Sequence record: MK327934.1
Length of the DNA stretch: 64,000 bases
Reading direction: 5' to 3' (one strand)
Source: Escherichia phage vB_EcoM_G2469
The number at the start of each line of letters is the position of its first letter. The stretch's first letter is position 1. Both the position numbers and the translations under genes were made by a program. Below are positions 1-64,000 of the stretch, piece by piece. The notes under the pieces were generated by a model. The model was not told where the DNA came from. It searched no databases and worked only from the letters and a program-made list of their open reading frames with translations.

Positions 1-112
1 CGTCTAAACGAAGTGTACAGTACTGCTTGAGTACGTCTTCAAATGGTGGGACATAACCGTTCTTACAAATTTCTTCTACTCTAGCATCAGAATGGTGTGT
101 AAAAGCATTCAT
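1..112 (-). CDS. hypothetical protein, N-terminal fragment (gene runs past window start)
   Basis: ATG at 112..110 (complement), frame open to position 1, N-terminus MNAFTHHSDARVEEICKNGYVPPFEDVLKQ; no clear SD; early-type promoter upstream. Confidence 0.3.
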   Translation of the reverse strand, partial: MNAFTHHSDARVEEICKNGYVPPFEDVLKQYCTLRLD

Positions 113-229
113 CAGGGATAGATAAGGACCAGTTAAAAATGTTCTCATTTAGTTTCTCTTTTAGGTTGGGCCATTCCGTGGCGCATGAATTGTCCATTTC
201 TGTATTTACCCCTCCAAGTAATTATGAAT

Positions 230-259
230 ATACTATCACAATTCTAGGAGAAAGTAAAC
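230..259 (-). promoter_or_regulatory. sigma70-type early promoter
   Basis: GTTTAC-N18-TAGTAT on minus strand. Confidence 0.4.
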
Positions 260-261
260 TG

Positions 262-564
262 TTATTTACCTTTAATTACTTTAGCTGCTTCGATAGCCGC
301 TTGCTGAAGGTCATCCATAGACATACCGAATTTAGAAGCAAAGTTATCAATTTTCTTTTCGACAGCATTCAAAGGCTTGGCCTGTTTACCTTCATTAGCG
401 CCAGGAAGAGCGAGAATACGCTCTTTGTCAATATAAAGGCTTACAAGTTTCTTACGGTCTTTATCGGACAAATCATGAAATGAATGGGCCTTTTTATTTA
501 TAGCGGCTTCTAATTTACCTGCACTCACTCGCGCTTCAGTAATAAATTCTTGATATGTTTTCAT
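262..564 (-). CDS. CTS-bearing internal (capsid-packaged) protein, IPII-like by size and position
   Basis: 100 aa ORF; N-terminus MKTYQEFITEA matches the T4 capsid targeting sequence MKTYQEFIAE; lies beside denV and e. Confidence 0.7.
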   Translation of the reverse strand: MKTYQEFITEARVSAGKLEAAINKKAHSFHDLSDKDRKKLVSLYIDKERILALPGANEGKQAKPLNAVEKKIDNFASKFGMSMDDLQQAAIEAAKVIKGK

Positions 565-605
565 ATGTTTCCTTTAAATGTAAATAGGTCCGAGTATTAG
601 CTTTA

Positions 606-1184
606 TTAGGAATTACGGGCTGCATTAGCAACGGCGTAAGCGTACTGAACATTAGCGTCTTTAAACGTGCCCTTAGTTGTATCTAGTTCTACCTTAAAAC
701 CGCCTTTAGCCATAACATCGGCAAATTCTTTACGGAAAGCCATTGCATCAAGACCTTTCCATGATGATTTATGCTTGGCAAATTCAAGACCTGCGAAGTT
801 GACAGCTTTAGCTAATTTATTATCAATGACCCATTTACCTGCTTTAGGCACAAACTTCGGACCTTTTTGTTTAGAGAACAGTTTTAAATTCCAGCGACGA
901 AGGTCACTGTCGGCTTTAACAAAAGCTGCGTCTAAGTTACTAGCAACAACATCTTCAATATGAGCAAATTTAAGTCCGTCAACTTCAATATTTAGATCAT
1001 TACGCCAGCGTAGTCCTTCCCAAGCGAAGGCTTTAAAGTCGGAAGCCTTTGTAGCTAAGTACCGTTCAATAGGAGCTGTTTTAGGGTCAAAGCCGTTTCC
1101 GCCACGATAATTCCACTCGTCCTTATTAATGCCTTGAGCTTTTCCTGCAAAGGCTTCGGCGATAAATTCTTTATATGTTTTCAT
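606..1184 (-). CDS. CTS-bearing internal protein, IPIII-like by size
   Basis: 192 aa ORF; N-terminus MKTYKEFIAEA (CTS); sigma70-type promoter TTTAC-N18-TATAAT upstream at 1215..1244. Confidence 0.7.
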   Translation of the reverse strand: MKTYKEFIAEAFAGKAQGINKDEWNYRGGNGFDPKTAPIERYLATKASDFKAFAWEGLRWRNDLNIEVDGLKFAHIEDVVASNLDAAFVKADSDLRRWNLKLFSKQKGPKFVPKAGKWVIDNKLAKAVNFAGLEFAKHKSSWKGLDAMAFRKEFADVMAKGGFKVELDTTKGTFKDANVQYAYAVANAARNS

Positions 1185-1214
1185 TTTTGTTTCCTTGTTT
1201 GTTTTGATAGAGTA

Positions 1215-1244
1215 ATTATACCATATTAATACTTAAGCGTAAAC
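1215..1244 (-). promoter_or_regulatory. sigma70-type early promoter
   Basis: GTTTAC-N18-TATAAT on minus strand upstream of 606..1184. Confidence 0.5.
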
Positions 1245-1247
1245 AAT

Positions 1248-1508
1248 TTAAGCTTTACCGCCAGAAATAATTCCGAAGTTGTTAAAATCGTATCCAATAT
1301 CGTCAACATCTACTTTAGGACTTACTACAACATAAGCAATTTCACTACGTTTTGCATAGGTGTTGATTTCTTTACCATCGCCACCTAAGAAAGAATACCC
1401 ATTACGTTTTAATGAGCCAAAGTCTTCGGCATCACCAATGAAAGCTTTAACTTTAAATTTAGGACCTTTGGCATCTGCTTCAGCGATAAATTCTTGATAC
1501 ATTTTCAT
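1248..1508 (-). CDS. CTS-bearing small internal protein (novel member)
   Basis: 86 aa ORF; N-terminus MKMYQEFIAEA; immediately downstream of denV on the same strand. Confidence 0.6.
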   Translation of the reverse strand: MKMYQEFIAEADAKGPKFKVKAFIGDAEDFGSLKRNGYSFLGGDGKEINTYAKRSEIAYVVVSPKVDVDDIGYDFNNFGIISGGKA

Positions 1509-1514
1509 TTTTCC

Positions 1515-1928
1515 TTAGTAAATTGATTTACCATAGTATTTGTACCAAGTCGGACGTTGAGCAATTTTTTCATCTAAGCGTGCTTGACTTATCGCAATGG
1601 ACGCTTCAGACGGGACGTAATTATTACGAAATTCTATAGGAATGTCGGAAATATCCTGGACAGTCGTGTCCTTGATTTTGAAACCACGTTTCAAACATTC
1701 GGCTATTAGCTCGATTTGACGTAAACGTAAAAATTCGAGTTTGTCGTAAAAGAATGTTACGTGACCTGTGCCTAAGATAAATGTTGGAGAGATTTTAAAA
1801 TCCTTTACACGTTTACCGTTTTGAACATGTTTACGGACTGCACCAAATACGCGTGGTAATTCACGATACTCAGCCATAAGATGTTGGTCGGTCAGTTCAG
1901 AAACAAGTGTTAAATTGATACGGGTCAT
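1515..1928 (-). CDS. denV: endonuclease V (pyrimidine-dimer DNA glycosylase/AP lyase)
   Basis: [12 protein letters not shown]...[10 protein letters not shown] matches T4 DenV along its length; ATG taken at 1928 (track ORF starts 4 codons earlier). Confidence 0.93.
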
Positions 1929-1964
1929 AATTTCCTCCAAGTAGTTGATGAATGTATAGTATCA

Positions 1965-1994
1965 AAGTCCTTGGAGGAAGTAAACACTATTTTT
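1965..1994 (-). promoter_or_regulatory. sigma70-type early promoter for denV
   Basis: GTTTAC-N18-TACTAT on minus strand, flanked by a 10-bp inverted repeat TTCCTCCAAG/CTTGGAGGAA. Confidence 0.45.
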
Positions 1995-2268
1995 CTGAAG
2001 CGCCTGAAATATATTTTTCAAGACGCTGTTTCATCAACGAGCCGTTCTTAGCGATTTCTTCCGGTTTATCGCACATACGCAACAATGCTTCAAGCTTAAC
2101 GATATCACTGGTGCGCTCAAATTTGCGAGTATCTATCTTACTAGCAAGTTCAGAAATACGTGCTAATAGACTTTCGGCTTCAACCAAAGCTGCACCTAGC
2201 TTAGTTGCAAATGTGTCAGTAGCTTCGTTAAGAATAGATTCTGATAAAAATTCACTATATGTTTTCAT
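1987..2268 (-). CDS. CTS-bearing small internal protein (novel member)
   Basis: Internal ATG gives [11 protein letters not shown] (CTS-like); start overlaps the e stop codon as ATGA (translational coupling). Confidence 0.55.
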
Positions 2269-2753
2269 ATATACGCTTTCCAAGTTCCTGTTTTAAATGT
2301 TGAGATTACGCGTTTCGCGCGATTAGGTGTCTGACGATACCATTTAGATTGGGCTAGATTTACTGCCGCTTCGTCCCAACGTTTCTGTTGAAGCATACGA
2401 AGAGAATTAGTAAAACCGGCGACGCCTGCTACACCCATTTGGAAGACCATATTGACCAATGCACAACGACGAACCGCATCTAAAGAATCATATACCGGTT
2501 TAAGTTTAGCATTACCCAAGATTCCGCGAACGGCTTTATCAACGTCTTCATTAAATAGCTTTTCAGCCTCATCAAGGGTAATTGTACCGTTGCATTTACG
2601 ACCGATCATTCTGTCAAGTTCAGCTTTAGCTACGGCTAAAGACGGGTTCTTTGTTACCAAATGGCCTATGCCAATCGTCCAAAAGCCTTCAGTGTCTTTG
2701 TATAAAGTCAGTCTAAGACCTTCGTCATTACGAAGCATTTCAAATATATTCAT
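2265..2753 (-). CDS. e: endolysin (T4 lysozyme)
   Basis: [32 protein letters not shown]... near-identical to T4 lysozyme; GGAGG SD before the ATG at 2753. Confidence 0.97.
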
Positions 2754-2787
2754 AATACCTCCCACGTTTATAGGAGGTATTTATTAC

Positions 2788-3246
2788 TTATAGGAGGGTA
2801 GTGAGCACCTTATATAATGATTTGCCCATTACATATTCCCATTGAGAAGGTTTAATTAAAGCGAATGCATCAAATTCAGGAATCTGTCGTCCGTCTGGGA
2901 ATGTATGATAGGAATTACAAACACTGTTTCTGAATTGCTCGTGCTCTACAGGGATGGTATATTGGAACAGATGAATATTCTTATTGTCTGAGTAATGATG
3001 TTCACCTAGGTCTTTCAGGAAGGCAGGGTCATATTGTGTAAACCCAGTTTCTTCTTCGCATTCACGAATAGCGGCTTCAATAGGAGATTCGCCAGGTTCG
3101 ACACGGCCTTTAGGAATATCCCACCGATGAGCTAAAGAACCTTTAGGACGAGAACCAGTTACACGGCCCATGAATAATTCTTTATCTTCGGTAAGGAAAA
3201 TAATACCAGCTGATAGTTCTTTCACTTTATTTTTCTTACTCATCAT
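2788..3246 (-). CDS. nudE: Nudix hydrolase
   Basis: Nudix box GRVEPGESPIEAAIRECEEETGF; position directly downstream of e as in T4 (e.1). Confidence 0.85.
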   Translation of the reverse strand: MMSKKNKVKELSAGIIFLTEDKELFMGRVTGSRPKGSLAHRWDIPKGRVEPGESPIEAAIRECEEETGFTQYDPAFLKDLGEHHYSDNKNIHLFQYTIPVEHEQFRNSVCNSYHTFPDGRQIPEFDAFALIKPSQWEYVMGKSLYKVLTTLL

Positions 3247-3472
3247 CTCGGTCCCATGATTTGGCCATTAATTCGGACATAAATTCTTCAATGCGCGTTT
3301 CTTTAGATGGACTTTCACTATTAGAGACCGCAAGTTTGTAATCTGCAATAGGACAGAACATATCAAGGTCCATATTAAGATCGTCTTTGATTTTTTCTTC
3401 TGACACATCTTTATCGTATGTGTACAGATAACTATCACATGATTCTGATTTAATGTAAATTGCTATACTCAT
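3236..3472 (-). CDS. small acidic hypothetical protein
   Basis: ORF in track (3236..3487); the ATG at 3472 has an AGGAA SD and overlaps the upstream stop as ATGA, so 3472 is preferred. Confidence 0.5.
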   Translation of the reverse strand: MSIAIYIKSESCDSYLYTYDKDVSEEKIKDDLNMDLDMFCPIADYKLAVSNSESPSKETRIEEFMSELMAKSWDRDDE

Positions 3473-3867
3473 CTCAAATTCCTGCATTCGGTAATAAAAC
3501 GTTCAACTTCATTATTCTTGGCCTTTATCTTGTCTTTACGTTCCTGTAAACTACTTTTAACAAGATTAATAATGATGCCTACAGTACCTCCACCAATAAT
3601 ACCACCAATAATACTTACGATAGTAGATGCTAATAAGATAGCGATAATATCTAGTATAGCAAAGGCACTTACTTTAGTACTAAAAAACCACACTGACGGT
3701 ACAAATATAATCCATCCTGTTATCCATTGGCACTTATTGAAAAACTTTTCAAGCTCAGCTTGAGTTGTTCGTATTACTTCATCGATAGGTTGATATCCAT
3801 TAATGTATCTGTTCACGATAATACCTGCTGGCTGGTTGATTTTAAATTCTTGGCAAATATGTTTCAC
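3469..3867 (-). CDS. hypothetical membrane protein
   Basis: 132 aa; hydrophobic segments (WIIFVPSVWFF, AILDIIAILLASTIVSIIGGIIGGG). Confidence 0.6.
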   Translation of the reverse strand: MKHICQEFKINQPAGIIVNRYINGYQPIDEVIRTTQAELEKFFNKCQWITGWIIFVPSVWFFSTKVSAFAILDIIAILLASTIVSIIGGIIGGGTVGIIINLVKSSLQERKDKIKAKNNEVERFITECRNLR

Positions 3868-3948
3868 TAAGTAGGATGGACATCCTGTCCAATCTACTGA
3901 ATAATACGAAATACCTTCGTTGATTAGACCAATATGTTTTGTTAATCA

Positions 3949-4635
3949 TTACCAGCCTTCCATAGGGAATTCCAGATAAACTTGAGCGTTGACACGAATT
4001 TCATTGGTAATCTTTTTAACTCGGTCTGTATTACGAGATACACGTCCGAACCAACGCCATCCGTTACTAATTGCACGAGAACCAGTGTGCCATGTTTGCC
4101 AATCAAACTGAAGAAGAGTACGGTCTGGAGCTTCCCATTTCTCTAGTTCACCTTTTTCAATTTTTTCGAGGACTTCTTTGTGCCACTGACGATAGATAAG
4201 TTCGCCATCAGGAATCTGACTGAACTCTGCAGTTCCTGTTGCAAAATGAGTAGGACACACATCAGCGTTAACAAGACCAAGAATATGTTCAGACAAATAG
4301 CGAGGATTGTCATAATCTGGTTGTCCTGCTGTAATAAAGTGTTGACCGACTGGAATATCAGGGCGTGGTATGTCGTCATGGTGATATCCAGGAATAGCAG
4401 GATACCAACCAGGCATCAGCATGTGGACTCGTGAATCAAATACTACATCAGAGTCTTTCCAATCGTCAGGAAGATTTTGGATAAAGCTACGAGTAATTGG
4501 GCCGCCATTATCAAAAGCAAAATTCAAATCGCAGTTAAAGAACATAGGCTCGTTTTTAATCTGGTTGTTTTTAATCGCATGAGCAAAACCACCTACTGCA
4601 CGAGCTTGACTATTAAACACTTTAGAACTATTCAT
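3949..4635 (-). CDS. hypothetical protein (228 aa)
   Basis: Long ORF with GAGGAAAA SD upstream of the ATG at 4635. Confidence 0.65.
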   Translation of the reverse strand: MNSSKVFNSQARAVGGFAHAIKNNQIKNEPMFFNCDLNFAFDNGGPITRSFIQNLPDDWKDSDVVFDSRVHMLMPGWYPAIPGYHHDDIPRPDIPVGQHFITAGQPDYDNPRYLSEHILGLVNADVCPTHFATGTAEFSQIPDGELIYRQWHKEVLEKIEKGELEKWEAPDRTLLQFDWQTWHTGSRAISNGWRWFGRVSRNTDRVKKITNEIRVNAQVYLEFPMEGW

Positions 4636-4636
4636 A

Positions 4637-4942
4637 TTATTTTCCTCGACATTCTTTAATGAAATTTTCTAGATTGGTAGATTCAATAGCTTTTTTACGA
4701 GCTTCTGCGTGTTCTTCTTCTGACAATTTACATTTATAATTGACCCAGACATTATGGTCGAAACTAGTCGTGGCATATAATAACAAAGCTCCGACGAATA
4801 ATAAAAACGGTGATAAGAATACAAAACCAGGAACACCATCCATACTGTAAGCCTTTTGTAATACTGCAACAGAAAGAGTTGCGTAAAAAAGTGATGCAAA
4901 TATTGTTAAAAGACCAATTCGGTTGGTTTCGCCTAATTTCAT
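4637..4942 (-). CDS. hypothetical membrane protein
   Basis: 101 aa, two hydrophobic helices; GGAG SD; leader plus ATG identical over 24 bp to that of the 9377..9682 gene. Confidence 0.6.
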   Translation of the reverse strand: MKLGETNRIGLLTIFASLFYATLSVAVLQKAYSMDGVPGFVFLSPFLLFVGALLLYATTSFDHNVWVNYKCKLSEEEHAEARKKAIESTNLENFIKECRGK

Positions 4943-4962
4943 AATATTCTCCTCATGTTTTG
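4939..4962. repeat. 24-bp exact repeat, copy 1 (leader, SD and ATG)
   Basis: TCATAATATTCTCCTCATGTTTTG identical to 9679..9702. Confidence 0.85.
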
Positions 4963-4970
4963 GTAGGACT

Positions 4971-4999
4971 ACTATAACATAGTCCTATAATTGTGTAAA
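4971..4999 (-). promoter_or_regulatory. sigma70-type early promoter (cassette)
   Basis: TTTACA-N17-TATAGT with TGn extended -10; lies in the repeated TAGGACTACTATAACATAGTCCTA motif. Confidence 0.5.
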
Positions 5000-5012
5000 C
5001 AGTTTTGCGAAA

Positions 5013-5969
5013 TTATTTGAAAGGTTTTACCATATGGAAATTTTGTTTGAAACGTTTGACGTAATCGTCATGTCCTAAGCTTTGGTACATACTTACTACT
5101 TTGCTGTAGTTTTCCCAGGCGTATTCACGGAACCAACCGGAGGTGATGCTTGTGCAGACTTTTTCTAATGCCATCATGAAACTGGCTTCAGGGTTAATTT
5201 TAAAGTCATTAGGAATCTGAGAACGTTCTAATGCTAGTACACATGATTCTTCATATACACCGGCCAATTTGACCATTTCTGGTAACGATTCGAACTTCTC
5301 GCGTGAGGTCATGACTTCAGAACCGTCTTTCATATAAAATGTATAAGCCGGACGGTCTGTTAGTGCAATGGCTTCATGAATAGTATCATGGTCATATGTA
5401 TAGATGTCATCTTTAAAGAACGCACTTTTAGAAGTGTCAAGAACCGGGTGAGCATAGTTCAAGGTTTCTTTCTGGCGTTTCAGCATAATTTCAGTAAGTT
5501 CATCGTTCAGTGTAACACCTTTACCACGAAGATACTGAATATGGTTCATAGTCTTTAAAAAGAATGGATTATTTTTCTTGAAACGATGAGACATCTTAAT
5601 TGCAAGGCACATCTCAGGAGTTGCCCAGTAAAACCCGTTCAAACGGTCTTTAGTCAAATTTTTCTTGGCGTATTTTAAAAGGTCATAAGAAGACGTGAAA
5701 TCTTCAGGAGTGAGTTCACCAACTAATTCACGGACATTAGTGATTGCCGGAACAATATATGCTTCAAAATGAGTTTCGCGTCCATTATGGAAGCATTTGA
5801 AAACTTGGACATCAGGGTTATCTTGGTGAACATATACACCCATCATTTGATTTTTGAATGCATTCCAAGAACATTGGTCCGCAATAAAGTCCCAATCACT
5901 ATTTTTGATAGCGCTAGAATCAATAAGACCGTGATAGTGAAGTGCACGAGAACCAATAACCAACATCAT
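5013..5969 (-). CDS. hypothetical protein with possible nucleotidyltransferase-like GS...DxD motif
   Basis: 318 aa; N-terminal VIGSRALHYHGLIDSSAIKNSDWDFIAD; GAGGAAAA SD; function is inferred only. Confidence 0.65.
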   Translation of the reverse strand: MMLVIGSRALHYHGLIDSSAIKNSDWDFIADQCSWNAFKNQMMGVYVHQDNPDVQVFKCFHNGRETHFEAYIVPAITNVRELVGELTPEDFTSSYDLLKYAKKNLTKDRLNGFYWATPEMCLAIKMSHRFKKNNPFFLKTMNHIQYLRGKGVTLNDELTEIMLKRQKETLNYAHPVLDTSKSAFFKDDIYTYDHDTIHEAIALTDRPAYTFYMKDGSEVMTSREKFESLPEMVKLAGVYEESCVLALERSQIPNDFKINPEASFMMALEKVCTSITSGWFREYAWENYSKVVSMYQSLGHDDYVKRFKQNFHMVKPFK

Positions 5970-5997
5970 AATATTTTCCTCGGATTAATTCATTAAC

Positions 5998-6249
5998 TTA
6001 AATTTCACGACATGCGATATTATATTCATCCCAGAGGTCATCATGTGAAGCCTCTACCAAAGGAACGATTGTACCGTTTATGTCTTCATTATAAGGGCAA
6101 ATTGTACAGTGCGCATCTTCGAATCGGATGCCTTTGTGTTCAGATTTTTTATAACGCATATCGAATATCTTTGCAAACTTTTCACGAGTAATGGTTTTAC
6201 CAACCACTTTGGTTCCGATACTTTCGTAATAAATCATTGTGGACTCCAT
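5998..6249 (-). CDS. small hypothetical protein, Cys/His-containing
   Basis: 83 aa; early promoter at 6266..6294. Confidence 0.55.
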   Translation of the reverse strand: MESTMIYYESIGTKVVGKTITREKFAKIFDMRYKKSEHKGIRFEDAHCTICPYNEDINGTIVPLVEASHDDLWDEYNIACREI

Positions 6250-6265
6250 TTGTTTTGATAGGACT

Positions 6266-6294
6266 ACTATAACATAGCCCTATCTTGTTGTAAA
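6266..6294 (-). promoter_or_regulatory. sigma70-type early promoter (cassette)
   Basis: TTTACA-N17-TATAGT, same repeated motif. Confidence 0.5.
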
Positions 6295-6299
6295 CTGTT

Positions 6300-6497
6300 T
6301 TAGCAAGAATAACTAGATGATACCCAGCCTTGAACAGTGATACTATTGTGGGATAATGAGATCGCGTCCTGGAGATTCAGACCTGCGTTATCTTCAATCC
6401 ATAATGTAACTTCTTCGCGTTCTTCTGTTGCAATTTGGAACAGGTTTTCCAGGGCAGCTACTGCCGTACGTACAGCACAATCTAATTCACGAGACAT
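6300..6497 (-). CDS. small hypothetical protein, C-terminal WVSSSYSC tail (paralog 1 of 3)
   Basis: 65 aa; AAGGAA SD; conserved C-terminal tail shared with the next two ORFs. Confidence 0.55.
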   Translation of the reverse strand: MSRELDCAVRTAVAALENLFQIATEEREEVTLWIEDNAGLNLQDAISLSHNSITVQGWVSSSYSC

Positions 6498-6506
6498 ATG
6501 ATTTCC

Positions 6507-6779
6507 TTAACAAGTGTGAGAAGATGCAACCCAACCGCCATCTTCAAGGCTCAGGTTGTAGTCGTATTGGTAAACGTCGGCCCATTCAGCATAGCCGTTT
6601 TTTGTACAACGTTCAAGATCGGCTTTAAGATGTCCGGGTGAATGATAGGTTCCACCCATACCATAAGCTGGGTACAAGTCGAATGTTGTGTTTTGTTTAT
6701 CAGCAATTTCTTTGGCAGCCTCAATAGCTGCATAGATTTTTGCTACAGCTTCAGCCAGTTCGGTTTGTTCTTTAGACAT
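6507..6779 (-). CDS. small hypothetical protein, C-terminal WVASSHTC tail (paralog 2 of 3)
   Basis: 90 aa; AAGGAA SD. Confidence 0.6.
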   Translation of the reverse strand: MSKEQTELAEAVAKIYAAIEAAKEIADKQNTTFDLYPAYGMGGTYHSPGHLKADLERCTKNGYAEWADVYQYDYNLSLEDGGWVASSHTC

Positions 6780-6788
6780 AATGATTCC

Positions 6789-7094
6789 TTAGCACAACGC
6801 TGAAGACGAAACCCAAGCACCTTCAGTAATAACGTAACCATTACCTTCACGCTTAACATCGCCACCATTATTTTCAATTTCATTTTTCATCCACTGGGAT
6901 ACGATTTCACCCTTAGGATAATAAGTACGACCGCTACCATAATCACCTACAGAAAATGATACGGCATATTGGTCTGCGATCTTTGTTGCTTCTTCTTCAA
7001 TACGTTCAGCTTGATTCAGAAGTTTATAAATTGCATCTGAAGCGGATTTGGCATCATTAAACTCTGGTACTTTAATTTCAATAATCTTACTCAT
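6789..7094 (-). CDS. small hypothetical protein, C-terminal WVSSSALC tail (paralog 3 of 3)
   Basis: 101 aa; AAGGAA SD; promoter GTTTAC-N17-TATAAT at 7155..7183. Confidence 0.6.
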   Translation of the reverse strand: MSKIIEIKVPEFNDAKSASDAIYKLLNQAERIEEEATKIADQYAVSFSVGDYGSGRTYYPKGEIVSQWMKNEIENNGGDVKREGNGYVITEGAWVSSSALC

Positions 7095-7154
7095 TTTCTA
7101 CATTCCTTAATAAAGTTTTCTATTGTTTCATTTTCACGTCTAGCTAGGAGTTCA

Positions 7155-7183
7155 TTATAACTAATCATTTGAGAAGCGTAAAC
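7155..7183 (-). promoter_or_regulatory. sigma70-type early promoter
   Basis: GTTTAC-N17-TATAAT on minus strand. Confidence 0.5.
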
Positions 7184-7192
7184 AGCATAAAT

Positions 7193-7585
7193 TCAGTTCA
7201 GGCTTTTGCATCTTATTTCCTTAACGAATTCCATAGCTTCTTCATATTCATACTTTTTAACAGCTTCATCATACTGAGCTTTGGCTTTCGCGCACTGAAC
7301 TTTCCATTCACGAACTCGAGCTCTGTGATGACGGCCTTGGTACCAATATCCCACCAAGTTAATAGGCATTAATAAAAATGGCACAATAAACGACCCGGCT
7401 ATAATAAGTAAAAACACTGCATCAGACGATATAACTTCACTAGAATCTAAAACAGCTCCTATAATCATAAAGATTAAAAATGCTAAAGCTAAAATAGGGC
7501 CAAATAGTACTTCATTTGGGATTAATTTACGCTTGTATTCGTATGCCCAGGGCTTAATTGGCATGTACAGGGTTGGCTTTGACAT
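7193..7585 (-). CDS. hypothetical membrane protein
   Basis: Two hydrophobic helices; track start at 7615 is a TTG; in-frame ATGs at 7585 and 7564, so the start is uncertain. Confidence 0.5.
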   Translation of the reverse strand: MSKPTLYMPIKPWAYEYKRKLIPNEVLFGPILALAFLIFMIIGAVLDSSEVISSDAVFLLIIAGSFIVPFLLMPINLVGYWYQGRHHRARVREWKVQCAKAKAQYDEAVKKYEYEEAMEFVKEIRCKSLN

Positions 7586-8156
7586 ATTCTCTACATTCCA
7601 TAATAAATTGCTCAAGGATTAAATTGTTAGTGAAATTAGGACTAACAACCATAGTTTCATAAAGCGCATCAATAGCACTTAAAGCATCAACTCTTTTAAG
7701 CAAAGGCTTGCCTTCATACATAGTTTCAGAATCGATGATTAACGTAAAGTAATATTTTTTATTATCGACTAGAACTTCCGTATCGATATAAAACATATTA
7801 GACCTCAGAAGCTTATCTCTAAAACCATAATAATCTTCAGAGCGTTCGCTGATATATTCCCATTCAGTGTTTAAACAACAAACAGACCATGTAGGAGCAA
7901 CGAAATCAGTGAATCTAATATCATGGTCTGCAACTAGTTTAGCAATAGCTCCGATATCATGAATCATAATACCTGGGGCTAATAAAGATTTTCTGCTATG
8001 GCTAGCCGTTTTCTCAGTAGTCTCATAAGAAGACGACCAGTACCATTTACGTCCAGTTGCAACATATCGTAATGAATCAACTAAAGACGTAGGTGGATTT
8101 ACCTTATTTCGGAACTCTTCGAACATTGAGTCAATATCATTATTTTGGTTTCGCAT
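7554..8156 (-). CDS. hypothetical protein (about 200 aa)
   Basis: Track start at 8177 is TTG; the ATG at 8156 is preceded by AAAGGAG SD. Confidence 0.6.
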   Translation of the reverse strand: MRNQNNDIDSMFEEFRNKVNPPTSLVDSLRYVATGRKWYWSSSYETTEKTASHSRKSLLAPGIMIHDIGAIAKLVADHDIRFTDFVAPTWSVCCLNTEWEYISERSEDYYGFRDKLLRSNMFYIDTEVLVDNKKYYFTLIIDSETMYEGKPLLKRVDALSAIDALYETMVVSPNFTNNLILEQFIMECREYVKANPVHAN

Positions 8157-8180
8157 GTTAACTCCTTTATTATCCAAAAG

Positions 8181-8198
8181 GAGGACCGGAGTCCTCCG
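8181..8198 (-). terminator. stem-loop / terminator
   Basis: GGAGGACUCCGGUCCUCC followed by UUUUGG on minus strand, then SD and ATG of the next gene. Confidence 0.5.
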
Positions 8199-8205
8199 TA
8201 TTATT

Positions 8206-8799
8206 TTATTTCAAAGAGTTAATATATTCTTGTACATCAGCAGAAGTGGTTTCGACGCCAGCTGGAGTGCCATTGAACGTTTCAACACGAGTCAGAGTGT
8301 CTTCGATATCAACCTTAGTCAGTGCAGCGATTTCAATTACATCATCAGCCGTAGAGATACCAAGGGCATTGGCTGCTCGAGTTTCACGAATGTATTCGAG
8401 TTTGATTGCCAGATTCTGACGAGCATCATCAAGTTCAACCACCTTACGAGCAATTTCAATTCGCATAGCGGCGTACCCGTCAGCTTTTGTATTAAGTTGT
8501 TCGGCAGTTCGACGATACAGAAGACCAAGCTTAGCATGCATAGTAACATCTTGTCCTTCGGCCAGGAGCTTACGAATTTCACGTTCCTTAGAAGCGGCTT
8601 GCTTGTTCTTTTCATTAACAAGTTCGCGAATACGTTTTTCTTCATTAATAGATTTAACAGAAGCCGTTTTTAGTTCTTTGATTTGGGTAATCAACTTATC
8701 TGCAGCTGCGTTATACTGTTCTTCGACAGTCAGATTTTTAGCCATAGCAGTACCCAGTTTAGTGCGGATGAATTCAACAAGTTTCTTCAGTGTGTTCAT
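8206..8799 (-). CDS. coiled-coil protein, possibly PspA/IM30-like
   Basis: 197 aa, heptad-rich and K/E-rich; ATG at 8799 (track start 8814 is TTG); family assignment is a guess. Confidence 0.55.
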
Positions 8800-8869
8800 A
8801 TTATTACCTTTCAATTGGTGGTTTATTATCCAACGAGAGCATTATACTCTGCTCTCAAGAGTTTGTAAA

Positions 8870-9097
8870 TTATTTTTTAATCAAATTGACATAAAACTTG
8901 GCGTCTTCGGGGTGCATGCCTTCGCAGTATTCTTCAACCATGAACTTCTTAATAGCTTCATAAGGACCACTCAGATTAAGCTCAGTTGTCCAGAACTTGG
9001 AATCTTGGGCTGAATCGATACGAACTTCAGGGTGACGGTTGCGAATAACTTCTTCGGTGTATTCATAATCAACGACATCAATACTAACTGTAGCCAT
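8870..9097 (-). CDS. small hypothetical protein
   Basis: 75 aa ORF with early promoter at 9126..9154. Confidence 0.5.
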   Translation of the reverse strand: MATVSIDVVDYEYTEEVIRNRHPEVRIDSAQDSKFWTTELNLSGPYEAIKKFMVEEYCEGMHPEDAKFYVNLIKK

Positions 9098-9125
9098 TTT
9101 GTTTTCCTCTTGATTTGATAGGACT

Positions 9126-9154
9126 ACTATAACATAAACTTACTTAGATGTAAA
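9126..9154 (-). promoter_or_regulatory. sigma70-type early promoter (cassette)
   Basis: TTTACA-N17-TATAGT. Confidence 0.45.
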
Positions 9155-9308
9155 TTATTTCAACGTCACCTTTAGCTGCTTTATAACCTTCAGCCCAAGA
9201 TACAACAGAGTTTTTATCTGAGGATTCAAATTCAGGCATTGGACTTTCACCAATATTCACACAGTATGTTTCTTCATTTTCATCGAACCAAATAATTAAA
9301 GTAGTCAT
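9144..9308 (-). CDS. small hypothetical protein (54 aa), absent from the ORF track
   Basis: MTTLIIWFDENEETYCVNIGESPMPEFESSDKNSVVSWAEGYKAAKGDVEIIYI; its start and promoter region lie in a 47-bp exact repeat shared with the gene at 45236..45505. Confidence 0.45.
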   Translation of the reverse strand: MTTLIIWFDENEETYCVNIGESPMPEFESSDKNSVVSWAEGYKAAKGDVEIIYI

Positions 9309-9348
9309 TTTGTTTACTCCTCTGTAGTTGATAAGTCTATAGTATCAC
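9302..9348. repeat. 47-bp exact direct repeat, copy 1 (promoter -10, leader and ATG module)
   Basis: Identical to 45499..45545 by manual alignment. Confidence 0.85.
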
Positions 9349-9376
9349 CATCCTTGGTGCTTGTACATCATTATTT

Positions 9377-9682
9377 TTAATTTTTCCAACTTAACAACTT
9401 GTAGTGTCCTTCATTCATACGTGGTTTATCCCAAGAAATACTAATATATGATTCGCTGTCAATAGAAGTCGCCGGGTTTTTCTCTACCGTAAGACCTTCA
9501 CTTTCCAGCCATTCAATAGTATTTGCGCATAAATCAGAAGAACACCTAATCGGAAACCGGCAAGATTTTTCACCTTTAGCTGCAGTGTTATACATCTTTT
9601 CTAAAATACGCTTTTGCACGTTTTTAAAAATAGTTTCAGCAGATTCTTCAGATTTTTTATTCAGTTCAGTGTAAAGACTCAT
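9377..9682 (-). CDS. small hypothetical protein
   Basis: 101 aa; GGAG SD; early promoter at 9711..9739. Confidence 0.55.
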   Translation of the reverse strand: MSLYTELNKKSEESAETIFKNVQKRILEKMYNTAAKGEKSCRFPIRCSSDLCANTIEWLESEGLTVEKNPATSIDSESYISISWDKPRMNEGHYKLLSWKN

Positions 9683-9702
9683 AATATTCTCCTCATGTTT
9701 TG
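9679..9702. repeat. 24-bp exact repeat, copy 2
   Basis: Identical to 4939..4962. Confidence 0.85.
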
Positions 9703-9710
9703 ATAGGTCT

Positions 9711-9739
9711 ATAGTAACACATCTAGGGAAGAAGTAAAC
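9711..9739 (-). promoter_or_regulatory. sigma70-type early promoter
   Basis: GTTTAC-N17-TACTAT. Confidence 0.45.
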
Positions 9740-9767
9740 AACTTTTTCAGTAAGTTATAGACCCCCT

Positions 9768-9783
9768 AAAGGGGACCGAAGTC
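9768..9783 (-). terminator. stem-loop of a stem-loop/promoter cassette
   Basis: GGGGACUUCGGUCCCC followed by UUUAGGG; sits between a gene end and the next early promoter. Confidence 0.4.
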
Positions 9784-9791
9784 CCCATTCT

Positions 9792-10418
9792 TTACTTACG
9801 AGTTTTTGCATACTGAGCAGCGTCAGCAGCCAAACGACCTGCCTGACGAAGTTTTTCTTTAATCGCATCGTGAAGTGGTTGAGTGTACTTCAAACCTTCG
9901 ATAGTCAAATAAAGACGATAAAGGTCCGGGGTATCAAGGTTGTTGATATGTTGGCCATTACGAAGAATATTGAATTCACGAACGAGTGAAGATGTATCGG
10001 ATTCAATATCACGAACAAGCGAAGATAGTTGTTTATATTTTTTTTCCAGACTAGAAGTATCAAACTTAAGAGCAGGAGCTTTAGGAGTTGCTTTTACTTC
10101 AGGCTTAGGCTCAGGTTTTGCTATTGCTTTAGGGGTCGCAGGTTTAGGAATGGAAGGAGTAGGTTTTACTTTAGGCGAACCCGATTTAGCAGAAACACCA
10201 CCACTAACAATATCTTTGAATGCTTTAGAAGCTCTGTAATATTCTTTTTGGCTGGAAGTGTCGATACCGTACATGGCTTGAACGTTTTTGAAAAACTCTG
10301 TACTAGTTTTTGTACCAGAAATAGCATCGTAAGCAGCTTGCCATTTCTCTTTTGTCATACGTACACCGGCTTCGGTGATTACTTCCGTTTCGGCTAAAAA
10401 TTCATTAAAAGTATACAT
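9792..10418 (-). CDS. CTS-bearing internal protein with Pro/Lys-rich linker (novel member)
   Basis: 208 aa; N-terminus MYTFNEFLAETE (CTS-like); PKVKPTPSIPKPATPKAIAKPEPKPEVKATPKAP linker; TATAAATA late-promoter motif 36 nt upstream. Confidence 0.65.
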   Translation of the reverse strand: MYTFNEFLAETEVITEAGVRMTKEKWQAAYDAISGTKTSTEFFKNVQAMYGIDTSSQKEYYRASKAFKDIVSGGVSAKSGSPKVKPTPSIPKPATPKAIAKPEPKPEVKATPKAPALKFDTSSLEKKYKQLSSLVRDIESDTSSLVREFNILRNGQHINNLDTPDLYRLYLTIEGLKYTQPLHDAIKEKLRQAGRLAADAAQYAKTRK

Positions 10419-10453
10419 CGATGGTCCTTAGAAAGTAGGTTTATTGTTTACTA

Positions 10454-10461
10454 TATTTATA
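10454..10461 (-). promoter_or_regulatory. T4-type late promoter (TATAAATA)
   Basis: Exact TATAAATA on minus strand, 36 nt before the ATG at 10418. Confidence 0.6.
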
Positions 10462-10465
10462 CAAA

Positions 10466-10488
10466 AAAGCCCCAACCTTTCGGAAGGG
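10466..10488 (-). terminator. rho-independent terminator
   Basis: Minus-strand RNA AGCCCCUUCCGAAAGGUUGGGGCU followed by UUUUUU. Confidence 0.75.
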
Positions 10489-10495
10489 GCTATAT

Positions 10496-10793
10496 ACCTT
10501 GTCGGGGTTCCACCTGCTAAGGCAAGTGTTTGTACGAAACGCCGGGATTCGAACCCGGTTATTAAGTAGTTGACGCTACTCAATATTTTTAAAAGGCCAT
10601 ATCTCGACCATATCCGAACGTTCCGTCAAAAACGCTACTCGGCTTACGGCAAAGATATTTCCTCGAATCGATAATTCGGTGCGCCGTTTCTGCTGTGATA
10701 TAAGGGGGCATTAACAAAACATAAAGATTTATTAATGCCAGTCCTTACTCAGGGAACATCAGTCCGACGACTTACCGGTAGCGACCCGGCTTC
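10496..10793 (-). other. non-coding region with tRNA-like 3' half (possible stable RNA or tRNA remnant)
   Basis: Perfect T arm CCGGG-UUCGAAU-CCCGG plus acceptor 3' strand at 10535..10558, but no canonical D or anticodon arms fold; 8-bp palindrome GGCATTAA...TTAATGCC at 10708..10740. Confidence 0.35.
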
Positions 10794-11138
10794 TTATTTT
10801 GGCATATCATCAATTTGCTCTCGACGCCGACGCCATAGATTAATCGCTTCATAAACACATTCTGCGTTTGGTATATGACGGCAATAATATAATGATTCGC
10901 GTTTCTGGAATCGATGTTGCAATGGGATTTCGTTTAAAAGGTCTTTACGGTCAAAGTATTCAAAACTAGTTAACCTGGAACGGTTTTTAATGAACTTCCA
11001 ATGACCAAATTCATTTTGAACATAGATGTAATCTGCATGTTGGTATAACAAATTAATCAATCGGTCTGAAATAACTGTATCATGTTCGTTAAAATAAAAC
11101 GTTAAATCATGAACTACTAAGTAAACATTACCTTTCAT
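10794..11138 (-). CDS. hypothetical protein (114 aa)
   Basis: ATG at 11138 with GAGGAAAA SD; the longer track ORF would overlap the tRNA. Confidence 0.55.
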   Translation of the reverse strand: MKGNVYLVVHDLTFYFNEHDTVISDRLINLLYQHADYIYVQNEFGHWKFIKNRSRLTSFEYFDRKDLLNEIPLQHRFQKRESLYYCRHIPNAECVYEAINLWRRRREQIDDMPK

Positions 11139-11156
11139 ATTTTCCTCACTTAAAAT

Positions 11157-11233
<77 letters not shown>

Positions 11234-11333
11234 ATGATGCGGCTTTGGGTGTTTCAGTGTTACTCGTTTGTAGGTTCTACTTTTAACCCTTATTCGAACA
11301 ACTTACCTACCTAAGAGCGTACTCACCGCGAAT

Positions 11334-11408
11334 TGGTGGCCCTGGCTGGTTTCGATCCAGCTACCTATCAGTTATGAGCTGACAGCTCTCCCATTGAGCT
11401 ACAGGGCC
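11334..11408 (-). tRNA. tRNA with CAU anticodon (Met, or Ile if C34 is lysidine-modified)
   Basis: Acceptor GGCCCUG/CAGGGCC perfect, D arm GCUC-AAUGGGA-GAGC, anticodon loop CUCAUAA, T stem GCUGG/CCAGC with unusual loop AUCGAAA, encoded CCA. Confidence 0.7.
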
Positions 11409-11470
11409 TAAATAACTTTCTATTATGAAAGGCACTTGAGGGAGCACCTTTGGTAATAGAGGGTAGATTA

Positions 11471-11495
11471 ATAATAACACATAATTCTTAAAGCA
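11471..11495 (-). promoter_or_regulatory. candidate MotA-dependent middle promoter upstream of the tRNA genes
   Basis: Minus strand reads TTTGCTTTA, 12-nt spacer, TATTAT; about 55 nt upstream of the tRNA-CAU 5' end. Confidence 0.3.
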
Positions 11496-11504
11496 AATTA
11501 CGTT

Positions 11505-11795
11505 TTACCGTACCATATTAATGTAGTTATATTCAATGCAACGTAATTTCAAAGGGTTCTTGAAAATATCATATTCAAGAGGGCCTTTTTCTGTTTCAAT
11601 AAAGAAATCAAAGTTAACTGTGTTAAATTTAACGTCTTCACAGAGTAATTTAACTTGTGAAGATGAACGGTCGATATAAACCTTTTCAACCTCAAAGATA
11701 GTCAGAATACCGTAGTCATTAACCAGTGCTTTAGCTGCACGTTGGTCGCTTTCATATCCGTTCTCAATGGACGATACTTTAGCATAAAGAATCAT
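11505..11795 (-). CDS. small hypothetical protein
   Basis: 96 aa ORF in the early region. Confidence 0.5.
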   Translation of the reverse strand: MILYAKVSSIENGYESDQRAAKALVNDYGILTIFEVEKVYIDRSSSQVKLLCEDVKFNTVNFDFFIETEKGPLEYDIFKNPLKLRCIEYNYINMVR

Positions 11796-12154
11796 GAATG
11801 TTCCACCATTTCAAAGGTATGAGCATCAACAATATGATACCAGTCAAAATTTTCTTCCGCGTTTTTATAAATTTCGCGAAGAGCTTCAACAGTTTTTCCT
11901 GTAGCAACAAGATCGTCAATACCACCAAGAGGATAACAGTAATAACCAGCAAACAGAAGGAAATTAATAGTTTCTGTAGGTTCTGGATGCAGAACACCGT
12001 TATCATCTACCACTTCAAAGAAAGTGTAAGAAGGAGTACAAGTTTTAATCCAAACCCATGCTTGGGCTGCTGAATCAAATGGTCTGCGTATCAAACGACA
12101 ATCAGGGTCTTTAGAAGGATTTGCGTCAAAATCTGCATATACATGATATTTCAT
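11792..12154 (-). CDS. hypothetical protein
   Basis: 120 aa ORF, 4-nt overlap with the downstream gene. Confidence 0.55.
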   Translation of the reverse strand: MKYHVYADFDANPSKDPDCRLIRRPFDSAAQAWVWIKTCTPSYTFFEVVDDNGVLHPEPTETINFLLFAGYYCYPLGGIDDLVATGKTVEALREIYKNAEENFDWYHIVDAHTFEMVEHS

Positions 12155-12361
12155 TTACTCACCTTTTGCAATTTTATCCATAACGATAGCGATTAAGCCG
12201 ATTAGAAATGCTACTACCAATGAGATAGAATTTTCTGTTGTTGTCAGTAGTCCACAAATGAATCCTACAAACATCGAAAAACTAAAAGCCATTGAAGCAA
12301 TTACTACAGCAACATTACGAATCAGTTCAGCGCGTTTCATTTTATTTCTCCATTTACTCAT
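12155..12361 (-). CDS. small hypothetical membrane protein
   Basis: 68 aa, hydrophobic (AVVIASMAFSFSMFVGFICGLL, LVVAFLIGLIAIV); early promoter cassette upstream. Confidence 0.5.
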   Translation of the reverse strand: MSKWRNKMKRAELIRNVAVVIASMAFSFSMFVGFICGLLTTTENSISLVVAFLIGLIAIVMDKIAKGE

Positions 12362-12409
12362 TTGTTTTGATAGGACTACTATAACATATCCCTATAGGCT
12401 TGTATACCT

Positions 12410-12673
12410 TTATTTCAAATATATTGCGTATTTTTTATAGCCACCAGGCTCGTGTCGAAGACCTTTATCATTCGCAAAACGTTGAATGTTATTGAACTGA
12501 TTTTCATCAAGTTCGGATGTGTCAAATACGAAAAAGTTTCGTTTGTTACCAAGCGTGATATGCGGAGTTAAGTCAATGTTATACAAATTAAGAATATCAG
12601 CAATAACCTGATTGACCGCTTTGTTAATTTTCACACCAGATGATTCTGAGATGAATTCGTTGAAAGTTTTCAT
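12410..12673 (-). CDS. CTS-bearing small internal protein (novel member)
   Basis: Internal ATG gives MKTFNEFISES; early promoter TTTACA-N17-TATAGT at 12706..12734. Confidence 0.55.
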   Translation of the reverse strand: MKTFNEFISESSGVKINKAVNQVIADILNLYNIDLTPHITLGNKRNFFVFDTSELDENQFNNIQRFANDKGLRHEPGGYKKYAIYLK

Positions 12674-12690
12674 TTTAGGTTCCATTTGGT

Positions 12691-12723
12691 TGTTTTGATA
12701 GGACTACTATAACATAGTCCTAT
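12691..12723. repeat. recurrent about 33-bp promoter motif TGTTTTGATAGGACTACTATAACATAGTCCTAT
   Basis: Near-identical copies at 4956..4988, 6251..6283, 12363..12395 and a partial at 9113..9136; internal 8-bp inverted repeat ATAGGACT/AGTCCTAT. Confidence 0.8.
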
Positions 12724-12734
12724 CGTGTTGTAAA
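12706..12734 (-). promoter_or_regulatory. sigma70-type early promoter (cassette)
   Basis: TTTACA-N17-TATAGT upstream of CTS ORF 12410..12673. Confidence 0.5.
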
Positions 12735-13046
12735 TTATTTTATGCCTTTAGAAGAAATGGTATTTTGGCGTTTAACCCCTGTTTGTGAAAAATCGTGGTT
12801 ATCGATTTGGTCGACTCGCATAACACCAAATGCAGATTTAATTTTAGCCTTTGAACCTTTTTTGATACTAATTATCATATAAGTATCATTTTTCTTATAT
12901 TCGAAATTTGTTACTTCAACGCCTTGATTAGAAATTGACTTAATAATAGCATTAGCGTATTCATCATCTAACGGACCGGTGGTGTTAATAATAAAATTTT
13001 TATCGGCTTTAGTAGCTTCAGCGATAAACTCTTGATAAGTTTTCAT
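12735..13046 (-). CDS. CTS-bearing small internal protein (ipI-position member)
   Basis: 103 aa; N-terminus MKTYQEFIAEA is an exact CTS; next to the 57B-like gene; promoter at 13084..13112. Confidence 0.65.
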   Translation of the reverse strand: MKTYQEFIAEATKADKNFIINTTGPLDDEYANAIIKSISNQGVEVTNFEYKKNDTYMIISIKKGSKAKIKSAFGVMRVDQIDNHDFSQTGVKRQNTISSKGIK

Positions 13047-13083
13047 TTGTTTTTTCCGTTTGGTTTGTGATTTGATATGATGA

Positions 13084-13112
13084 TAGTATCACACCATCAT
13101 CCTTATGTAAAC
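13084..13112 (-). promoter_or_regulatory. sigma70-type early promoter
   Basis: GTTTAC-N17-TACTAT upstream of CTS ORF 12735..13046. Confidence 0.5.
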
Positions 13113-13125
13113 TGTTTTGTGAAAA

Positions 13126-13811
<686 letters not shown>

Positions 13812-13815
13812 TTTA

Positions 13816-14550
13816 TTACCTTAAGATTGTTTCAATTTTAGAATAAAGCTCTTCTAAAGAGCCGTCGTTTGTAATAACTAAATCGCCTTCTTCAATAGGC
13901 AACCCAGCTTCTGTAATATGTTTATCAGTGGATTCCGTACCAGAGCGAACAACATGAATAACTGTAGCACCCATCGCTCTAGCGGTTTCCATTTCATGGA
14001 CTTGACGTGTATCGGTTACAACATAGTAATCGAAATCACTTCCAATATAATCCATATAGTTTAATGCAAAAAGCTTAACCCAATACATACGGTCAAATAA
14101 ATTAACGACAACATCCGTACCGAGGGCTTGCATAAGACGGCGGATTGACCATGTGTCGTTGATATTATTTATAGCTTCACGCAGGGCTTCATATGGTTTA
14201 ATATCTAGATACGAATATCCACCTTCTAACGATGATAATACTTTAACATTATTAATTGGTAAATATTGACTTTGCAAATAAATTAGCGCTTCTTCCAATA
14301 ATTCAATAACATCCAACTTATTGATATTTAATGGCGTTTCACGGTCATATCCGATACCTTCAAAGTATTCGTATTTCAACTCTGTGAATACATCAGGATT
14401 TTCAGCATGCCTACGTCCCCAGGCTATTGCTAGAGCGTCTTTAATTGGATATGCTAATTGGTATTTTACGGATTTAAAGTTTGAATTGATGTAATCAGCA
14501 GTAGTGTCTTTACCACTACGTTTGATGCCACTTAAAAAGATTAGCTCCAT
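13816..14550 (-). CDS. 1: deoxynucleoside monophosphate kinase
   Basis: MELIFLSGIKRSGKDTTADYI P-loop N-terminus, T4 gp1-like throughout. Confidence 0.92.
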   Translation of the reverse strand: MELIFLSGIKRSGKDTTADYINSNFKSVKYQLAYPIKDALAIAWGRRHAENPDVFTELKYEYFEGIGYDRETPLNINKLDVIELLEEALIYLQSQYLPINNVKVLSSLEGGYSYLDIKPYEALREAINNINDTWSIRRLMQALGTDVVVNLFDRMYWVKLFALNYMDYIGSDFDYYVVTDTRQVHEMETARAMGATVIHVVRSGTESTDKHITEAGLPIEEGDLVITNDGSLEELYSKIETILR

Positions 14551-14603
14551 AGGTTTTCCTCATATAATTTATGAGTGATTATAACATACGGAGCTAGAAG
14601 CGA

Positions 14604-15194
14604 TTAACGCAAGGAAGGGTGTCTAGAAATGGATTTAGATTCGGCTGCTTGACGAGGCTGTTGAGATACAATGACTTCGCCATCTTTTTCTATCGTCATA
14701 TACGCATAGTGAATAGTTGCTACGCACGTAACGGCAGGGTCAGAGTCTTCGGTGTAACTAAATTCAATTTCACTCAAATCAGAAATCCATGGTTTATAGA
14801 AATTTGCCGTCAAAACTACTTCTGTCTTATTGTTGTTTAAAATGTGCAAAGTAACAAACTCAGGACCATCGGAGTGTGCAGTATTATGCCCAGTTATATA
14901 GTTATTAGTGCTGAGCATCCATTTATACATGTTCATCCAGGACGTCATGTCTTCATCAACTATAAATCGTACAACAAAAGGGTCATATTCAAATGTGGTG
15001 CCTGCACGCATTGCACGTCCTAACCCCATTGTGCCTGTCACAGTTTCAACAACAGGAATTCTCACACCTGGCAATGGTGCCGTTTGGGCATTGAGCACAA
15101 AACCTGAAGTTCGTGTACTATCTGGGATATCCACAACAAAGTTTGTTATATTTGTTTGGTTAAAAATCTGTCTCGTTGGACGAGTCATAAGCAC
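14604..15194 (-). CDS. 3: tail sheath stabiliser / tail tube terminator gp3
   Basis: T4 gp3-like sequence and synteny (1-3-2-4). Confidence 0.85.
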   Translation of the reverse strand: MLMTRPTRQIFNQTNITNFVVDIPDSTRTSGFVLNAQTAPLPGVRIPVVETVTGTMGLGRAMRAGTTFEYDPFVVRFIVDEDMTSWMNMYKWMLSTNNYITGHNTAHSDGPEFVTLHILNNNKTEVVLTANFYKPWISDLSEIEFSYTEDSDPAVTCVATIHYAYMTIEKDGEVIVSQQPRQAAESKSISRHPSLR

Positions 15195-15290
15195 CTCAAA
15201 AACGCTTTAATAAAAATGCAGTATAATGGTTTTAGGTCTCTTCCATTAATCTGGTTCAACAGAATATCAGAAGAACGGAAGAGAATAGAA

Positions 15291-16112
15291 TTAAGATTTC
15301 CAAACAGTATTCGCAGAGAAACGTTTTCCTTTTGACATAAACTGCTGAGTAGGTAACATGATTATGTTAGCCCAGTCTTTAGGAGCTATTTCTGTTATTG
15401 TTCCTCTAATGTGGCCTGGCAGGTATGCTTTAATCATTTTGTCAGCACCTTGAAATCCTTTCACCTTGCTCCAGTCTATCTTCAACTTTGTGTTATTAGT
15501 AATAGTAGTTGTGCTAGCATATTGCTTCAGCAATTCTTCAAGAAACTGTTGACGTGCTTTAGGCGGGATATAGTGCAAGTTTAACCCATACATCAAATTA
15601 TGTTTACCTAATCCTAAATAAATAATCAAAGGATATCTGTCCCAGTATGGCAGAGTATCTTTATGTTTAGCATCATACACGTAAGTATAAATTTTGCCTG
15701 GTGTAGGCTTGACTACTTTATGACCTTTTACACTTTTCTTAATTGTTTCAACAAACCACTTAGATGATTTGTTGTTTACTGCTGCGCCTTCATTTCTAAT
15801 CTTTTCTCGTATTGAACTGCGAAACGAGTTTATCATCAGAAGTTGACGTTCTTGCTTATTGAGTTTATTTTTAGGTTTAGATTCAAGCGTTTCAATTTTC
15901 TGTGCAGTCTTAATAGATGTTGCATATCTAGTCATTGCAGATGTAAACGACGAGTATTTTATTCCTTTTGATTCTGCAAATGCTTTTGCAGTGATTCCTT
16001 TCTCTTTAGCTTTCTTGTATTCTAATCCTATCTCAATCCATTTTCTTTCATTCATAGACTGAGCAATCTTAGGGGCTTGTACGCCTTCAGATATAATTTG
16101 GAATATGCTCAT
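15291..16112 (-). CDS. 2: DNA end protector protein gp2
   Basis: 273 aa, T4 gp2-like, synteny. Confidence 0.88.
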
Positions 16113-16114
16113 AA

Positions 16115-16564
16115 TTACCCCTTGTATCCGAGTTTTCTAAGACCATCTTCGGTTAGAACTCGAAATTTTATATTTCTCTTTTCAGCAACGGCAGAAGCGG
16201 CTTTCCATTTGTCACAGTTCACAGACCACGTGTAGATTTCATTCATATAACGTTTCTTAGCCGCAGTTGTAAGATTCACCGGTTTAATAGGTGGCTGAGT
16301 TTCTTTCTTTGGTTTTATTTCTACAAAAAACTCTTGACCTGATGCATCTTTCATCCATATGTCCATATAGTATCGACGTTTCTTACCTTCAGCATTACAA
16401 AAATATGGAATTACTGCCGTTTCGCTGCCCCATGCAATAATTTCTGGATTTTTATCCAACCATTCGAAAAAGAATTTTTCCCAGTTTGAACGATACGTTA
16501 TTTTGGTATGGTCTCCACGGTATTTTTTTAAATTTTTTGGGACCCATTTACCAGAGTAGGCCAT
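16115..16564 (-). CDS. 4: head completion protein gp4
   Basis: [19 protein letters not shown]...; ATG at 16564 with GGAGGA SD; late promoter 27 nt upstream. Confidence 0.88.
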
Positions 16565-16575
16565 GTTGTCCTCCT

Positions 16576-16583
16576 TATAAATA
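16576..16583 (+). promoter_or_regulatory. T4-type late promoter for gene 53
   Basis: TATAAATA 43 nt before the ATG at 16626. Confidence 0.65.
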
Positions 16584-16590
16584 GTATTAT

Positions 16591-16598
16591 TATTTATA
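16591..16598 (-). promoter_or_regulatory. T4-type late promoter for gene 4
   Basis: TATAAATA on minus strand 27 nt before the ATG at 16564; divergent from the gene 53 promoter. Confidence 0.65.
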
Positions 16599-16625
16599 CC
16601 AATTTCATATTGGAAGGAGACTATC

Positions 16626-17201
16626 TTGTTATTTACATTCTTCGACCCAATAGGATATAGTGCTAAAACAGTTAATAAGAATGCACCTACTATTCCTATG
16701 ACAGACATATTTCGTAACTATAAAGAGTACTTTAAGCGTGTGGCTGCCAATTATAGATTACGTTCTTATTACATTAAAGGCTCTCCACGTCCTGAAGAAC
16801 TAGCAAACATAATTTATGGCAACCCTCAATTATACTGGGTCCTTTTGATGTGCAATGATAACTACGACCCGTATTATGGTTGGATTACATCTCAGGAAGC
16901 AGCGTATCAAGCTTCTATTCAGAAATATGCTAATGCCGGTGGAGACCAAATTCTTTATCATATTAACGAGAACCGTGAGAAATTTTACAATTTGGTTTCA
17001 TATCCAGACGAGCCTTTAGTGTGGTACGATAAAGGTGATGAAGCTCGTAAGTATCCGCAATATAAAGGACCTTTAGCTGCAGTAGATACTTATGAAGCGG
17101 CTATATTGGATAATGAAAAACTTCGTAAAATAAAAATTGTTGCAAAAGAAGATATAAACTCGTTTATTACTGATTTGATTCGTGAGATGGAGATTGCATA
17201 A
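16626..17201 (+). CDS. 53: baseplate wedge subunit gp53
   Basis: MLFTFFDPIGYSAKTVNKNAPTIPMTDIF, T4 gp53-like. Confidence 0.93.
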   Translation: MLFTFFDPIGYSAKTVNKNAPTIPMTDIFRNYKEYFKRVAANYRLRSYYIKGSPRPEELANIIYGNPQLYWVLLMCNDNYDPYYGWITSQEAAYQASIQKYANAGGDQILYHINENREKFYNLVSYPDEPLVWYDKGDEARKYPQYKGPLAAVDTYEAAILDNEKLRKIKIVAKEDINSFITDLIREMEIA

Positions 17202-18934
17202 TGGAAATGATTAGCAGTAGCCTTAATTGGTTCGTGGGTGTTGTCGAGGACAGAATGGACCCATTAAAACAAGGGCGAGTTCGAGTGCGAGTAGTTGGGC
17301 TTCATCCCGCGCAGAGAGTACAAGGCGATGTGCAGGGTATTCCTACAGAAAAACTTCCATGGATGACTGTTATTCAACCTATTACGTCTGCATCAATGTC
17401 AGGTATTGGTGGTTCTGTTACAGGTCCTGTTGAAGGAACTCGAGTATATGGTCATTTCTTAGACAAATGGAAAACAAACGGGATTGTACTTGGTACATAT
17501 GGCGGAATCGTACGTGAAAAGCCTAATAGACTTGAAGGTTTTTCAGACCCGACAGGCCAGTATCCGCGACGTTTAGGTAATGATACGAACGTATTAAACC
17601 AAGGTGGTGAAGCTGGTTATTATTCGAACTCTAACGTAATTCAAGATAACAACTTAGATTATGGTATAAACCCAGACGATACAGATTTAGCAAATATTCC
17701 AGAAGATGATGACCCTAATTTTACAATAACAGAAATGTTACGTCGTGACGAAGGTCTTCGTGATAAAGTGTATTGGGACCATCTCGGGTATCCTACCGTA
17801 GGTATTGGACACCTTATCGTAATGGAAAAGACCCGAGATATGTCTCGAATTAATAAATTGTTATCTGACCAAGTAGGGCGTGAAGTAACAGGAAATCCAG
17901 GGACTATTACATTAGAAGAAGCAACAGCGTTATTTGAGAAAGACCTTGCTAAGATGCAGAAAGACATTCGTTCTAATTCTAAAGTAGGTCCTGTTTATGC
18001 TAAAATGAACAGGTCTCGTCAAATGGCATTAGAAAACATGTGTTTCCAAATGGGCGTTGGTGGTGTAGCAAAATTCAATACTATGCTTAACGCAATGGCC
18101 ATAGGTGATTGGAAAACTGCATACAAATCTGGGCGCGATTCATTATGGTTCCAACAGACTAAAGGACGCGCTTCACGTGTAACAACAATTATTTTAACCG
18201 GTAACATGGAATCATACGGTGTTCCTGTTAAAACACCGCCTTCACCAGGAGTTGGTGCCGATTTAGTTACTAGAAATACCGATCCAGAAGACCCAGCTGG
18301 TCCTCCTGTTCCATTAGATTCACGCATCCTTTTTAAAGAACCTGAATCAAGTTATCGTGGTGAGTATCCATACGTTCATGCTATGGAAACAGAAAGTGGT
18401 CATATCCAAGAATTTGACGATACTCCAGGTAATGAACGTTATCGCTTAGTTCATCCAACAGGGTCATATGAGGAAGTTTCTCCGTCTGGGCGTCGTACTC
18501 GTAAAACTGTAGAAGACCTTTTTGACATCACTAATGGTGATGGGAACTTCTTGATTTCTGGCGATAAGCTTGTTAACGTTGGTGCTAATGAAATATATTA
18601 TAACATGGCAGACCGCCTCCATCAAATAGACGGCAATGACACAATCTTTATTCGTGGTAACCAATCTAAAACTGTTGAAGGCGATGGAACTCTTTACGTT
18701 AAGGGTAATATCAAAATAGTTGTTGATGGAAATGCAGATATTCTTGTTAAAGGTGATGCTAAAACTCAGGTCGAAGGGAATCATGATTACACCGTCAACG
18801 GAAACGTTAAATGGACTGTTAATGGTAATGTTGATATGACTGTTGCCGGTGATTGGGCAGAAACAATGTCTACAATGAGCTCAGTAGCTTCAGGACAATA
18901 CACTGTTGACGGATCTCGTATTGATATCGGGTAA
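17201..18934 (+). CDS. 5: baseplate hub subunit and tail lysozyme gp5
   Basis: 577 aa; OB-fold N-terminus, internal lysozyme domain, C-terminal beta-helix VxGxxxxx repeats. Confidence 0.96.
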   Translation: MEMISSSLNWFVGVVEDRMDPLKQGRVRVRVVGLHPAQRVQGDVQGIPTEKLPWMTVIQPITSASMSGIGGSVTGPVEGTRVYGHFLDKWKTNGIVLGTYGGIVREKPNRLEGFSDPTGQYPRRLGNDTNVLNQGGEAGYYSNSNVIQDNNLDYGINPDDTDLANIPEDDDPNFTITEMLRRDEGLRDKVYWDHLGYPTVGIGHLIVMEKTRDMSRINKLLSDQVGREVTGNPGTITLEEATALFEKDLAKMQKDIRSNSKVGPVYAKMNRSRQMALENMCFQMGVGGVAKFNTMLNAMAIGDWKTAYKSGRDSLWFQQTKGRASRVTTIILTGNMESYGVPVKTPPSPGVGADLVTRNTDPEDPAGPPVPLDSRILFKEPESSYRGEYPYVHAMETESGHIQEFDDTPGNERYRLVHPTGSYEEVSPSGRRTRKTVEDLFDITNGDGNFLISGDKLVNVGANEIYYNMADRLHQIDGNDTIFIRGNQSKTVEGDGTLYVKGNIKIVVDGNADILVKGDAKTQVEGNHDYTVNGNVKWTVNGNVDMTVAGDWAETMSTMSSVASGQYTVDGSRIDIG

Positions 18935-18937
18935 TAT

Positions 18938-19453
18938 ATGGCACAAATACTTCCTTTAAATACCGACTTAGGAGAAGACATGGAAGGGGCGTCTATTGAC
19001 GTCCTTTTTACTCCACAGTTAGAAACAACCGAAACTTTAGTGTCAATAAATATAACAGATTATGAACCGACACAAGGCATTACGGTAGATGGTAATCGTT
19101 TATATGGAACATATGAAAGTGTGTTTAGCTTTTCTTCGGATGCATTGAAATACCGATTAAATGATGATTTTGAAACCGCATCTTCATGGGATGATTTACC
19201 AAAAGATGAATCCACACAGTTATATTTGTGGAGAGCTCCTCAGAATCTTCGTAAAGTGTTTAGTTATACGGTTGAAATGATTTATAACCACCAAGAAGAA
19301 AGTTCATCAGGCGGTTCTAGAAGTGACTCTGGTACAGAACCTCCACCGGCTCCAGTACAAAAAACTCTTACTAAAGTTTATACAAAAACTATAGTAGGAA
19401 ATTGGAGCAAATGGGCTCATCAATTACGAAACTATGTTTATGAGAGGCCGTGA
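18938..19453 (+). CDS. hypothetical protein between gp5 and the PAAR tip (5.1-like)
   Basis: 171 aa ORF, synteny. Confidence 0.7.
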
Positions 19454-19455
19454 AA

Positions 19456-19749
19456 ATGTCTGGATTAAGTTACGACAAGTGCGTTACAACAGGTCATGAA
19501 GCATGGCCTCCTACTGTAATAAATGCTTCCCAATCTAAAGTGTTCACCGGCGGTATTCCTGTTCTTGTGGCAGGAGACCAAATAACACCTCATACAGAAA
19601 TTAAAAACCCATACGAGACTCATGGAGGTGTTACTGAACCTCGTACATCTAAAGTATACGTCACCGGTAAAAAGGCCGTTCAAATGGCTGACCCAATTTC
19701 ATGCGGGGATACTGTTTCTCAGGCCTCGTCAAAAGTCTTTATCAAATAG
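19456..19749 (+). CDS. 5.4: PAAR-repeat spike tip protein gp5.4
   Basis: 97 aa from the ATG at 19456 (track start is GTG); PAAR-like fold, position after gp5. Confidence 0.85.
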
Positions 19750-19757
19750 GAATTAAA

Positions 19758-21731
19758 ATGGCAAACACTCCTGTAAATTATCAGTTAGTCAGAACAGCGA
19801 ATGCTATTCCCGAGATTTTTATCGGGGGCACATTTGCCGAAATCAAACAGAACATTATTGAATGGCTCAATGGGCAGAATGAATTTCTTGATTATGATTT
19901 TGAAGGTTCGCGTTTAAACGTATTGTGTGACCTTTTAGCATATAACACTCTTTACATCCAACAGTTTAGTAATAGCGCAGTGTATGAAAGTTTTATGCGC
20001 ACTGCAAACTTGCGTAGTTCTGTTGTACAAGCGGCTCAAGATAACGGATATCTGCCTTCATCTAAATCAGCAGCACAAACAGAAATTATGCTCACATGTA
20101 CGGATGCATTAAATAGAAACTATATCACCATTCCACGTGGCACTCGTTTCTTAGCATACGCTAAAGATACTTCTGTTAACCCGTATAACTTTGTTTCTAC
20201 TGAAGATGTCATTGTAGTTAAAGACAAAAATAACCAATATTTTCCACGTCTTCGATTAGCTCAAGGACGTATTGTTCGCACTGAATTAACATTTGATAGA
20301 TTAAAACCTATCATTATTCGTGATAAGAATATTGACCGTAATTTGGTTAAGTTGTATGTTGACGGAGCAGAATGGATTAACTGGACTCGTAAGTCGATGG
20401 TTCACGCTGGTTCTACGTCAACAATCTATTATATGCGTGAAACAGTTGATGGGAACACCGAATTTTATTTTGGTGAAGGCGAAATCTCTATTAACACATC
20501 AGAAGGTGCGTTAACATCTAACTATATTGGTGGCCTTAAACCTGTTCAGGGTTCTAAAATCGTAATTGAGTATATTTCTACTAATGGCGCAGATGCTAAC
20601 GGTGCTGTAGGATTTTCTTATGCTGATACATTAGCTAATATCACGGTAATCGATATTAATGAGAACCCTAGCAATAACCCAGACTTTGTCGGGGCTGATG
20701 GTGGCGGTGACCCTGAAGATATTGAACGTATTCGAGAATTAGGCACAATTAAACGCGAAACTCAACAACGTTGTGTAACCGCTTCCGACTATGACACATT
20801 CGTCTCTGAGCGGTTTGGTTCTATTATTCAAGCGGTTCAAACATTCACAGATTCATCTAAACCAGGGTACGCATATATTGCTGCTAAGCCTAAATCTGGA
20901 TTGTATTTGACTTCTGTTCAACGCGACGACATCAAAAACTATTTAAATGATTATAACTTAGGGACTATTACACCTGTTGTTATTTCGCCTGATTATTTGT
21001 TTATCAAAATGAATATCAAAGTTACATACGCGTTGAATAAACTTCAAGAATCAGAGCAATACCTTGAAGGGCAGATTATTAATAAAATAGACCGTTATTA
21101 TATTGAAGATGTAGAAATTTTTAACTCATCGTTTGCAAAATCTAAAATGCTAACTTATGTCGATGATGCAGATATTTCTATTATTGGTTCTTCGGCTACT
21201 ATTCAAATGGTTCGCGAAGTACAAAACTTTTATAAAACGCCTGAGGCCGGTATTAAATACAATAATCAGATTAAAGATAGATCGATGGAATCTAATATAT
21301 TCTCGTTTGATTCGCACAGACCTAATCCAGAAAATGCAAACGAAACTATTAAATATGGTGTTCGCATAGTATCTTCTGACCGTAATGACCGTGGCATAGG
21401 TCAAGTTATTATTGGTCCATTTGCAGACGGCGATGTTGTTGAAAACGAAAATATACAACCTTATACAGGTAATGATTTTAATAAACTTACTGTTACTGAC
21501 GGACGAAACAAATACTATTCAATTGGTGAAGTGAATTATCCTGCCGATTCGATTTATTGGAACATTGCTAAAATCGACCTCACTTCAGATCGTTTTGAAG
21601 TTCAAACAATTGAACTTTATTCCGACCCTGCAGATGATATTATTTTTACAAAGGATGGTTCTTTAATCGTATTCGAAAATGACTTACGTCCTCAGTACTT
21701 AACTATAGATTTGGAGCCTATTTCACAATGA
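19758..21731 (+). CDS. 6: baseplate wedge subunit gp6
   Basis: MANTPVNYQLVRTANAIPEIF...; ATG at 19758. Confidence 0.94.
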   Translation: MANTPVNYQLVRTANAIPEIFIGGTFAEIKQNIIEWLNGQNEFLDYDFEGSRLNVLCDLLAYNTLYIQQFSNSAVYESFMRTANLRSSVVQAAQDNGYLPSSKSAAQTEIMLTCTDALNRNYITIPRGTRFLAYAKDTSVNPYNFVSTEDVIVVKDKNNQYFPRLRLAQGRIVRTELTFDRLKPIIIRDKNIDRNLVKLYVDGAEWINWTRKSMVHAGSTSTIYYMRETVDGNTEFYFGEGEISINTSEGALTSNYIGGLKPVQGSKIVIEYISTNGADANGAVGFSYADTLANITVIDINENPSNNPDFVGADGGGDPEDIERIRELGTIKRETQQRCVTASDYDTFVSERFGSIIQAVQTFTDSSKPGYAYIAAKPKSGLYLTSVQRDDIKNYLNDYNLGTITPVVISPDYLFIKMNIKVTYALNKLQESEQYLEGQIINKIDRYYIEDVEIFNSSFAKSKMLTYVDDADISIIGSSATIQMVREVQNFYKTPEAGIKYNNQIKDRSMESNIFSFDSHRPNPENANETIKYGVRIVSSDRNDRGIGQVIIGPFADGDVVENENIQPYTGNDFNKLTVTDGRNKYYSIGEVNYPADSIYWNIAKIDLTSDRFEVQTIELYSDPADDIIFTKDGSLIVFENDLRPQYLTIDLEPISQ

Positions 21732-24700
21732 CAGTAAAAGCGCCAGCAGTCACAAGTCTCAGAATATCCAAGTTGTCCGCTAACCAAGTTCAAATACGCT
21801 GGGATGACGTTGGTGCTAATTTCTACTATTTCGTAGAAATCGCTGAGACTAAAACGGCAGACGGGGGAATAATTCCCCCTGCCAGCTACAGATGGATAAA
21901 TTTAGGATATACTCCTAATAGCAACTGGTTCGAAAGTAGCTTAGACCCATTAACTTCTTATATTATTCGTGTATCAACTGCCGCCGAAGGCTTCGAGAGA
22001 TCTGATTGGGTATATACCGAAATATTTGAATCATTTCAGACTAACGCGTATACATTTCAACATATGATTGAAATGCAATTGGCTAACACTTTTATTAGAG
22101 AAAAATTTACAAATAACAACATGGCTTATGTCGATTTTAATAACGACACTATAATGGCAGCTCTAATGAATGAATCGTTCCAATTTAGCCCTGCTTATGC
22201 GGATATTTCATCTATTAAAAATTTCATTATTGGCGAAAATGAGTATCATGAAATTCAAGGTTCGATTCAACAGGTGTGTCATGATATAAACCGTGTTTAT
22301 TTGATGGAATCCGAAGGAATTCTTTATTTGTTTGAACGGTATCAGCCTGTGGTTAAAGTCTCTAATGATAAGGGACAAACCTGGAAATCGGTTAAATTGT
22401 TTAATGACCGTGTAGGGTACCCTGTATCAAGAACAGTGTATTACCAGACAGGTTATACCACGTATGTTCTTGGGTATGATAAATTATTTTACGGCCGTAA
22501 ATCAACTGACGTTCGTTGGTCTGCTGATGATGTGAGATTTAGTTCCCAAGATATAACATTTGCTAAAATCGGCGACCAGTTAAATTTAGGATATGATGTA
22601 GAAATATTTGGTAACTATGCATCATTACCTGCTAACGTATCACGTATTGCAGAAGCTATCGTTTGCAATGACGATTATGTATACGTTGCTGCTCGAGATA
22701 AAGTTCGTTTTATTAAAACTAGTAATGCCCCTATCGATTCAGACCCGTTATCTCCGACATATTCCGAACGTTTGTTTGAACAAGAAACATTTAACATCAC
22801 AGGTAACCCTAAGGCAGTTTGTTATAAAATGGATTCTGTCGGTGGTAAAATATTTGCACTGATTATCGGTGAAGTTGTTAATCTTAACGATGACCCGAGG
22901 ACCACTCCTATTGTTGATTCTGCTGATAAGGGTGTTTACGTTCTAGACCATGATGCTGGCACATTTAAACGTGTGTTTGGTAATACTGAAGAAGAACGTC
23001 GTCGTATTGAACCTGGGTACACCAGTATGTCTACTGATGGTGTTGAGTTATCTATTTCATCTAGTAATTTTAAATTTCTAGAATCTGATATTGTTGATGA
23101 CCCAAAAACACAAATCAAGTACGGTTTAATCGGTGCTGTTAAATATGAGTATCCTAGTGAATGGCTGGCTGATAAACATTATCATATGATGGCATTTATT
23201 TCAACTGAAGACTCTCAATGGGAATCGTTCACTCCCCAACCAATGGAATACTATGCTGAGCCATTCTTTAGTTATTCTAGAAAGTCTGGTACTCGTTGTT
23301 GGATTAATAACTCAGACAAAGCCGTTGTAATTTATTCTGATTTACTTTACACTAAGGTTATTGAGAATCATCCACTTAGTTCTTTAGACCGTGAAGTTCA
23401 TGAATATTGGAAGGATGGCGACTGTACAATAGTGATGCCTAACGTAGATTTCACCGGATTTAAAAAATATGCATCCGGCATGATTTTCTATAAATCATCA
23501 GGTGAGATTATTTCTTATTATGATTTTAGTTATCGTGTTAGAGATAATGTTTCTATAATTTGGAAGCCTACTAATATATTCTTAACAGCATCGTTACAAA
23601 ACCAAGAAAAAGATACCACATGGACTCCTGTAGAAGAGAACGGCATTGCGGACCCAGATTTACGACCATTGCTCACTACAATGATGCCGGAGTCTTATCT
23701 TTTAGATAATACAAACTTCGAAGCATTCTGCGAGGCTTATATTCAGTATCTTTCTGACGGCTATGGGACCCATTATAACAACCTTTTAAATCTTATTAAA
23801 AATCAATATCCGCGCGAAGAACATGCGTGGGAATACTTATGGTCTGAGATTTATAAACGAAACATTTACTTAAACGCCGAAAAACGCGATTTAGTGTCTC
23901 GTTTCTTTGAATCAAGAAGTTATGACTTCTATTCAACTAAAGGAACTGAAGCATCATATAAATTCTTGTTTAAAGTGCTTTATAACGAAGATGTTGAAAT
24001 TGAAATTGAATCTAGTTCCGGGACCGAATATGATATCATCATTGAATCTGATTCGTTGACAGAAGATTTGGTCGGACAAACCATATATACCGCGACAGGA
24101 CGTTGTAATGTGACGTATATCGAGAGAAGTTACTCTAAAGGTAAATTACAATGGACTGTAACAATTCACAACCTTTTAGGACGTTTAATCCAAGGTCAAG
24201 AAGTTAAAGCTGAAAGACTCCCGGGTTTTGAAGGTGAAATTGTTCGTGGTATTAAAGGTAAAGAGCTTTCTCAGAACAACATCGATTACATAAATCGTGG
24301 TAGAGCATACTACGTAATGAAGATTAAATCTAAACTTCCATCATCTCGTTGGAAATCAGACGTATTACGTTTTGTTCATCCGGTTGGATTTGGATTTATC
24401 GCAATTACCCTTCTCACAATGTTTATTAACACCGGATTAACACTTAAACATGTTGAAACCATTATTAATAAATACAAAAACTATAAGTGGGATTCTGGAT
24501 TACCGACTAAATATGCAGACCGAGTGGCTAAATTAGACCCACAAGGAAATGTTGAGTTTAACCCTATTACAGGTGAAGCGATATACGAAATAGGCCCTAT
24601 GGCTGGTCAAGATTATCCATTGCCTGAAGATTATAACGCTGAAAACAATAACTCCATATTTCAAGGTCAACTTCCATCGGAACGACGTAAACTGATGAGC

Positions 24701-24826
24701 CCATTATTTGATGCGTCCGGAACAACATTCTCTAGATTTAGAGATTTGGTTGAACAACGGTTAATCGATAATGTAGGAAATCCAAGAGACCCCGTGAATC
24801 CACCACAGGTTAAATTAGATGAATGA
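21728..24826 (+). CDS. 7: baseplate wedge initiator gp7
   Basis: 1032 aa, same length as T4 gp7, synteny. Confidence 0.94.
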   Translation: MTVKAPAVTSLRISKLSANQVQIRWDDVGANFYYFVEIAETKTADGGIIPPASYRWINLGYTPNSNWFESSLDPLTSYIIRVSTAAEGFERSDWVYTEIFESFQTNAYTFQHMIEMQLANTFIREKFTNNNMAYVDFNNDTIMAALMNESFQFSPAYADISSIKNFIIGENEYHEIQGSIQQVCHDINRVYLMESEGILYLFERYQPVVKVSNDKGQTWKSVKLFNDRVGYPVSRTVYYQTGYTTYVLGYDKLFYGRKSTDVRWSADDVRFSSQDITFAKIGDQLNLGYDVEIFGNYASLPANVSRIAEAIVCNDDYVYVAARDKVRFIKTSNAPIDSDPLSPTYSERLFEQETFNITGNPKAVCYKMDSVGGKIFALIIGEVVNLNDDPRTTPIVDSADKGVYVLDHDAGTFKRVFGNTEEERRRIEPGYTSMSTDGVELSISSSNFKFLESDIVDDPKTQIKYGLIGAVKYEYPSEWLADKHYHMMAFISTEDSQWESFTPQPMEYYAEPFFSYSRKSGTRCWINNSDKAVVIYSDLLYTKVIENHPLSSLDREVHEYWKDGDCTIVMPNVDFTGFKKYASGMIFYKSSGEIISYYDFSYRVRDNVSIIWKPTNIFLTASLQNQEKDTTWTPVEENGIADPDLRPLLTTMMPESYLLDNTNFEAFCEAYIQYLSDGYGTHYNNLLNLIKNQYPREEHAWEYLWSEIYKRNIYLNAEKRDLVSRFFESRSYDFYSTKGTEASYKFLFKVLYNEDVEIEIESSSGTEYDIIIESDSLTEDLVGQTIYTATGRCNVTYIERSYSKGKLQWTVTIHNLLGRLIQGQEVKAERLPGFEGEIVRGIKGKELSQNNIDYINRGRAYYVMKIKSKLPSSRWKSDVLRFVHPVGFGFIAITLLTMFINTGLTLKHVETIINKYKNYKWDSGLPTKYADRVAKLDPQGNVEFNPITGEAIYEIGPMAGQDYPLPEDYNAENNNSIFQGQLPSERRKLMSPLFDASGTTFSRFRDLVEQRLIDNVGNPRDPVNPPQVKLDE

Positions 24827-25823
24827 TTCAAGTGTTATCTATCGTGCAATAGTTACATCAAAATTTAGAACAGAAAAAATGCTGAATTTTTATAATTCAG
24901 TTGGGGATGGAGATGATAAGAACTCCATTTATATTACGTTTGGACGTTCAGAGCCTTGGGCGTCAAATGAAAATGAGGTGGGCTTCGCCCCACCTTATCC
25001 TACAGATTCTGTTCTTGGTGTTACTGATATGTGGACCCATATGATGGGCACCGTTAAAGTTTTACCTTCAATGTTAGATTCTGTTATTCCTAGACGTGAT
25101 TGGGGAGATGTGCGATATCCAGACCCTTACACGTTTAGAATTAACGATATAGTCGCATGTAATACTGCTCCGTACAACGCGACAGAAGTTGGAGCCGGTT
25201 GGTTAATTTACCGTTGTTTAGATGTCCCTGACGTAGGGCTCTGTTCAATAGAATCTTTAGATAATAAAGATGAATGTCTTAAATTGGGTGGTAAATGGAC
25301 TCCGTCTGTTCGTTCTATGTCTCCTCCTGAAGGCAGAGGCGATGCTAATGGGGTTATCGAAACCGGTGATGGATATATTTGGGAATATCTTTATGAGATT
25401 CCTGCCGATGTGTCAATTAACCGTTGCACTAACGAATATCTTGTAGTTCCATGGCCGGAAGAAATTAAAGAAGACCCTACGCGTTGGGGATACGAAAATA
25501 ACTTAACTTGGCAACAAGATGACTATGGCTTGATTTATCGTGTTAAAGCTAATACGATGCGGTTTAAAGCATATTTTGATTCTGTTTATTTCCCTGAGGC
25601 AGCTTTGCCTGGTAACAAGGGTTTTAGACAGATATCAATTATCGCAAACCCGTTAGAAGCTAAGAAAAATCCAAATGACCTTAATGTTAAAGCAGAAAAG
25701 GATTATTACGACCCTAGAGACCTGCAACGTCATTCTGGTGAAATGATTTATATGGAAAACCGACCACCTGTTATTATGGCAATGGACCAAACAGAAGAAA
25801 TTAACATTTTGTTTATGTTTTAA
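24819..25823 (+). CDS. 8: baseplate wedge subunit gp8
   Basis: 334 aa, synteny. Confidence 0.94.
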   Translation: MNDSSVIYRAIVTSKFRTEKMLNFYNSVGDGDDKNSIYITFGRSEPWASNENEVGFAPPYPTDSVLGVTDMWTHMMGTVKVLPSMLDSVIPRRDWGDVRYPDPYTFRINDIVACNTAPYNATEVGAGWLIYRCLDVPDVGLCSIESLDNKDECLKLGGKWTPSVRSMSPPEGRGDANGVIETGDGYIWEYLYEIPADVSINRCTNEYLVVPWPEEIKEDPTRWGYENNLTWQQDDYGLIYRVKANTMRFKAYFDSVYFPEAALPGNKGFRQISIIANPLEAKKNPNDLNVKAEKDYYDPRDLQRHSGEMIYMENRPPVIMAMDQTEEINILFMF

Positions 25824-25826
25824 TTA

Positions 25827-25844
25827 GGGAGCCTTCGGGCTCCC
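25827..25844 (+). terminator. rho-independent terminator after gene 8
   Basis: GGGAGCCTTCGGGCTCCC followed by AATTTT. Confidence 0.7.
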
Positions 25845-25855
25845 AATTTTGTATC

Positions 25856-25863
25856 TATAAATA
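25856..25863 (+). promoter_or_regulatory. T4-type late promoter for gene 9
   Basis: TATAAATA between the gp8 terminator and the gp9 ATG. Confidence 0.65.
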
Positions 25864-25895
25864 GAATATAATATCGGACAACAAAAGGCAGAATT

Positions 25896-26768
25896 ATGGC
25901 ATTTTTTAAGCAAACTCCTAAACAATTAATCGATACTGGCGAAATTGGTAATGCCTCAACAGGTGATATCTTATTCGACGGTGGTAATAAAATAAATGAC
26001 GATATCAACGCTATTTACAATGCATTTGGCGATCAACGTAAAATGGCCGTAGCAGATGGAACCGGACCTACAGGTCAAACTATTCATGCCACAGGATATT
26101 ATCAAAAAGGAAAGGCTGTTGATTATCAAACTCCTATTAAACCCGGCACCATGCATGATATTGATGCTTCTGATGGTGGTGTGATTGTTATTATTGACCG
26201 TCCTGAATTAGGTGACTCGGTAGAATTCATAAACTCTAATGGGTCTATTTCTGTTAACAATCCTTTAAGTATCCAAGTAACTGATGGTTCAATTAAAGGT
26301 GTTCTTAATAATCTTGTTATTTCCACCCCTTATACCCATGTTGTTCTTCGTTGTGTTGAACTTAATGGGCCGACTTCAGTATGGAATTATTCTACTGATA
26401 GCATGTTTGGGCAGAAAGAATCTCCTGTCGATGGAACTTGGAGTCTTACAGGAAACACAGTTTCTATTCCTCTGTTTTATCGCACGGATTATAACATGGC
26501 TAAATTGCTTGTTACATGCCAATCCGCTGACGGTAGAAAAATAAAAACATGCGAAATAAATATTCTAATAGATACAATTAACTCAGAAGTTCTTTCTACC
26601 GAATTTGCAGTAATGCGAGTTGGTAATGTAGATGAAACCGACGAGATTGCTAATATTAGCTTTAGTATTATTAACAACTTTGCTACTATGACGATTACAT
26701 CAGATATTATTGGATTACGTGCAGCAGTTAAAATTATCTCAACTCAGAAAATTGGGGTCGCTCAATAA
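25896..26768 (+). CDS. 9: baseplate wedge, long tail fibre attachment gp9
   Basis: T4 gp9-like (LIDTGEIGNASTGDILFDGGNKIN); late promoter upstream. Confidence 0.95.
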   Translation: MAFFKQTPKQLIDTGEIGNASTGDILFDGGNKINDDINAIYNAFGDQRKMAVADGTGPTGQTIHATGYYQKGKAVDYQTPIKPGTMHDIDASDGGVIVIIDRPELGDSVEFINSNGSISVNNPLSIQVTDGSIKGVLNNLVISTPYTHVVLRCVELNGPTSVWNYSTDSMFGQKESPVDGTWSLTGNTVSIPLFYRTDYNMAKLLVTCQSADGRKIKTCEINILIDTINSEVLSTEFAVMRVGNVDETDEIANISFSIINNFATMTITSDIIGLRAAVKIISTQKIGVAQ

Positions 26769-28573
26769 TGAAACAAAATATTAAAATTGGTAACGTCGTT
26801 GATGACGGACAAGGCGATTACCTTCGTCGAGGTGGTGAAAAGATAAATGAGAACTTTGACGAAATCTATTATGAATTAGGTGATGGTGAAGTTCCTTATG
26901 CCGCTGGCGCATGGAAGACTTATGATGCGGCTGATGGTCTTAATCTTAAGGCTGCTTGGGGTAAATCTTATGCAATTAATACTACTTCTGGACGGGTTTC
27001 GGTAAATCTTCCTAAAGGGACAATTGCAGACTATAATAAAGTTATTCGTGCTCGTGACGTATTTGCAACTTGGAACATTAACCCTGTTACTTTAATTCCG
27101 GCAAACGGAGACACGATTAAAGGTTCTTCATCTCCGGTAGAAATTAACGTTCAGTTCTCTGATTTAGAATTAGTTTATTGTGCTCCTGGACGTTGGGAAT
27201 ACATCAAGAACAAACAAATTGACAAAATAGTTAGCTCTGACATTAGTAACGTTGCTCGTAGAGAATATCTGGTTGAAACCCAAGGTCAGACCGATTTCAT
27301 GGATGTTTTTAATGGAACCTCTTATAACGTTAACAACATTCGCGTAAAACATCGTGGCAACGAATTGTATTATGGCGATGTATTCAGTGATAATAGTGAT
27401 TTTGGTTCTCCAGGCGCTAATCCTGGTGAACTGGTTGCACTTGATGGATTTAATATTAGATTACGCCAACCATGTAATGTTGGGGACACTGTACAAATTG
27501 AGACATTCCTAGATGGTGTTTCTCAGTGGCGTAGTTCATATACTCGTCGCCAAGTTCGCATTTTAGATAGTAAATTGACTGCTAAAAAGTCTATTGATGG
27601 AAGTATTTACGTCACTGATTTGAGTACGTTCCGGTCTATTCCATTTACAGCATTTGGTATTAATCCTACAGAACCACCTAACCCGAATTCGTTAGAAGTT
27701 CGCTTCAATGGTATTCTCCAAGAATTAGCTGGTACTGTTGGAACTCCTATTTTCCGTTGTGAAGGTGTGGATGCTGATTCTGAAGAGTCATGCGCTAATC
27801 TCGGTGGGACATGGACCCAATCGTATACAGATTATGCGATTGAATATACTGATAATATCCCTAGCGCAATTCTGTTTGACCGTCAATTTGAAGACCAAGA
27901 CATTATTACCATCACATGGTTTAATAACGATTTAGGAACTCTTCTTGAAATGGAAGAAATCCTTGATGTCGCTGATGAGAAATATGTTTCTCAAGGGTCT
28001 AACATTGAAATTACTGGTGACGTTGCATTAACCGATTTCGATAAAATTGGATGGCCTAATGTAGAACCTGTTCCTAAGTATGAACGTGAATTCTCGACTA
28101 TCTCAGCAATATTTGATACAATTTATCCTGTTGGGACTATTTACGAAAATGCGGTTAACCCTAATAATCCGGCCACTTATTTAGGTTTTGGTTCGTGGAA
28201 AATTTGGGGACAAGGCAAAGTATTAGCAGGTTGGAATGACGACGCGTCGGATCCTAATTTTGCATTAAATAATAATGACCTTGACGTCAATGGTAACCCT
28301 ACTCATACCGCAGGTGGTACTGTTGGTGTAACAACCGTCACATTAGAAAATGCTGATTTACCGGCTACACAAACCGATGAAAAGGTTCTTATTTCTGATG
28401 ATAATGGTACAGTAATTATAGGCGGTTGCCAATATGACCCGGATGAAGAAGGTCCTATTTACACTAAATATCGTGAAGACCATGCAAAGACTAACGGATC
28501 TCATGTTCCAGCGCGTTCTATAACTAATATTCAGCCATCTATAACTGTATACCGTTGGGTAAGGATTGCATAA
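26768..28573 (+). CDS. 10: baseplate wedge subunit gp10
   Basis: 601 aa, synteny; stop overlaps gp11 start. Confidence 0.94.
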
Positions 28574-29232
28574 TGACTGTACTTAATACAAAGGCGGGAG
28601 TTATTTCCCGTCATGCTGATTTTTTGAATTACAGAAAAAATCCAGCTCAAATTGATGTTTTAAACAACCAAGCTGTAGGTTCCGTGACTATTTCTCAGTT
28701 AGCTCGTGGTTTTTATGACGCTAACGTAGAATCTGCAATAAATGATGTCCATAATATGGCACGAGCCGATATTGGTACTGTTGTCACAAACACTTCAGGC
28801 GTATCGCCTGAAGGTACAGCACAAGTTGATTATTGGACTTTTTCTGGTGATGTTCTCGACGATACTTTGGCCCCTGGAACGCCGGTCGTTATTAACGTAT
28901 TTGGACTTGCTGTTAAAGCAACAATCGGTATGACTGATAACGAATTAACGGCACAAGTTCGTATAGCTTTACAAGAAGCCATTGCTAATCAAATCGCTAT
29001 TTCTTCTTATAAAGACCATCCATCCGAAGGTAATAAACTTCAGGTGACATATTTAGATAACCAACGTCATGTGTTGCCAACATATGCTTCGTTTGGTGTA
29101 ACAATTTCGCAAGAAATTTTGTCTGAAGCAAAATCCGGATACGGAACATGGAATTTATTGGGTGCCCAAACGGTTACTCTTGATAACCATGATACTCCTA
29201 CCGTTTTCTACCACTTTGTGAGAGCCTCATGA
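28573..29232 (+). CDS. 11: baseplate wedge, short tail fibre attachment gp11
   Basis: [18 protein letters not shown]...; ATG at 28573. Confidence 0.94.
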
Positions 29233-30812
29233 GTAATAACAATACATACCAACACGTTTCAAATGAATCTATTTACGTTGAATTCGACCCTACGGGGTCG
29301 AATTTTCCAGACACAGTCACTAATGTCCAAGCCGCATTAGCTGCCATTTCTCCTTCAGGTGTTAATGGCGTACCGGAAGCAACAACTACTACACCTGGAA
29401 TTATTCAAATAGCTACTCCACAAGAAGTTATTGATGGATTAGATAATAGTAAAGCTGTTACTCCAGCATCACTGAATGCTCGTCTACAATATCCTAATGC
29501 AACCGAAACTCAATATGGCTTAACTCGTTATGCTACTGAAGATGAAGCAGTAACAGGAACTATTGACGATGCATCAATTACTCCGCTTAAATTGAATCAA
29601 AAAATAGACGATGTATTTCAGACAAAAGTGTCAACAGAAGCAACAAATGGTGTAATTAAAATTTCAACTTCTGCTGCGGCATTAGCCGGTTCTGACGATA
29701 CAACGGCAATGACCCCGTTAAAAACGCAACAATTAGCAATTAAACTTATTTCGCAAATTGCTCCAAATAATAGTGACGCCACCGAATCTATTACCGGTGT
29801 TGTTCGTTTGGCTACAGTTGCTCAAGCGCAACAAGGCACCCTGCGTGAAGGCTATGCAATTTCACCTTATACCTTTATGAATTCAGTAGCATCAGAAACT
29901 AATAAAGGTGTCGTTAAACTAGGGACACAGACAGAAGTAAATAGTAACAACTCTTCAGTTGTAGTGACCGGCGCAACATTAAACGGACGTGGTGCTACAA
30001 CTTCTTTACGTGGAGTTGTTCGTTTAACTACACAAGTGGGTAGCCAATCAGGCGGTGATGGTTCTTCTGCCCTTGCTTGGAATGCTGATGTTATCCACCA
30101 ACGAGGCGGCCAAACTATTAATGGCACGCTTCGCATTAATAATACGTTGACGGTTGGTTCTGGTGGTGCTAATATAACTGGTAATGTCAATATGACTGGT
30201 GGTTATATTCAAGGCAATCGTATTGTGACTCAAAACGAATTAGACCGAATTCTTCCAGTTGGCGCTATTACAATGTGGGCTGCAGATAGTTTACCGAGTT
30301 CTGATTGGCGCTTCTGTCATGGCGGGACCGTTTCTGCTTCAGAATGTCCGGTATATGCTTCCAGAATTGGGACACGATATGGCGGTAGTTCTTCTAACCC
30401 GGGCTTGCCTGATATGCGTGGATTATTTGTTCGTGGCTCAGGTCGTGGCTCTCACTTAACAAATCCAAATGTTAATGGTAATGACCAGTTTGGTAAGCCT
30501 AGATTAGGTGTAGGTTGTACTGGTGGATATGTTGGTGAAGTACAGAAACAACAGATGTCTTATCATAAACACGCTGGCGGATTTGGTGAGCATGATGATT
30601 CTGGAGCATTCGGTAATACCCGTAGATCAAATTTTGTTGGTACACGTAAAGGACTTGACTGGGATAACCGTTCATACTTCACCAATGACGGATATGAAAT
30701 TGACCCGGCATCACAACGAAATTCCAAATATACATTAAATCGTCCTGAATTAATTGGAAATGAAACACGTCCGTGGAACATTTCTTTAAACTATATCATT
30801 AAGGTAAAATAA
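29229..30812 (+). CDS. 12: short tail fibre gp12
   Basis: 527 aa, T4 gp12-like N- and C-termini. Confidence 0.96.
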
Positions 30813-32260
30813 TGGCTGATATAACTCTGGTAGATTTACCATATGTTGACGGCCCGCCAGACGCGGGTCAGAGTCGTATTGAATGGATTAAAAACGATGA
30901 AGAAATAACAGGTGCTGACACAAAATACGGTTCTGAAGGTGTAATGAACCGCCCTATTGTTGAAGTTCAACGTAACGTAGAAGCGTTAGATGTTAATATT
31001 AAAACTATAGCATCTTCTTTGAATACGGCCAATGAAGATATCAAAGCTATTCAAGGTATTTTAGATGTTTCTGGGGACGTTGATGCTCTTGCACAGATAG
31101 GCCAGAACACCCAAGATATTGATGTCATTAAAGTCACAGTTCAAACCCATGCTAGTGAATTGAATGATTTGAATGAACATATTGATGCGAATACTGATGA
31201 TATTGGTGTTTATAATCAGGAAACAGATTCAGTTTATAGAACGGTTCGTAACGACCTGCTTTGGATTAAAAACGAATTAGGACAATATACTGGCCAAGAT
31301 ATTAATGGGGTTCCTACTCCAGGAAATGATAGCACTGGTATGAAACGCCGTATTATGACTAATAGCTCCGTAATTGTTGACCATGGTGTTCGATTAACTG
31401 ATTTAGAAACTAAATTTGCTGATTCTGACGTCGGCTCTTTAACTATTGAAGTCGAACACTTGCGCGAAGAAATGGGGCCTCGTACTTCTTTCACTACTCC
31501 AGTGTTTAGTCGTCTTTCCAGTATTGATTTAACTTTGTCGCGTCAAAATGCTGACTTGGATGGCATTAAACAGTCTATTGGGTATCCTAATACGACTTCT
31601 ATTATTACTACAACTAATGCGAATAGTTCAGCAATAAACGACATTAATCTTGAGCTCAATCAATCCGGTGGTATTAAACCTCGTTTGACTACAGTAGAAA
31701 CTGCCATTGGCGCTGATGATTTGCCTACTACAATCCAAGGACGTATTAAACTCAATACTGATGCTATCGGAGCATTGAACACTGTTGTCGGCTCTGATTC
31801 TTCGTCAGGATTGCGTTTTAATGTGTCATGGTTAAATAACGTAGTTGGTGTTGACGCTTCAGGTGGGAAACCGGAACCAGACGGCTCTTTGCTTTATCGT
31901 ACTCGAGAGCTCGAAGGAACTATCGGTGGGCTGAGTAATGACATTCAGAACATTCAAACCGATGTTGGGACTAATTCCACAGGAATTAAGGGTTCTGTAA
32001 ACACATTAAATACTCTTATAAATGGCACCAACCCAAATGGTTCGACTGTTGAAGAACGCGGTATATTGCCTACAGTTAAAAGTCATGATACGACAATTAA
32101 TAGTTTAACTTCTAGAATTGCTACTCTTGAAACTGATTTGGCCGCTGCAGAAGCCGAAATCCAAACTCTTAAGGACGCTGGATATATTGAAGATGCTCCT
32201 TCAGACGGTAAATTCTATGTTCGCAAAGATGGTGCATGGGTTGAACTTCCTACAGCTTAA
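30812..32260 (+). CDS. wac: fibritin (whisker/neck fibre)
   Basis: 482 aa coiled-coil; C-terminal foldon-like GYIEDAPSDGKFYVRKDGAWVELPTA. Confidence 0.94.
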   Translation: MADITLVDLPYVDGPPDAGQSRIEWIKNDEEITGADTKYGSEGVMNRPIVEVQRNVEALDVNIKTIASSLNTANEDIKAIQGILDVSGDVDALAQIGQNTQDIDVIKVTVQTHASELNDLNEHIDANTDDIGVYNQETDSVYRTVRNDLLWIKNELGQYTGQDINGVPTPGNDSTGMKRRIMTNSSVIVDHGVRLTDLETKFADSDVGSLTIEVEHLREEMGPRTSFTTPVFSRLSSIDLTLSRQNADLDGIKQSIGYPNTTSIITTTNANSSAINDINLELNQSGGIKPRLTTVETAIGADDLPTTIQGRIKLNTDAIGALNTVVGSDSSSGLRFNVSWLNNVVGVDASGGKPEPDGSLLYRTRELEGTIGGLSNDIQNIQTDVGTNSTGIKGSVNTLNTLINGTNPNGSTVEERGILPTVKSHDTTINSLTSRIATLETDLAAAEAEIQTLKDAGYIEDAPSDGKFYVRKDGAWVELPTA

Positions 32261-32266
32261 TGAAAA

Positions 32267-32280
32267 GGGCCTTCGGGCCC
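32267..32280 (+). terminator. hairpin after wac (weak terminator)
   Basis: GGGCCTTCGGGCCC, weak T tract. Confidence 0.4.
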
Positions 32281-32292
32281 TAAAGGATTTAT

Positions 32293-33219
32293 ATGTCAGG
32301 TTATAATGCACAAAACCCTAAAGAATTAAAGGACGTAATATTACGTCGTTTAGGCGCTCCTATTGTAAATGTTGAATTAACTACAGACCAAATTTATGAT
32401 TGTATTTCACGAGCGTTAGAACTTTATGGCGAATACCATTTTGACGGGTTGAATAAAGGTTTCCATGTATTTTTTGTTGATGACGAAGAAAAATATCGTC
32501 ACGGCGTATTTGATATGCGTGGTTCTAACGTATTTGCTGTAACAAGAATTATAAGAACAAATGTTGGCTCTATTACTTCAATGGATGGTAATGCAACTTA
32601 TCCATGGTTCACTGATTTCCTTTTAGGAATGGCAGGTGTTTCAGGTGGTATGGGTAGTAATTGTGGTAAATTCTACGGTCCGAACGCTTTTGGCGCTGAC
32701 CTCGGGTATTATTCTCAATTAGTATCTTATATGGGTATGCTTCAAGATATGATTGCTCCTATTCCGGATTTTTGGTTTAACTCTGCAAACGAGCAATTAA
32801 AAGTAATGGGTAACTTTAGACAGAAAGATGTCATTATCGTTGAATCGTATGTTCGCTCTTATATCGAGACCCATAAGATGGTAGGAAACACAGTAGGGTA
32901 CGGTCAGGTCGGTCCTCGTGATTCGTGGTCTATTTCTGAACGTTATGATAATCCAGACCATAATTTGGTCGGACGACGAGTTGGTGAAGATCCTGCAACT
33001 AAACAAGGCGCATATAACAACCGCTGGGTTAAAGATTATGCAACTGCATTAGCTAAAGAGCTTAATGGACAAATTCTTGCTAAACATCAAGGTATGATGT
33101 TACCAGGTGGCGTCACTGTTGATGGTGTTCGATTAATTGAAGAAGCTCGTTTAGAGAAAGAAGCTTTACGAGAAGAGTTATATTTACTGGACCCTCCTGC
33201 AGGTATTTTGGTAGGTTAA
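32293..33219 (+). CDS. 13: neck protein gp13
   Basis: 308 aa, synteny. Confidence 0.93.
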
Positions 33220-33220
33220 T

Positions 33221-33985
33221 ATGGCAACTTATGATAAAAATCTTTTCGCCAAGCTAGAAAATCGTGGTGGGTATTCTCAGACAAATGAGACCGAAATCCT
33301 CAATCCATTTGTCAATTTTAATAATTATGAGAATAGTCAGACATTAGCCGATGTTCTAGTGGCAGAAAGCATACAGATGCGCGGTATTGAATGTTTTTAT
33401 GTTCCACGTGAATATGTTGCCGTGGACCTTATCTTTGGTGAGGACCTTAAAAATAAATTTACTAAAGCATGGAAATTTGCTGCATATCTGAACTCTTTTG
33501 AAGGTTATGAAGGAGCGAAATCGTTCTTCAGCAACTTCGGAATGCAAGTTCAAGACGAAGTTACATTATCTATTAACCCAGGTCTTTTCAAACACCAGGT
33601 CAACAATCAGGAGCCCAAGGAAGGTGATTTAATATACTTCCCAATGGACAACAGTTTGTTTGAGATTAACTGGGTTGAACCATATGACCCATTCTATCAA
33701 GTAGGTAAAAATGCGATTCGTAAAATTACTGCAGGCAAGTTTATTTACTCTGGCGAAGAAATCAATCCGGTGCTTCAGAAAAATGAAGGTATCAATATAC
33801 CTGAATTTAGTGACTTGGAACTTAACCCTGTTAGAAATCTTGACGGTATCCATGACATTAATATCGATGAATATTCTGAAGTTGAGCAAATCAATTCAGA
33901 GGCAAGTGAATACGTTGAGCCGTATGTAGTAGTTAACAACCATGGTAGACAAAATTCACCGTTTGACGACGTGTTTATGAATTAA
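33221..33985 (+). CDS. 14: neck protein gp14
   Basis: 254 aa, synteny. Confidence 0.93.
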
Positions 33986-34037
33986 TAAATAGATAAGATA
34001 AAGCAAACACCGGTCGAAAGGCCGGTTAGGAGAAATG

Positions 34038-34859
34038 ATGTTTGGTTATTTTTACAACTCGTCGTTCAGGCGATATATCACAATGATGGGCGATTTGTTT
34101 TCAAATATCCAAGTTAACCGTCAATTGTCTACAGGCAATAAATTAATTAGAGTTCCTATTACGTATGCATCTAAAGAGCACTTTATGATGAAACTTAATA
34201 AATGGACCTCTATAAACTCACAAGAAGATGTGGCTAAAGTCGAAACTATTCTACCACGTATAAATCTCCAAATGGTAGATTTCGTTTATAACCCAACGTT
34301 TAAAACGAATATATTGAATAACTCTCTTTTGAGTAAATCGACTAAGGATATTGTAGACCAATACAACCCATCACCAATTAAAATGATTTTTGAACTGAGC
34401 ATCTTTACTCGTTATGAAGATGATATGTTCCAAATCGTTGAGCAAATTATTCCATATTTTCAGCCGCATTTTAATACGACTATGATTGAGCAATATGGGC
34501 AGGATATTCCATTTGAAAGGGATATTAAAGTCGTATGGATGGCAGCAGCAATGGATGAACAAATAGACGGTGATAATTTATCCCGTCGACGTTTAGAGTG
34601 GTCATTAACATTTGAAGTAAATGGATGGATGTATCCTCCGGTAGGCGCAGCTGAAGGCCTTATTAAAACGACTTATCTTGATTTTCATGCTAATGAACGA
34701 GACCTTCAAACAGCCGCCAGCGTTTTTGAATCAGTTGATACAGAAATTAAACCGAGAGACGTTGAAGCACAAGATTGGAATGGTGAAGTTGAACAAACTT
34801 ATACTCATGATATTCCAATCCCGACTCCACCAACCCCTCCTGGTCCTAGAAAACAATAA
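34038..34859 (+). CDS. 15: tail sheath stabiliser / tail completion gp15
   Basis: MFGYFYNSSFRRY...; tandem ATGs at 34035 and 34038 after AGGAGAA SD. Confidence 0.93.
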   Translation: MFGYFYNSSFRRYITMMGDLFSNIQVNRQLSTGNKLIRVPITYASKEHFMMKLNKWTSINSQEDVAKVETILPRINLQMVDFVYNPTFKTNILNNSLLSKSTKDIVDQYNPSPIKMIFELSIFTRYEDDMFQIVEQIIPYFQPHFNTTMIEQYGQDIPFERDIKVVWMAAAMDEQIDGDNLSRRRLEWSLTFEVNGWMYPPVGAAEGLIKTTYLDFHANERDLQTAASVFESVDTEIKPRDVEAQDWNGEVEQTYTHDIPIPTPPTPPGPRKQ

Positions 34860-37185
<2,326 letters not shown>

Positions 37186-37212
37186 AAATAAAGCAAATTA
37201 AGAGGAATTAAA

Positions 37213-39195
37213 ATGTCACTTCTCTCTCCGGGCGTTGAGCTCAAAGAAACTACCGTACAGAGTACTGTAGTTAATAACTCCACTGGTACTGCTGCCCTGG
37301 CTGGAAAATTCCAATGGGGACCTGCATTCCAGATTAAACAAATCACTGATGAAGTTGCATTAGTTGATATGTTTGGTACTCCTAATACGGATACAGCAGA
37401 TTATTTCATGTCTGCTATGAACTTCCTTCAATATGGTAATGACCTTCGTGTTGTACGCGCAGTTGACCGTGATACTGCTAAGAACTCATCTCCTGTAGCA
37501 GGCAATATTGAATTCACAATCTCTGCTGCTGGTAGTAACTACGCAGTTGGTGATAAAATTATCGTTAAGTATTTGACCGAAACTGTTGAAGCAGATGGTT
37601 ATGTCACTTCAGTTGATGTCGATGGTAAAATTCTTAACATTTATATCCCAACCGGTAAAATTATTGCTCGTGCAAAAGAAATTAATGAATATCCGGCATT
37701 GGGTTCTAACTGGACCGCCGAAGTTGCCAGTTCTTCTTCTGGACTCTCTGGCGTTATTACAATTGGTTCTATCGTAACCGATTCGGGTATTCTGTTAACT
37801 GAAGTTGAAACTTCTGAAGAAGCTATTACTTCTCTAACTTTCCAAGAATCTATTAAAAAATATGGTGTCCCAGGCGTAGTTGCTCTTTATCCTGGTGAAC
37901 TTGGCGACCAGCTCGAAATTGAAATCGTATCTAAAGCAGACTACGACAAAGGTGCTTCAGCCCAGTTAAAAATTTATCCTGATGGTGGTACTCGCGCATC
38001 TACTGCTAAAGCAATATTTGGGTATGGCCCACAAACTGATGACCAATATGCAATTATCGTTCGTCGTAACGATGCTGTAGTCCAGAGTGTAGTTCTTTCT
38101 ACTAAACGAGGTGAACGCGATATTTATGGTAGTAATATCTTTATTGATGATTTCTTTGCTAAAGGTGCAAGCAATTATATTTTCGCTACTGCACAAGGTT
38201 GGCCAAAAGGTTTCTCTGGCGTAATCAAACTGGGTGGTGGCTTATCATCTAATGAAACGGTTGACGCTGGTGATTTAATGGAAGCTTGGGATTTGTTTGC
38301 TGACCGTGAATCTGTTAATGCGCAGTTGTTTATTGCCGGTTCTTGTGCAGGTGAATCTTTAGAAGTTGCTTCTACAGTTCAGAAACATGTTGTAGCAATT
38401 GGTGATTCTCGTCAAGATTGCTTGGTTCTTTGCTCACCACCACGTGCAACTATAGTCGGTATTCCTGTTAATCGTGCAGTTGATAATCTGGTTGATTGGC
38501 GTACTGCATCAGGAACTTACACTGATAATAACTTTAATGTAAGTTCTACTTACGCTGCTATTGACGGTAACTATAAATATCAATATGACAAATATAATGA
38601 TGTGAATCGTTGGGTTCCATTAGCTGCTGATATTGCTGGTCTTTGTGCTCGCACAGACAATATTTCTCAGCCTTGGATGTCTCCTGCCGGTTATAACCGT
38701 GGACAAATTCTTAACGTTATTAAGCTTGCAATTGAAACTCGCCAAGCGCAGCGTGATCGTTTGTACCAGGAAGCTATTAACCCTGTTACTGGTACCGGCG
38801 GTGATGGATATGTTCTGTATGGTGATAAAACTGCCACTTCTGTTCCTTCACCATTTGACCGTATTAACGTTCGTCGTTTGTTCAATATGGTTAAAACGAA
38901 CATTGGTTCAGCATCTAAATATCGCCTGTTTGAATTGAACAACGCATTTACCCGTTCTTCTTTCCGTACAGAGACTTCTCAATATCTACAGGGTATTAAA
39001 GCTCTCGGTGGTGTATATAACTTTAAAGTTGTTTGTGATACTACCAATAACACACCAGCAGTTATCGACCGTAATGAATTTGTAGCTACTTTCTACTTAC
39101 AACCTGCCCGCTCGATAAATTATATTACGTTGAACTTTGTAGCAACAGCAACCGGTGCCGATTTCGACGAACTGATTGGTGCTGTAGGCGGTTAA
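37213..39195 (+). CDS. 18: tail sheath protein gp18
   Basis: 660 aa; late promoter at 37178..37185. Confidence 0.96.
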   Translation: MSLLSPGVELKETTVQSTVVNNSTGTAALAGKFQWGPAFQIKQITDEVALVDMFGTPNTDTADYFMSAMNFLQYGNDLRVVRAVDRDTAKNSSPVAGNIEFTISAAGSNYAVGDKIIVKYLTETVEADGYVTSVDVDGKILNIYIPTGKIIARAKEINEYPALGSNWTAEVASSSSGLSGVITIGSIVTDSGILLTEVETSEEAITSLTFQESIKKYGVPGVVALYPGELGDQLEIEIVSKADYDKGASAQLKIYPDGGTRASTAKAIFGYGPQTDDQYAIIVRRNDAVVQSVVLSTKRGERDIYGSNIFIDDFFAKGASNYIFATAQGWPKGFSGVIKLGGGLSSNETVDAGDLMEAWDLFADRESVNAQLFIAGSCAGESLEVASTVQKHVVAIGDSRQDCLVLCSPPRATIVGIPVNRAVDNLVDWRTASGTYTDNNFNVSSTYAAIDGNYKYQYDKYNDVNRWVPLAADIAGLCARTDNISQPWMSPAGYNRGQILNVIKLAIETRQAQRDRLYQEAINPVTGTGGDGYVLYGDKTATSVPSPFDRINVRRLFNMVKTNIGSASKYRLFELNNAFTRSSFRTETSQYLQGIKALGGVYNFKVVCDTTNNTPAVIDRNEFVATFYLQPARSINYITLNFVATATGADFDELIGAVGG

Positions 39196-39227
39196 TAAGA
39201 CGCCTGATGGGCTATTTCGGTAGCCCA

Positions 39228-39235
39228 TATAAATA
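39228..39235 (+). promoter_or_regulatory. T4-type late promoter for gene 19
   Basis: TATAAATA directly after hairpin GGGCTATTTCGGTAGCCC. Confidence 0.6.
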
Positions 39236-39307
39236 TACTATATCGTTTAAAAATTAATTCTATGGGCATCCGGTTAATCCTAAGCCCATATTACTACAGA
39301 GGCTAAT

Positions 39308-39799
39308 ATGTTTGTAGATGACGTAACTCGCGCCTTCGAATCTGGTGATTTCGCTCGCCCTAACCTGTTCGAAGTAGAAATCTCTTATCTTGGGCAAAAC
39401 TTTAGCTTCCAGTGTCGTGCTACGGCTCTTCCTGCTGCGATCGTTGAAAAGGTTCCTGTTTCTTATATGAACCGTAAAATTAACGTGGCCGGTGATCGTA
39501 CATTCGATGATTGGACTATTACAGTAATGAACGATGATGCTCATAGCATTCGTCAGAAATTTGTTGATTGGCAAGGTATTGCAGCAGGACAAGGTAATGA
39601 AATTACCGGTGGTAAACCTGCTGAATATAAAAAGTCTGCTATCGTTCGTCAATTTGCTCGTGATGCTAAAACGGTCACTAAAGAAGTTGAAATTGTCGGC
39701 TTGTGGCCTACTAACGTTGGCGAAGTATCTCTTGACTGGGACAGCAATAACGAGATTGAAACGTTCGAAGTAACTCTTGCTCTTGATTGGTGGGAATAA
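39308..39799 (+). CDS. 19: tail tube protein gp19
   Basis: 163 aa, synteny. Confidence 0.96.
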   Translation: MFVDDVTRAFESGDFARPNLFEVEISYLGQNFSFQCRATALPAAIVEKVPVSYMNRKINVAGDRTFDDWTITVMNDDAHSIRQKFVDWQGIAAGQGNEITGGKPAEYKKSAIVRQFARDAKTVTKEVEIVGLWPTNVGEVSLDWDSNNEIETFEVTLALDWWE

Positions 39800-39847
39800 T
39801 CTGGTTGGGGAGAAATCCCCAGCTTCCCGTGATGACGGAGAAGTCCA

Positions 39848-39855
39848 TATAAATA
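39848..39855 (+). promoter_or_regulatory. T4-type late promoter for gene 20
   Basis: TATAAATA 29 nt before the ATG at 39884. Confidence 0.65.
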
Positions 39856-39883
39856 TAACTATAATTCCCATTCGGAGAATACA

Positions 39884-41455
39884 ATGAAATTTAATATCTT
39901 AAGTTTGTTTGCTCCATGGGCAAAAATGGACGAACGTGATTACAAAGACCAAGAAAAAGAAAATTTAGAATCTATCACCACACCAAAATTAGACGATGGT
40001 GCTAAAGAATACGAAGTATCTGAAAATGAAGCACAGCAAACATATAATGCTATGTTTCAGAGAATGTTTGGTAGTCAAGAACCAGGGCTCAAATCAACCC
40101 GTGAACTAATCGATACGTATCGAAATTTGATGACGAACTATGAAGTGGATAATGCAGTCTCTGAAATAGTTTCCGATGCTATCGTATATGAAGATGATAC
40201 AGAAGTCGTTTCTATAAATTTAGACAACACAAAATTTAGTCCAAATATAAAATCAATGATGTTGGATGAATTTAACGAAGTGTTGAATCATTTATCTTTC
40301 CAACGTAAAGGTTCAGACCATTTTAGGCGTTGGTATGTGGATTCTCGAATTTTCTTCCATAAAATTATTGACCCTAAACGCCCTAAAGAAGGTATTAAAG
40401 AGCTTCGTCGTTTAGACCCACGTCAAGTTCAATATGTCCGTGAAGTTATTACAACCACTGAAGCCGGTGTTAAAATAGTCAAGGGTTATAAAGAATATTT
40501 CATTTATGACACATCACACGAATCTTATGCTTGTGATGGTCGCATATATGAAGCGGGCACAAAAATAAAAATCCCTAAAGCCGCGATTGTTTACGCCCAT
40601 TCTGGTTTAGTTGATTGTTGTGGTAAAAATATCATTGGTTATTTGCATCGGGCTATTAAGCCAGCGAACCAATTAAAACTTCTTGAAGATGCCGTCGTAA
40701 TTTATCGTATTACTCGTGCTCCCGATCGTCGTGTATGGTACGTTGATACAGGTAATATGCCTTCAAGAAAAGCAGCAGAACATATGCAACATGTTATGAA
40801 TACGATGAAAAACCGTATTGCATATGATGCTACTACAGGCAAGATTAAAAACCAACAGCATATTATGTCGATGACCGAAGATTATTGGTTACAACGACGT
40901 GATGGTAAAGCAGTAACAGAAGTTGATACATTACCAGGTGCAGATAATACCGGAAATATGGAAGATGTACGTTGGTTCCGTAATGCGCTTTATATGGCTT
41001 TACGTATTCCTATTACCCGTATTCCAAGTGACCAAGGTGGTATACAGTTTGATGCTGGTACTTCTATTACACGAGATGAATTATCATTTGGTAAATTTAT
41101 TCGTGAGCTGCAACATAAATTTGAAGAGATATTCCTAGACCCGCTTAAAACTAATTTAATTCTTAAAGGAATTATTACAGAAGATGAGTGGAATGATGAA
41201 ATAAATAATATTAAGATAAAATTTCATCGGGATAGTTATTTCTCGGAATTAAAGGATGCTGAGATTCTGGAGCGTCGCATTAATATGCTTCAGATGGCCG
41301 AACCATTTATTGGTAAATATATTTCTCACAGAACAGCTATGAAAGATATTCTTCAGATGTCTGACGAGGAAATTGAACAAGAGGCTAAGCAAATTGAAGA
41401 AGAGTCGAAAGAGGCTCGTTTCCAAGACCCCGACCAAGAACAAGAGGATTTTTAA
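39884..41455 (+). CDS. 20: portal vertex protein gp20
   Basis: 523 aa; late promoter at 39848..39855. Confidence 0.96.
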
Positions 41456-41685
41456 TGGACGATTTAATTCAAGCTATTAAATCAAACGACCTCGTTGCTA
41501 CTCGAAAGTTTTTTGAAAGTGCAATGGCAGAAAAAACGGTTCGTTTGATTGAAGCACGCAAAGCAGAAATCGCTTCTCAATTTTTAATTGAAGGCGAAGA
41601 ACCTGAAGAAGAAAAGAAAGCTTCGGAAGACGACGCTGATGAAGGCGATGACGACGAAGACGAAGATGATGAGGACGATGAATAA
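41455..41685 (+). CDS. 67: prohead core protein gp67
   Basis: 76 aa with poly-acidic C-terminus. Confidence 0.9.
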
Positions 41686-42110
41686 TGTATCTTATCCCTG
41701 AATCTTATGAATTGGTACTCGAAAATGTCGAAGCACTTATTCCTGAAGCACAGGGCCGAATCGATGCATTGTCTTCTGCTCTCGATATTGACGATATAAA
41801 TACTATTATCGAGAACATGCTTGAAACTGAAACGGATTTAGCTGTTGCAATGGCTTCCATTATTAATGAAGAACAGTTAAATGAGTTTATCGTTAAACAT
41901 GTTTCTTCTCGTGGTGAAGTCACTCGCACTAAAGACCGTAAAACTCGTGAACGTAACGCGTTCCAAACCACTGGTCTTTCTAAAGCAAAACGTAGACAAA
42001 TCGCTCGTAAGGTCGTTAAAGCTAAAAAAGCTAACCCTTCAGGCCAAGTTAAAGGCTTGCGTAAGCGTAAAAAGGCTCTTAAACGTCGTAAAGCATTAGG
42101 ATTAAGCTAA
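41685..42110 (+). CDS. 68: prohead core protein gp68
   Basis: 141 aa, synteny. Confidence 0.9.
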
Positions 42111-42751
42111 TGAATAAACCCGAGTTACTTATTGAAACTTGGGGTCAACCCGGTGAGATTATTGATGGCGTTCCAATGTTGGAATCTCATGATGGAAAAG
42201 ATTCTGGCTTAAAACCAGGGCTTTATATAGAAGGTATTTTTCTTCAGGCAGAGGTTGTTAACCGAAATAAACGTTTATATCCTAAACGCGTTTTGGAAAA
42301 AGCAGTAAGTGACTATATTAAAGAACAAGTCGCAACCAAACAAGCCCTTGGAGAATTAAACCATCCACCTCGTGCAAATGTTGACCCTATGCAAGCCGCT
42401 ATCATTATTGAAGATATGTGGTGGAAAGGAAACGATGTATATGGACGTGCTAGAATTATTGAAGGCGACCATGGTCCCGGTGATAAATTAGCTGCTAATA
42501 TACGAGCTGGTTGGATTCCAGGTGTTTCCTCTCGTGGTCTTGGTTCTTTAACCGACACCAATAAAGGGTACCGTATCGTGAACGAAGGATTTAAATTAAC
42601 CGTCGGCGTAGATGCCGTATGGGGACCTTCTGCTCCAGATGCTTGGGTTACTCCTAAACAAATATCAGAATCAGAAAATTCGGTGGAAATCACCAAAAAC
42701 AGTGCTGATGAAGCATTTAAAGCTCTCGCAGAGAGTTTAAAAGCATTATAA
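42110..42751 (+). CDS. 21: prohead core protease gp21
   Basis: 213 aa; the protease expected to cleave CTS and scaffold substrates. Confidence 0.95.
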   Translation: MNKPELLIETWGQPGEIIDGVPMLESHDGKDSGLKPGLYIEGIFLQAEVVNRNKRLYPKRVLEKAVSDYIKEQVATKQALGELNHPPRANVDPMQAAIIIEDMWWKGNDVYGRARIIEGDHGPGDKLAANIRAGWIPGVSSRGLGSLTDTNKGYRIVNEGFKLTVGVDAVWGPSAPDAWVTPKQISESENSVEITKNSADEAFKALAESLKAL

Positions 42752-42784
42752 ATAATAATGTAATCTAAACCACAGGACACTAAA

Positions 42785-43597
42785 ATGATCAAAGAACAAC
42801 TTTTGAAAGAAGCTCAGAATATCGAGACTTCAGTTGCTCTTAATAGTGTTTTCGAATCAGTAGAACTGTCTCCGGACGTTAAAGCTAATTTCAGCACTGT
42901 ATTCGAAGCCACCGTTAAGCAGGAAGCAGTCAAACTAGCTGAATCTCATATCAAAGCTATCGCCGAAAAAGCCGAAGAAGAAGTTGAAAAGGCTAAAGAA
43001 GATGCTGAAGAGAAAGCTGATAAAAAATTGGCTGAACAAGCTTCTAAATTCCTAGACCATCTTGCAAAAGAATGGCTCGCAGAAAACCAAATCGCAGTTG
43101 ATAAAGGCATTAAAGCTGATTTGTTCGAATCCATGCTTGGTGGTCTGAAAGAACTGTTTGTTGAACATAACGTTGTTGTTCCAGAAGAATCTGTAGATGT
43201 TGTAGCAGAAATGGAAGAAGAGCTGGCCGAACATAAAGAAGAAACCGCTCGTTTGTTCGAAGAAGTTACCAAACGTGATGCATATATCAATTACGTTCAG
43301 CGTGAAACCGCTATTAATGAAAGCGTAAAAGACCTGACTGAATCTCAGAAAGAAAAAGTTATTGGCCTGGTTGAAGGTATGGATTATTCTGACGCATTTG
43401 GTACTAAGTTAACTGCTATTGTAGAAATGGTTAAAGGTTCTACTAAAGAAGAAGCCGCTATTACCGAAAGTATAAATACAGTTGACAATGACGCTGCCGG
43501 TCTTAATTTTGTTGCCGAAGCAGTTGACACTACCACAACTCAGGTAGAACAGAATTCTAATGTAAGTTTATATGCGAAAGTCGCATCTCGTTTCTAA
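42785..43597 (+). CDS. 22: prohead core scaffold protein gp22
   Basis: 270 aa acidic coiled-coil. Confidence 0.95.
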   Translation: MIKEQLLKEAQNIETSVALNSVFESVELSPDVKANFSTVFEATVKQEAVKLAESHIKAIAEKAEEEVEKAKEDAEEKADKKLAEQASKFLDHLAKEWLAENQIAVDKGIKADLFESMLGGLKELFVEHNVVVPEESVDVVAEMEEELAEHKEETARLFEEVTKRDAYINYVQRETAINESVKDLTESQKEKVIGLVEGMDYSDAFGTKLTAIVEMVKGSTKEEAAITESINTVDNDAAGLNFVAEAVDTTTTQVEQNSNVSLYAKVASRF

Positions 43598-43614
43598 TTT
43601 AAAGGTTAACACAA

Positions 43615-45183
43615 ATGACTACTATCAAAACTAAAGCTCAGCTCGTAGACAAATGGAAAGAACTGCTGGAAGGTGAAGGCCTGCCGGAAATCGCTAATAG
43701 CAAGCAGGCTATTATCGCTAAAATCTTCGAAAACCAGGAAAAAGATTTCGAAGTATCCCCTGAATATAAAGACGAGAAAATCGCTCAGGCATTTGGTTCT
43801 TTCTTGACCGAAGCTGAAATTGGTGGTGACCATGGTTATAATGCTCAGAACATCGCAGCAGGTCAAACCTCTGGTGCAGTAACCCAAATTGGGCCGGCAG
43901 TTATGGGTATGGTTCGTCGTGCTATTCCTAATCTGATCGCTTTTGATATTTGTGGTGTTCAGCCTATGAACAGCCCGACCGGCCAGGTATTTGCTCTCCG
44001 TGCAGTATATGGTAAAGACCCTATCGCTGCTGGCGCTAAAGAAGCTTTCCATCCGATGTATGCCCCAGACGCGATGTTCTCTGGTCAGGGTGCTGCTAAG
44101 AAATTCCCAGCTCTGGCTGCTGACACTACTACTGTTGTAGGTGATATCTATACTCACTTCTTCCAAGAAACTGGTACTGTATATCTGCAAGCTTCTGCTG
44201 TCGTAACACTTGATTCTGGTGCAACTGATGCAGCTAAATTAGATGCAGAAGTTAAGAAACAAATGGAAGCTGGTGCACTGGTAGAAATCGCTGAAGGTAT
44301 GGCTACTTCTATCGCTGAACTTCAGGAAGGTTTCAACGGTTCTACCGATAACCCATGGAATGAAATGGGCTTCCGTATCGATAAACAAGTTATCGAAGCT
44401 AAATCTCGCCAGCTGAAAGCTGCTTACTCTATCGAATTAGCACAAGACCTCCGTGCAGTACACGGTATGGATGCTGATGCTGAACTGAGCGGTATTCTGG
44501 CTACAGAAATTATGCTAGAAATCAACCGTGAAGTTGTTGATTGGATTAACTACTCAGCACAGGTTGGTAAATCTGGTATGACCCTGACTCCGGGTTCTAA
44601 AGCTGGCGTATTTGACTTCCAAGACCCGATTGATATCCGTGGTGCTCGTTGGGCCGGTGAAAGCTTTAAATCTCTGTTGTTCCAGATTGATAAAGAAGCA
44701 GTTGAAATTGCTCGTCAAACCGGTCGTGGTGAAGGTAACTTCATTATCGCTTCCCGTAACGTAGTTAACGTACTGGCTTCAGTTGATACTGGTATTTCTT
44801 ACGCTGCACAGGGTCTGGCTTCTGGTTTTAATACCGACACTACTAAGTCTGTATTTGCCGGTGTACTTGGTGGTAAATACCGCGTATACATCGACCAGTA
44901 TGCTAAACAGGATTACTTCACCGTTGGTTACAAAGGCGCTAACGAAATGGATGCAGGTATTTACTATGCTCCTTACGTTGCACTTACCCCGCTGCGTGGT
45001 TCCGATCCTAAGAACTTCCAGCCGGTAATGGGCTTTAAAACTCGTTACGGTATCGGTGTTAACCCGTTTGCTGAAAGTTCCCTGCAGGCTCCAGGTGCTC
45101 GCATCCAGTCCGGTATGCCATCTATCCTGAACAGCCTTGGTAAGAACGCTTACTTCCGCCGTGTATATGTAAAAGGCATCTAA
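43615..45183 (+). CDS. 23: major capsid protein gp23
   Basis: 522 aa; strong hairpin terminator downstream. Confidence 0.97.
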   Translation: MTTIKTKAQLVDKWKELLEGEGLPEIANSKQAIIAKIFENQEKDFEVSPEYKDEKIAQAFGSFLTEAEIGGDHGYNAQNIAAGQTSGAVTQIGPAVMGMVRRAIPNLIAFDICGVQPMNSPTGQVFALRAVYGKDPIAAGAKEAFHPMYAPDAMFSGQGAAKKFPALAADTTTVVGDIYTHFFQETGTVYLQASAVVTLDSGATDAAKLDAEVKKQMEAGALVEIAEGMATSIAELQEGFNGSTDNPWNEMGFRIDKQVIEAKSRQLKAAYSIELAQDLRAVHGMDADAELSGILATEIMLEINREVVDWINYSAQVGKSGMTLTPGSKAGVFDFQDPIDIRGARWAGESFKSLLFQIDKEAVEIARQTGRGEGNFIIASRNVVNVLASVDTGISYAAQGLASGFNTDTTKSVFAGVLGGKYRVYIDQYAKQDYFTVGYKGANEMDAGIYYAPYVALTPLRGSDPKNFQPVMGFKTRYGIGVNPFAESSLQAPGARIQSGMPSILNSLGKNAYFRRVYVKGI

Positions 45184-45207
45184 TCTTAATTGATTAAATC
45201 TTATTTT

Positions 45208-45225
45208 GGGAGACTTCGGTCTCCC
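45208..45225 (+). terminator. rho-independent terminator after gene 23
   Basis: GGGAGACTTCGGTCTCCC followed by ATTTTTGGTTTT. Confidence 0.8.
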
Positions 45226-45235
45226 ATTTTTGGTT

Positions 45236-45505
45236 TTATTTCTGTGCAATTTCGATGTAAGTTTTCAAAATATTTTGCCAATTAGGCATACCTTCTTGGA
45301 CATATGCCGGAGAACCATCTTTGTTTTTGAATGATGCAAGTTTATCAGTGGCCCAATAACCTTTAGCTCGAGCTTCAGAACCAACTTTCATCCATACTTT
45401 GTTGAAGGCATTACCATTAACTTTTGCACCATATTTTTCTACTAACTTAATTGCTTCAGCTTCCAGAACTTTTAAAGTATCTCGTAAGAAACGTGCTTTA
45501 GTCAT
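45236..45505 (-). CDS. small hypothetical protein between genes 23 and 24 (cassette ORF)
   Basis: 89 aa MTKARFLRDTLKVLEAEAIKLVEKYGAK...; start, leader and sigma70-type promoter lie in a 47-bp exact repeat shared with 9302..9348. Confidence 0.55.
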   Translation of the reverse strand: MTKARFLRDTLKVLEAEAIKLVEKYGAKVNGNAFNKVWMKVGSEARAKGYWATDKLASFKNKDGSPAYVQEGMPNWQNILKTYIEIAQK

Positions 45506-45545
45506 TTTGTTTACTCCTCTGTAGTTGATAAGTCTATAGTATCAC
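45499..45545. repeat. 47-bp exact direct repeat, copy 2
   Basis: Identical to 9302..9348. Confidence 0.85.
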
Positions 45546-45564
45546 ATACCAAATACGTTGTAAA
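45536..45564 (-). promoter_or_regulatory. sigma70-type early promoter within the 23-24 intergenic cassette
   Basis: TTTACA-N17-TACTAT; the -10 lies in the 47-bp exact repeat. Confidence 0.45.
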
Positions 45565-45571
45565 CAATCTT

Positions 45572-45579
45572 TATAAATA
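45572..45579 (+). promoter_or_regulatory. T4-type late promoter for gene 24
   Basis: TATAAATA 28 nt before the ATG at 45607. Confidence 0.65.
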
Positions 45580-45606
45580 ATCTATATCACATAAGGAAAA
45601 AATGCA

Positions 45607-46890
45607 ATGAGTAAAATCCAAAAATTATTGCGTGAATCTACAACGTCTACTAGCAACTCAATTGGTCGCCCAAATCTCGTTGCTTTGACTCGCGCTACGA
45701 CTAAATTAATATATTCTGACATTGTAGCAACACAAAGAACTAATCAACCTGTTGCTGCTTTTTATGGTATCAAATATCTTAACCCGGATAACGAATTCAC
45801 ATTTAAAACTGGTGCTACTTATGCTGGCGAAGTTGGATATGTAGACCGAGAAAAAATTACTGAACTCACAGAAGAATCAAAAGTCACACTAAATAAAGGT
45901 GATTTTTTCAAATATAATAATATCGTCTATAAAGTGTTAGAAGATACACCATTTGCAGATATTCAAGAAAGTGATCTAGAATTAGCTCTTCAGATTGCAG
46001 TCGTTCATTTAAAGGTACGGTTATTTTCAGATGCAGCGGTAACAAGCAAATTTGAAAGCTCTGATAGCGAAATTTCTGATGCAAGATTCCAGATTAATAA
46101 ATGGCAAACTTCAGTCAAATCTCGCAAACTTAAAACTGGTCTCACGGTTGAATTAGCGCAAGATTTGGAAGCGAATGGATTTGATGCCCCTAACTTCTTA
46201 GAGGATTTGCTTGCTACTGAAATGGCTGATGAAATTAATAAAGATATTCTTCAGTCTTTAATTACTGTATCGAAACGTTATAAAGTTACTGGAATTACTG
46301 ACACCGGATTTATTGACTTGAGCTATGCATCCGCTCCAGAAGCAGGTCGTTCATTATATCGAATGGTGTGTGAAATGGTATCACACATTCAAAAAGAGAC
46401 AACTTATACTGCAACGTTTTGTGTAGCCTCAGCTCGTGCAGCTGCTATTCTTGCTGCTTCCGGTTGGTTAAAACATAAGCCAGAAGATGACAAGTATCTT
46501 TCACAAAATGCTTATGGATTCTTGGCAAATGGATTACCTCTTTACTGCGATACCAACAGTCCGTTAGATTATGTTATTGTTGGTGTTGTAGAAAATATCG
46601 GCGAAAAAGAAATTGTAGGGTCCATCTTTTATGCTCCATACACTGAAGGAGTAGATTTAGATGACCCGGAACATGTTGGTGCATTTAAAGTTGTAGTTGA
46701 TCCAGAAAGCTTGCAACCGTCTATCGGATTATTGGTTAGATATGCTTTATCAGCAAATCCTTACACAGTAGCAAAAGACGAAAAAGAAGCGAGAATAATT
46801 GATGGTGGGGACATGGATAAAATGGCAGGACGTTCAGACTTGTCTGTTTTACTCGGTGTTAAATTGCCTAAAATTATTATAGATGAATAA
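45607..46890 (+). CDS. 24: capsid vertex protein gp24
   Basis: 427 aa; late promoter at 45572..45579. Confidence 0.96.
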   Translation: MSKIQKLLRESTTSTSNSIGRPNLVALTRATTKLIYSDIVATQRTNQPVAAFYGIKYLNPDNEFTFKTGATYAGEVGYVDREKITELTEESKVTLNKGDFFKYNNIVYKVLEDTPFADIQESDLELALQIAVVHLKVRLFSDAAVTSKFESSDSEISDARFQINKWQTSVKSRKLKTGLTVELAQDLEANGFDAPNFLEDLLATEMADEINKDILQSLITVSKRYKVTGITDTGFIDLSYASAPEAGRSLYRMVCEMVSHIQKETTYTATFCVASARAAAILAASGWLKHKPEDDKYLSQNAYGFLANGLPLYCDTNSPLDYVIVGVVENIGEKEIVGSIFYAPYTEGVDLDDPEHVGAFKVVVDPESLQPSIGLLVRYALSANPYTVAKDEKEARIIDGGDMDKMAGRSDLSVLLGVKLPKIIIDE

Positions 46891-46901
46891 ACAAAAAAAA
46901 A

Positions 46902-46919
46902 AGGGACCGTAAGGTCCCT
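46902..46919. terminator. bidirectional terminator between gene 24 and rnlB
   Basis: A10 tract, AGGGACCGTAAGGTCCCT, TTTTT. Confidence 0.8.
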
Positions 46920-46925
46920 TTTTCG

Positions 46926-47924
46926 TTATGATACTAATTCAATCCATGCAGGACGCAGAACATCTTGCACCATTCGGACTAATTCTTTCTTAACAAGATT
47001 CGGATTATCGGATGATGTTAATACAATACCTTCACGAGAAGTTTCTTCCAGAATATCTTGAACAGTCAATCCCATCACTTTGCCAAAATCTTTTGGCGTT
47101 ACAGACCCAATCTTAGAAATCACATTATTAACACGGTTTAATGTAACATAACAAGCTAGGACATCAAGCAAGTTTTTGTCAATTTCGGTTAATGGAACCT
47201 GAGTTTTAATAGGCTTATCAGACTTTTTCTTTTCACTGAATTTAGAGTTCTTACACTTAATAGCTACACGAGTACCGTTTGGCAGCCATTTAGGGAAACA
47301 AGGCTTCAGAACATAACCTTCTGCCGTATTATCGCCAATAACATTAGCATCAAATACACAATTATTTGCTTCTACAAGGTCTTCTGACGCAGTAGCATTA
47401 TAAGCGGCTAAAACGGAATCAAGGTCATTTGGAATCATGATAAGAGAATCAAATGTTCCACGACCAAGCATTGGTGCCATTTTAAAACCGAATTCATTAC
47501 AGAAATCTTGCATTTCGTAATCGGTCAAATACGTATTATCACCACTTTCTGTATTGATAAGGATATCGAACACATAAAAATCTTTTTCACCGTAGTCAAC
47601 ACCTTTCTGGATTCCACCACCAGCGAATTCACCAAAGACCTGATATGATACAGCTCGAGAACTACCCATTACTTCTTGAACGTTTTTAATAGCCTTATCA
47701 TACTTCTTGAGTACAATTTCATAACCATAAAAATCTTCTGCTGGAAGAATAGGGCCTGTGCGCTTGGCGCATGTGACGTTGTCACGTTCAATTATTAACG
47801 AGAAGTTAGTCCCATGGATTTTCTCACGTGCTACCCAAACACCAGTAGTCAAACCATTAGTGTAGAGTTTTTCAATAAACTTAGAGTTGTAGTGGTTTTC
47901 AAGACTGCTGTATTTCTTAAACAT
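46926..47924 (-). CDS. rnlB: RNA ligase 2
   Basis: [21 protein letters not shown]...[10 protein letters not shown] (lysine nucleotidyltransferase motif KxHGxN), T4 Rnl2-like throughout. Confidence 0.95.
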
Positions 47925-48043
47925 AAATCACCATTATAAATAATAATATCAAAATAATTAGCAGAGACTCTATCTCTGACCGGATGTTTAATTTGAATGG
48001 ATAGAACCTAGATTCATTATACCATCAAAAATTGTAAAGCATA

Positions 48044-48295
48044 TTAGAACTTGATTTCTATCCAATGACCATCACGCTGGTCGTGATTAATTTTGTACTG
48101 AAAGCCATTATCACGAAGCCATTGACCGACTTGTTCAGTTATAGTTAAATCGTTCTTTGACGGGTAGTACGTGAATTGTGTCTGGCCTTTATCAGCGGCT
48201 TTCTCTGCCATCACAGAGAAGTTAGTAATAAAATCACTCAACAAATTAGCTTTAGTGGCCAGTGCCCTTTCTCTTAATTCCTGTGCAAAACTCAT
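48044..48295 (-). CDS. small hypothetical protein
   Basis: 83 aa ORF between rnlB and hoc. Confidence 0.6.
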   Translation of the reverse strand: MSFAQELRERALATKANLLSDFITNFSVMAEKAADKGQTQFTYYPSKNDLTITEQVGQWLRDNGFQYKINHDQRDGHWIEIKF

Positions 48296-48492
48296 TTCTT
48301 CACCTTTTTGTTAATCAAACGTTTACGGTATACAACTTTTTCTTTTGCTTTAAACTTTGACCGAGCTGTCTCGGCTTTAGTCCATAGTAATCCAACTTCT
48401 TTAGGTTGTAAACCAATTTTTTGAGCAATTTCTACGAATGAAAATCCCGCCTCATGTAATGTATAAACTTCAACTTCAGCTCTCATAATCAA
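48292..48492 (-). CDS. small basic protein, possible HTH
   Basis: 66 aa; GFSFVEIAQKIGLQPKEV resembles a helix-turn-helix; K-rich tail. Confidence 0.5.
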   Translation of the reverse strand: MIMRAEVEVYTLHEAGFSFVEIAQKIGLQPKEVGLLWTKAETARSKFKAKEKVVYRKRLINKKVKK

Positions 48493-48566
48493 TCCCGTAT
48501 TATTTGGTTTGTGCCATTATATACATCAATCTCAAGTTGTGTTTTTGTATGCTTTAAAAACGAAGA

Positions 48567-48584
48567 AAGGGGCCGAAGCCCCTT
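48567..48584 (-). terminator. rho-independent terminator after hoc
   Basis: AAGGGGCUUCGGCCCCUU followed by UCUUCGUUUUU on minus strand. Confidence 0.7.
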
Positions 48585-48588
48585 ACGA

Positions 48589-49719
48589 TTATGGATATGT
48601 ATAGATGATACCAGTTTCCAAAGCAGTTTTATGGATGATGTATCCATTACGTGATTCTTGAACATCAACTTCCGGATAGTCTTTCATCATTTTCTGAAGA
48701 GTGTAACGATGCAGGTAGTATTTACTATCTGGATCTTCAGTTTTCCAATCTTTACCTTCTTCAGTCATTTTTTGGATTTCATCCATAACCCACCAACCGC
48801 ACCAGATGTAAGCTGAAGTACGATGTGGAAGAGGATGAACATAAGGTAATTCACCTTCTGGTTCCGGAGCAACTTTATCAGTTACCTGAACTTGACCTTC
48901 TGCTGTAATAGTTTTGCTATCGTAATCAGTTGCAGTAATAGTTGCAGTAACTTCAATAGTTTGACTTCCAATAGACGAGGTATCAACGGTATATACATTA
49001 GTTGACCCTTCTACAGGAGAAGAATCTTTCTTCCATGAATACGCAATTTGCGCTTCTTCTGGAGCATCCGTAACATTAGCCGTAAATGTAGCCGAAGCAT
49101 CTTGTTGAACATTAATAGAAGGAGGAGTCAATGTAACCTGTGGATTCATTGTCTTCTTATTAACCGTTAATGATACTTCATTCGAAGTAACTTCCTTTGC
49201 ATCATAATCTGTCGCAGTTACTTGGGCTACACATTTAATTCTTTTTACTCCACTTGTAGTTGGAGTATAGCTAAATGTAGAGTTAGTTTCTCCACCAACC
49301 TGTGAATCATCTACATACCACTGATACGTAGCAGACGCTCCAGCTGGTTGAGAAGCTAAGGCAGCAGTAAATTGAACTGGGGTTCCAATTACTCCAGCTG
49401 AAGGACTATTGGGAGTTACAGCTAAGGTAGTCGTTTGTGTCTTGTTTTGAACTGTGATGGTTGTAGAAGCTTCTGCTGTTTCAGCTTCAGCTTCTGGAAC
49501 TGTATTTGTTGCAACTACTTTAATAGTCTTTTGACCGGCAGGTCCTTTTAGTACATAACTAAAAGTTGCTTCAGCTCCATCTTGCGGAACATCATCTACA
49601 GTCCAAGCATATGTAATAGTTCCGCCTCCAGTTTCACCACTGGGTGTAGCAGTAAACTGCTGAGTCTGATCTATAACTCCAGTAGGTGTTTTAGGAGTTA
49701 TATCAACTGTAAAAGCCAT
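48589..49719 (-). CDS. hoc: highly immunogenic outer capsid protein (Ig-like domains)
   Basis: 376 aa; repeated Ig-like modules (TATDYD repeats) and conserved C-terminal capsid-binding region. Confidence 0.92.
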   Translation of the reverse strand: MAFTVDITPKTPTGVIDQTQQFTATPSGETGGGTITYAWTVDDVPQDGAEATFSYVLKGPAGQKTIKVVATNTVPEAEAETAEASTTITVQNKTQTTTLAVTPNSPSAGVIGTPVQFTAALASQPAGASATYQWYVDDSQVGGETNSTFSYTPTTSGVKRIKCVAQVTATDYDAKEVTSNEVSLTVNKKTMNPQVTLTPPSINVQQDASATFTANVTDAPEEAQIAYSWKKDSSPVEGSTNVYTVDTSSIGSQTIEVTATITATDYDSKTITAEGQVQVTDKVAPEPEGELPYVHPLPHRTSAYIWCGWWVMDEIQKMTEEGKDWKTEDPDSKYYLHRYTLQKMMKDYPEVDVQESRNGYIIHKTALETGIIYTYP

Positions 49720-49728
49720 AAGTTATCC

Positions 49729-50397
49729 TTATTTTAATGTTACGAAAGAAGAATTACGAGTTTCACGAATTAGAACTGATCCATCGCGGTTAATATAATA
49801 AATTAAGCTAAATAATGTTTGGTGAGCAGAAGCATGCACAAAACTAGTTGGGCGAGATTTCCAATCTGGGGTTTCGGCTATCCATTGATAAATCCACCAA
49901 GGAACAGTAACATATCCTGGACCTTTGCCTAATTTAATGAGTGTAGGACTAAAATTTTCAGGCAGAACAAATTTTACTTCTTTATTTACCTCTGCCTCAG
50001 GCTCTTTTTCAGATTCAACAACCTGAGTAATTGCTTCTTCGAATTTATCATGGTCGAATTCTTTTTCTTGTTCGACAACTTCTAATACTTCAACTTGTTC
50101 TGTTGGAGAATCAAACAACAGAATAGCTTCTTCTTTAACTTCTTCGTTGGTGAAATTAACACCGTCCACATCATCTGCGGCAGTAATTAAATCGGTGATA
50201 GATAATCCATCAGTTTCAGGTAATGGTTCATCAGCCAGTGCGTTAAGAGCTTCTTCGATATCAATAACAATATTATCGAATGATTTTGTTTTCTTAACAC
50301 TAATGCCAAATTGTTCTGCATATTCAAACAGTTTAGCTTTGGCTTCCTTTTTATCAGAAAGAGCACGTAACTCTTCAATATAGTCTTTATCGATCAT
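49729..50397 (-). CDS. inh: inhibitor of prohead protease
   Basis: 222 aa, position between hoc and uvsW. Confidence 0.85.
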   Translation of the reverse strand: MIDKDYIEELRALSDKKEAKAKLFEYAEQFGISVKKTKSFDNIVIDIEEALNALADEPLPETDGLSITDLITAADDVDGVNFTNEEVKEEAILLFDSPTEQVEVLEVVEQEKEFDHDKFEEAITQVVESEKEPEAEVNKEVKFVLPENFSPTLIKLGKGPGYVTVPWWIYQWIAETPDWKSRPTSFVHASAHQTLFSLIYYINRDGSVLIRETRNSSFVTLK

Positions 50398-50410
50398 GAT
50401 ATTTCCTCAT

Positions 50411-50418
50411 TATAAATA
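50411..50418 (+). promoter_or_regulatory. T4-type late promoter for uvsW
   Basis: TATAAATA 30 nt before the ATG at 50448. Confidence 0.6.
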
Positions 50419-50447
50419 TAACTATATTTATTACATGGTAATTTGAC

Positions 50448-51962
50448 ATGACTGACATTAAAGTACATTTTTATGATTTTAGTCACGTGCGCATTGAATG
50501 CGACGAAAGTACGTTTTACGAACTTCGTGACTTTTTTAGCTTTGAAGCTGACGGGTATAAATTTAACCCAAAATATCGCTATGGGAACTGGGATGGTAGA
50601 ATTCGACTTTTAGATTACAATCGTTTGTTACCATATGGACTTGTAGGACAAATAAAAAAGTTCTGTAACAATATGAGTTATTCTGTATGGATTGACCCTA
50701 AAATCTTTGAGACCGAAGACCTTACCAGGGAAGATTTTGACGCGTGGCTTTCTAAACAAGAAATTTATTCAGGCAACGCCAAAATCGAACCACATTGGTA
50801 TCAAAAAGATGCAGTATATGAAGGTCTGGTTAATCGTCGTCGAATTTTAAACCTTCCGACATCAGCAGGTAAATCACTAATCCAAGCACTTTTAGCTCGA
50901 TATTATCTAGAGAACTATGAAGGTAAAATTCTCATTATCGTCCCTACAACAGCATTGACAACCCAAATGGCTAATGATTTTGTTGATTATCGCTTGTTTA
51001 GTCATTCGATGATTAAGAAAATTGGCGGTGGTGCTGATAAAGCGGACAAATCTAAAAACGACGCTCCAATTATTGTTGGCACATGGCAAACGGTAGTTAA
51101 GCAGCCTAAAGAATGGTTCTCTCAGTTCGGTATGATGATGAACGATGAATGCCACTTAGCAACAGGCAAAAGTATTTCTTCAATCATCTCAGGATTAAAT
51201 AATTGCATGTTTAAATTCGGTTTATCTGGCTCATTAAGAGACGGAAAAGCCAATGTAATGCAGTACGTAGGTATGTTCGGCGAAATCTTCCGTCCTGTTA
51301 GCACGTCTAAATTAATGGAAGACGGACAGGTAACTGAGCTTAAGATTAATAGTATTTTCCTTCGTTATCCGGACGAATTCGCCATTAAATTAAAAGGTAA
51401 AACATACCAAGAAGAAGTTAAAATTATTACCGGACTAAAACGACGTACAAAGTGGATTGCTCAACTTTCGGTCAAATTGGCTAAGAAAGACGAGAACGCC
51501 TTTGTAATGTTTAAACACGTTACACACGGTAAAGAAATATTTGAAGCTATTAAAGAGCTTGGATACGAAAAAGTTTATTACGTATCAGGTGAAGTTGATA
51601 CTGAAACACGTAACGCGCTTAAAGTCATGGCAGAAAATGGTAAAGGCATTATTATTGTTGCATCATATGGAGTATTCTCTACTGGTATTTCAGTCAAGAA
51701 TCTTCATCATGTTATTTTTGCCCATGGTGTTAAATCAAAAATTATCGTACTTCAAACCGTAGGTCGCGTGCTTCGTAAGCATGGTTCTAAAGCTGTTGCT
51801 ACAGTTTGGGATCTCATCGATGACGCAGGTGTAAAACCTAAATCATTAAATACTAAAAAGAAGTATACTCATCTTAATTACTTGTTAAAACACGGTATTG
51901 ATCGTATCCAACGTTACGCTGATGAGAAATTTAACTATGTAATGAAAACAATTAATTTATAA
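50448..51962 (+). CDS. uvsW: DNA/RNA helicase UvsW
   Basis: 504 aa; Walker A TSAGKS, DECH box; late promoter at 50411..50418. Confidence 0.95.
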   Translation: MTDIKVHFYDFSHVRIECDESTFYELRDFFSFEADGYKFNPKYRYGNWDGRIRLLDYNRLLPYGLVGQIKKFCNNMSYSVWIDPKIFETEDLTREDFDAWLSKQEIYSGNAKIEPHWYQKDAVYEGLVNRRRILNLPTSAGKSLIQALLARYYLENYEGKILIIVPTTALTTQMANDFVDYRLFSHSMIKKIGGGADKADKSKNDAPIIVGTWQTVVKQPKEWFSQFGMMMNDECHLATGKSISSIISGLNNCMFKFGLSGSLRDGKANVMQYVGMFGEIFRPVSTSKLMEDGQVTELKINSIFLRYPDEFAIKLKGKTYQEEVKIITGLKRRTKWIAQLSVKLAKKDENAFVMFKHVTHGKEIFEAIKELGYEKVYYVSGEVDTETRNALKVMAENGKGIIIVASYGVFSTGISVKNLHHVIFAHGVKSKIIVLQTVGRVLRKHGSKAVATVWDLIDDAGVKPKSLNTKKKYTHLNYLLKHGIDRIQRYADEKFNYVMKTINL

Positions 51963-51987
51963 GGGCTGAAGCCCTTAGGAGATAAAA

Positions 51988-52221
51988 ATGGTACTTGAAT
52001 TTAAACAATTTTTATACGAAGCATCTATTGACGAATTCATGGGTAAAATTGCTAGTTGTCATACCTTAGAAGGGCTTGAAGAATTGGAAGCTTATTATAA
52101 GAAACGTATAAAAGAAACGGAATTAAAAGATACAGATGATATTTCTGTCAGGGATGCCTTAGCAGGTAAGCGTGCCGAACTTGAAGGCGACGATGATGAG
52201 GATGTGGAAGAAGACTTCTAA
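51988..52221 (+). CDS. uvsW.1: UvsW.1 small acidic protein
   Basis: 77 aa, acidic C-terminus. Confidence 0.85.
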   Translation: MVLEFKQFLYEASIDEFMGKIASCHTLEGLEELEAYYKKRIKETELKDTDDISVRDALAGKRAELEGDDDEDVEEDF

Positions 52222-52229
52222 TTAAAAAA

Positions 52230-52252
52230 GGCCCGACCTTTTTGGAAGGGCC
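52230..52252 (-). terminator. rho-independent terminator of the uvsY transcription unit
   Basis: GGCCC/GGGCC stem followed by UUUUUU on minus strand. Confidence 0.65.
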
Positions 52253-52278
52253 AAAAACCATAGGCAAAAAAGGTAACA

Positions 52279-52446
52279 CTATAGTAAAAGTTGGGTTTCG
52301 TTCAATTGCTCTTCTGAACTTTCTGAAACCGGCAATTGTTGGACATAATTATAACAAGGACCAGGATGTGCTGGACCTTTGTCTGTTTCAACAACCAATG
52401 CAGAATCGATTGGAGTTTTACAGACAACACAAATCTTATCTGACAT
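52279..52446 (-). CDS. small Cys-containing protein (55 aa), absent from the ORF track
   Basis: MSDKICVVCKTPIDSALVVETDKGPAHPGPCYNYVQQLPVSESSEEQLNETQLLL; AGGAGG SD; TATAAATA late-promoter motif 30 nt upstream; hairpin terminator downstream. Confidence 0.55.
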   Translation of the reverse strand: MSDKICVVCKTPIDSALVVETDKGPAHPGPCYNYVQQLPVSESSEEQLNETQLLL

Positions 52447-52475
52447 GATTGCCTCCTAAGTTGAAATTACATATC

Positions 52476-52483
52476 TATTTATA
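52476..52483 (-). promoter_or_regulatory. T4-type late promoter
   Basis: TATAAATA on minus strand 30 nt before the ATG at 52446. Confidence 0.55.
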
Positions 52484-52703
52484 CAACTCTCATATGCATA
52501 TCAATGCCCATATCTTTAGAATAAAAATATTCATCAAGATATCCGGCAAATTTTCCTTTAATATAAAGGACATCTTCACCACACGGGTGGTCTGCCAGGA
52601 TACGAATATCCTGACGACGTAGACGATACTTTTCCATTAAGAATTTAATTTCAGTTTCAAATTCTTCATCATTATTAAAGGCATCTTCAATTGAATAACG
52701 CAT
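52479..52703 (-). CDS. small hypothetical protein upstream neighbour of uvsY
   Basis: 74 aa ORF; stop overlaps the next start. Confidence 0.6.
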   Translation of the reverse strand: MRYSIEDAFNNDEEFETEIKFLMEKYRLRRQDIRILADHPCGEDVLYIKGKFAGYLDEYFYSKDMGIDMHMRVV

Positions 52704-53116
52704 TATTGCCCCGCTTCAAATTCTCGCATATCCTGGATATGTTTAAGTGCAAAACTACGAGACTTAACTGCGTCAAGTGCACCACTACAGAACTCAAGTA
52801 AAATTCCCCAGTATTGTAAAGTAGTCTCTATTTTAAGCACATCTTTATCTGCAGCCAAGACAGTTTTCATTTCAGATTTCTCATATCGGTCCATACTGAA
52901 TTCATCACCGTCACCTCGTCCCGAGTAGTAGTCTAATCTTGCTTTTAGAGCAGTTTTCTTCTTAGTCTCTATACGCAACATTTCTTTACGAATAAATGAG
53001 TGCTTACGTAGCCATTTGCTGTATAACTTAACATTATTCGCCGTCTCATATTGCAACTTTGTCATATCAATAGCTAAGTCTGCGTCTAACTCTTCCTGTA
53101 AATCTTCCAGCTTCAT
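52703..53116 (-). CDS. uvsY: recombination mediator UvsY
   Basis: MKLEDLQEEL...DMREFEAGQ, 137 aa from the ATG at 53116. Confidence 0.93.
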   Translation of the reverse strand: MKLEDLQEELDADLAIDMTKLQYETANNVKLYSKWLRKHSFIRKEMLRIETKKKTALKARLDYYSGRGDGDEFSMDRYEKSEMKTVLAADKDVLKIETTLQYWGILLEFCSGALDAVKSRSFALKHIQDMREFEAGQ

Positions 53117-53196
53117 AATGTTCTCTCTTTTAACTAATAATCTCCCGGCTGTATCGGAAGGACCTAAAACCATTATACATATGTTGCCTTGAAGCA

Positions 53197-53595
53197 TTAC
53201 ACTCTATTGCTTGACGCTAACTGAAGTTTAATTTGTTCAATATCGTCAGGGTTGTCTATGACCGAAAATCTAATCTCTACTATAACCGTATAGTCGTCAT
53301 ATACTGGCGTTACACTTACAGAAAGTTTGTCGATGCGTGGCTCATAGTTACGAACAGCTGCCTGGATATTACGCTCAATCGTATCGGCTGTAAGTGGTGT
53401 CATGTTCTCGAAAAGTTCATCAACCAAATCGCATCCAAATTCAGGGTCGAAGGGGCGCGAGCCTTTTCTAGTTGTCACTATGCCAAGAAGACTATTTTTA
53501 ATAGAACGAAGTCCTACAGAACGAGCAACGTCCTTGTTCCAATCCATACGCATTTCTGGGTCGATATCTGAATAAAGTTTATTGATATTAGACAT
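53197..53595 (-). CDS. 25: baseplate wedge protein gp25
   Basis: 132 aa, same length as T4 gp25. Confidence 0.94.
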   Translation of the reverse strand: MSNINKLYSDIDPEMRMDWNKDVARSVGLRSIKNSLLGIVTTRKGSRPFDPEFGCDLVDELFENMTPLTADTIERNIQAAVRNYEPRIDKLSVSVTPVYDDYTVIVEIRFSVIDNPDDIEQIKLQLASSNRV

Positions 53596-54221
53596 TATAG
53601 TAACTCAAAGAATTCTTTGAGGCCTCGTATTGTGTGAACGTGTGACGCCCCACATTTGGGACATTTAATAGGGGTTGCCAGATAAATTGATGGCGACACC
53701 AAAAGATTTTTAATATTGATTATGTCATCTTCTGTTATAAGGCCATAAAGGTCGTTTATTTCTGCTTCAGTTAAATCTTCAACAGGGATGGACTCTCCAT
53801 TGACAAAAACAGCCTCAATACATGAAGCAATCATTAATGCGATATTTTTATCATCAAATAATTTAGGTTGACGGAACTTAATTTTAATACCACTAAACGA
53901 ATACCAGGGATCGGCCTGTTCATCTAATTGAGTGTGCAATAAATTCATATAGACTTGAAATGAATGCCCACAGGAACAATTCCAGGTGTGTTCTTGATTC
54001 ACTTCACCTAATGAATGTGCCCAAAGATTTACCAACAATAACTCGGCTTCTTGTTTAGTCAAGTTTTTAGCATTAGAGCAATTAGTGATAATATTGTTCA
54101 CTGCGGATTCAATAGTACCGGTAGCCCGCGCACCTATGAGTCCTAAATATTCTTTTAAAGTAAAGGCTCTACAATTCACTTCTTTATCGCCTAAACGTAC
54201 TGTAAACGTATATTTGTACAT
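53595..54221 (-). CDS. 26: baseplate hub subunit gp26
   Basis: 208 aa, synteny; late promoter at 54240..54247. Confidence 0.9.
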   Translation of the reverse strand: MYKYTFTVRLGDKEVNCRAFTLKEYLGLIGARATGTIESAVNNIITNCSNAKNLTKQEAELLLVNLWAHSLGEVNQEHTWNCSCGHSFQVYMNLLHTQLDEQADPWYSFSGIKIKFRQPKLFDDKNIALMIASCIEAVFVNGESIPVEDLTEAEINDLYGLITEDDIINIKNLLVSPSIYLATPIKCPKCGASHVHTIRGLKEFFELL

Positions 54222-54239
54222 GTTAACTCCTTTATTGTG

Positions 54240-54251
54240 TATTTATAAATA
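54240..54251. promoter_or_regulatory. overlapping divergent late promoters for gene 26 (minus) and gene 51 (plus)
   Basis: TATTTATAAATA holds TATAAATA on both strands, offset by 4 bp. Confidence 0.6.
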
Positions 54252-54268
54252 ATAGAAAAGGAGTAATT

Positions 54269-55021
54269 ATGGCTAATATAATTCGTTGTAAATTACCGGA
54301 TGGTGTTCATCGTTTCAAGCCGTTCACCGTAGCGGATTATAGAGACTTTTTACTAGTTAGAAATGATATCGAACATCGTTCGCCACAAGAACAAAAAGAA
54401 ATAATTGCCGATCTGATTGATGATTATTTTAACGAATACCCTAAAACATGGCAACCATTTATATTCCTGCAAGTTTTTGCAGGCTCTATAGGCAAAACAA
54501 AAGTTCCCGTTATTTTCACTTGCCCTAAATGCTCTAAAGAAAAAACTACACCATTTGAGATATATCAAAAAGAACTAGTCGAACCTGAACTTGATGTTGC
54601 TGGTATAAAAATACGTTTTTCTTTCCCTGAAAAGTTTTATGACAACAAAGCATTAATGATAAGTGAAAACATAAAAGAAATATATTATAATGACGAATGG
54701 TACCCATGGAATGATTTGACTGAAGAGAACCAAATCCAAGTAATAGAAGCAATAGACATTGACTCGCTCGAGAAGGTTATTGCTTCTATGAATCCTATTA
54801 ATTTGACCCTTAGATTAGGATGTTGTGAACGACATGTTAAAACATATACTGATATCTTAGAGGTTTTTAAATTGTTAGTTAACCCTGATGAGATTTTTAC
54901 ATTCTATCAGATAAACCATTCACTGGTAAAGAGTCAATACACATTGGATTCTATTATGCAAATGATTCCTGTTGAACGTGGTATTGCTTTAACATTAGTA
55001 GAAAAGGACCATAAAAAATGA
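54269..55021 (+). CDS. 51: baseplate hub assembly catalyst gp51
   Basis: 250 aa, divergent from gene 26. Confidence 0.9.
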
Positions 55022-56190
55022 AAGTATTCCAACGTCCAGGATATCCTAACTTAAGCGTTAAATTATACCAAGATTATTCGGCTTGGCAAGAAAATAGATA
55101 CGTTGAACTCGCGGCAACAATAACAACTTTAACCATGCGAGATTCGCTATATGGAAGAAATGAAGGGATTCTTCAATTTTATGACACTAAAAACATCCAC
55201 ACTAAAATGGACGGTAGACAGATAGTTCAAATCTCTGTTTCAAATTCAAACACACCTCTCCAAGTTAGAACTCGAATTTATGGATGTAGACATTATTCTG
55301 TGTCTGTGGACTCAAAAGGTGACAATATTATTGCAATTGAGCTTGGAACAATACATTCTATAGAGAACCTTAAATTTGGGCGTCCATTCTTCCCGGACGC
55401 AGGCGAATCTATACGTGAAATGTTAGGTGTCATATACAAAGACCGTGCGTTAATTACTCCGCCAATAAACACTATTAATGCTTATGTTCCTGATATCCCT
55501 TGGACAAGCACATTTGATGATTATTTGGCATATGTCAGAGAATTAGGACTTGCTACAGCGAGTGATAAGTTCGTATTCGTATGGCAAGATATTTTAGGCG
55601 TAAACATGATTGACTACGATACTCTTATTGGTCAGGAAGGCATTAAGATGGTTGTAGGTGAGCCAAATACTGTAGGTCAGTATATTCAAGAGCTTGAGTA
55701 TCCATTAGTATGGGATTTTACCTGGATGACTAAAGCCAACCAATTTACAAGAGACCCTATTAAAAACGCCACAATATTCGCCCATTCATTTTTAGATACA
55801 TCTATTCCGGTTATTGTTACAGGCGACGGTGATAATGCTATTGTTGTGTCAAGATCCGGTGGATATTCCGAAATGACCTATCGTAATGGATTTGAAGAAG
55901 CAAGTCGTCTTCAGACAATGGCTCAATATGACGGATATGCTAAATGCACTACTACAGGCAATTTTAACATAACTCCTGCTACTAAAATTATATTTGTTGA
56001 CCAAAAGAACCAATTCAAATCCGAATTTTACGTGGATGAAGTTATTCATGAGTTATCAAATAACAACTCACAAACTCATCTGTACATGTTTACCAACTCA
56101 ATGGTGTTAGAACCTGTTAACCCAGTTAAGGTTAAAAATGAACTTAAATCTGATTCTACCTCTAAAGAAAATAATTCTACCACAGTCTAA
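55018..56190 (+). CDS. 27: baseplate hub subunit gp27
   Basis: 390 aa, synteny. Confidence 0.94.
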
Positions 56191-56671
56191 TAAAAAGGTA
56201 ATGATTCCTAAATTAGGGCTCAAACATTATAATCTTTTAAAGGACGTTAAAGGTCCTGATGAAAATATGAAAATCTTAGCTGATTCTATTTGTAAAAATA
56301 TGAGTCCCGCAGATTTTGATTTTGCATGTCTACACATATTGGAATTTAATAACAAACTTAAGTCTGAAGTTGAAAAAGACGGATTCACGTATAAACTAGA
56401 TGACGTCTATGTATGCCAACGAACAGAATTCCAATTCCAAGGCAATACTTTTTATTTTAGACCTCCAGGCAAATTTGAGCAATTCGCTACAATCAGTGAA
56501 ATGCTATCAAATTGCTTAATAAAAGTTAATGACGAAGAGAAAGAAATTTCTTTCCTTGAGATGCCTGCTTTTGTAATCAAATGGGCAGAAGACCTTTCGA
56601 CAACTATTGCTATTCCAGGCCCCAATGGTCCTATTAAGGGTATAGCAGAAATTATTGGATTGCTTGAATGA
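56138..56671 (+). CDS. 28: baseplate hub distal subunit gp28
   Basis: [19 protein letters not shown]..., 177 aa; overlaps the gp27 3' end. Confidence 0.92.
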
Positions 56672-58440
56672 AACCTGAAGAAATGAAATCCATGCGTAGA
56701 AATAAGGTCATTGCCGATAATAAACCACAAAAAGTAGCTGCTGATGCAGCTACCGATTCATTAGAAGCATTGAATAACATTTCATCAAAACTAGACGATG
56801 TCCAAGCCGCGTCTGAACTCACATCACAAAGTGTAGAAGATAAAGGCAATGGAATTATTGAATCAATTGGAGACTTAAAGAATTCGACAGATAATACTGC
56901 TGAAGGCACAGAGCTTATCGCAGAAGTTATTGAAAAACAAACTGAAGTCACTAAAAGTATAAACGAAGTTTCTAGTGCAATAAGCTCTAAGTTAGACCGA
57001 TTAGCTACATTATTAGAGCAAAAATTACAAACATCTACCGCTATTCAAAATACAGGAGGCACCTCTCTTGAAGTAATTGAGAACGCAATACCTGTTAAAG
57101 TGGTTGAGAATGAAACTTCTGATGAGCTGTTTAAAGCATTCCCTACACCTGAAAAGATTGATAATAAGCCAGACGAAGATTTCTTCCCGGCTCCGGTTCA
57201 AGAAAGTGCTAATTCTACTTCCGATTCTAAAGGTGGAATTAGCTTTAAATTGAGCGATAAAATTGCAATGCTCACCAAAACAGTTCAAACCGGGTTTAAT
57301 AAATCAATATCAATTTCAGACAGAATTGCTGGAATGCTTTTCAAATACACTATAACGGCTGCTATTGAAGCAGCAAAAATGGCCGCACTTATTCTTGGTA
57401 TTGTTATCGGTATTGATTTATTGATAGTCCATTTCAAATATTGGACAGACAAGTTCACTTCTGCCTGGGATTTATTTGATGAAAACTTTACTAAATTCTC
57501 CGATGAAGCTAAAGAGTGGGGTAAATTCTTAAGTGATATATTCACTTCTATTGACTCGATAAAACAATTGTGGGAAGCTGGAGACTGGGGTGGTTTAACC
57601 GTTGCTATTGTCAAAGGTGTAGGAACAGCATTAATGAACTTAGGTGAACTAATTCAATTAGGAATGGCTAAACTCTCTGCGTCTATATTGCGTGCTATAG
57701 GTTTTGGCGATACCGCGGACGAAATAGAAGGACGTGCTTTGGAAGGATTCCAAGAAACTACTGGGAACAAATTAAAGAAAGAAGACCAAGAGAAAGTCGC
57801 TAAATATCAAATGAAGCGTGACGATGGGGAATTAGGAACCGTTTCTAAAGGTCTTGATATGCTACAACGCGGCAAAACATTCGTTACTAACTGGGTTCGT
57901 GGTAATGACAATAAAGAAGAGTTTAGTACAAGTGATGAGCGTGCTGCGGAATCGGCAAAATTAAAAGAGTTACCTGAAGAGGAGCGTAAAGAGGCATATA
58001 TAAAAGCTAATGAAACTCGTGCGGCACTGGTTAGATTTGAGGATTATATCGATAAAATCGATATGACTAATCCGGAAAATGCTAAAAACGTCGAGAAGTC
58101 TTATGCTGATTTAAGTAAACTTATTAAAGACCCTGAACTTAATAAAACTCCTGTTGTTAAAAAGGAATTAGATGCTAGATTTGAAAAGCTAAATAATAAA
58201 ATGGCTGAAGCCAAAAAGGCTCAGACAACAGTTAAGCCTGAATCTTCGTCTAAATCTCCGGAAGCAAAACAAGTTCAGTCAATAGAGAAAGGACGTGCTT
58301 CTGAATCTAAACAACAGCAACCGGTAGCGGCGATTAGTAACACAAATAATGTCGTCAAAAAGAATACCGTAGTCCAGAATATGACCCCTGTAACAAGTAC
58401 AACGGCTCCTGGAATTTTCCATGCCACCGGTGTTAATTAA
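56668..58440 (+). CDS. 29: baseplate hub subunit / tail length determinator gp29
   Basis: 590 aa, synteny. Confidence 0.94.
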   Translation: MKPEEMKSMRRNKVIADNKPQKVAADAATDSLEALNNISSKLDDVQAASELTSQSVEDKGNGIIESIGDLKNSTDNTAEGTELIAEVIEKQTEVTKSINEVSSAISSKLDRLATLLEQKLQTSTAIQNTGGTSLEVIENAIPVKVVENETSDELFKAFPTPEKIDNKPDEDFFPAPVQESANSTSDSKGGISFKLSDKIAMLTKTVQTGFNKSISISDRIAGMLFKYTITAAIEAAKMAALILGIVIGIDLLIVHFKYWTDKFTSAWDLFDENFTKFSDEAKEWGKFLSDIFTSIDSIKQLWEAGDWGGLTVAIVKGVGTALMNLGELIQLGMAKLSASILRAIGFGDTADEIEGRALEGFQETTGNKLKKEDQEKVAKYQMKRDDGELGTVSKGLDMLQRGKTFVTNWVRGNDNKEEFSTSDERAAESAKLKELPEEERKEAYIKANETRAALVRFEDYIDKIDMTNPENAKNVEKSYADLSKLIKDPELNKTPVVKKELDARFEKLNNKMAEAKKAQTTVKPESSSKSPEAKQVQSIEKGRASESKQQQPVAAISNTNNVVKKNTVVQNMTPVTSTTAPGIFHATGVN

Positions 58441-58448
58441 GGATTATT

Positions 58449-59558
58449 ATGATTAGTGTAAAAGAAATAGTAGTAGATGCAAAGGATTTAAATAAAGCAA
58501 TCCCAGTCTCAGAAAGTGCCGGGCAAAGCACTAAAACCGAAACAACTACTAAAACTTATGTTGCTCAATTTCCTACAGGAAGAGCAGCCGGAAATGACTC
58601 CACAGGAGACTTCCAGGTAACAGACCTTTATAAGAATGGATTATTATTTACCGCGTACAATATGTCTGCACGCGATTCAGGATCCCTCAGGAATTTACGT
58701 CCGGCATATGCCGGTACTTCATCTAATGGTATCATATCAGATTTAACTGATAATGTTAAAGATGCAGTGACTAAATTCTCTAATGGATTGCTTCCTGCCG
58801 GGGCTAATAAATCTACTATAAATAAAACTCCTGTTGCTAATATACTTTTGCCACGTTCCAAATCTGACGTCGATACAACTTCACATCGTTTTAATGATAT
58901 CGGTGATAGCCTTATTACTAAAGGTGGAGGTACTGCTACGGGTGTTTTAAGTAACATTGCTTCTACTGCAGTCTTTGGTGCATTAGATTCTATTACTCAA
59001 GGGCTTATGGCTGATAATAACGAACAGATTTATACGACTTCTCGTAGTATGTACGGTGGTGCTGAGAACCGTACCAAAGTCTTTACATGGGATTTAACTC
59101 CGCGTTCAACTGAAGACCTTATGGCTATTATAAACATTTACCAGTATTTTAACTATTTCTCATATGGTGAGACCGGTAAATCACAGTACGCCCAAGAGAT
59201 TAAAAGTTATTTAGACGAATGGTACCGTTCAACGTTTATTGAGCCTATGACACCTGACGATGCAGTAAAAAATAAGACATTGTTTGAAAAGATTACTGCG
59301 TCATTAACAAATGTATTAGTTGTAAGCAACCCTACAATTTGGATGGTTAAAAACTTTGGTTATACGTCTAAATTTGATGGATTAACTGACGTATTTGGTC
59401 CATGTCAAATTCAAAGCGTACGTTTTGATAAAACTCCAAATGGACAATTTAATGGTCTCGCTGTTGCTCCTAACTTACCATCAACATTTACGTTAGAGAT
59501 AACAATGCGAGAAATTATTACATTAAACCGTTCTTCACTTTATGCGGGGACTTTCTAA
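58449..59558 (+). CDS. 48: baseplate tail tube cap gp48
   Basis: 369 aa, synteny. Confidence 0.93.
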   Translation: MISVKEIVVDAKDLNKAIPVSESAGQSTKTETTTKTYVAQFPTGRAAGNDSTGDFQVTDLYKNGLLFTAYNMSARDSGSLRNLRPAYAGTSSNGIISDLTDNVKDAVTKFSNGLLPAGANKSTINKTPVANILLPRSKSDVDTTSHRFNDIGDSLITKGGGTATGVLSNIASTAVFGALDSITQGLMADNNEQIYTTSRSMYGGAENRTKVFTWDLTPRSTEDLMAIINIYQYFNYFSYGETGKSQYAQEIKSYLDEWYRSTFIEPMTPDDAVKNKTLFEKITASLTNVLVVSNPTIWMVKNFGYTSKFDGLTDVFGPCQIQSVRFDKTPNGQFNGLAVAPNLPSTFTLEITMREIITLNRSSLYAGTF

Positions 59559-60520
59559 TGTACTCTTTAGAAGAATTTAATAACCAAGCTATAAATGCAG
59601 ATTTCCAACGAAACAATATGTTTAGTTGTGTATTTGCTACTACACCATCGACTAAATCATCTTCACTAATTTCGTCAATTGGTAGTTTTGCTTATAGTAA
59701 CTTAGGGTTGGATTCCGATTGGCTAGGATTGTCTCAAGGTGATATCAATCAGGGCGTAACAACCCTGATTACAGCAGGAACACAGAAATTAATTCGAAAA
59801 TCAGGTGTAAGTAAATATCTGATTGGAGCAATGAGTCAACGTACGGTACAAAGCTTGTTAGGTGAGTTCACAGTAGGAACTTATCTGATAGACTTCTTCA
59901 ATATGGCATATAATAATACAGGTTTAATGATTTATTCTGTAAAAATGCCTGAGAACCGATTATCTTATGAAACGGATTTCAACTATAACTCCCCGAACAT
60001 CCGAATTACCGGCCGTGAAATGGACCCGTTAGTAATAAGCTTTAGAATGGATTCTGAAGCATCTAACTTTAGAGCAATGCAAGACTGGGTAAACTCAGTC
60101 CAAGACCCTGTAACAGGTCTTCGTGCTTTACCACAAGACGTCGAAGCAGATATTCAGGTTAATTTACATGCACGAAATGGTTTACCACATACCGCTGTTA
60201 TGTTCACCGGATGTATTCCTGTTAGCGTCTCTTCTCCTGAGTTAACGTATGATGGTGATAATCAGATAACAGTTTTTGATGTAACATTTGCTTATCGTGT
60301 TATGCAATCAGGTGCTGTAAATAGACAGGCTGCTTTAGAATGGCTGGAATCAGGACTTATTAGTAGTGTTTCAGGAATGTTTGGAAATAATCAGAATGAT
60401 TCTGGACTAGGAAGTGCAGTATCAAGACTTTCTAGATTAGGTGGGACTGCTGGTGGTGTGTCTAATATAAACACATTGACAGGTGTGGTGAATTCTGCGT
60501 CAAGAGTTTTAGGACTATAA
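59558..60520 (+). CDS. 54: baseplate tail tube initiator gp54
   Basis: 320 aa, synteny. Confidence 0.93.
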   Translation: MYSLEEFNNQAINADFQRNNMFSCVFATTPSTKSSSLISSIGSFAYSNLGLDSDWLGLSQGDINQGVTTLITAGTQKLIRKSGVSKYLIGAMSQRTVQSLLGEFTVGTYLIDFFNMAYNNTGLMIYSVKMPENRLSYETDFNYNSPNIRITGREMDPLVISFRMDSEASNFRAMQDWVNSVQDPVTGLRALPQDVEADIQVNLHARNGLPHTAVMFTGCIPVSVSSPELTYDGDNQITVFDVTFAYRVMQSGAVNRQAALEWLESGLISSVSGMFGNNQNDSGLGSAVSRLSRLGGTAGGVSNINTLTGVVNSASRVLGL

Positions 60521-60526
60521 GAAAAA

Positions 60527-60543
60527 GGGAGACGTTGTCTCCC
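60527..60543. terminator. bidirectional terminator between gene 54 and the alt-proximal ORF
   Basis: GGGAGACGTTGTCTCCC flanked by A5 and T-rich tracts. Confidence 0.7.
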
Positions 60544-60552
60544 TTTAGGGGT

Positions 60553-60846
60553 TTATTTACGGAATGAAAGGAATGCTGGTGCTCGGAATGGAGTATCATC
60601 TTTAGAGTATTTAACTAATACGACCATTGGTACCTCTGTTTCTAAATGACCTGTCACTACACCGATAAAAATTTGATCAGTGTGCTCAGGGTCACGAAAG
60701 TTTTTAAGAGGTTCCATAGCAATATGGAATGCACCTGGGAATACTCGATTCAATTCGTCAATCACAGCTTCGTTAAAAACATCATCCGCTGGGATAGCAT
60801 CTTCAACTACTAGTTCTTGACCATTAAAGCGAAGCATAGATTTCAT
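60553..60846 (-). CDS. small hypothetical protein downstream of alt
   Basis: 97 aa from the ATG at 60846 with GAGGAAAA SD; promoter at 60876..60905. Confidence 0.6.
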   Translation of the reverse strand: MKSMLRFNGQELVVEDAIPADDVFNEAVIDELNRVFPGAFHIAMEPLKNFRDPEHTDQIFIGVVTGHLETEVPMVVLVKYSKDDTPFRAPAFLSFRK

Positions 60847-60875
60847 AACGTTTTCCTCATGTTGTTGATGGGACA

Positions 60876-60905
60876 ATAGTATCACACATCCATGTGTTTG
60901 TAAAC
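60876..60905 (-). promoter_or_regulatory. sigma70-type early promoter
   Basis: GTTTAC-N18-TACTAT inside the 3' end of alt. Confidence 0.4.
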
Positions 60906-62992
60906 TATCCTTGGACAAATTTAAACGGAACTGATTCTAAATCCATTAAAGATGCTAACAATTTCAAACCTTTAGGTGCACTAGTTTTTTCTACAAATGA
61001 GGAGAACGATACCGGCTCAACTGATTCGATTTCACCCGTCATAGCAACCACCTCGCCTGTTTCCATGAGAACATCACCATCGTAAATGACAGCTTCATCT
61101 AACTGGTCTGAGGACATGACTTCAGCTTGAATAAATTTAAGGTTGGATTCTAAACCTGCACCAGTGTCAGATGACGCATCTGTAATTTTATTTATCTGCA
61201 AGAGAATGCCTCTAGGCAAAATAATTTCTTGCTCATTAGGGTGATTACTCAACTGTCCCGGATAAATCACGTTAACTTTATGGGCGCCATCAATAGCCCA
61301 TCCAACGTTAACACGGATTTGTTCTGGTGCATGCATAGCTGTTCTTACTTGACTAGGAGAAATAGTAACACCTTCGTCATTATTGTCAATGTTAAGCTCT
61401 TTGCGAACTTCTTCAGGAGCAAGTCCAAGGGCAACGTTCTCTTTAAACCCACCGAAAATAATAGGAGCTAGTGAAGTGGAAACATAGTTTCTGAAATAGA
61501 ATACCTTATTTTTAACCATTGCTTCGTAAATAGGCATTCTGATAGACTGAGCTCTATATAACGTTAGTCCTTCAGGTAAACGGTCTCCATTTAAAAACGC
61601 CGAATCAAGACCATCAATAGCGCGTTTAACTTCATCTTCATCTGCAACATCGTAAAAATCTGGTTTATAACGACCTAACAACATATTATTGATATCGGTA
61701 TACGCAGAAGAGGCATATTCACGAATAGCTCGTTTTTCAGCAACAGAGTATTGTTTAGGGTCCCGATTCATTGTTATATTAAAGGTGCCTCTAGCCGATT
61801 CTCGTGCATAAGTATACATCACATTAGACAAGAACGCTGATTTACGTTGTTTCCAAGTTTTTTCAGATACTTCAGCTAAAACATCGTCGGCCAGTTGGAA
61901 ATTATCACGTCTAAAATCTTCAAACCATTCGTCTTTAATAGAGTCTGCAATTTCATTTGCAGCTTCAACAAAAGCAGCTAATGCTTTAACAGATGTTGTT
62001 TTTTCAGTTTTAATTTTCTTAGCAAACTTTTCTAAAGTTGGCTTAATAACACTACCATAAGAAACTTCATCAGCAAATCTAAAGGATTCATCAATACGAT
62101 TATAAATCTTATTTTCGATATCAGCAACTAAAGTGCCTTTTGCTGTGGATGATGCTTGGGCCAGTACGATTTCATATGCTTCAGGAAGTAATTCGGCTGT
62201 AGCTGGGCCACTAACTTCTTTAGCAGAATTTTCGTATTTCTGGAATAACTCACCTTCTTGTCGGTCAGCTTCTAAAGATTGACTTGCTGCAATAGCACGA
62301 CGAGAAATTTTAGTACGAGCAATAACAGGCTTATCTTTACGTTTTTCTTCTACAGCAGCAATAGAACCAGCGATAGCCGTTTCTTTGGTGACCTTTTCGC
62401 CGGTCTTTTTACTCACATAAACTTCGCCAACATCAGAATCTACTTTCGTGTACAACTCTGTGTTAATGTTAGGGATGCCTTTAATATCTTCAATGTTGGC
62501 ATTTTTACGAACCATCATCACATAGGTGTGTTTACCTGTGAATTGATACATTGCCGACAATACTTTAAAACGACCACCGGTTTTAGTAGAAACTAAACGA
62601 GCAAGAAGAGTTTGAAGCTGCTGACCACGTCCTTTCAATTTCTTGGTAGGGAATCGGAACAGAACTGCATCCATACGAAGAGCTTTAACCTGTTCATATA
62701 CTGTATTGAAAATGGTGTTGATTGCATCAATAGGAGCAGGACCAAGGCCATTTTTCAATTCAGCGAGATTACCCTTTTCAGACAGACTCATAATAACAAC
62801 ATGAGCGTATTTGTCGCCAAGTTTAACTTGTTTTACGGCGTCGCCTTCGGAAAGGTAAGAGAATAAACGAACTACGATGTTTGTATCGATATCACCAATT
62901 TTCCAGACTTGTGGAACTTTAGCTTTAGGGTTCAAATTGACGACAGGAAGACTGCCTTCAGATTCAAACACTTCATTTAATTGTTCAGACAT
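60905..62992 (-). CDS. alt: ADP-ribosyltransferase Alt (packaged and injected)
   Basis: 695 aa; ART motifs R (LYRAQS), STS (YVSTSL), ExE-like (NEQEI); position after gene 54. Confidence 0.88.
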   Translation of the reverse strand: MSEQLNEVFESEGSLPVVNLNPKAKVPQVWKIGDIDTNIVVRLFSYLSEGDAVKQVKLGDKYAHVVIMSLSEKGNLAELKNGLGPAPIDAINTIFNTVYEQVKALRMDAVLFRFPTKKLKGRGQQLQTLLARLVSTKTGGRFKVLSAMYQFTGKHTYVMMVRKNANIEDIKGIPNINTELYTKVDSDVGEVYVSKKTGEKVTKETAIAGSIAAVEEKRKDKPVIARTKISRRAIAASQSLEADRQEGELFQKYENSAKEVSGPATAELLPEAYEIVLAQASSTAKGTLVADIENKIYNRIDESFRFADEVSYGSVIKPTLEKFAKKIKTEKTTSVKALAAFVEAANEIADSIKDEWFEDFRRDNFQLADDVLAEVSEKTWKQRKSAFLSNVMYTYARESARGTFNITMNRDPKQYSVAEKRAIREYASSAYTDINNMLLGRYKPDFYDVADEDEVKRAIDGLDSAFLNGDRLPEGLTLYRAQSIRMPIYEAMVKNKVFYFRNYVSTSLAPIIFGGFKENVALGLAPEEVRKELNIDNNDEGVTISPSQVRTAMHAPEQIRVNVGWAIDGAHKVNVIYPGQLSNHPNEQEIILPRGILLQINKITDASSDTGAGLESNLKFIQAEVMSSDQLDEAVIYDGDVLMETGEVVAMTGEIESVEPVSFSSFVEKTSAPKGLKLLASLMDLESVPFKFVQG

Positions 62993-63032
62993 AGAGTTTT
63001 CCTTTTAGTAATAATTTATATTTATGCCAAAA

Positions 63033-63048
63033 AGAGCCCGAAGGCTCT
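63033..63048 (-). terminator. rho-independent terminator
   Basis: AGAGCCUUCGGGCUCU followed by UUUUUGG on minus strand. Confidence 0.6.
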
Positions 63049-63236
63049 TAATCCACAATCGGGAGCAAAGTACGATAAACTTCAAAATTAGGGCCTTTTT
63101 CGTACTTATCAAAATTGTCCATAAAAATATGATAGGAATCGTTATTAGGAAAATCTAATATAATCTGAGAGCAAGAGGTGGAAACATCTCCACCATCCTT
63201 CTTAGCTACAATAACTGTTTCTAAATAAGCTTTCAT
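63048..63236 (-). CDS. small hypothetical protein
   Basis: ATG at 63236 overlaps the ligase stop (TAATG); the longer track ORF starts at 63257. Confidence 0.55.
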   Translation of the reverse strand: MKAYLETVIVAKKDGGDVSTSCSQIILDFPNNDSYHIFMDNFDKYEKGPNFEVYRTLLPIVD

Positions 63237-64000
63237 TATAAACCTGTCTGGGACCACGGTCCAAATACGTCTTCAAACGAATCCGCTTCTGTTTTATCAA
63301 AACGGAACCCTTTAATAATTGGGAGGAAAATACCCACAGTACCTTCACGGCCTTTAGAATGAACCCAACCATTACATTCACAATCAGCGATACGTCCAAT
63401 TAATTTACCTTCACGAGCTTCAGCCATTAATCGTTCACGGTCTAAATCATGACGCTCGTCTAAAGGAATAAGAACCTTTACACCGTCAACTGTTTTATGA
63501 GTTGTATCTTTAAAACCTGAACCACAATCGGTTGTAATACGACGACAACGTGATACGAGTTCGACACCACCTAATTTGTTAGGGTCTTTAGAGTGTTCAT
63601 AGTATCCTACAACTTCTAAAGCGATATCAATAACTTCTTTAAATTTAATTAGATTCTTAGAGCGTTTGTTTTCCCAATATGAATCACGGTTTTTAAGGAT
63701 AATACCTTCAAGACCTTGGTCAACATATTTTTTATAAACCACTTTAGCTTCGTCAAGATTACGAACTAACTGATTTTCAATTGGCTCAATTCGCTTAAAG
63801 CCTTCAGCCATATTTTCAAGAGCAGCAAAACGAACATCGTATTTCTGACCTTTAATTTTGCCATCAGAATAGACTTCATCTAAAGGAACATAGTCCCAGG
63901 CTTGAAGAACCATACCTTCCGCTTCTTTAGGAGAAATAGTCCCTTGAAGAGATTTATTTGCTAAACCATTTGAAGTGCTACGGTCTGCAACTTGTACTTC
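63236..64000 (-). CDS. 30: DNA ligase, C-terminal part (5' end beyond window)
   Basis: CECNGW, FLPI and FEDVFG motifs as in T4 DNA ligase C-terminus; frame open to 64000. Confidence 0.85.
   Translation of the reverse strand, partial: EVQVADRSTSNGLANKSLQGTISPKEAEGMVLQAWDYVPLDEVYSDGKIKGQKYDVRFAALENMAEGFKRIEPIENQLVRNLDEAKVVYKKYVDQGLEGIILKNRDSYWENKRSKNLIKFKEVIDIALEVVGYYEHSKDPNKLGGVELVSRCRRITTDCGSGFKDTTHKTVDGVKVLIPLDERHDLDRERLMAEAREGKLIGRIADCECNGWVHSKGREGTVGIFLPIIKGFRFDKTEADSFEDVFGPWSQTGL

Follow-up and report, generated by a model that had tools for sequence, protein, structure and literature searches.

Internal Proteins of T4-Type Phages

The internal proteins (Ips) of T4-type phages are a diverse set in which only the capsid-targeting sequence (CTS) is conserved (PMC3012670). 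In the case of IPIII, the first 10 residues are enough for targeting; residues 4 and 7 of the CTS matter for targeting and residues 8 and 10 for processing, and gp21 cleavage takes place after the motif L/I-x-E (PMC9026906). Ip1, Ip2, and Ip3 were shown in 2025 each to inhibit a distinct GmrSD type IV restriction enzyme (PMC12373910). Among ten further ip genes that Silas et al. put to the test, none inhibited GmrSD, and for ip4-10 no reproducible inhibition was seen, so that an anti-GmrSD role cannot be assumed for every Ip. IPIII is described in the literature as acting in the cytoplasm.

Here a further candidate of this class is described from a stretch of 64,000 nucleotides of Escherichia phage vB_EcoM_G2469 (MK327934.1), the whole of which was analyzed and is called the window below. 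The window belongs to a Mosigvirus, a T4-like coliphage, and its minus strand keeps the gene order of T4 (4, 2, 3, 1, 57A, 57B, ipI-type locus, trna.x, tRNAs, e.x, e, ipIII/ipII). Over the region of interest (9600..10700), identity is 99.9% with Escherichia phage FL31 and 98% with many phages of the mar005P1 type. The region holds an ORF of 208 aa which, judged from its conservation, is a real, conserved gene of a T4-like coliphage, and every element described for it in the initial annotation is present at the locus. The known Ip genes of T4 sit at the ipI and e-ipIII-ipII loci; the gene described here lies at a third, between the tRNA terminator and e.8, and its family is very probably an unannotated internal-protein family at this third ip locus. 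Like the T4 Ips, it is a non-essential, polymorphic gene in a plastic region beside the tRNA and e genes.

The Gene and the Slot It Occupies

The coding sequence (208 aa plus stop, ATG start) runs over 9792..10418 on the minus strand, and the ORF listing returns exactly the sequence first quoted for it. Its product belongs to phrog_2280 and is a homolog of JS98 orf135. A Shine-Dalgarno sequence, AAGGA, can be read on the same strand at 10425..10429, 6 nt ahead of the ATG.

Upstream of the gene, the tRNA/rnaD/rnaC unit ends in an intrinsic terminator (10462..10491, minus strand), recognized both by RNA folding and by homology to T4. Its stem (10468..10491) pairs AGCCCC with GGGGCU around a GAAA-capped inner stem and leads into a U6 run (10463..10468); the predicted fold has a dG of -16.5 kcal/mol and a z of -3.1 against shuffled sequences. 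A simple terminator scan overlooked this element because of a 2x2 internal loop in the stem, and folding recovered it. The terminator had been placed at 10466..10488, which is inside the true element but a few bases off, while the hairpin and the U6 run themselves are real. Since the segment ~10459..10799 (minus strand) shares 91% identity with the stretch of T4 that holds rnaD, rnaC, and the terminator behind them, the element is the tRNA-operon terminator of T4 in conserved form; it occurs in JS98 and AR1 as well. The insulation of the gene from the tRNA unit, as originally proposed, agrees with the presence of this T4 tRNA/rnaC operon terminator between the two.

In T4 the terminator is followed by ~110 nt that contain no ORF and then by the early promoter of e.8, and it is exactly this gap that is filled in the window by a late-type promoter, the 208-aa ORF, and a 3' hairpin. 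The downstream border of the slot is a T4 early-type promoter, GTTTAC-N17-TACTAT (9711..9739, minus strand), which serves the ORF at the e.8 position (9377..9682) and has the same counterpart ahead of e.8 in T4. The cassette itself ends in the 3' hairpin GGGGAC-UUCG-GUCCCC (9771..9786, minus strand), followed by UUU only. The folding score of this hairpin (z -0.55) is no better than that of shuffled sequence, and it is conserved after the orthologs in JS98, CHI14, EcS1, and Potts1; it is predicted to be a weak terminator or an RNA-stabilizing hairpin.

A CTS-Type Propeptide

The initial annotation ascribed a diverged CTS to the protein, and MYTFNEFLAETE does agree with the T4 CTS, MKTYQEFIAE, at 6 of 10 positions, with conservative exchanges at 3 others. 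When every ATG in the whole window was scored against the T4 CTS (threshold at least 15/20), seven ORFs passed, none of them on the plus strand; among ORFs of 40 aa or more, the next score was 10. Two of the seven lie in the ipI locus (12735..13046, 103 aa; 12410..12673, 87 aa) and four after e (1987..2268, 93 aa; 1248..1508, 86 aa; 606..1184, the IPIII ortholog; 262..564, IPII-like, 100 aa), all on the minus strand, and the seventh is the 208-aa ORF.

The predicted propeptide of the 208-aa protein comprises residues 1-16 (10371..10418, minus strand), with the CTS core MYTFNEFLAE. At the targeting positions it has F4, where T4 has Y, and F7, and a scan for L/I-x-E finds two gp21-type sites, LAE/T (residues 8-10) and ITE/A (residues 14-16, with A17 after the cut; the slash marks the cleavage). 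Residue 2 is a Tyr, and Lys or Leu in the relatives. The alignment of 10 members of the family shows no variation at F7 and E16 and almost none at E10 and A17. The propeptide of CHI14 and EcS1, MLKFKEFISE/A, matches the T4 form MKTYQEFIAE/A at each position, and relative to it the propeptide of the window has six extra residues and the second site ITE/A. This second site aligns with the end of the T4 IPI propeptide, MKTFKEFTSTTTPVSTITE/A, at the same junction, so that the mature N-terminus is predicted at A17, possibly with an extra cut after E10. The CTS positions and the E/A junction are kept while the N-terminal domains behind them drop to 19-39% identity, which points to selection on the propeptide itself. 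The family alignment thus identifies a CTS-type propeptide with conserved cleavage junctions, as in T4 IPI-III and the polymorphic ip4-ip10, which share the N-terminal propeptide, the aromatic residue 4, Phe-7, and the gp21 site L/I-x-E/A.

The predicted mature protein (~21 kDa) is basic like the T4 Ips, with a pI of 9.7-9.8 as compared to 9.65 for T4 IPIII. As for T4, the gp21/gp22 machinery is encoded by the phage: tblastn locates gp20, gp67, gp68, gp21, gp22, and gp23 at 39884..45180, with gp21 (42110..42742) 88% and gp22 (42785..43594) 77% identical to the T4 proteins, so the machinery that reads the CTS is present.

An Autonomous Late-Type Promoter

The T4 late-promoter (gp55) consensus TATAAATA is matched exactly at 10454..10461 (minus strand), 35 nt before the ATG. 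On the minus strand, AGCCCCTTCCGAAAGGTTGGGGC is followed by T6, a G, TATAAATA, a 35-nt stretch with the AAGGA, and the ATG. There are 20 copies of TATAAATA in 128 kb (both strands of the window), and the chance of finding a correctly oriented copy within ~60 nt of a given ATG is p ~0.01. The retention of the motif in divergent orthologs likewise argues against a chance occurrence.

The promoter region was compared for 14 genes of the family, whose carriers represent at least 10 named genera (Mosigvirus, Dhakavirus, Winklervirus, Kagamiyamavirus, Tegunavirus, Karamvirus, Kanagawavirus, Marfavirus, Jiaodavirus, and Tequatrovirus) and include kv_tblp2, a further carrier with no assigned genus. 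In 12 of the 14, the degenerate motif NATAAATA stands 35-44 nt ahead of the ATG, usually directly after a GC-rich hairpin, in the form of TATAAATA (six genes), GATAAATA (four), or CATAAATA (two); half of these 12 genes therefore have G or C in place of T as the first base. One of the remaining two has the motif at -88 and the other comes second in a tandem pair of genes. The intergenic sequence around the hairpin and NATAAATA differs between the family genes. At the level of sequence, the exact match and a position conserved across many genera bear out the late-type promoter that had been assigned to the gene as its own.

It had further been stated that no other CTS ORF in the window has an exact TATAAATA. 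This is literally true, but the uniqueness of late expression that it implies is unsupported. Before the lysozyme gene e (2271..2753), at 2778..2785 (minus strand), lies AATAAATA, where T4 has two exact copies of TATAAATA that serve its own ip genes behind e in the same way, and this element is probably a late promoter for e and for the four CTS ORFs downstream of e. Because late transcripts from the e promoter would be available to other CTS ORFs, the feature at the third locus is better described as an autonomous late promoter than as the mark of the only late-expressed Ip. It does differ in this respect from T4 ipI, ipII, and ipIII, which have no TATAAATA directly upstream and have early-type promoters there instead. 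T4 early-type promoters also lie directly upstream of several of the six other CTS ORFs of the window. A further exact TATAAATA, found at 495..502 (minus strand) inside the IPII-like ORF (262..564) and 62 nt past the start codon of that ORF, may have arisen by chance or may be a late promoter of the downstream gene (denV region).

Domain Architecture and Family

An AlphaFold model based on a 10-sequence alignment (mean pLDDT 73) resolves the protein into two small helical domains with a disordered linker between them, in keeping with the build of two domains plus linker first deduced from the letters. The N-terminal domain (residues 17-73; 10200..10370, minus strand) has a pLDDT of ~86 and helices at 23-31, 39-50, and 57-72. 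It is followed by a basic linker rich in Pro, Ala, and Lys (residues 74-117; 10068..10199, minus strand; disordered in the model at 74-112, pLDDT ~33) with a net charge of +7 and three S/T-P-K-x motifs; the low-complexity stretch of 34 residues noted earlier, PKVKPTPSIPKPATPKAIAKPEPKPEVKATPKAP, corresponds to residues 82-115 within this disordered segment of 44 aa. The C-terminal domain, put at about 90 aa in the initial annotation, measures 91 aa (residues 118-208; 9795..10067, minus strand); the structure prediction suggested for it gives three helices (122-153, 164-177, and 180-206) with a pLDDT of ~90, in a fold that matches only generic helical hairpins. Unlike the T4 Ips, the protein is therefore bipartite, with a long disordered Pro/Lys/Ala linker.

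The match to the phrog_2280 profile (E 1.9e-57) is full-length, residues 1-203 covering positions 1-178 of 178. The family carries no function label in PHROGs, and all database names read "hypothetical protein." At the protein level it is conserved in 143 phage records of several genera, and relatives fill the same slot between terminator and e.8 in at least 10 named genera of Tevenvirinae and related phages. When 1.84 billion cluster representatives were searched exhaustively by HMM, only 13 clusters were hit, all of the same phage family, and a scan of viral contigs returned 6 loci only, most of them evidently genomes already in the set. The C-terminal domain is the most evenly conserved part, with 63-76% identity across all relatives and a largely invariant loop, RNGQHINNLDTPDLY. 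Identity in the N-terminal domain is 73-82% among the closer relatives and 19-39% in the three most distant ones, and the linker, of 24-49 aa, retains only 18-34% identity and is always rich in Pro, Ala, and Lys and net positive. The gene is absent from T4 and from phiR1-RT, a congener of the carrier fHe-Yen9-01 for which virion LC-MS/MS data exist. A literature search on virion proteomics and transcriptomics of JS98, Mosigvirus, fHe-Yen9-01, and other carriers found nothing usable.

In Potts1 (locus 1393..2085), gp293 is annotated from a GTG (VHPSHQ...), and a CTS start, MLKFKDILTE, lies 31 codons downstream; the motif CATAAATA falls inside the annotated 5' extension. The annotated start of Potts1 gp293 is almost certainly wrong.

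Modularity and Mobility

Combinations of the parts vary among the relatives. IME523 gp145 and P0023 share the CTS, the N-terminal domain, and the linker with the protein of the window and end in an unrelated C-terminal sequence, and P0026 has the same CTS, N-terminal domain, and linker with yet another C-terminal sequence. The reverse combination is found in P0025, P0027, and fHe-Yen9-01 gp153, which have the same C-terminal domain behind a different N-terminal domain (type B) that matches 525 phage records, mostly of Tequatrovirus. In fHe-Yen9-01 (locus 1501..2616) two phrog_2280 paralogs with different N-terminal domains, gp154 and gp153, stand in tandem; the second starts 10 nt past the stop codon of the first and lacks a separate promoter motif.

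The closest comparison is with AR1_137 of Tequatrovirus AR1 and the RB32-type ORF of T2/T6-like phages, also in phrog_2280. AR1_137 occupies the same slot, again with TATAAATA fused to the terminator, and has the same overall build and a CTS of the same type (MKSYAQFLNE/AVLNE/A); hhalign relates it to the 208-aa protein at 94.5% probability and E 8e-8, the 149 aligned columns taking in most of both proteins. At 157 aa, it differs in having the type B N-terminal domain, a shorter linker, and a truncated C-terminal domain. In AR1, a perfect direct repeat, 36 nt of the terminator of the tRNA operon, flanks the AR1_137 cassette (2424..2459 and 2979..3014), whereas the window has no such repeat. 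T4 has a single copy of the 36-nt terminator sequence, with the downstream junction, which is the product expected from a deletion by recombination between terminator repeats. This pattern would fit a cassette that is gained or lost when terminator copies recombine, and on the distribution across genomes the gene is an accessory, shuffled cassette, probably exchanged at a terminator-bounded hot spot of recombination.

Arbiol, Comeau and Krisch reportedly described in 2010 promoter-early stem-loop (PeSL) elements as mobile regulatory cassettes of T4-type genomes. The present locus resembles them in that a short stem-loop and a promoter bound an exchangeable single-gene cassette, with repeats of the element flanking the gene in AR1. 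It departs from them in that a terminator hairpin is fused to a late promoter and not to an early one.

The two-domain build had been read as that of a tethered effector. Domain swapping gives some support to this idea, but no domain matches a known effector or inhibitor. A wider reading can be offered only tentatively, as a possibility that we regard as rather unlikely: the family would consist of modular capsid-delivered effectors, in which a constant CTS, N-terminal domain, and linker carry swappable C-terminal "warhead" domains, the reverse combination also occurring, with recombination at a terminator-bounded site. If this were true, the family would be a phage analogue of polymorphic toxin/effector architectures, the two small folded domains could, by virtue of the linker, pass the portal and tail channel successively, and a third, widespread ip locus would have targets beyond the GmrSD enzymes of Ip1-3.

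Proposed Role and Alternative Explanations

Searches for a relative of the mature part gave little. Its domains have no sequence or fold similarity to the GmrSD inhibitors Ip1, Ip2, and Ip3; the alignment with IPII covers residues 1-10 only and that with IPI the propeptide only, with no homology of the mature parts; and no homology was found to the core proteins gp20, gp67, gp68, gp21, gp22, and gp23. Pfam gave no match beyond a sub-threshold SIX1_SD (E 0.21), PADLOC gave no match, and a PDB sequence profile search gave nothing below E 0.96. Foldseek reached only generic helical-hairpin folds in the PDB (best E 2.4) and only the protein's own family in BFVD. In this lack of detectable similarity of the mature part, in sequence or fold, the protein is unlike the T4 Ips.

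We favor, with a probability of about 0.7, the reading of the locus as a self-contained late-gene cassette for a T4-type internal head protein, which would be made late, be directed to the prohead, lose its propeptide to gp21, and enter the next host along with the DNA. By homology to T4, transcription of tRNA/rnaD/rnaC would end at the hairpin and U6 run. Late gp55-RNA polymerase would start a few bases past TATAAATA and produce a short-leader mRNA for one gene. According to the CTS rules, the N-terminal CTS would dock the protein on the gp22 scaffolding core of the prohead, and gp21 would cut most likely after Glu16 (ITE/A), possibly also after Glu10 (LAE/T). By analogy with the known Ips, the mature protein would stay with the packaged DNA, the Lys-rich linker probably contacting phosphates, and would be ejected with it. 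The C-terminal domain may then bind a host target, for example a type IV (GmrSD-like) restriction enzyme; this last step is speculation by class analogy with Ip1/Ip2/Ip3. As the T4 Ips inhibit GmrSD enzymes and IPIII is cytoplasmic, a role against restriction or other defenses is the best guess, and with no similarity to Ip1-3 or to entries of PADLOC, Pfam, and PDB the target is pure analogy, so that the anti-defense role is speculative.

T4 Alt, a packaged ADP-ribosyltransferase of ~76 kDa, is processed at both ends. The 208-aa protein resembles Alt in being larger than the small Ips and, by prediction, a cargo of the prohead core that is trimmed by gp21 and ejected, and differs from it in that no enzymatic domain or homology was detected.

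T4 IPIII has been proposed to act, together with gp22, as a prohead-core accessory, and it may be asked whether the 208-aa protein is packaged for a structural purpose and not for anti-defense, as a histone-H1-like DNA counterion or condensation aid or as an accessory of the prohead core. The Lys/Pro/Ala segment would then be the functional DNA-binding part and the helical-hairpin C-terminal domain would serve for self-association; we hold this to be unlikely. Less probable still is a late cytoplasmic protein that is never packaged, with a CTS-like N-terminus inherited or recombined without a targeting function and a promoter that mainly restarts late transcription from e.8 to e. The atypical Tyr at residue 2 would fit such a protein, as would the fact that packaging proteomics was found in the literature for no family member, and the bare UUU tail and poor z of the 3' hairpin make read-through into the downstream genes plausible. 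Yet the CTS positions and the E/A junction are conserved in spite of the divergence of the N-terminal domain, the genes downstream of the cassette have early promoters of their own, e has its own AATAAATA, and T4 does without any promoter at this position.

It is very improbable that the protein and T4 IPIII itself (193 aa, basic, same CTS) are diverged orthologs or paralogs. The two are similar in length and pI, and their first ~25 residues, a K(D/E)xW motif among them, can be aligned by both BLAST and hhalign. However, BLASTP goes no further than residues 1-26, hhalign gives the family only 38.8% probability against IPIII over 25 columns, and the predicted folds share nothing past the propeptide; the window has a true IPIII ortholog at 606..1184 (minus strand), 91% identical to T4 IPIII, and in JS98 an annotated ipIII exists beside orf135. 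An identity with the IPIII ortholog was accordingly rejected.

Significance of the Family

The finding overturns no concept. If the favored reading is correct, the family would add to the Ips a third ip locus, a cassette with an autonomous late promoter, and a modular two-domain design. T4 has no copy of the gene, which has therefore escaped sixty years of T4 genetics, and relatives are present in hundreds of sequenced T-even-type phages, many therapeutic candidates among them. After the GmrSD result of 2025, internal proteins without an assigned function are prime candidates for new counter-defense activities and host-range determinants.

Neighboring RNA Genes

The region upstream of the terminator, 10533..10797 (minus strand), contains homologs of rnaC (species 1) and rnaD (species 2) that are 91% identical to T4 and include a tRNA-like T-arm, GGGTTCGAATCCCGG; Rfam gave no family match for it. 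The presence of these genes makes the mechanically called ORFs 10428..10583 and 10589..10717 spurious. Further upstream, tRNA-Met and tRNA-Arg are separated by a spacer of 100 nt (11234..11333, minus strand) in which neither ARAGORN nor Rfam finds a tRNA. The corresponding spacer measures 7 nt in the close relative moskry and is occupied by a tRNA-Asn in JS98, and the 100 nt of the window may stem from the decay of a tRNA or from a small insertion.

Follow-up and report, generated by a model that had tools for sequence, protein, structure and literature searches.

Orthologues of the T4 stable RNAs D and C in a Tequatrovirus genome and a predicted kissing loop in the tRNA-shaped RNA C

In Escherichia phage vB_EcoM_G2469, a minus-strand stretch of about 300 nt (positions 10,496 to 10,793) is identified by sequence comparison as the orthologues of the T4 genes rnaD (RNA D, species 2) and rnaC (RNA C, species 1), in this order. 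The stretch was analysed within a window of 64,000 nt from sequence record MK327934.1; the window is Tequatrovirus DNA. Both RNAs have long been known from T4 and are thus not new; since the element is textbook T4, its presence in a T4-like genome is expected. As judged from its sequence, RNA C is a tRNA-shaped molecule without an anticodon, which cannot decode, and covariation among its homologues indicates that its two inner arms are joined by a kissing loop. The identity of the two genes, their anatomy and the reading of their biogenesis, taken jointly and leaving function aside, are put forward with high confidence.

The whole length of the stretch aligns to the annotated rnaD and rnaC of T4, and 679 phage records span 80% or more of it; the stretch is therefore not a product of chance. 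Escherichia phage FL31 is 99.8% identical to the window over the 1,051 bases compared. Some records, for instance those of RB3 and T4, annotate rnaC and rnaD at the homologous place, and those of RB9 and RB59 annotate rnaC alone there. No match to rnaD plus rnaC was found in 5,426 E. coli genomes. The RNA ends used for this phage are those of the T4 annotation. A sequence-only reading had treated the stretch as a single element and had proposed Rfam, a tRNA scanner and a comparison with other T-even phages, all of them apt checks. The alignment with T4 settled its identity as rnaD plus rnaC, and the supposed single element turned out to be two RNA genes; the palindrome noted in that reading is part of rnaD, the T arm part of rnaC. 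Together, the two genes make up the end of the phage tRNA gene cluster, after which come a trailer hairpin and then a terminator:

11334..11408, minus strand: tRNA-Met(CAU), upstream member of the same gene cluster (ARAGORN, Rfam)
11157..11233, minus strand: tRNA-Arg(UCU), upstream member of the same gene cluster (ARAGORN, Rfam)
10797..10678, minus strand: rnaD orthologue (T4 species 2 RNA), about 120 nt, 88.4% identical to T4 rnaD
10677..10672, minus strand: spacer GAAUUA from rnaD to rnaC, serves rnaC as 5' leader; AAUUA conserved across Tequatrovirus
10671..10533, minus strand: rnaC orthologue (T4 species 1 RNA), 139 nt, tRNA-shaped, identical to T4 rnaC at 138 of 139 positions
10528..10511, minus strand: 3' trailer hairpin CACUUGC-CUUA-GCAGGUG, found by folding; T4 has one too
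10491..10463, minus strand: intrinsic terminator AGCCCC-UU-CC-GAAA-GG-UU-GGGGCU followed by U6, found by folding; ends the tRNA/stable-RNA transcript

The sole difference from T4 rnaC (AF158101, 71046..70908) is a C for U at RNA position 66. The neighbours are alike as well, with the same strand logic, rnaD upstream and a trailer hairpin and terminator downstream, although the terminator is weaker and the trailer shorter here than in T4. T4 rnaD (AF158101, 71171..71053) has the same conserved ends and is followed by a spacer of the same 6-nt length (AAAUUA in T4), whereas its central hairpin differs from that of this phage at several positions, with the pairing kept. In T4, rnaD starts 1 nt after tRNA-Arg; here, an ORF of 114 codons is inserted, whose stop codon (10796-10794) shares its bases with the start of the rnaD block, 1 to 3 bases past position 10,793.

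The rnaC orthologue consists of the following parts:

10670..10664, minus strand: acceptor 5' strand CGAUUCG, pairs with 10541..10535 with two U.U mismatches
10663..10594, minus strand: long arm at the position of the D arm, a 3-bp AGG/CCU helix with a bulged hairpin (about 20 bp) beyond it
10629..10624, minus strand: kissing hexamer 1, UUGACG, tip of the long arm, complement of 10575..10570
10593..10586, minus strand: linker UUUAAAAA, A-rich and single-stranded, from the long arm to hairpin 2 (alignment)
10585..10560, minus strand: hairpin 2, with a 10-bp stem and a 6-nt loop, at the position of the anticodon/variable arm
10575..10570, minus strand: kissing hexamer 2, CGUCAA, the loop of hairpin 2, complement of hexamer 1
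10558..10542, minus strand: T arm CCGGG-UUCGAAU-CCCGG, read from the sequence
10541..10535, minus strand: acceptor 3' strand CGUUUCG, with U10534 and A10533 after it

The T arm and acceptor 3' strand in 10535..10558 read on the minus strand exactly as the sequence-only reading had claimed, and GGTTCGAATCC occurs once in the 64-kb window, both strands counted. Of the options in the same reading, a small stable RNA whose 3' end is tRNA-like is borne out, as the T arm is part of the T4 species 1 orthologue. The acceptor 5' strand is found 130 nt upstream, where this RNA has its 5' end. A D arm and an anticodon arm of normal geometry are indeed absent; a long arm of about 70 nt and the 10-bp hairpin with its 6-nt loop stand in their place. 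In the linker, the CCUU..AAAAAU flanks are conserved and two middle positions are variable. The RNA folds with -50.2 kcal/mol (z = -4.6), the minimum-free-energy fold equals the centroid fold, and the consensus fold derived from seven genera agrees with the single-sequence fold. Against the covariance model R1, rnaC scores 157.8 bits, the window sequence being one of the seven from which R1 was built.

RNA C resembles a canonical tRNA (RF00005) in its 7-bp acceptor stem beside a 5-bp T stem with the 7-nt loop UUCGAAU, in the four helices that meet at one junction and in the location of its gene in tRNA arrays. It differs in its length of 139 nt and lacks a D arm, a 5-bp/7-nt anticodon arm and a free anticodon. 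Acceptor stem and T arm would be stacked coaxially as in tRNA. Neither ARAGORN nor Rfam RF00005 (at least 29 bits) gave a call at 10496-10797; the search for a canonical tRNA that had escaped folding by hand, made with ARAGORN and with Rfam at the gathering threshold, likewise came back empty for the stretch and returned only tRNA-Arg and tRNA-Met upstream.

The set of rnaC homologues comprises 29 distinct sequences from about ten genera of the Tevenvirinae, and fold statistics were calculated on 23 aligned sequences. All 29 homologues keep a four-arm, cloverleaf-like fold, in which the 7-bp acceptor stem and the T arm are combined with the long arm and the 10-bp hairpin; the total length is constant (139-141 nt). 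In the 23 aligned sequences, 93.9% of the cells are paired, compared with 38-47% when partners are slid by 1-3 columns, and 30 of 51 pairs carry compensatory changes on both sides; none of 500 shuffles reached any of the observed measures. The acceptor stem covaries as CGGUUCG/CGUUCCG and as CAGUCCG/CGGACUG, the latter of which, found in phiR1-RT, forms a perfect 7-bp helix, while most genera have two U.U mismatches. Compensatory changes are seen in 17 of the 20 pairs of helices 3 and 4 of the long arm and in seven of the ten pairs of hairpin 2, and the T stem covaries as well (CCUGG/CCAGG, CUUGG/CCAAG). The 3-bp AGG/CCU helix and four of the six kissing pairs are invariant in the alignment, and covariation is therefore silent on these. 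In some genera, the T loop is noncanonical (UGCAUCC, UGCAUGC), so that a tRNA-like elbow cannot be essential everywhere. An alternative acceptor pairing (CGGAACG/CGUUUCG in the window) is used by ARAGORN in a 'tRNA-Phe' called on the 3' two-thirds of the EnA02 rnaC; this pairing was rejected, since EcS1 breaks it at one position and phiR1-RT at three, in contrast to the perfect covariation of the 5'-terminal strand.

At the tips of its inner arms, rnaC shows perfect 6-nt complementarity at a fixed position in 29 of 29 distinct sequences. Three variants of the hexamer pair exist, namely CGUCAA/UUGACG, CGCCAA/UUGGCG and CAUCAA/UUGAUG. Among the 23 aligned sequences, the kissing helix is 100% paired and contains two compensatory pairs, which arose in two separate lineages, CAUCAA/UUGAUG in Tegunavirus and CGCCAA/UUGGCG in Klebsiella phages of the Marfavirus type. 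Even in four loci with a diverged central domain (L006, L100, L127 and L128), UUGACG or UUGGCG forms the exact 6-nt loop of a 5-bp hairpin. The contact is probably formed within one molecule, because both loops belong to one RNA, and it is predicted to lock the body of RNA C and to leave no free anticodon-like loop. The searched literature and Rfam contain no description or model of an rnaC kissing loop, and no paper that links T4-like phages, tRNA-like RNAs and kissing loops was found in this literature, which does not extend to the sequencing papers of the 1970s.

The rnaC gene is found in different settings. In Kagamiyamavirus, Winklervirus, Karamvirus and Gelderlandvirus, it forms a cassette of 139-141 nt between tRNA genes at the usual tRNA spacing, and in Tegunavirus a tRNA gene follows directly after it. 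RB69 and Marfavirus have retained rnaC though few or no tRNAs adjoin it. The counterpart of the spacer or leader in other genera is AACAA or AAUAA, which follows the CCA of the preceding tRNA. A first pattern search of IMG/VR with variable gaps yielded mostly chance matches, and 12 of 120 loci among the matches listed passed the covariance model. Patterns with unspecified loop sequences, run against IMG/VR and metagenomes, recovered the same lineages only; three matches in bacterial MAGs and one further locus (L146) failed the covariance model and were discarded as chance. No Rfam family was found for rnaC or rnaD at gathering or permissive thresholds; the matches were sub-threshold noise, led by tRNA-Sec with 17 bits (gathering score 47) and including isrK with 16 bits. 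The comparative structure would justify an Rfam family, which would end the annotation of these genes as 'hypothetical protein' or as false tRNAs. Mutagenesis and pull-downs could start from the full acceptor stem, the arrangement in four arms, the covarying loop-loop contact and the placement in tRNA arrays of many genera.

Other RNAs resemble rnaC in part. The tRNA-like domain of tmRNA, which is processed by tRNA enzymes, is also assembled as an acceptor stem and T arm from the two ends of the RNA around a middle that is not tRNA-like. However, rnaC is much shorter and has A3-U70 or G3-C70 instead of the alanine identity pair G3:U70, and neither ARAGORN nor Rfam called a tmRNA in the stretch. 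The mascRNA of MALAT1 and the tRNA-like parts of the TMERs of murine gammaherpesvirus 68 are non-decoding mimics of tRNA shape, as is proposed for rnaC. These RNAs owe their release and stability to processing of the RNase P or RNase Z type, as RNA C may do, and their functions are likewise unclear. They are eukaryotic or herpesviral, about 60-70 nt long and cloverleaf-like, lack a loop-loop lock and have no sequence kinship to rnaC. The predicted kissing loop of rnaC resembles HIV TAR-TAR* and RNA I-RNA II of ColE1 in that two hairpin loops, 6-8 nt in size, form six base pairs and the stems take no part; complete pairing of 6-nt loops is established for TAR-TAR*. In contrast to these systems, both loops of rnaC lie in one RNA, and the contact is predicted from sequence.

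The second RNA, rnaD, folds with -39.2 kcal/mol (z = -3.7). An alignment of 9-10 homologues shows that its 5' and 3' thirds are conserved and its central hairpin is variable. Two hairpins are distinguished:

10790..10774, minus strand: 5' hairpin GCCGG-GUCGCUA-CCGGU, with a 5-bp stem and a 7-nt loop, nearly invariant
10739..10707, minus strand: central hairpin GGCAUUAA...UUAAUGCC, the palindrome of the sequence-only reading

In the 5' hairpin, the outermost pair alone varies (A-U/G-U); the pairs are otherwise invariant, and covariation thus speaks neither for nor against this hairpin. The palindrome, described earlier as GGCATTAA-N17-TTAATGCC, is real: its arms reach 12 nt (10707-10718 and 10728-10739) with 92% complementarity, and as RNA it folds with -13.6 kcal/mol (z = -7.0 compared with shuffles). 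In T4, the pairing of the central hairpin is maintained via G.U wobbles, and one homologous locus (L060) has a different hairpin in its place. Pairing between rnaD and rnaC was also considered, as the loop sequence CGCUAC of rnaD complements GUAGCG, which occurs twice in rnaC; this candidate was dropped because two RNAs of this size should share about four 6-nt matches of the kind by chance and both sites in rnaC are buried in stems. In a 2025 evolution experiment, in which the T4-like phage BW-1 was adapted to a poorly permissive E. coli strain, the single SNP common to all three evolved lines was located in rnaD (PMC12685909). The virulence of these lines on strain ECOR34 was increased, with the RBG rising from 0.17 to 0.98, and the authors interpret the convergent SNP as 'regulatory' (PMC12685909).

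The sequence-only reading had placed a strong terminator at the end of the stretch. A terminator is present; however, it lies at 10491..10463, just past position 10,496. It consists of a 6-bp GC-rich stem, 2x2 U.U mismatches, two further base pairs, a GAAA loop and U6, and its T4 counterpart has a perfect 9-bp stem with a GAAA loop. A simple terminator scan reported none for the stretch, as it misses a stem with two U.U mismatches. The late-promoter motif TATAAATA was found neither on the minus strand between 10462 and 14166 nor directly upstream of the two RNAs; the nearest minus-strand motifs are located at 10461..10454, past the terminator, and at 14173..14166. In T4, the tRNAs and the species I and II RNAs are part of one primary transcript (PMC2330249), and RNAC was detected by Northern blot as a discrete stable RNA of about 140 nt (PMC9697503).

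In the proposed pathway, rnaD and rnaC would be co-transcribed with the tRNAs, in line with the missing late-promoter motif and with the T4 transcript. The 5' boundary of the RNA C acceptor stem may be cut by host RNase P, and the same cut would free the 3' end of RNA D; exonucleases could then trim back to stable helices. That RNA C is made by tRNA-processing enzymes is inferred from its position inside tRNA arrays in other genera, its tRNA-like upper half and known tRNA processing. The annotated 5' end of rnaC has one extra base (U) ahead of the acceptor stem. At the 3' side, the DNA continues with U-ACA in this phage, with U-UCA in phiR1-RT and with U-CCA in Klebsiella-type phages only.

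T4 mutants in which the tRNA region is deleted can grow on the usual laboratory hosts, and any role of rnaC and rnaD is therefore dispensable on these hosts. The function of both T4 genes is stated as unknown in the literature (PMC3014915, PMC9697503). RNA C could be a non-decoding tRNA mimic, which occupies or titrates a host or phage tRNA-binding factor and matters only in some hosts; we consider this role possible and propose it tentatively, and RNA D may act together with RNA C. The BW-1 SNP in rnaD would fit a host-specific role. A second formulation holds that RNA C represents a distinct RNA family absent from Rfam, a tRNA-shaped and kissing-locked 'pseudo-tRNA gene' in the tRNA arrays of ten or more Tevenvirinae genera, which engages a host tRNA-binding factor and, perhaps jointly with RNA D, tunes infection in a host-specific manner. 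As a whole, this formulation is rather doubtful, while its structural half is likely to hold. Candidates for the host factor are, for instance, enzymes that process or modify tRNA and defence nucleases that target it.

Both RNAs could instead serve in cis as a tail, shielding the 3' end of the tRNA precursor and supplying an RNase P site that orders processing; the released RNAs would then be functionless and accumulate merely through their stability. In Tequatrovirus, rnaD and rnaC are the last elements ahead of the terminator, they are co-transcribed with the tRNAs (PMC2330249), and the tRNA-like upper half of rnaC would suit a processing signal. However, five other genera place rnaC in the middle of a tRNA array or apart from it and not at the 3' end, and RB69 and Marfavirus hold it with few or no adjoining tRNAs. 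An end-cap would also need neither a constant length of 139-141 nt nor a conserved A-rich linker nor a covarying 6-bp loop-loop contact. We regard this explanation as a whole as unlikely.

It is improbable that conserved single-stranded segments of RNA C or RNA D act as those of regulatory small RNAs, changing the translation or decay of host or phage mRNAs by base pairing. The nearly invariant 5' and 3' thirds of rnaD around a freely varying hairpin would fit such a role, as would the 'regulatory' reading of the BW-1 SNP by its authors (PMC12685909), but no target is known and both RNAs are highly structured with few free stretches. Moreover, the most conserved loop of RNA C finds a covarying complement in the same RNA, which argues for an internal partner. 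The complementary loops of RNA C might also pair between molecules, giving rise to dimers or closed rings. Since the hexamers complement each other and not themselves, head-to-tail association fits the covariation as well as an internal contact does; however, nothing favours the intermolecular arrangement, and the constant length and the fixed loop positions in diverged scaffolds suggest a fixed internal geometry, so that we give self-assembly only a very small probability.

The decayed tRNA envisaged in the sequence-only reading, a neutrally drifting remnant of which the T arm alone would be recognisable, has almost nothing left to recommend it: although no scanner calls a tRNA here, the T arm and acceptor 3' strand resemble those of a tRNA and ARAGORN forces a 96-nt 'tRNA-Phe' onto the EnA02 homologue, the gene is identical to T4 rnaC at 138 of 139 positions and retained in about ten genera, its 30 pairs with compensatory changes include parts that are not tRNA-like, and a discrete RNA accumulates in T4 (PMC9697503). 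A split or intron-bearing tRNA, in which an insert of roughly 100 nt, lying 3' of the acceptor 5' strand and reaching to the T arm, would be removed to give a decoding tRNA, can be set aside with equal assurance even though both acceptor strands and the T arm lie in one transcript, as no Rfam intron family or tRNA matches, the product would lack both a D arm and an anticodon arm, the insert has a conserved and covarying structure of its own, the 5' strand at 10670..10664 covaries with the 3' strand, and rnaC is entered in the T4 record as a stable RNA of 139 nt and not as a spliced product.

Judged by homology to T4, the flagged stretch (10496-10793, minus strand) is not one unknown element but two known genes, those of the T4 species 1 and species 2 RNAs. 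The 1,051 bases around it share 99.8% identity with Escherichia phage FL31 and match 850 phage records, mostly of T4-like phages (Tequatrovirus). In the T4 genome (AF158101), the homologous DNA bears two misc_RNA features, rnaD and rnaC, which immediately follow tRNA-Arg and share its strand.

RNA genes of T4 (misc_RNA annotation) and their orthologues in the window (pairwise alignment)
AF158101 71171..71053: T4 rnaD, 'species 2 RNA', 119 nt
AF158101 71046..70908: T4 rnaC, 'species 1 RNA', 139 nt, six bases after rnaD
Window 10797..10678, minus strand: rnaD orthologue, 88.4% identical to T4
Window 10671..10533, minus strand: rnaC orthologue, identical to T4 at 138 of 139 positions

The RNA ends used here are those of the T4 annotation. 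At least 80% of the flagged stretch is covered by 679 phage records, a few of which annotate both RNAs (for example RB3 and T4; RB9 and RB59 annotate rnaC), and in most the region is blank or labelled 'hypothetical protein'. Rfam has no model for rnaC at gathering or permissive thresholds; within the stretch, the former scan returns nothing and the latter only noise.

The sequence-only reading had proposed a decayed tRNA, a split tRNA or a small stable RNA with a tRNA-like end, and its observations were confirmed. The T arm CCGGG-UUCGAAU-CCCGG (10558..10542, minus strand) and the acceptor-like 3' strand CGUUUCG (10541..10535, minus strand) are present, the T arm belonging to rnaC; the sequence allows neither a normal D arm nor a normal anticodon arm, and ARAGORN gives no canonical tRNA in the stretch. 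The palindrome lies at 10707-10739, with arms of 12 nt in a repeat search and an RNA fold z of -7.0 against shuffles, and the terminator, a hairpin followed by U6, is found at 10491..10463 (minus strand), just beyond the stretch. The interpretation was partly right: orthology to T4 rnaC supports the small stable RNA with a tRNA-like end, but the alignment with T4 resolves the supposed single element into two RNAs, with the palindrome in rnaD and the T arm in rnaC, neither of which is a tRNA remnant or a split tRNA.

For the 139-nt rnaC, the minimum-free-energy fold is also the centroid fold (-50.2 kcal/mol, z = -4.6), with four helices predicted around a single junction.

Elements of the rnaC fold (hairpins and linker from the predicted fold)
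10670..10664, minus strand: acceptor 5' strand CGAUUCG at the 5' end of rnaC, pairing with 10541..10535
10663..10594, minus strand: long bulged hairpin opening from a 3-bp AGG/CCU helix
Between the long arm and the 10-bp hairpin, minus strand: A-rich 8-nt linker
10585..10560, minus strand: 10-bp hairpin with a 6-nt loop

The T arm begins one base after the 10-bp hairpin, and the acceptor pairing CGAUUCG/CGUUUCG carries two U.U mismatches. Across 23 aligned rnaC sequences, standard pairs occupy 93.9% of cells, compared with 38-47% when partners are shifted by 1-3 columns; both partners change in 30 of the 51 pairs, and no shuffled control out of 500 reaches any of these measures. The acceptor stem varies from CGAUUCG/CGUUUCG through CGGUUCG/CGUUCCG to CAGUCCG/CGGACUG, which in phiR1-RT makes a 7-bp stem free of mismatches, and the T stem appears as CCGGG/CCCGG, CCUGG/CCAGG or CUUGG/CCAAG. 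Such compensatory changes rule out a decaying tRNA, and a tRNA split in trans is rejected because one RNA holds both acceptor strands. The T loop reads UGCAUCC in Winklervirus LC53; a related uncultured clade has UGCAUGC, and some T4-like contigs have UUCAAGU or UUCAAAU (variant loci: L003 611-750; L033, L137, L139, L141; L039, L060, L063), with the T stem kept in every case. Given the non-canonical loops of Winklervirus and the related clade, a tRNA-like elbow is not shared by all members.

The two inner arms of rnaC end in matching hexamers: CGUCAA, the loop of the 10-bp hairpin (10575..10570, minus strand), exactly complements UUGACG (10629..10624) at the tip of the long arm. The counterparts are CAUCAA and UUGAUG in the phiR1-RT clade and CGCCAA and UUGGCG in Klebsiella phages of the Marfavirus type, two independent double changes that both keep the pairing. 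The hexamers are perfectly complementary and fixed in position in all 29 distinct rnaC sequences, which split 19, 7 and 3 over the three variants, and no further pair is possible on either side of the helix. In phages with an otherwise diverged central domain (L006, L100, L127 and L128), a 5-bp hairpin carries the hexamer as its entire 6-nt loop. We read the hexamers as a 6-bp kissing loop that would tie the two inner arms together, and contact within or between molecules fits the sequence equally; no loop-loop contact in rnaC is described in the literature searched.

Sensitive BLAST detected rnaC with no accompanying rnaD in Kagamiyamavirus EcS1, Winklervirus LC53, Karamvirus EnA02 and fGh-Ecl04, Tegunavirus phiR1-RT, Gelderlandvirus ABTNLPp2, Marfavirus PWKp16 and other Klebsiella phages. 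Mosigvirus RB69 and Dhakavirus LHE83 also have, immediately upstream of rnaC, a block that aligns to rnaD. Further copies, from IMG/VR and metagenome contigs, were confirmed with a covariance model based on seven genera. The family was seen only in Tevenvirinae-type phages of Enterobacterales; searches past BLAST range relied on conserved motifs and would miss more distant relatives. Matches in bacterial genomes were rejected as chance, and 5,426 E. coli genomes gave no match. In EnA02 (L004 647-742), the 3' two-thirds of rnaC overlap with a 96-nt 'tRNA-Phe(GAA)' called by ARAGORN; this call is false and arises from an alternative acceptor pairing together with the resemblance of the RNA end to a tRNA. 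At the rnaC site, deposited annotations of such phages usually leave about 150 nt of the tRNA array empty. In one contig (L093), the model gives a weak second match (1076-1188, minus strand, 20.7 bits) some 600 nt upstream of rnaC proper; this match includes two T-arm-like motifs, GGUUCGAAUCC and GGUUCGAGUCC, and is probably a pair of tRNAs.

Across Tequatrovirus, Mosigvirus and Dhakavirus, rnaD shows almost no variation in its 5' third, which contains the hairpin GCCGG-GUCGCUA-CCGGU, or in its 3' third, AUCACAGCAGAAACGGCGCACC, and it was not found beyond these genera. Its central hairpin, the palindrome, varies freely and is replaced by a different hairpin in some phages. Since the basal helices never vary, covariation is neutral on them.

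Neighbours of the two RNA genes in the window
11334-11408, minus strand: tRNA-Met(CAU), upstream (ARAGORN and Rfam gathering threshold)
11157-11233, minus strand: tRNA-Arg(UCU), upstream (ARAGORN and Rfam gathering threshold)
10794-11138, minus strand: 114-codon ORF, PHROG 3355, no Pfam match, between tRNA-Arg and rnaD
10511-10528, minus strand: conserved 7-bp 3' trailer hairpin CACUUGC-CUUA-GCAGGUG, between rnaC and the terminator

The cluster holds only two tRNAs, against eight in T4, with no segB gene between them; its tRNA-Arg has the T4 anticodon but a quite different sequence. The ORF runs into the start of the rnaD block, its stop codon (10796-10794) overlapping the initial bases. In T4, F13076, JE01 and two further loci (L060, L063), tRNA-Arg directly abuts rnaD; because the ORF is inserted between them in the window, the 5' end of RNA D is not produced here by 3' maturation of tRNA-Arg and must be made differently. 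The trailer hairpin, a possible signal for processing or for halting exonucleases, occurs in T4 as well, there with a CUUG loop and accompanied by an extra small hairpin absent from the window. The terminator stem carries two U.U mismatches, in contrast to the perfect 9-bp stem with GAAA tetraloop of T4 (L001 ~2830-2860), and a simple terminator scan reported none at 10463-10491 (minus strand).

In other genera, the 139-141-nt rnaC cassette lies mostly between tRNA genes with tRNA-like spacing, as in EcS1 (tRNA-Phe-CCA, AUUA, rnaC, 8-nt spacer, tRNA-Trp). Its 5' leader is A/U-rich and its 3' flank is always U-N-C-A-A; U-CCA occurs only in the Klebsiella type. RNase P recognises the acceptor/T-arm stack of a tRNA. 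In T4, the species I and II RNAs share a single primary transcript with the eight tRNAs (PMC2330249). From gene context, flanks, this shared transcript and the RNase P preference, we infer that RNA C would be cut out as a tRNA is, that the same cut would release the 3' end of RNA D, and that exonucleases would subsequently shorten both RNAs as far as the terminal helices.

The roles of RNAC and RNAD have been given as unknown (PMC3014915). A T4 omics study classed both as late, reported Northern validation and described an RNAC probe (PMC9697503). In the T4-like phage BW-1, three lines that had evolved on the semi-permissive strain ECOR34 have only one mutation in common, which is located in rnaD, and these lines gained virulence (RBG from 0.17 to 0.98) (PMC12685909). 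By our rough mapping from the published coordinates, the probable site of the mutation is the apical portion of the central hairpin; it is the one hint at function. Our best guess, a tentative one, is that RNA C acts as a non-decoding tRNA mimic, which occupies a tRNA-binding factor in a host-dependent manner. The main rival, in which it would act purely in cis to process and protect the tRNA transcript, appears rather unlikely, as it fits poorly with the position of rnaC inside tRNA arrays, with copies adjoining few or no tRNAs and with the conserved internal lock. Regulation by base-pairing seems improbable, and self-assembly through the two loops slightly more so. The covariation-supported fold of the full RNA C, the kissing loop and the spread of this pseudo-tRNA cassette across genera may be new, and fold, kissing loop and spread make the 50-year-old question of RNA C function more testable.

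The 9-mer GAGUAGCGU occurs twice in rnaC (10632-10640 and 10573-10581, minus strand), leading into each kissing loop, a hint at an origin of the two hairpins by duplication. The 5' hairpin loop of rnaD (10778-10784, minus strand) has CGCUAC, complementary to GUAGCG in both copies, a 6-nt match between the two RNAs that is expected by chance. No late-promoter motif was found on the minus strand between the terminator and 14166. The T4 late-promoter motif TATAAATA stands at 10454-10461 (minus strand), immediately past the terminator U tract and before the next minus-strand gene (9792-10418, PHROG 2280); the motif is enriched in the window, with 20 occurrences against 7.7 expected.
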